From: a virus
Lineage: Duplodnaviria > Heunggongvirae > Uroviricota > Caudoviricetes
Reading direction: 5' to 3' (one strand)
Virus record (IMG/VR): IMGVR_UViG_3300005573_001627
DNA: 64,000 bases
Shown here: in pieces, positions 1 through 64,000 of the stretch
Numbering within the stretch: position 1 is the first letter of the stretch
Layout: each line of letters opens with the position of its first letter
Translations under genes and position numbers: made by a program
The notes under the pieces: model-generated
What the model saw: the letters and a program-made list of their open reading frames with translations, nothing else
Told to the model about the DNA's origin: nothing
Databases searched by the model: none

Positions 1-19
1 CTGCGATAATGGAACGGTT

Positions 20-619
20 GTGATGTCAGGAGATTATGGAACATTATGTTGGCAAAGAAATTGGCACTCTGCAACTGAAAAAGATTTCCAAAGAGATTAT
101 GGTTTCCCAAATAAAGAAACAGGGATTGGCTATTTTGCTGAAAAAGTTTGTCAATTTGGAATACCACAGCAAATAGAAGAATGGAACAAAGAGAAAGCAA
201 TAGCAGATTTGAAAGAATTTGCAAAAAGTTATGAGTTAGAAAATGATGAGAAGATGAAAAGTCTAATTGAAGAAACAGAAGGACTTGAAGAATGGAATGA
301 AGATGGCTTTTATGAGATAAGAAACCAATATGACGATTGGGATATGTGGGAGAGCAAGATAGGGATAAGATACACCGAGCAGTTTATATTTATGTTCAAG
401 ATATTACAATCTGTTTCAGAACAGATTTGGGAAGTGATAAATAATCAAGATAAGAAAAATGAAAGAGAGCAATTAGAATTTTGTGGCATTTTAGACACTT
501 GGTATAATGAATGTAAAGGGCAATTTACAGGAACACATCCTTTGGGGATGAGAAAAGAAGATTTGAAAAGCCAAGTTTGTAAATGGATAGAAGAAAAGAA
601 ATTTGATAAATCAAAATGA
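20..619 (+). CDS. hypothetical protein (acidic, Trp-rich)
   Basis: 199-aa ORF; stop overlaps next start (ATGA at 616). Confidence 0.5.
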   Translation: MMSGDYGTLCWQRNWHSATEKDFQRDYGFPNKETGIGYFAEKVCQFGIPQQIEEWNKEKAIADLKEFAKSYELENDEKMKSLIEETEGLEEWNEDGFYEIRNQYDDWDMWESKIGIRYTEQFIFMFKILQSVSEQIWEVINNQDKKNEREQLEFCGILDTWYNECKGQFTGTHPLGMRKEDLKSQVCKWIEEKKFDKSK

Positions 620-1101
620 AAAATGAATTTTATTTTTTAAGCATAGTTGATAAAGATATAGAAAAGATTTGTCAATACAGCAAGATAATTGAAGAAATGT
701 ATGACAAAGATACTTTAACAGGACTTAATTTGGCTAAAACAAGGGATGGTAATTATCTTCTTGGATTAACCTTAAAATCAGAACTAATGCAAAAGACAGC
801 GAAAAATATCGCTGAGCGTTTTAAGTTTAATAAGATTACAACAAAAGAAGAAAATTGGATTGAATTAATGACGATTGCAGAAATGTGTATTATTGGGAAT
901 TTTACCTATAAAATGATTACAGAACAAGAAAATCCCCAAACGATTAGCGTTGATATGGAAACATATAAGCGTTTGAAAGAAGCGTATGAAAAAGCAATTA
1001 AGGAAGGCAAAGAAGTTTTTGCATTTGAAAATGGAGAGTTATTAGTAAGTTATGCTAAATATCTTTTACAATATTTGGAGATGAAATTAAATGTCCACTA
1101 A
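616..1101 (+). CDS. hypothetical protein
   Basis: 161-aa ORF, translationally coupled on both sides. Confidence 0.5.
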   Translation: MKNEFYFLSIVDKDIEKICQYSKIIEEMYDKDTLTGLNLAKTRDGNYLLGLTLKSELMQKTAKNIAERFKFNKITTKEENWIELMTIAEMCIIGNFTYKMITEQENPQTISVDMETYKRLKEAYEKAIKEGKEVFAFENGELLVSYAKYLLQYLEMKLNVH

Positions 1102-1594
1102 AATATATGACGCTTTTGTCTATAAAGGAAATATAGAAAATTTGATGAAATGGTTATTTCAAAAGAAAGAGCAATACAAAGAACTTAAAAAAGAAGAAAT
1201 TGCTCGTCTATTTAGAGGACAGAAGAAAATTCAAAAAGAAAATTATTTTATGATTGCTGAATTAATAGAAAAATCAGTAAAAAAGCAGATAAATGCAGTT
1301 ACAAATTATCAAGCACAGGCAGTTATTTATTTTTACAAAAAAAAGATTTATATTAAGTTTTTTAGCGTACCATCAAAACTCTTGCCAAAGGACAAAAAAT
1401 TTATTGATTTTCATTATCAAAATTCAACTGATAAACCTGATAATATCTCTAATAAAGAATGGGCATATAGAGAAAGAACTTGGGATAAAATACTCAAGCA
1501 TAACACTACCTTTGGAGAAGATGGATTAACTTTTGAATTTACTCCACCTTATTTTGGATTTGAAATAGCGAGGTATATAATAAATGGAAACTAA
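1091..1594 (+). CDS. hypothetical protein
   Basis: 167-aa ORF; overlaps neighbours by 11 nt. Confidence 0.5.
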   Translation: MSTKIYDAFVYKGNIENLMKWLFQKKEQYKELKKEEIARLFRGQKKIQKENYFMIAELIEKSVKKQINAVTNYQAQAVIYFYKKKIYIKFFSVPSKLLPKDKKFIDFHYQNSTDKPDNISNKEWAYRERTWDKILKHNTTFGEDGLTFEFTPPYFGFEIARYIINGN

Positions 1595-1922
1595 AGTAGT
1601 ACTTTGTGATGAATGTAAAAAGCAACTTGCAAAGGAAAAATGCAGGATTTGCGAGAGAGACATATGTTCAAGATGTAGAATAATCTTATCAGTTAATCTT
1701 TCTCCAAAAATAAAAAACTATGATAGTGATGAAGAAAGGAATAGTCAAGTGGCGTTAGGTAGTTGTTTTATCTGCAAAACTTGCAAAAGAAATATGAAAA
1801 TACTAACAAAGAAAGGACACCAAGATATTATCCAAAAGATTGTAGAATATGTTAAAAATGAGATTGTTATTGGAGAATTAGAAGGCGAAAAAAATGAAAC
1901 AGGAAGGAGTAGAAAATGTTAG
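1584..1922 (+). CDS. zinc-ribbon (multi-CxxC) protein
   Basis: CDEC..CRIC..CSRC..CFICKTC Cys pairs. Confidence 0.55.
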   Translation: METKVVLCDECKKQLAKEKCRICERDICSRCRIILSVNLSPKIKNYDSDEERNSQVALGSCFICKTCKRNMKILTKKGHQDIIQKIVEYVKNEIVIGELEGEKNETGRSRKC

Positions 1923-2320
1923 ACAAAACAGGAAAACAGATAGATTGGGAATTAAAGAATACTGTTCATATTTGCCACGAATGTTCTGAAAAGATGAGGA
2001 AAGACTGGCAGAAAAGAAATCGGCGCTTGAAAATCCGTGAGGGCGATTTTGTCAAGGTTGCGATTAAAGATGAAAACCAGATAATAGAAAACCTCTGGTT
2101 TGAAGTATTAACAATTAATAAAAAATGTCCGACTTGTAAATCAAAAAAGATTAAAGAAATTGAACACAAAGAGTATACGCATATCTGCGAGAAATGTGGA
2201 GATGAGTTTTGCGAGTTTGTTGGCAGATGTGATAATGTTCCTTTAGAAATAGAAAATATTAAACTTGATGGGATAACTCATTTTAAATTTAAAGATATTG
2301 GGAATTATTTACCAAAATGA
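1916..2320 (+). CDS. Cys-rich zinc-binding protein
   Basis: CHEC, CPTC, CEKCGDEFC motifs; 134 aa. Confidence 0.55.
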   Translation: MLDKTGKQIDWELKNTVHICHECSEKMRKDWQKRNRRLKIREGDFVKVAIKDENQIIENLWFEVLTINKKCPTCKSKKIKEIEHKEYTHICEKCGDEFCEFVGRCDNVPLEIENIKLDGITHFKFKDIGNYLPK

Positions 2321-2559
2321 AAGAAATATATTGCACTTTTTGTAAATCAAAAATAACTTACGAAAAATATATGGAATTAAAAAATGAGATAATTATTTCA
2401 TTTAAAACCGATTGTATTGAAAAACCTATTGCAATTTTGCCTTGTTGTGATAATTGTAGAGAAATTTTAAATTATGCAAAATGGGGGGAAACAAATGCAA
2501 AAGAAAAATTAACAGATTATCTAAAAAATATGATAAGCCTATTTGAACTAACAAAATGA
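2317..2559 (+). CDS. small zinc-ribbon protein
   Basis: CTFC..CCDNC; ATGA overlap with upstream gene. Confidence 0.5.
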   Translation: MKEIYCTFCKSKITYEKYMELKNEIIISFKTDCIEKPIAILPCCDNCREILNYAKWGETNAKEKLTDYLKNMISLFELTK

Positions 2560-2891
2560 TTAAGAAATTAAAACAAACAAAAGAACTTGAATTGATAGAA
2601 CAAAGAACTTACTTTGTCAGAAGCAAGAAACTTAATGAGGATATATCTATTCATTCTCATTTAAAATCTGCGAGAAATCATTATAACTCTTTAATTAGAG
2701 GTTTAAAGATAAGAATGAGTTTGCCTGAAAAGATTAAAATAGATAAAAAATTACAGAACAAAGAAGGATGTGGCAAGAGTTTATTACCAAAACCATCGTA
2801 TTCTCTTTGTGGAGATGCGACATATCAAGGAACAAAGATTAGGGCTTTTTGTGATAACTGCCGAAGAAAGTTTTTGGGAGTGAAAAAATGA
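2556..2891 (+). CDS. hypothetical protein with C-terminal CxxC..CDNC
   Basis: 111-aa ORF, ATGA coupling. Confidence 0.45.
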   Translation: MIKKLKQTKELELIEQRTYFVRSKKLNEDISIHSHLKSARNHYNSLIRGLKIRMSLPEKIKIDKKLQNKEGCGKSLLPKPSYSLCGDATYQGTKIRAFCDNCRRKFLGVKK

Positions 2892-3106
2892 ATTTGAAAA
2901 AAATTTATAGATTAGTAATGTTGTGGGCTATGATATGTTTACCACTTTGGTTTATCTTTATACTTATCGGTGGCAGGATATTCAAAGAAAGCGATAAGGT
3001 AATTATGTTTTCCTCTTTACCTTATATTATAATAGGGATATTGATTATTATATTCAGAAATAAATTGGAAGATGGAGAAGAAAATGCGAAACCTAAAGAA
3101 ATGTGA
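2888..3106 (+). CDS. small membrane protein (2 TM)
   Basis: hydrophobic 72-aa ORF. Confidence 0.45.
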   Translation: MNLKKIYRLVMLWAMICLPLWFIFILIGGRIFKESDKVIMFSSLPYIIIGILIIIFRNKLEDGEENAKPKEM

Positions 3107-3329
3107 ACAAAAGAAATGTGGTTTTTTGATAATGGGAATGGGTTGCAGGGCTTGTGAGTGTTGCAAAGCCGAGCCATATATGGTTGATGATAATTGCGAC
3201 GCTTGTTGGAATTGCTCACACGATGAAGGGATTTTGCGATGGGATGACAACAATATTGATGAAGAAATGACTATTCAAGAGAAAGAGAAAGAAGAAGAAG
3301 AAAAAATAGAAGTGATAGCGAGGCATTAA
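3072..3329 (+). CDS. Cys-rich protein with acidic tail
   Basis: 11 Cys in 85 aa (CRACECC, CDACWNC). Confidence 0.45.
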   Translation: MEKKMRNLKKCEQKKCGFLIMGMGCRACECCKAEPYMVDDNCDACWNCSHDEGILRWDDNNIDEEMTIQEKEKEEEEKIEVIARH

Positions 3330-3455
3330 TGAGAATTAATCAAGGAGTTGTTGGGATAATAAGTTCGGTTTTAGGAATAATCTTATTTCATTATTTAGGA
3401 ATGGATAATTATAATGCTTTGTTTTTTATGCTCTTTGGCTTTAGTTTAGTCAGAT

Positions 3456-3638
3456 TTGATAAATATTGGGGAGAAAAAAATGATGACTAAAGTTGCGATT
3501 AGAGATTGTCAAGATTGCACAGAACGAATTATGATTTTATGTAGTGAAAATTCTCAAATAATTGCAGTTAGATGTCCTAAATGCTATAAAAAATTTAAAT
3601 TAAAAAATAAGAAATTTATGAAAAATGGTCCATTATAG
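3456..3638 (+). CDS. zinc-ribbon protein
   Basis: CQDC..CPKC. Confidence 0.45.
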   Translation: MINIGEKKMMTKVAIRDCQDCTERIMILCSENSQIIAVRCPKCYKKFKLKNKKFMKNGPL

Positions 3639-5286
3639 ATTACCTTTCAAAGAAAATTGGAACAAGGAAATGAGAAAAATTCTTGTAGAGGAATTGAGCA
3701 AGAAGTTAGGCATAGAAATTGGTATAAGAACGAATGATGGAGTTTCTCCATATATTGAATTTGATGAGGATAGTGTTAGAATTAGAAGATTAACTCATTT
3801 ATCTGAAAAAGAACAAAATAAAATAATGAAAAATGCAGAAGTTATTTATAAATCATTTGAAGATGGAGAAGAAAATGTCAAAAAAACTTTAAAAGAATTA
3901 ACAAAAACAGGAATGATAGAAGGAGAAAAAGAGAATAATATTCGCCTTACTGAAAAAGGAAATAAAGTTGCAGAAGAATTTTTAGGAAATCTTAATCCTA
4001 TTGAAAAAAAAATAGTTGATGAACAAATGCGTTTAGCAGGAAAGAAAGTTTGGACTTGCCCTCGTTGCAAAAAAGAAACCGAGGATATTCCAGCGATTTC
4101 AAGAAAAGATAATAAAACAGAAATCTGTACTGATTGTGGAACAGAAGAAGGATTAATTCCTGAATATCTGAATAAAGGATATTCTCTTGAAGACGCTGAG
4201 AAAGAAGCGAGGAAAGTTGTTGAAAGGATAAGAAGCCAAGAGAAAAGGTTAGATGAATTAGAAAATAAAACTTATCATACTAACTTATCAAATGAAGAAA
4301 TCAAAAAGATTTTGCAAAGACATCCTAACTTAAAAGCGACTTGGACGGATGAAGCAGATTATACTAATCCACTTATCCCCTTAAATATTCCTGAAAATGA
4401 CAGACTGATTAATTATCAAGTCCTGAAAGGATTTGCAGAAAGAGTGTATCTTACAATAGACAGGAATAAATTGATTGAAAACCCTTATGAAAACAAAGAA
4501 ATATATTTGATGGATTATTGGCTTTCTCCTGTTTTAGAGAATGGAATGGTTTTCCAAGTTGAAGATGAAGATATTGGAATGGCATTATTAAATGATTATT
4601 TTGAAGGAGAAAGTTCTTTTCAAACTATGATTATTGATTGTAAATTCCCAATAGGAGAAAAGACATTTTATTGTTTAGGAGTTGGTTCATATTATACTGA
4701 AAATAAAATACATTATAGGGCAGTAACCACTTGTTATGAGAAAGATGGGAAAATGTATTTAGCGATGTTTGCTTTAGACAAAACAGAACTTATGGAAGAT
4801 AATGGTTTTAATCTAACTCCAAAAGAAGTAAAACAATTAAGAAGTGTTGTTTTTGGTTGTTTTAATTTATTTAATGAGCAAGATGTGAAAATGATTGATA
4901 GACCTGAAAATCCCAAGAATAATATCAGGCGGAGAGAAAAGGGAAGAATTACTTTACCATCTTTTAAAATTGTGAGGATTACAGGAGAATTAAAACAATA
5001 CTCTCAAAGAATTGCAACAGGGATTAAAAGACGAGGCTATAATTATAAATTTTGGGTAAGAGGAACTTATATGCACTTCTTTGATAAGAAAAAGCATAAA
5101 AGACTTTATGCTATGAAAGAAGATGAAACAGAATTATTTAAAGAAAGGACAACCAAAAATAAAGATGGAAGTATTCAAAAATGGAGATATAAGAAAGATA
5201 AGAATGGAATTATTATCAGATGGCGTAGGGCTTTTGAAAAAGGAGAAGGATTGCATATTAAACAGATGTATAAATATGGAAAATGA
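3625..5286 (+). CDS. large hypothetical protein with central zinc ribbon
   Basis: 553 aa; CPRC..CTDCG; no recognisable catalytic motifs. Confidence 0.55.
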   Translation: MVHYRLPFKENWNKEMRKILVEELSKKLGIEIGIRTNDGVSPYIEFDEDSVRIRRLTHLSEKEQNKIMKNAEVIYKSFEDGEENVKKTLKELTKTGMIEGEKENNIRLTEKGNKVAEEFLGNLNPIEKKIVDEQMRLAGKKVWTCPRCKKETEDIPAISRKDNKTEICTDCGTEEGLIPEYLNKGYSLEDAEKEARKVVERIRSQEKRLDELENKTYHTNLSNEEIKKILQRHPNLKATWTDEADYTNPLIPLNIPENDRLINYQVLKGFAERVYLTIDRNKLIENPYENKEIYLMDYWLSPVLENGMVFQVEDEDIGMALLNDYFEGESSFQTMIIDCKFPIGEKTFYCLGVGSYYTENKIHYRAVTTCYEKDGKMYLAMFALDKTELMEDNGFNLTPKEVKQLRSVVFGCFNLFNEQDVKMIDRPENPKNNIRRREKGRITLPSFKIVRITGELKQYSQRIATGIKRRGYNYKFWVRGTYMHFFDKKKHKRLYAMKEDETELFKERTTKNKDGSIQKWRYKKDKNGIIIRWRRAFEKGEGLHIKQMYKYGK

Positions 5287-5410
5287 AAAAGGAAAGATGG
5301 GTTCACGGATTGGAATTAGATGGATTACGAGAGAATAATATGCCCTTTAAAATAATAAAAAAAGATGATTTTGACAATTATCTTATAGAAGAAGATATAG
5401 AGGTATTATA

Positions 5411-5644
5411 ATGAAGAAAACAAAATGTGAATATTGTAATGAAGATGGGAATGTAAATGCAACTATGCCAACAGGTGCAGGGATATTTCGGGGGATTTTA
5501 TGTATAAAGCATAGTTTAGAATTACACGATAATCCTGAAATCCTTTTTAAAATAATAAAACAAAGAGCAGAAAAGAGGAATATTAAATTACCTGTTAACG
5601 AAGTCGCAAAAATGGAGGAAATTTTAAATGGAAAAATTGATTGA
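5411..5644 (+). CDS. small hypothetical (CEYC)
   Basis: 77-aa ORF preceded by GGAGG-like SD. Confidence 0.4.
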   Translation: MKKTKCEYCNEDGNVNATMPTGAGIFRGILCIKHSLELHDNPEILFKIIKQRAEKRNIKLPVNEVAKMEEILNGKID

Positions 5645-6128
5645 AATCCACGAGAAAGTGAAAAATCATCCATTTAGGTTAAATCACTCTGATTGGAAAG
5701 GGTTTTATAAATTACTTGGAGAGTTAGACAAAGAATTTACAAAAGAACTCGAGATTAAATTTGAAAAAAATTACAAGATAGAGTGGAGTTATTTTATCCA
5801 CGAACTTAGAAGTGCGATTTGGCATTTTAAATTTGAGTTTAATGAGGATACAGGAGAAGGAACAGGCGATTATGGTAGACTTGGACTTAATTCAGAAGAA
5901 AATATCAAGGAAGGTTATGGGGTAATTAATTCTGAAAAGCAAAGAGAAGTCATAGTAGCAATAGAAAGTTATATTCAACAAATTCATCATTTTATAGATA
6001 CTAACGGAGTATTTGAAGAATATATTACTTATTATTTTGGTTGTAACAACAAAGAAGGTGAAAGCCGATGGAATAAATTTAAATTAAACAAACTTAAAAA
6101 TGAGTTTGAATTTGTAGGAAAATTATAA
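5628..6128 (+). CDS. hypothetical protein
   Basis: 166-aa ORF. Confidence 0.45.
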   Translation: MEKLIEIHEKVKNHPFRLNHSDWKGFYKLLGELDKEFTKELEIKFEKNYKIEWSYFIHELRSAIWHFKFEFNEDTGEGTGDYGRLGLNSEENIKEGYGVINSEKQREVIVAIESYIQQIHHFIDTNGVFEEYITYYFGCNNKEGESRWNKFKLNKLKNEFEFVGKL

Positions 6129-6412
6129 TGATACCTAAAAATAAAAAACTACAAGAATTGTATAATCAAAAGATTAATTTGATTAAGGAATTAGCCAAAA
6201 TAACTAATAACATAGAAAAATGTTTAGAAAAATGTAAACATAAAATAATCAAACAAGGAGATTTTGACGGAGCAATCGCAGTTTGCGAAGAATGTGGGAA
6301 ACATTTTGGTTGGTGGTGTGAAGAAAGCAAAGAGCATTTATGCAAATATGATGAAGAAGATATAGCCCACGATAATTGCATTTATTGTCATAAACCAGAG
6401 GAAAGAAAATGA
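6128..6412 (+). CDS. Cys/His-rich zinc-binding protein
   Basis: CLEKCKHK, CEECG, CIYCH. Confidence 0.45.
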   Translation: MIPKNKKLQELYNQKINLIKELAKITNNIEKCLEKCKHKIIKQGDFDGAIAVCEECGKHFGWWCEESKEHLCKYDEEDIAHDNCIYCHKPEERK

Positions 6413-7440
6413 ATATAAATTTGTTTAATGAAGCAACAAGAATAATGAACCCTCATCCTATATATTTGGTTGGTGGTGCAGTTAGAGATTGCCTTTTGGG
6501 AAAAGAACCAAAAGATTATGATTTTTGCACTTCTGCAACTCCTGATATTATTGAAGAAAGAATACATCGTGATGGAAAACGTGCTTATTTGACTGGGAAA
6601 AGATTTGGTACGATTGGTTGTAAAATAGATGGGCAGATGATTGAGATTACTACATTTCGTTCAGAAGAATATGAAAAAGCAAACAGAAAACCAAAAGTGG
6701 CTTATGTAAAAAACCTACAGCAAGATTTGAGCAGAAGAGATTTCACTATTAATGCTATGGCGATGAGATTAATTAAAGGAAAGATAAAACTTGTGGATAT
6801 TTATGGTGGGAAAAAGGATTTAGAGTTAAAGATAATCCGTTGCGTTGGAAATCCTAAACAAAGATTTAAAGAGGACGCTTTGAGAATATTAAGAGCAATA
6901 CGCTTCGCTTCACAATTAGGATTTAAGATAGAAGATAAATCTTTTATAAAAATGAAGGAGATGGCTATATCCATTCTTAATATTTCAAAGGAAAGATGGA
7001 TTATGGAATTAGATAAGATATTCTTATCTGAGAATATAGGTATAGGGATTGATTATCTTTTTTCATCTAATTTGATTAAATATATTATCCCTGAAATGTC
7101 GCTTCAGGAAGGATATAACCAAAAAAGCAAGTATCATAATTTTACTTTACTTGAACATACAAAAAAAGTAGTAATTGCTACTCCACAAGAAATCAATCTC
7201 CGATGGGGTGCATTTTTGCACGATATTGCTAAACCCTTTGTTATGTCAGAAAATAAGAAAGGTTACAATAATTATATAGGACACGAGATACTTGGTGCAG
7301 AGATGGTTTTAAAATTAGCAGATTATCTCAAATGGAGTAATGAACGCAAAGACAAAGTCGTGGCTCTTGTACGAGAACATCTCAAAGATAATTCAGAATT
7401 AAGAAAGTATGATAATTTAGGGAAGAAAAATGAAAACTAA
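6409..7440 (+). CDS. cca: class II (bacterial-type) CCA-adding tRNA nucleotidyltransferase / poly(A) polymerase family with C-terminal HD domain
   Basis: GGAVRDCLLGKEPKDYD head motif, RRDFTINAMA motif, downstream HDIAKP..H HD signature. Confidence 0.85.
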   Translation: MNINLFNEATRIMNPHPIYLVGGAVRDCLLGKEPKDYDFCTSATPDIIEERIHRDGKRAYLTGKRFGTIGCKIDGQMIEITTFRSEEYEKANRKPKVAYVKNLQQDLSRRDFTINAMAMRLIKGKIKLVDIYGGKKDLELKIIRCVGNPKQRFKEDALRILRAIRFASQLGFKIEDKSFIKMKEMAISILNISKERWIMELDKIFLSENIGIGIDYLFSSNLIKYIIPEMSLQEGYNQKSKYHNFTLLEHTKKVVIATPQEINLRWGAFLHDIAKPFVMSENKKGYNNYIGHEILGAEMVLKLADYLKWSNERKDKVVALVREHLKDNSELRKYDNLGKKNEN

Positions 7441-7648
7441 AAAAATTGATTTTGTTTATAATTATTTAGAATACGAAATTCGCCTTAAATGTAAATGCAA
7501 AAACGAGATTATTATTAGTGGAGATGATGATTGGAGAGGTAACATCTGCCCTAAATGTAAAAGAAAATATCAGTTTCAATTAAATGGAAAAGTGAAAGAA
7601 ATTAAGGGAAAAAATGATAAACGGAATAGAAACAAGCCCATCAAATAG
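7430..7648 (+). CDS. zinc-ribbon protein
   Basis: CKCKN..CPKCKRKY. Confidence 0.45.
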   Translation: MKTKKIDFVYNYLEYEIRLKCKCKNEIIISGDDDWRGNICPKCKRKYQFQLNGKVKEIKGKNDKRNRNKPIK

Positions 7649-7832
7649 AGCAAATTGTATTAAATGTAGGCGTCCTATCCTCAAGGGAGAACTGAGAGGC
7701 AAAATCTATAATGACAGATTTAATAGTTTCAATTTTGTATGCGAAGAATGTGCATATAAAGAAATTTTATCAAATATTGAGGAATTACAAAAGATGAAAC
7801 AAGAATTAGAATTAGTAGGAGTAACAGAGTAG
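7614..7832 (+). CDS. zinc-finger protein
   Basis: CIKCRRP..CEECAYKE. Confidence 0.45.
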   Translation: MINGIETSPSNRANCIKCRRPILKGELRGKIYNDRFNSFNFVCEECAYKEILSNIEELQKMKQELELVGVTE

Positions 7833-7968
7833 TCTCTTTTACCGCTACTCCATAATTGACCATTTTACGCATAAAAAAGTTTAAAATTTGATGAAAAATG
7901 ATAAAAAATATAAAAAATGCAAAGATTTATAAACCACTTTTGAGTGACAATAAATGGAGAAATGAACT

Positions 7969-8448
7969 ATGAAAAATGAATTAAAAAATCCAAGATTTTG
8001 CAAGATTTGTAACAAAGATGTAAATATTTACCAATTTAAAATTGGCAGTAAGAACTGCAAAGAGATGTTGGTAAGTGATGAGGGCATTTTCTTTGGTGGT
8101 TTCTGGTTCTGTAATGATTGTTGGGATTGGATATTGAATACTCCAAAAAATATCAAATGGGATATAATCAAAGAACAAGTCGCTATTGAAGAACCAAAGA
8201 AAATTGTGATAGACTTATTGAGAGGATTAACAGAAGAACAGAAAGATTTAATCAAATATCTGACTGCGAGATTTAGGAATAATAAAGGTTTTACCCCATT
8301 AGGATTTTCTCTTGATATCAAGACAGGCGATTTATATTATTTTGATAAACTAATTTCATTCACAGTTCCGATGGAAAAGAAAATTGAAAAAGAAATAATC
8401 CAATTAAATAAATCAGGAGGAAAATACGATGCAAAAGATACTCTGTAA
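7969..8448 (+). CDS. hypothetical protein with N-terminal CxxC
   Basis: 159-aa ORF; CKICNKD..CNDCWDW. Confidence 0.45.
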   Translation: MKNELKNPRFCKICNKDVNIYQFKIGSKNCKEMLVSDEGIFFGGFWFCNDCWDWILNTPKNIKWDIIKEQVAIEEPKKIVIDLLRGLTEEQKDLIKYLTARFRNNKGFTPLGFSLDIKTGDLYYFDKLISFTVPMEKKIEKEIIQLNKSGGKYDAKDTL

Positions 8449-9010
8449 AATAACAGGAACAAGTCCATTATTGATGAACAGATACAACATAGAAAAACAA
8501 CTTGATAGCAAGAAATTGAAGAGAGTTATTGTTCAGCATATCCCAGAAGAAGAAGCAGAAGAAGCGGCTTATTGGAGTAGCACAGGTAAACGAGAGTTGG
8601 TAATACCAACTGGCGTTATTTACGCGGCGTTACTGAATGCGAGTTCATTCCATAAGATTAACAAGCGTTCTGCAAGAACAATTTTGGCTGGGGCAATGCG
8701 AGTGGTTGCTTTAGACGGCTCTGAAGAAATCAGATTAGGCACTGACAAGTATGTTATAGATACTCGTGGTGTTGTAATCAATAAAGCAAGGGTCCCTAAG
8801 TCCAGAGCAAAGTTGGAGAAATGGCAGGCAGAATTTTATATCGTTTTCAACGATAATTTAATTCCTAATGCAGAACACATCCGACCAGTTTTGGAAGAAG
8901 CAGGACAAAGAGTTGGAATAATGGATTTCAGACCAAACAGAAGTGGTTGGTTCGGCACGTTCGAAGTAGATAAGTTCCAATTAGTAGAAGACAAGAAGAA
9001 AGCCAAATAA
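8429..9010 (+). CDS. hypothetical protein (locally GC-enriched)
   Basis: 193-aa ORF, atypical codon usage; followed by strong hairpin. Confidence 0.5.
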   Translation: MQKILCKITGTSPLLMNRYNIEKQLDSKKLKRVIVQHIPEEEAEEAAYWSSTGKRELVIPTGVIYAALLNASSFHKINKRSARTILAGAMRVVALDGSEEIRLGTDKYVIDTRGVVINKARVPKSRAKLEKWQAEFYIVFNDNLIPNAEHIRPVLEEAGQRVGIMDFRPNRSGWFGTFEVDKFQLVEDKKKAK

Positions 9011-9027
9011 ATGCTCTTTACAAAGAG

Positions 9028-9051
9028 TAAGTAACCAGAAATGGTTACTTA
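9028..9051 (+). terminator. perfect 10-bp stem / GAAA tetraloop hairpin
   Basis: TAAGTAACCA-gaaa-TGGTTACTTA 18 nt after stop of 8429..9010. Confidence 0.5.
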
Positions 9052-9052
9052 T

Positions 9053-9168
9053 GGGAGAGTAGAGGAGTGGTTTCCCTCGTGATTAAGTATAAGTTCGCCC
9101 ACTGCCGTTATAACAGAAGGTAAACTATACTTAATCAAGTAGGTGTGGTTCAAATCCCACCTCTCCTA
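9053..9168 (+). tRNA. tRNA-like gene, probably with ~41-nt insert (intron) in anticodon arm; anticodon not assignable
   Basis: 7-bp acceptor GGGAGAG/CTCTCCT (G1-U72), U8-A9, D-stem GAGG/CCTC with GG loop, 8-bp extended anticodon helix TGATTAAG/CTTAATCA, T-loop GGTTCAAATCC; T-stem imperfect. Confidence 0.4.
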
Positions 9169-9179
9169 TTTTTTTGGTG

Positions 9180-9407
9180 GAGTGTAGTGCAAAGTGGTAG
9201 CGTCCTGTATTGTTGACTATTGTGCAGTTCTGCAAAGTTAGGTAAGGAATTATAATCAATTCAATCATATTTCGGTATAGTCCAGCGTGGCTCGGTAGTC
9301 CACTGTCCTGTACTGTGAAGCAAGGTAAGGAAATTATATTCATATTCAAGTGAGGGTAGGTGTGGTGTTGTCAAGTAAAATACTGCACGGTGGGGTTTGT
9401 TAAGGCA
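9180..9407 (+). repeat. three tandem G+T-rich leader units (AATCATATTC-box family)
   Basis: boxes aatcatatttcgg (9268) and attcatattcaag (9340); words GTCCTGT, GGTAAGG, GTGGTGTTGTC. Confidence 0.6.
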
Positions 9408-9881
9408 ATGAAAAAAAATAAAATGCAAGAAAGATATATGAAGTTAGGAATTTGCAAGAGATGTAAAAGATTACGTCCAATTTATCAAGTAGCGAAGCAA
9501 CTTTGTGCAAGTTGTAGGCAACTTGAGAGATTACACGAAAGTCCTAAAAGATATCAAGAATTTTTAGCAAAACAGAGAAAAAGAAACAAAAAGAATCGCA
9601 AAGCCAAGAGAGAATACAACTATAATTATTATAGAACAGGAGATAATGCAGAAAGAATGAAAGAATATGCCCATAAATATTATCAAGAGAATAAAGAAAA
9701 ATGCGATGAAGCAAGTAAAAAATGGAAAAAAGAACATCCTGAAAAAGTTAAAGCAAGTCAAAAAAAATATTATAATACTCATCAAGAAGCGAGAACAATT
9801 TCTCATAGAAAATGGGGTGAGAAAAAGAAAATGTTAAATAAATCAACCAAAAATTCTGAAAGGAGGATTAGTGAAGAATGA
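9408..9881 (+). CDS. basic zinc-ribbon protein (CKRCKR..CASC), KR-rich tail
   Basis: start moved to MKKNKMQ after leader repeat; ORF track began inside repeat. Confidence 0.5.
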   Translation: MKKNKMQERYMKLGICKRCKRLRPIYQVAKQLCASCRQLERLHESPKRYQEFLAKQRKRNKKNRKAKREYNYNYYRTGDNAERMKEYAHKYYQENKEKCDEASKKWKKEHPEKVKASQKKYYNTHQEARTISHRKWGEKKKMLNKSTKNSERRISEE

Positions 9882-10636
9882 AAAAGATACAACCACCCAC
9901 AAATAAATTGGTTAAGATAAAAGATATCGGTATAGATGAAAAACTTTATCCAAGAGCCCACGTTAATTACCAAACTCGTTCAAGATACTATAATGCAATA
10001 CAATCAGGCGCAATTTTACCACCTATCTGTGTTGCAAAAATAGAGAATGGAACGAAAAAATTTAGTTTGATTGATGGAAGACACAGAATTGAAGCGATGA
10101 CAGGATTGGGAGAAGAATATATCCAAGCCGAAGTCTATGAAGGATTGACCAAGAAAGAAATCTTTATCAAAGCAGTAGAACTGAATACAATTCACGGAAA
10201 ACCATTTGACGCTTTTGAAGTCGTTGGGATAACCCAAAAGTTAAAGGATGATTTTAAGATGACCTTAGAAGAAATTTCTGCAATTGTCAGAATTCCTGTT
10301 GATAAAATCGAGCCTTTTGTTGCAAAGAGAATAACTCGGATAATAGAAACTGGTGACCCAGTTGTCTTGAAAAAACCGTTATATGACTATGCAGGTATAG
10401 ATATATCAATTAATGATAATCTACCTCAGGAACAAAAGAAACTTGATGGGATTGCACAAATAAAGATGATTGAAGGAGTTATAACTTTAGTTCGTGGCGG
10501 ATACATTTCCAAAGTTGATGAAACTGTTGAACATCGTTTGAAGAAACTGTATAAACTGCTTAAAGCAAGATTTGAGGGCGAAAGTAACATTAATAAACTC
10601 CCTAAACCTAAAAAGGATAGGCAGAAGAAAAAATAA
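9878..10636 (+). CDS. ParB/Srx-like N-terminal domain protein
   Basis: LIDGRHRIEA (DGxHR) motif; 252 aa. Confidence 0.6.
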   Translation: MKKIQPPTNKLVKIKDIGIDEKLYPRAHVNYQTRSRYYNAIQSGAILPPICVAKIENGTKKFSLIDGRHRIEAMTGLGEEYIQAEVYEGLTKKEIFIKAVELNTIHGKPFDAFEVVGITQKLKDDFKMTLEEISAIVRIPVDKIEPFVAKRITRIIETGDPVVLKKPLYDYAGIDISINDNLPQEQKKLDGIAQIKMIEGVITLVRGGYISKVDETVEHRLKKLYKLLKARFEGESNINKLPKPKKDRQKKK

Positions 10637-10756
10637 CTAATCATACTTCTTGATGAGGGAAGTTGTGGTGTTGTCCTGTGGTGTCCTGTCACGTAATGTG
10701 GAGTTCGGTAGCGTACTGTATTGTTCTGTCCTGTATCGTATGGCAAGGAGTTTATT
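10637..10756 (+). repeat. G+T-rich leader unit
   Basis: GTGGTGTTGTCCTGT..GTATGGCAAGGAG then ATG. Confidence 0.55.
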
Positions 10757-10951
10757 ATGAAAAAGGATAAAACATCAAAGATTGATGAAGCAAGAGAAAT
10801 AATCAGCGAATTAAAGGTTAAAGATTTTAAAGAAGAAAATCTTATTATTGCTTTAACCAAATTAAAGACATTATTGGATGAAACCTTTGAACTAATTAAA
10901 TTCAGGAAGAGTAGAGATTTACCTTATGTGATGAAAGATGGCAATATTTAA
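10757..10951 (+). CDS. small hypothetical protein
   Basis: start at MKKDKT after leader. Confidence 0.45.
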   Translation: MKKDKTSKIDEAREIISELKVKDFKEENLIIALTKLKTLLDETFELIKFRKSRDLPYVMKDGNI

Positions 10952-11213
10952 TATGGATGATATCGAAAAGCGAAGGCAAGAAGAAGCAAAGAAAAAGATA
11001 TCGAGAGATGCTTCTGACGTTGTAGAAGAGGTTATCAATAATCTTGAAGACGCTTTGAAGAAAAAGAAAGCAGAAAGAAACAAGAAGAAACCATTTTGGT
11101 TAAAATTCTTTAAGTTTCTTGGAATAATTATATTATTAATATTTATACTTGATTTATTATTTGGGAGTATTTGGTTATTGAGATTTTTCATTAAATCGCT
11201 ATTTCATATTTAG
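10938..11213 (+). CDS. small protein with C-terminal TM
   Basis: 91-aa ORF, hydrophobic C-term. Confidence 0.45.
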   Translation: MAIFNMDDIEKRRQEEAKKKISRDASDVVEEVINNLEDALKKKKAERNKKKPFWLKFFKFLGIIILLIFILDLLFGSIWLLRFFIKSLFHI

Positions 11214-11289
11214 TTCGGTTTAGTTCAGTAATCTGCGTTAGCGTATTGCTGTGTCAGGTTTTGTAATGTAATGCGAGGAAAAATCAAAT
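11214..11289 (+). repeat. G+T-rich leader unit
   Basis: GTTTTGTAATGTAATGCGAGGAAAAATCAAAT then ATG. Confidence 0.5.
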
Positions 11290-11448
11290 ATGAAAAATGA
11301 TGAAAGATGTAAATTCTACAATAGCAGATTTAGAAGTTGTTGTCATAAAGACAATAGCGATAGGAGGAGCAGGAAACGGTGTGGACATTATCGCTTACTC
11401 CGAAAGAGGTGTGAAGATGAATTTTGTCCTTTGAAAAATGATAATTAA
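11290..11448 (+). CDS. 52-aa Cys-rich basic peptide (not in ORF track)
   Basis: MKNDERCKFY..SCCH..RCGH..RCEDEFC; ends with ATGATAATTAA overlap into next gene. Confidence 0.35.
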   Translation: MKNDERCKFYNSRFRSCCHKDNSDRRSRKRCGHYRLLRKRCEDEFCPLKNDN

Positions 11449-11707
11449 TGAAAGATTAAAAAATATGAAGAATGAAGGAAAAAGACTAATTTTCCGAGGA
11501 AGATGTGCTGAATGTGGAAAGAAAGTCTATATTATAGACCATCATATGATTACCAAAAAACTTTTGAAATACCTTATTGAAGTTGGTGGATTTTGTAAAA
11601 AAGATATAATCACATTAAGAAATCAATTAAAAGTAAGAATTTGCGAGGAATGTGAAGAAAAATTTCATAATGGGGAGTTTTATAATGAACAAAGAAAAAG
11701 AAAATGA
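11438..11707 (+). CDS. zinc-ribbon protein
   Basis: CAECGKK..CEECEEKFH. Confidence 0.45.
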   Translation: MIINERLKNMKNEGKRLIFRGRCAECGKKVYIIDHHMITKKLLKYLIEVGGFCKKDIITLRNQLKVRICEECEEKFHNGEFYNEQRKRK

Positions 11708-11933
11708 ATTGGCCTTAGCGGAATTGGGAGACAAATTAATGCAAGAGAAATTAGAACTTAAGGAAGAACTCAAGATAATAGATATGAAAATTAAAATCCT
11801 TGATAAAAAAATCCAAAAGCAAGGGAAAGAAAAAGCAAATCCTAATTTCTTTTTTATGAAGTTTATTGCTCAAAATAGAGGATATAGGGTTATGAAAAGA
11901 TTAGAAGAAATCGAGAAGGAGAATAAAAAATGA
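11652..11933 (+). CDS. coiled-coil hypothetical protein
   Basis: 93-aa ORF, start uncertain. Confidence 0.35.
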   Translation: MKKNFIMGSFIMNKEKENELALAELGDKLMQEKLELKEELKIIDMKIKILDKKIQKQGKEKANPNFFFMKFIAQNRGYRVMKRLEEIEKENKK

Positions 11934-12688
11934 CAAATTTGATAATTAATAGTTATAAAAGAAATCTTCCAAAATTTGAAGAAATTTATAAATTATATAC
12001 AGAAATCGTAAACTTAAACCGCAAACACGATGAAGTTATGACCAAGGTTATAAGATATTATAATATCATCTTCAAAAATATTTCTTCTACCAGAAAGATA
12101 GTCCGTTTAAAAGGAAGGAATAAAGCTTTTGTAGTGACCAAGACAGGGTTAAGTCAGAAAGATGAATATCAAATTAATTCAATTAGTCTTACTGCAATTC
12201 CAAAAATAGATTTTTTTAATGATTTGGTTCTGATTTCAAAACCTGAAAATAAAAAAGAATTTAAGAAAGTGTTATCAAGACAGAAATATAAAATATTCTG
12301 CAATTTCTTAAAAAAAGCCAAATTATTAGAAATAAAAAATTCATTTGAAATAGCAAATGCAAATAAATCTGTATTAGAATACAAAAAAATACAAACTCCT
12401 ACGATGATAGAAAAAATAATCTTAAATTATACAACTTTAGAGATATACCCAGCCCATTTTGGAGGTAAAATCCAAATCCCTTTATATGGTTTATCTTTTG
12501 ATAGTATGTCTTTATTAGAACAGATATTCCCTGAAGCAAAAAGACTATTGAAAACAGCAAAGAAGAATAAAGAAAAAGAGATTGAAAATCTGCTTAAATT
12601 TATAGAATATCTTAAAGTAAAATTTGAAAATCAATTAGTTTTAGAAGAATTATATGCAAAACCGAGAAAAGATATATTCAAAGATTAA
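11930..12688 (+). CDS. hypothetical protein
   Basis: 252-aa ORF, ATGA overlap. Confidence 0.5.
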   Translation: MTNLIINSYKRNLPKFEEIYKLYTEIVNLNRKHDEVMTKVIRYYNIIFKNISSTRKIVRLKGRNKAFVVTKTGLSQKDEYQINSISLTAIPKIDFFNDLVLISKPENKKEFKKVLSRQKYKIFCNFLKKAKLLEIKNSFEIANANKSVLEYKKIQTPTMIEKIILNYTTLEIYPAHFGGKIQIPLYGLSFDSMSLLEQIFPEAKRLLKTAKKNKEKEIENLLKFIEYLKVKFENQLVLEELYAKPRKDIFKD

Positions 12689-12836
12689 TAATAATCATTA
12701 ATGTCCTGTCTGGCTGCCAACTTTGGAGAAAGGTATAAATAGCCATTTATCTTAATTAATATTCAAGCGTTGTTTGGAACTGTATGGTTCTCCAACGTAT
12801 TGTTATGTGAGGCGAAACAAGGTATGGAAAAGAAAA
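12689..12836 (+). repeat. G+T-rich leader unit(s)
   Basis: GTATTGTTATGTGAGG..GGTATGGAAAAGAAAA. Confidence 0.5.
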
Positions 12837-13187
12837 ATGAAAGTCAAAGATGCATCCTTTGAGGATACACACTGTTATTTTGCATTATGCGAGAATTGTG
12901 GCTCAAAGGTATGGTTTGAAGATGAGAAAGAAGTAAATTCGCTTGAGGAAGACGGCTCACAATTAACTAAAAGAACTATCCAAGATTTTTTGGAAGATTT
13001 TGATTATGAAGAATATCCAAAATGTTATGAATGTGAAAAAAAATTAAGCATTATATCTTTTAAAACAATTCCAAAAAATGAACGGAAAAAAGTATTCAAA
13101 ATGTCGAATGAAGAAAGAAAGCAATGGATGATTAATTTGCGAGTATTCAAGAATTTGGCTAAGGAAGAGTGGAAAGATTTAGAATAA
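12837..13187 (+). CDS. zinc-ribbon protein
   Basis: start at MKVKD; CENCGSK..CYECEKK. Confidence 0.45.
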   Translation: MKVKDASFEDTHCYFALCENCGSKVWFEDEKEVNSLEEDGSQLTKRTIQDFLEDFDYEEYPKCYECEKKLSIISFKTIPKNERKKVFKMSNEERKQWMINLRVFKNLAKEEWKDLE

Positions 13188-13312
13188 TATATCATATTTT
13201 CCTGTATGGTATTGTATAAATATCGTCTGGTTCGGACTGGTTTTGTTGGGGGGGTACTGTCCTGTTAAGTTCGGCGCTGTGCGGTTTGGATAAAAATGAA
13301 AGAGGTAACAAT
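13188..13312 (+). repeat. G+T-rich leader unit with G7 run
   Basis: atatcatattttcc box; GTTGGGGGGGTACTGTCCTGTTAAG. Confidence 0.5.
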
Positions 13313-13666
13313 ATGAACCAACAAAAAATAAATGAAAAAATTTTGGATGAACTGCAGTTCGGATTTAGTTGCGAGAAGAAGATACACGACGGATGGAAAG
13401 AATTTGAACGATTTAAGAAGCAGAAAGACATTCCTAAAAATCTCACTAATGTTTTAAGACAACATTTTGGAAAATGGCAATATGTCTATCATTCAGAAAA
13501 AGGAACAATTTCATTAATTAGGATATCTATCTCTTTCCCTTTAAAAGGCAAGGATAAATGGACTTGGGAGATGTATAGTAATGAAACATTATTTCCTGAT
13601 GTTATTAGATTTAGAACTAAGAAAGAAGCAGATAAGGCAATAAGAGAATATCTTTGTTGTAACTAA
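13313..13666 (+). CDS. hypothetical protein
   Basis: start at MNQQK after leader. Confidence 0.45.
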   Translation: MNQQKINEKILDELQFGFSCEKKIHDGWKEFERFKKQKDIPKNLTNVLRQHFGKWQYVYHSEKGTISLIRISISFPLKGKDKWTWEMYSNETLFPDVIRFRTKKEADKAIREYLCCN

Positions 13667-13737
13667 AGAGGCACGAAAGGTTTAAAAAGGGGTTTTGCAT
13701 ACGATTAATAATCAAAATAAGAGGTGTCAAATGAAAA

Positions 13738-14765
13738 ATGGAAGAAAAAATAATAGAAATACCGATAAATAAGGTTAAACCCAACCCAAATCAGCCAAGG
13801 AAAGAATTTAATAAAGAAGAATTAGATGAACTTATACAAAGCATAAAAACAAATGGGCAACTTACCCTATTACAGTTTATAAAGAAAAAGATTATTGGAT
13901 TATTGTTTCGGGAGAAAGAAGATTAAGAGCAATCAAGGTGCTTAAATTAAAAACAATAAAAGCAATAGAAAAGAAATATACTGATGAAAAAGCAAAGAAA
14001 ATTGAAGCGATTGTAGAAAATATACACCACGAAGCATTAAAAGAAGAAGAAAAATATAAGTATTTTAAGGAAATAATGGACACAGAAGGTATTAAGACTC
14101 TTTCTGAATTATCCAAAAAAACAGGTGTTGCAACAACAAGTTTAAATAATTTATTTGAGATTTATGAAACGAGACAAAGTCTTGATAAGGATTTGCAAAA
14201 AGAAGCAACATCTGCCGTTATTCTTGAAACATTAAGACTACCCAAATCAGAAAGGGAAAAAGTCATCAAATATGCTACAAAAAAGGATATTGGCGGTAGG
14301 CCCGTAAGAGAATTCGTTAAGAAATTAAAGAATATAGACAAAGAAGAAGTAAAAGAAGCATTATTCAAAGAAGATATTACTATGGAACAAGCCGAAAGGA
14401 TTACCAAATTGAATACGCCTGAAGCCAGAAAGAAAGCCATAGAAGAACATAAAACTATTCAAGTTATTGAGAAGGGTGTTGAAAGGAACATTAAAAATCA
14501 GATGACGGCTAAAGAAAAAAGAGAATTAGAGAAGAAGTTGATACAAATTCATCAGATGAATATGTCACTGCGAAATGCAGTTACGGATAGTTATTCTGCA
14601 ATAGAGAAAACATTAAAAATAATCAAAACTATGATAATTAGTATTCCTTATATGGACGAAAAGGAAAAACATAAATTTGATATAGAACTTGGGCGGCTAC
14701 TTGAGATATTAGAAAGAGGTTCTCAGTTGGTTGACCAAATTAAGGAGAAAATGAAAGATGAGTAA
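13738..14765 (+). pseudogene. ParB-family protein split by a frameshift near 13860
   Basis: frame 1 gives ..IPINKVKPNPNQPRKEF..SIKTNGQL, frame 0 continues YPITVYKEKDYWIIVSGERRLRAI into the 13938 ORF (GTG start in track). Confidence 0.5.
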
Positions 14766-15027
14766 AGATTTACGAATTCCAATAACGATGGAAATTCCTC
14801 CAGAAGTATCTTCAGCAGTCGAGGATAGAGTTTCTGAAGACGTAGCCTATGTAGTTGCACGAGAAAAGGCAATAGAAAAAACATATAATAATCTCAAGAA
14901 GCGGACTTCTATCAGAAAATTAGGAGAATATCTTTTAAATAATTGGACTAAAGGAGAATTTATCATAAGTGACATCTGTAGAGCCACTGGCTCAAAAGAA
15001 AAATGTAATAAAAATGCATATTGCTGA
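14758..15027 (+). CDS. hypothetical protein
   Basis: 89-aa ORF, ATGA overlap. Confidence 0.4.
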   Translation: MSKDLRIPITMEIPPEVSSAVEDRVSEDVAYVVAREKAIEKTYNNLKKRTSIRKLGEYLLNNWTKGEFIISDICRATGSKEKCNKNAYC

Positions 15028-15036
15028 TTTAAATTT

Positions 15037-15294
15037 TTGGAGGCAATTCCCCTCAAATTAATTCCCGTTCCAAAAAAAGCAGGGCATTTACAAAGTGTGT
15101 TAAAGGATATTAATATTACTGAAAAGTATTTGAGAAGAAAATCAAGGACTATTGCAAGTATGGAACAAGTTTATGAGAATATGGACAGTCAAGTAAGGGT
15201 AAAAAAAGAAGAATATGCTCATAAGACAAGTTCTAAAGTAAAAGCAGAGGCAAAAGAAAAAGAAAAAGAAAAGGAACAAAATAATCTCGATTAA
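15037..15294 (+). CDS. small KE-rich protein
   Basis: 85-aa ORF. Confidence 0.35.
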   Translation: MEAIPLKLIPVPKKAGHLQSVLKDINITEKYLRRKSRTIASMEQVYENMDSQVRVKKEEYAHKTSSKVKAEAKEKEKEKEQNNLD

Positions 15295-15340
15295 TTGATT
15301 GTAAGGAAGATAAGATAAAATAAATAAAAACGAAACATTT

Positions 15341-15355
15341 AAATACCCATTTATC
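15341..15355 (+). promoter_or_regulatory. archaeal BRE/TATA promoter CGAAACATTTAAATA
   Basis: identical 15-mer also at 40384; ~35 nt upstream of ATG 15387. Confidence 0.6.
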
Positions 15356-15386
15356 GTCTATTATTAAACTTAATGAACAAGGAAAA

Positions 15387-16295
15387 ATGAAAATAAAATT
15401 AAGCAATAACTCAACATTTGAAATCCACGACGAGATATTGACTATTGAAGAATTCTTAACTCTTGCGGATAAATTAAGAGAATTAACTTTATTATCACGA
15501 GGATTTGAAGAACAAAAAAGTTTTCAAATAATCCCCTCTCCTTCTCCAGAACAAGAATTTCAAGTTCCTGAAACAGAAGAAAAAAAAGAAACAGAACAGG
15601 AAGACTTGCCTTTGGATGAGAGAATTTATAAATTAAAAAAAGAAGGAAATGAATTTAGCCAAATTGCAAAGGCCTATAATATTCCTACATCAGAAGCAAG
15701 AAGACTATTCCAAAGAGTTTATCAGAGAAATTGGATGAGGAAAAATGCTAAAAAAACAAAAGGAAAAGAAAAAGAAACAACAGGTAAAAAAAGGAAAAGA
15801 AGGGCTCCTTTTGGAATGAAATGGACAAGCAGAGATGAAGTCCTTAATGCAGTTAAAGTTCATTATTTTGGAACAGCAAAAGATAAAGAAAATATTGCTC
15901 GAGCAAGAGGGAAACCTTGGAATGATATAGTTAAGAGTTTTTGGAATTTATGTAAAAGATATAATATCAAACCTGCGGATTTAGGATTAAAGAAATGGGG
16001 CAAAGTGCGAGGAAAGAAAAATGAGATACCAAAATTCTCGGCTCCTGAAGCGGTTGTTCAAAAAGATGAAGTATTAAGCATAGCAGAAAAGCAATTTGTC
16101 GAGTTCTTTAACAATTATTTAAACAAAGGTGGTAGCGAAACTGAACTTAGACAAGCAGTATTATTATTAAGAGAATGGTTAAAAAGTCAAGGGAAAGCAG
16201 GAAGTGTTCAAGAAGTGCTTGATTTTCTTGGAGCAAGGGTAAAATCATTAAGACCCCTTATTCAACCTGCAAAACTTGAAGAATGGTTTAGATAA
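15387..16295 (+). CDS. acidic/basic protein with HTH-like segment
   Basis: 302 aa; EFSQIAKAYNIPTSEARRLFQRV resembles sigma-region-4/terminase-small HTH. Confidence 0.45.
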   Translation: MKIKLSNNSTFEIHDEILTIEEFLTLADKLRELTLLSRGFEEQKSFQIIPSPSPEQEFQVPETEEKKETEQEDLPLDERIYKLKKEGNEFSQIAKAYNIPTSEARRLFQRVYQRNWMRKNAKKTKGKEKETTGKKRKRRAPFGMKWTSRDEVLNAVKVHYFGTAKDKENIARARGKPWNDIVKSFWNLCKRYNIKPADLGLKKWGKVRGKKNEIPKFSAPEAVVQKDEVLSIAEKQFVEFFNNYLNKGGSETELRQAVLLLREWLKSQGKAGSVQEVLDFLGARVKSLRPLIQPAKLEEWFR

Positions 16296-16308
16296 ATAAA
16301 GGAGAATA

Positions 16309-17100
16309 TTGGTTATGGATTTAGATAGATGTCGTGTTATAGCAGTGCTTGGAGATATTGATACTTGTAAAACAAATCTCGCAATCTACTTGTTAAGGCA
16401 ATATCGTGGAGACCGACAAATTTATTTATTGGGGTATCCTAAACAAATAGATAATTTTAAAACACTTACAAATTTTAATGATTTATTTAAGATTTCTGAC
16501 GGAATTGTGTTTATTGATGAAATTCAAAGATTTATCAAGAGTTATGAACATCATAAAAATACAGCGTTACAAGAATTAATGAGTTTCTTTGCACATAATA
16601 ATTTAACTTTGATTATGACTACTCAACTTTCACAATTTATAACAAAAGGAACTGAAGCATTTGTTGATACTTGGTGTTTCACAAGAATAAGTGATATTCA
16701 AAGTCTAAAAAACGGAAGCAAACCTAAACGAATAATCCAATCAACAGTCCATCCACGCTGCACTTCTTGGGCTTTGGCCTTACCACTTGGAGAATATTTA
16801 GAACATAATGATAATAATTTACTTGGTGATAATGGAGTCAAAAGTTTTCCAAATCAAGGAATTCAGAAAGATTGGCGAAATAAAATTAGTTTTGAAGATG
16901 ACCAAACTCAAAATTCCCAACAAAATTCCCAAAAAAATAGCGCGGGAAATTCCCAAATTTCTTCCCAAAAATCCCCACAAAATTCCCCAAATCAAACTGA
17001 TTTAACTATCCAAACTTCTGAAGTTGAGAATCATGAGAGCTCTAATGACCATTTTACGCTTAAAAATAAACAAAATTTGAGGAAAAATGGAAGAAACTAA
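16309..17100 (+). CDS. P-loop NTPase (deviant Walker A) with Q/N/S-rich repeat tail
   Basis: VLGDIDTCKTN Walker A-like, IVFIDEIQRF Walker B; C-term NSQQNSQKNS.. repeats. Confidence 0.5.
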   Translation: MVMDLDRCRVIAVLGDIDTCKTNLAIYLLRQYRGDRQIYLLGYPKQIDNFKTLTNFNDLFKISDGIVFIDEIQRFIKSYEHHKNTALQELMSFFAHNNLTLIMTTQLSQFITKGTEAFVDTWCFTRISDIQSLKNGSKPKRIIQSTVHPRCTSWALALPLGEYLEHNDNNLLGDNGVKSFPNQGIQKDWRNKISFEDDQTQNSQQNSQKNSAGNSQISSQKSPQNSPNQTDLTIQTSEVENHESSNDHFTLKNKQNLRKNGRN

Positions 17101-17245
17101 AGAAAATTCATTAAAAAAATCGGGGAGTCGTAGTAAAAGGTTCGATTCCCTTGATTAATGACTATTTTATGCATAATTTTCTATTAAAAATATAAAAAAA
17201 TGGCTATAAAATCACATTCAAATTAAATTTGGAGGAAATACGAAA

Positions 17246-17332
17246 ATGGTAGACTGGTGGGGCATCAACGATGCCGCTTATGCAGATGAAGAAGTAGAAG
17301 AAGTTGAAGATACCGATACTGATACTGAATAA
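17246..17332 (+). CDS. 28-aa acidic peptide (MVDWWGINDAAYADEEVEEVEDTDTDTE)
   Basis: preceded by TTAAATTTGGAGGAAA; paralogous arrangement at 48813. Confidence 0.3.
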   Translation: MVDWWGINDAAYADEEVEEVEDTDTDTE

Positions 17333-17508
17333 AATCATATTCAAGTTAAGTTAAGTATTGTATTGCAAACTCTTGTATTGTAACGCATTGTCCTGTAAGG
17401 TTTTGTTTAGTTTGGAATTTAATTATAATCATATTCGAGGCTGAGTCAGGTGGGGTGGCGTCCTGTCCTGTATTGTATGGTACTGCTTTGTATGGAGTTT
17501 TAAATAAA
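17333..17508 (+). repeat. two tandem G+T-rich leader units
   Basis: aatcatattcaagtt.. and aatcatattcgaggc.. boxes; ends GTATGGAGTTTTAAATAAA then ATG. Confidence 0.6.
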
Positions 17509-17799
17509 ATGATGAGCGAAAAACAATTAAGAGAAAAAGTGAATTACTTAAAGAGAGAACTAGCGATTTATGAAGAAATCCTGAATACCAAAAAGGATGG
17601 AAGTATGGGGAGACCGAAAGGTAGCGTAAAATATACCGATGAGCAAGTTGCTTTCCTGAGAAAAAATAAAGATGTGCTTATGAAAGAATTAATTTTAATG
17701 TTCAATTTAGAATTTAAAACAAATTATCCTCCACAAACAAGGGCATTATATAATTTTATGTGCAGAGAAGGAATTTTAGAATATGAAGAAAGAAAATAA
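17509..17799 (+). CDS. hypothetical protein
   Basis: start at MMSEKQLREK after leader. Confidence 0.45.
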   Translation: MMSEKQLREKVNYLKRELAIYEEILNTKKDGSMGRPKGSVKYTDEQVAFLRKNKDVLMKELILMFNLEFKTNYPPQTRALYNFMCREGILEYEERK

Positions 17800-18010
17800 A
17801 ATAAGAATATTTAGAATTATTGGGGTAGTAATTTTATTGGTTTGGTGCATTATTTATGCTTACACAATGGTTTGGTCGTTTAGTCAAGTAAATTTATCCA
17901 AAGCGCCAAATGAAGTTTTTTATTATATATTCACACCAGTCTATACTTTATGTTTTGGTTTAATAGGGTTTCCAATTGTTGTAGCAATATGGAGCCTAGG
18001 AAGAATTTAA
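17783..18010 (+). CDS. small membrane protein
   Basis: 2 TM segments. Confidence 0.4.
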   Translation: MKKENKIRIFRIIGVVILLVWCIIYAYTMVWSFSQVNLSKAPNEVFYYIFTPVYTLCFGLIGFPIVVAIWSLGRI

Positions 18011-18058
18011 ATACCTAAACATATATAGGATAAAATGAAAGATGAAGAACAATAAAAA

Positions 18059-18280
18059 ATGGTTAAACATGGATTTATATTAGGATGGGTAATTGCTTGG
18101 GTACTTGTTTCTTATTGGAAACAATATATAGAACCAAAAGTAGGATTTTGGTGGAGTATTGCATTTTTTTTCTTTGGATTAGTTTTTGGAACAATTATCC
18201 AAACTGTGATGGACAGAGCCGAGAAAAAAAGAAAAATGAAGAAGGAATTAAAAAATGAAGAAGAAGAAAGAAGATATTAA
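18059..18280 (+). CDS. small membrane protein
   Basis: 2 TM, basic tail. Confidence 0.4.
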   Translation: MVKHGFILGWVIAWVLVSYWKQYIEPKVGFWWSIAFFFFGLVFGTIIQTVMDRAEKKRKMKKELKNEEEERRY

Positions 18281-18569
18281 GAAAAAAAATAAGAAAAAAT
18301 CAAGACCGATTACTGTCAGTGATATGTGGGATTTTATTGGATGTCTATTCTTCAGTGCTTTGTTTGGGCTTTTTGCTTTTCTATTAGGAAATTATCTATA
18401 TCATTGTAATTGGGCTTGTGAGGGAAATAATTGTGAAGGGATATTTTTACTTGGATTTGGAATTATTGGGCTTATCGTTCTTGCTTTGGCCTTCATTTCT
18501 GTCGTTTGTTTTATTATGGCTTGGACAGCACTATTATCAGAAAAATATGAAGGGACAGAAGAAGAATGA
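18255..18569 (+). CDS. small membrane protein with CNWACEGNNCEG
   Basis: 104-aa ORF. Confidence 0.4.
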   Translation: MKKKKEDIKKKNKKKSRPITVSDMWDFIGCLFFSALFGLFAFLLGNYLYHCNWACEGNNCEGIFLLGFGIIGLIVLALAFISVVCFIMAWTALLSEKYEGTEEE

Positions 18570-18754
18570 TGAAAAAAGAATACCTAAAATGTGAAAAATG
18601 TGGGAAGATTATTTTTCAAGTGAAAAAAATAAGAGATACAAAAGATGGCGGGATGTTTGCAAAATTGATTTGCTCTAAATGTAAAACAAGGTTAGTGTTC
18701 CCAAAGGGCATAACCCAAGTAGTAATTCAGAAATATGACAAAAAGAAAATATAA
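18566..18754 (+). CDS. zinc-ribbon protein
   Basis: CEKCGK..CSKCKT. Confidence 0.45.
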   Translation: MMKKEYLKCEKCGKIIFQVKKIRDTKDGGMFAKLICSKCKTRLVFPKGITQVVIQKYDKKKI

Positions 18755-18950
18755 ATTGGCCATAACAATTATTGGAGAAATAATGTTCTTTATAGTTTTA
18801 CTTTTACTCTTTACTTGGTTATGGCATTTTATTGGGATTACTGCTGAAGATTTCTATACAGGAAGATTTTGGTGGATTTTATTTTGTGTAGTTGGTTTGA
18901 TGTTATGGGAATTATTTAAAGATAAATTCAATAATAGGTGGTGGAATTAA
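18735..18950 (+). CDS. small membrane protein
   Basis: 71-aa hydrophobic ORF. Confidence 0.4.
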   Translation: MTKRKYKLAITIIGEIMFFIVLLLLFTWLWHFIGITAEDFYTGRFWWILFCVVGLMLWELFKDKFNNRWWN

Positions 18951-62396: not shown

Positions 62397-63368
62397 CTAC
62401 TGCGGAATATTTTCTCTTAATGTAGGATTATAAATCCCCATATCCTTCCATCGCCCATTAACTTCTATAAAATAATGGTCTTCCAAATCTGCGTTTTGAG
62501 TATTTAACCCATATTCTCGAGCGATTCTCCCCGTTCCTTTTTCTACAGCCATTGTCTTACCACTTGAGTAAGGAATCCCTGCATATGCAGAAAGAGGTTC
62601 ATTTTTTGGGGTTATTTTTGTTTGGATGATTGAAGGCAATTTAGAAATTGATGTGCCAACTTTTGTTCCTACAGAAATAATCGGTTTTAATATTGGTTGT
62701 ATTTTAGATTTTGGTATTTCCCTTGGTAAAATTGCGCCTTTAGATGGCGTAGAAATAGGTAATATTGCCCCTTTAGACGAAGTATATTTAATAGGTATTG
62801 CTTCTTGTACAGGTTCAGTATTTCTAGCAATCGCTTCTTGTATTAATCTTTTTTGTTCAGCGGCTCTTTCAGCAGAAGAACCTGCTCCAGGTAAATCCTT
62901 TGTAAGTGGTTTAGAAATATTTGAAACAATGGGTTTTTTCATACTTGAAGAAATCGGAATTGGTACTACTTTTGTAATTCCTCCAGGTAATGCTCCGCCT
63001 ACTGCTTTATCTGCAGCAATATAGGCTTTTTTGGCTGTAGTAGTTATTGGTGCAGTTGCAACTTTTGCAGCAGTTGTGACTGCTTTAGTTACTGGGGCGG
63101 TTACTTTAGTCACCACACTTTTAATCGAAGAAACAATCCCATCTTTCTTTTTATTAAATGGTCTACAATCTAAAAAGTTTGGAACTCCATCACGGTCGGT
63201 ATCTCTAAAAGGATTCATTTTTGGATATTTAATCTTTGCTTGTGGCCAAGTCAAATTCTTTTTAGAGATTTTTTTAATTCGAGATTTAGAAGGAACTTTA
63301 TAAGTAAATAATTTTGATGGCTTTGGATTCCATATGGATTGAGATACGATTTTCTTTTTTCCCTTCAT
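62397..63368 (-). CDS. paralog of 60805..62358 (TSP3-like motif protein)
   Basis: NPFRDTDRDGVPNFLDCRPF; shared KKN(L/M)(T/N)W(P/F)QAK..P(K/K)(L/M)NPF N-region and VGGALPGG segment. Confidence 0.55.
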   Translation of the reverse strand: MKGKKKIVSQSIWNPKPSKLFTYKVPSKSRIKKISKKNLTWPQAKIKYPKMNPFRDTDRDGVPNFLDCRPFNKKKDGIVSSIKSVVTKVTAPVTKAVTTAAKVATAPITTTAKKAYIAADKAVGGALPGGITKVVPIPISSSMKKPIVSNISKPLTKDLPGAGSSAERAAEQKRLIQEAIARNTEPVQEAIPIKYTSSKGAILPISTPSKGAILPREIPKSKIQPILKPIISVGTKVGTSISKLPSIIQTKITPKNEPLSAYAGIPYSSGKTMAVEKGTGRIAREYGLNTQNADLEDHYFIEVNGRWKDMGIYNPTLRENIPQ

Positions 63369-63407
63369 AGGTTATTAATATCCTTCTTGTTTATAAACAT
63401 AGTCGGT

Positions 63408-63425
63408 TTAGGGCTATATTTATAA
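63408..63425 (+). promoter_or_regulatory. TATA-like box GGCTATATTTATAAAG
   Basis: ~30 nt upstream of pdaD ATG. Confidence 0.4.
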
Positions 63426-63454
63426 AGTTTTGTTAGTTCAATTTAACATAAAAT

Positions 63455-64000
63455 ATGATACCTAGTAAATTATTCTTAACAAAGGGTGTTGGTGTTCATA
63501 AAGACCGACTGGCAAGTTTTGAATTAGCATTGCGTGATGCAGGAATAGAAAAATGTAATATTGTATATGTTTCTTCCATCCTGCCACCAAACTGCAAAAT
63601 TATTTCAAAAGAAGAAGGACTTAAACTTCTTTCCCCAGGTCAAATAACTTTTGTAGTTATGGCTAGGATGGAATCTAATGAACCTAATCGATTAATGTCT
63701 GCTGCGATTGGGATTGCTATTCCAAAAGAAAATAGTGTTCATTATGGATATTTATCAGAACATCATGGATTTGGTGAAACTGCAAAGAAAGCCGGAGAAT
63801 ATGCAGAAGACCTCGCAGCAACTATGTTGGCCACAACTCTTGGAATCGAATTTAATCCTGACACGGCTTGGGAAGAGCGAGAACAAGTCTACAAAACATC
63901 TGGGCAAATATTTAAAACGACAAATATTGTACAATCTAGTGAATGTAATAAAGATGGTTTATGGACTACTACCCTTGCTTGCGCTGTTCTTTTAGAATAA
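63455..64000 (+). CDS. pdaD: pyruvoyl-dependent arginine decarboxylase
   Basis: 181 aa; VYVSSILPP self-cleavage Ser-Ser site; strong family-wide similarity pattern. Confidence 0.85.

Follow-up and report, generated by a model that had tools for sequence, protein, structure and literature searches.

Phage Vipr proteins polymerize on vrRNAs and silence competing mobile elements; the vrRNAs consist of 9 to 16 GGY/NN pentanucleotide repeats and are encoded in arrays that flank vipr (10.64898/2026.04.26.720920, 10.64898/2026.04.26.720927). In VIPR types I and V, hammerhead ribozymes are found between the vrRNAs (bioRxiv 10.64898/2026.04.26.720920). VIPR systems occur in archaeal viruses as well, and tRNAs are mentioned in neither of the two preprints (10.64898/2026.04.26.720920, 10.64898/2026.04.26.720927). 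The tRNAs of Lak megaphages, in turn, carry "enigmatic introns" of unexplained mechanism (Devoto et al. 2019, PMC6784885). In the stretch of DNA analyzed here (64 kb; hereafter, the window), positions 9053 to 9168 hold an ortholog of a tRNA(CAU) gene, of Met or Ile2 type, in which the anticodon loop is replaced by a hairpin extension and which lies inside a VIPR locus. This much is firmly established.

The window is phage-like, with a G+C content of 32% and nearly all genes on the + strand. Its host was not identified: there was no DNA match in phage records, only remote protein matches, and no relative among genome contigs. The gene at 8429..9010 (+ strand) was assigned as vipr, encoding the Cas7-like RAMP protein of the system, from a profile match, an AF2 model and Foldseek. 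When the profile of its family, A3, was compared with the PDB, the sole match was 36pp_D, "SUSP1 Vipr protein" (E value of 5.7e-12, profile positions 1 to 174 of 183). The AF2 model of the gene product reached a pLDDT of 82, and each of the top 50 Foldseek matches in the PDB was a chain from a CRISPR effector complex, either of type III (Csm/Cmr) or of type VII. The protein is a minimal Cas7-like RAMP, the feature by which a Vipr is recognized, and its predicted fold matches Csm3/Cas7. Candidate vap genes are 9411..9881, which encodes a Zn-finger protein, and 9878..10636, which encodes a ParB-like protein.

As vrRNA arrays we counted flanking GGY/NN-type pentanucleotide repeats of at least 4 units, and such arrays are present in the window. 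Array 1 (9176..9410, + strand) is made up of three tracts of 10 to 14 xGY-NN units with boundary blocks between them, which are conserved as GTAAGGAA..TTATAWT..CATATTC. Its lag-5 identity was 0.46 versus 0.27 for shuffled sequence (z of 6.4), with G at position 2 and Y at position 3 in 19 to 24 of 20 to 28 unit positions. The complete arrays at 9177-9410, 17345-17500 and 46540-47200, together with that of the related locus L007 (4640-5450), gave lag-5 z values of 6 to 10, and positions 905-1075 of locus L012 gave 4.4. Identity at this lag ranged from 0.43 to 0.52 over the arrays tested, compared with 0.27 after shuffling. Across 13 tracts of 8 to 19 units each, G at position 2 and a pyrimidine at position 3 were found in 86 to 100% of scored unit positions. 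The block that separates tracts, ..GGAAAT-CATATTC-RRG, was ranked 1 to 8 in the window by a PSSM trained on relatives, with 9335 and 9341 first. The downstream G/T-rich repeats, which had appeared "tandem promoter-like," are vrRNA arrays. In total, the window holds one vipr gene, three arrays and about 13 vrRNA tracts from an uncultivated phage lineage. A search for vrRNA targets with the 13 tracts, using a 1-nt skip rule against the sequence set at hand, performed no better than shuffled controls.

The tRNA-like gene occupies the junction of vipr, whose stop codon is at 9010, and the first vrRNA tract, which starts at 9176. It extends over 9053..9168 on the + strand, which also carries all parts named below; it has 116 nt and no encoded CCA, and was defined by a covariance-model match, a relaxed ARAGORN call and orthologs. 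Every part of a tRNA is present save the anticodon loop. The 7-bp acceptor stem (9053-9059/9161-9167, GGGAGAG/CTCTCCT, with a G1.U72 pair) is followed by U8-A9, the D arm (9062-9078; stem GAGG/CCTC, loop AGTGGTTTC), G26 (9079) and the 5-bp anticodon stem TGATT/AATCA. On the 3' side lie the variable loop AGTAG (9138-9142), the T arm GTGTGG-TTCAAAT-CCCAC (9143-9160), with the T-loop motif GGTTCAAATCC at 9147-9157, and the discriminator A at 9168. The T stem pairs only with one bulged U (U9146). The cloverleaf register, comprising a 7-bp acceptor, a D arm and a T arm with a GTTCRANYC loop, is complete, with all 21 model pairs formed and none flagged as nonstandard. The element has no 7-nt loop that includes U33, an anticodon and R37 and is closed by a 5-bp stem. 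The RNA keeps the tRNA "top half" without an anticodon loop and cannot decode as it stands. Since the gene is 100% identical in two independent assemblies, L022 (ENA) and L023 (JGI), its sequence is not an assembly artifact; these insertion-bearing copies are one strain (99.97 to 100% identity over 2.8 to 6.6 kb) and add no evolutionary depth.

The expanded anticodon arm (9080..9137, + strand) was delimited by a 12-nt inverted repeat, fold energy and the covariance alignment, which places 48 residues where the model has 7. Its stem, 9080-9084/9133-9137, encloses 48 nt (9085-9132) instead of a 7-nt loop, an excess of 41 nt. Inverted repeat I18 extends the stem to 12 bp (9080-9091 with 9126-9137) at 100% complementarity and with no G.U pair. 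Folded alone, the 58-nt arm formed a single hairpin with an MFE of -19.1 kcal/mol and a z of -6.0. This hairpin has about 21 bp, namely the 12 perfect pairs, a bulged A and 3 + 3 + 3 bp with small internal loops, and ends in a 9-nt tip loop, CCGUUAUAA. The triplet CAU is absent from the whole expanded arm. A repeated or mobile element was rejected as an explanation of the arm, since none of its 12-mers recurs elsewhere in the 64-kb window on either strand and no similar hairpins are found there. No homolog of the arm was found in any search made. Pattern scans of viral, metagenome and genome sequences yielded no further insertion-bearing homolog, and neither did 41 IMG/VR vipr loci, ARAGORN in intron mode over 478 kb or a covariance-model search; one candidate, L015, was a chance match.

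To relate the element to tRNAs, the covariance model R1 was built only from canonical tRNA(CAU) relatives, found in loci L012, L018 and L013. It matched the 64-kb window once, at 9053-9168, over model positions 1 to 75, with 77.8 bits and an E value of 2e-19. Other tRNAs in 424 kb of related loci reached at most 41 bits, and the match is far beyond chance. Together with the 41-nt excess, it bears out the sequence-only reading of this region as a tRNA-like gene with a large insertion in the anticodon arm. Standard tRNA models at their own thresholds did not recognize 9053-9168. ARAGORN, suggested earlier as a check, called 0 tRNAs in the window at default settings but returned 9053-9168 as its only call in 64 kb when run in intron mode at 95% of the threshold. 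Its relaxed solution has a 39-nt intron, the remaining loop CUAUACU, anticodon AUA and C37. The Rfam tRNA model RF00005 had no match in the window even at E values up to 10, and no ribozyme, Y RNA, tmRNA, intron or other Rfam family was matched at the gathering score or at E values up to 10. Elements of this kind escape default ARAGORN and Rfam, and similar tRNA-derived RNAs are probably undercounted in viral metagenomes. A second T-loop-like 11-mer, GGTTCGATTCC, had been placed at 17143-17153. It is found at 17139-17149, where it supplies the loop and the 3' strand of a 12-bp hairpin that follows gene 16309..17100, the other strand being the upstream GGGGAGUCG. As a hairpin strand that R1 does not match, it was rejected as part of a tRNA.

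For the gene at 8429..9010, 73 metagenomic homologs were collected and the contigs of the closest ones compared. In L012 and L018, whose Vipr proteins share 85% and 72% identity, respectively, with that of the window, an uninterrupted tRNA gene immediately follows the vipr homolog. Both orthologs (L012, 826-900; L018, 1542-1615) were called tRNA-Met(CAT) by ARAGORN and scored 45.5 and 51.3 bits, respectively, against the Rfam tRNA model, and their anticodon loops read CUCAUAA and CUCAUGA. L013 has a third, more distantly related tRNA(CAU), whose D and T arms are the same. The cloverleaf of these three tRNAs is 98% paired, and compensatory changes affect 8 of its 21 pairs. Because the T stem with the bulged U occurs in all three and also in L014, it is a conserved family trait and not damage. 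The observations that the T stem needs a bulge and that no solution offers U33 and R37 had both been made from the sequence and were correct, although the bulge is no defect.

Outside the anticodon arm, 55 of 58 positions of the tRNA body are identical to each ortholog. In the adjacent gene, identity at third codon positions falls to 60% and 48%, and no alignment to L012 and L018 could be made across the intergenic flanks. The sole window-specific change in the body is G1, which keeps the 1:72 pairing (G.U versus A-U and C-G in the orthologs). Double changes have preserved the anticodon stem, which reads TGAGC/GCTCA and TAGCC/GGCTA in the orthologs versus TGATT/AATCA in the window. Body identity, the pairing of G1 and the double substitutions in the stem together indicate that the tRNA family is under strong constraint and that the window copy shows no decay. 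The intact body fits either a gene still in use or one disabled, by our own estimate, during approximately the last third of the lineage's branch. The 3' T-arm 20-mer had 0 exact matches in 185,579 species genomes, and no integrase was seen among the neighboring genes scanned. Given the complete tRNA body, the orthologs at the same phage locus and the missing genome match, an att-site remnant was rejected. A tRNA is present at this junction in 3 of about 10 close relatives. Loci L007, L008 and L016 have no tRNA between vipr and array, and L005, L011 and L021 carry an HNH gene there. As most close relatives have none at the junction, a VIPR locus needs no tRNA.

Directly 5' of the tRNA-like gene lies a 10-bp hairpin with a GAAA loop (9028..9051, + strand), which is absent from L012 and L018. 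The hairpin is real, as first described, but it has no U tail on the + strand and is not a canonical terminator of that strand; the gap between it and G1 is one nucleotide, not two. It could be a 3'-end stabilizer of the vipr mRNA after a predicted RNase P cleavage. A run of seven T (9169..9175, + strand) separates the discriminator base from the first vrRNA tract. The layout in L012 matches, with the tRNA followed by ATTTT and a tract. In both the window and L012, the vrRNA tract begins 4 to 7 nt past the 3' end of the tRNA with no boundary block between. The PSSM revealed no boundary or promoter-like block upstream of 9053-9168. At 1.6 kb upstream of the tRNA-like gene, 6409..7440 (+ strand) encodes a class II CCA-adding enzyme with an HD domain (phrog_2244, E value of 9e-70; Pfam PolyA_pol, PolyA_pol_RNAbd and HD), which could add CCA to the CCA-less tRNA-like RNA. 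Class II is the bacterial and eukaryotic class of these enzymes, not the archaeal one.

We propose that 9053-9168 gives rise to a nondecoding tRNA-like RNA that is still excised by RNase P and RNase Z and thereby separates the vipr mRNA from the first vrRNA. We put the probability of this reading at roughly 40%. The gene would be transcribed by read-through from vipr, because no promoter-like block lies upstream of it, and the RNA would fold into an L-shape with an overlong anticodon arm. RNase P would be expected to cut at G9053, with U at -1 and G at +1, and RNase Z or an equivalent after A9168, where a CCA-less end meets a U-rich trailer. The excised RNA may then receive its CCA from the phage enzyme. 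Such processing would give a vipr mRNA whose 3' terminus is the 9028-9051 hairpin and would free the first vrRNA, which would start at 9169-9176; the tRNA-like RNA itself would remain unspliced. Loss of the anticodon loop would be tolerated because punctuation needs only the acceptor/T-arm half.

That a tRNA fold suffices for punctuation by RNase P and RNase Z is known from engineered tRNA-gRNA arrays and MALAT1-mascRNA. In the window, the sequence determinants for both enzymes (the acceptor and T-arm helix) are intact and abut the RNAs to be separated, with U7 and then the tract at 9176 on the 3' side. The position of the orthologs, the conservation of the body, the lack of a canonical intron signature, the VIPR context, the CCA-adding enzyme encoded nearby and the hammerhead ribozymes that punctuate vrRNA arrays in other VIPR types also argue for punctuation. 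Against it stand the lack of a tRNA at the junction in most close relatives, the single strain from which all copies with the insertion come, an intact body that would also fit a recent inactivation, and the silence of both preprints on tRNAs. The vrRNA tracts that come first after vipr have no strong boundary block in L007 and L010 either. The idea that the tRNA substitutes for such a block was rejected on this ground, and because L012 and L018 have none upstream of the tRNA. In addition, the U7 following a structured RNA could terminate transcription before the first vrRNA, and the perfect 12-bp repeat looks young or DNA-level rather than an old selected helix. A longer history can be drawn up, in which the VIPR locus recruited a tRNA gene as host-RNase-dependent punctuation, the anticodon loop was lost later, and the gene survives as a processing module or scaffold with a long hairpin; this sequence of events is doubtful.

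A recently disabled tRNA(CAU) gene is a main rival explanation. According to this explanation, palindromic DNA was inserted into the anticodon loop or replaced it, and the gene is functionless and has not yet decayed or been deleted. With no anticodon loop, and no excision that restores one, decoding is precluded, and default ARAGORN and the Rfam model reject the element as a tRNA. The locus also turns over fast, as seen from the patchy presence of the tRNA (3 of about 10 close relatives) and from the HNH homing-endonuclease gene in L005, L011 and L021. A perfect 12-bp inverted repeat without G.U pairs suggests a recent event at the DNA level, and all insertion-bearing copies come from one strain. 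The tRNA body, however, has no damaging change, and its sole lineage-specific substitution keeps the pairing. The insertion prolongs the anticodon helix seamlessly and leaves the fold undisrupted, and useless DNA is usually soon deleted from phage genomes. We consider a relic somewhat unlikely.

A further explanation is a noncanonical tRNA intron of the Lak "enigmatic" kind, whose hairpin would be cut by a host or phage nuclease and whose halves would be joined by a phage RNA ligase. The insertion is polymorphic between orthologous phage tRNAs, being present in the window and absent from L012 and L018, as has been observed in Lak phages (PMC6784885). The window encodes an Rnl5/DRB0094-type RNA ligase (56576..57628), a metallophosphoesterase (47674..48162) and the CCA-adding enzyme with its HD domain; the tRNA body is intact, and ARAGORN in relaxed mode proposes a 39-nt intron. 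Nevertheless, when every single excision was enumerated, none gave a 5-bp stem and a 7-nt loop with U33 and R37. Each product has Y37 or a 6- to 7-bp stem with nonstandard spacing; those with U33 have C37, as in ARAGORN's CUAUACU, or 6- to 7-bp stems with abnormal spacing. Removal of the Lak-type insertion should leave a typed tRNA with an anticodon, and the AUA/C37 solution is noncanonical. We know of no working tRNA with anticodon AUA and C37. The arm holds no CAU that an excision could expose, and no splicing endonuclease was recognized among about 45 proteins scanned. An intron of this kind is improbable.

Described intron classes fared no better. The sequence-only reading had considered an intron of archaeal type at a noncanonical position and had recommended a test for a BHB motif. 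An exhaustive scan of the element, in which all 8 pairs were scored, found no strict motif; candidates with 7 of 8 pairs misfit the tRNA fold, and the MFE arm hairpin has no 3-nt bulges. With no motif, and no canonical mature arm after any single excision, a BHB intron, as spliced by proteins in archaea and eukaryotes, was rejected. A group I intron was rejected as well, as 41 to 48 nt are too short for the self-splicing P3-P9 core, which takes about 200 nt or more, and no Rfam intron or ribozyme matched.

It is also conceivable, if decidedly improbable, that the tRNA body serves as a stable, self-processing carrier and that the arm is the active part, for instance in binding a protein or as a decoy or antisense module, possibly with a link to VIPR. 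A highly stable arm (z of -6.0) on an intact body would suit such a scaffold. The 3' arm and variable loop show a weak local similarity to the end of the adjacent vrRNA unit 2, a score reached by 2 of 500 and 5 of 300 shuffles. This similarity is not significant against other arrays, the PSSM does not score above 0 in the insertion, no 12-mer of the arm occurs elsewhere in the window and no arm homolog was found. On the same PSSM result (relatives-trained, ≤0 there) and the absence of the similarity against other arrays, we rejected the idea that the insertion conceals a promoter or boundary block.

An archaeal-type tRNA intron in an archaeal virus, or an att-site remnant, is largely refuted and has very little chance of being correct: VIPR is found in archaeal viruses too and there are weak Pfam hints (S_layer_C in the window, HVO_A0114 in L018), but the element has no strict BHB, its MFE hairpin has no 3-nt bulges and the CCA enzyme is of class II (Pfam PolyA_pol head and HD domains), while an att site is at odds with the full tRNA body, the same-locus phage orthologs, the lack of a genome match for the T-arm 20-mer and the absence of a nearby integrase.

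Among known RNAs, the phage tRNA-Met/Ile2(CAU) orthologs in L012 and L018 resemble the element in the acceptor, D, variable and T arms, the stem with the bulged U, the lack of an encoded CCA and the site 3' of vipr. The window copy differs in that it has 48 nt for a 7-nt loop and no CAU and is missed by default callers. In bacterial 23S rRNA, intervening sequences (IVS) take the place of dispensable loops and are excised by RNase III with no religation. Both there and in the element, the terminal loop of a conserved helix has become an extended, imperfect hairpin that is sporadic among relatives, whereas the loop replaced here is the functional center of a tRNA. The YrlA RNAs, which are Y RNA-like tRNA mimics of bacteria and phages, likewise carry tRNA-like acceptor, T and D modules, with a long helix where a tRNA has its anticodon arm. 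The topology of YrlA is permuted, with a closed acceptor stem and with the RNA ends located in that helix. The element had no Rfam match and no visible Ro/Rsr-binding motif to support this likeness.

Insertions in phage tRNAs have thus been noted before, in the Lak megaphages, and never explained; here, intact and interrupted alleles define the insertion exactly. The Lak enigmatic introns are also present or absent between related genomes and are neither group I nor BHB introns (PMC6784885). In Lak phages, a typed tRNA and its anticodon are regained on the predicted excision (PMC6784885), whereas here no excision yields one. Among VIPR systems, the hammerhead-interspersed arrays of types I and V likewise place a structured RNA at the vrRNA border as a possible generator of ends (10.64898/2026.04.26.720920). 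The locus described here differs from them in having a single tRNA fold at the junction of vipr and array, with a predicted dependence on host RNase P and RNase Z and not on self-cleavage. If our proposal is true, it adds a third route to VIPR guide-RNA ends, besides own promoters and hammerhead ribozymes. In tRNA-gRNA arrays, MALAT1-mascRNA and the MHV68 tRNA-miRNA transcripts, RNase P and RNase Z cut irrespective of the anticodon, and the upstream RNA has a stable 3' end. Those examples are eukaryotic or synthetic, and their likeness to the present locus is one of gene order only. The position at the vipr/vrRNA junction points to a role, open to experimental test, that a tRNA fold could play without its anticodon in a recently discovered RNA-guided phage system. 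If confirmed, the element would be a tRNA caught in the act of turning into a nondecoding RNA and a natural counterpart of the synthetic tRNA-gRNA arrays.

The VIPR system of the window, a phage RNA-guided system, appears complete and comprises a single vipr gene encoding the Cas7-like RAMP protein (8429-9010) and three vrRNA arrays (9176-9410, 17345-17500, and 46540-47200). Approximately 13 tracts of xGY-NN pentanucleotide units were identified across the three arrays, with a conserved block (..GGAAAT-CATATTC-RRG) between tracts. No target was found for any of these tracts among the sequences searched. The first tract (9176-9250; ..CCTGTATTGTTG..GTGCAGTTCTGCAAAGTTAGG..) is nearly unchanged in two other contigs, L007 (4925-4990) and L021 (2365-2440). 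The array positions of the three copies differ, and this near identity suggests that they share a target.

The site between vipr and the vrRNA array is occupied by an HNH_3 homing-endonuclease-like gene in three close relatives (L005, 3625-4404; L011, 1242-1775; L021, 1575-2348). This site is exactly that of the tRNA in the window and in L012 and L018, the two contigs with uninterrupted tRNA(CAU) orthologs. The vipr/vrRNA array junction is an insertion hot spot. A tRNA cluster and the VIPR locus adjoin in L010 as well, a 65-kb contig of a more distant vipr-bearing phage. Here, in the region 1176-3927, 19 tRNA genes lie just upstream of vipr, two of them no more than 160 nt from its start, and a vrRNA array is found downstream.

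In the tRNA family of the window element (T arm at 9143-9160), the T stem (GUGuGG/CCCAC) shows a conserved bulged U; this family includes the tRNAs of L012 (826-900), L018 (1542-1615), and L013 (1519-1593, minus strand). The same bulge is present in L014 (3084-3103), in an unrelated tRNA-Arg. The 5' strand of the bulged T stem can be parsed as two GGY-NN units (GGU-GU-GGU-UC), a resemblance that is probably coincidental. The L012 and L018 tRNAs were missed by an Rfam "gathering" run on 25 kb, even though they scored 45 to 51 bits in an "evalue" run on 3 kb, exceeding the cut-off of 29 bits. Therefore, a negative gathering scan is no proof that atypical tRNAs are absent. The second T-loop-like 11-mer of the sequence-only reading, GGTTCGATTCC, is present, not at 17143-17153 but 4 nt upstream, at 17139-17149. 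It represents one strand of a 12-bp hairpin (about 17108-17162) that follows gene 16309..17100, not a tRNA.

In L001, a phage contig related via its CCA-adding enzyme, a CRISPR-like 37-nt repeat (GTTTCAATCCTTATTATACTGGAATATGAATAGAAAC) occurs three times in a mini-array whose spacers measure 31 to 36 nt (8270-8460). The contig also harbors an odd tRNA (10728-10801) whose type could not be assigned by ARAGORN. The window itself encodes five RNA repair and modification genes: a class II CCA-adding enzyme with an HD domain (6409-7440), a Fic/DOC protein (18938-19438), a pol-beta-like nucleotidyltransferase (27830-28291), a metallophosphoesterase (47674-48162), and an Rnl5/DRB0094-type RNA ligase (56576-57628; TIGR02306, 170 bits). 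Such a set is typical of phages exposed to tRNA-targeting defenses.
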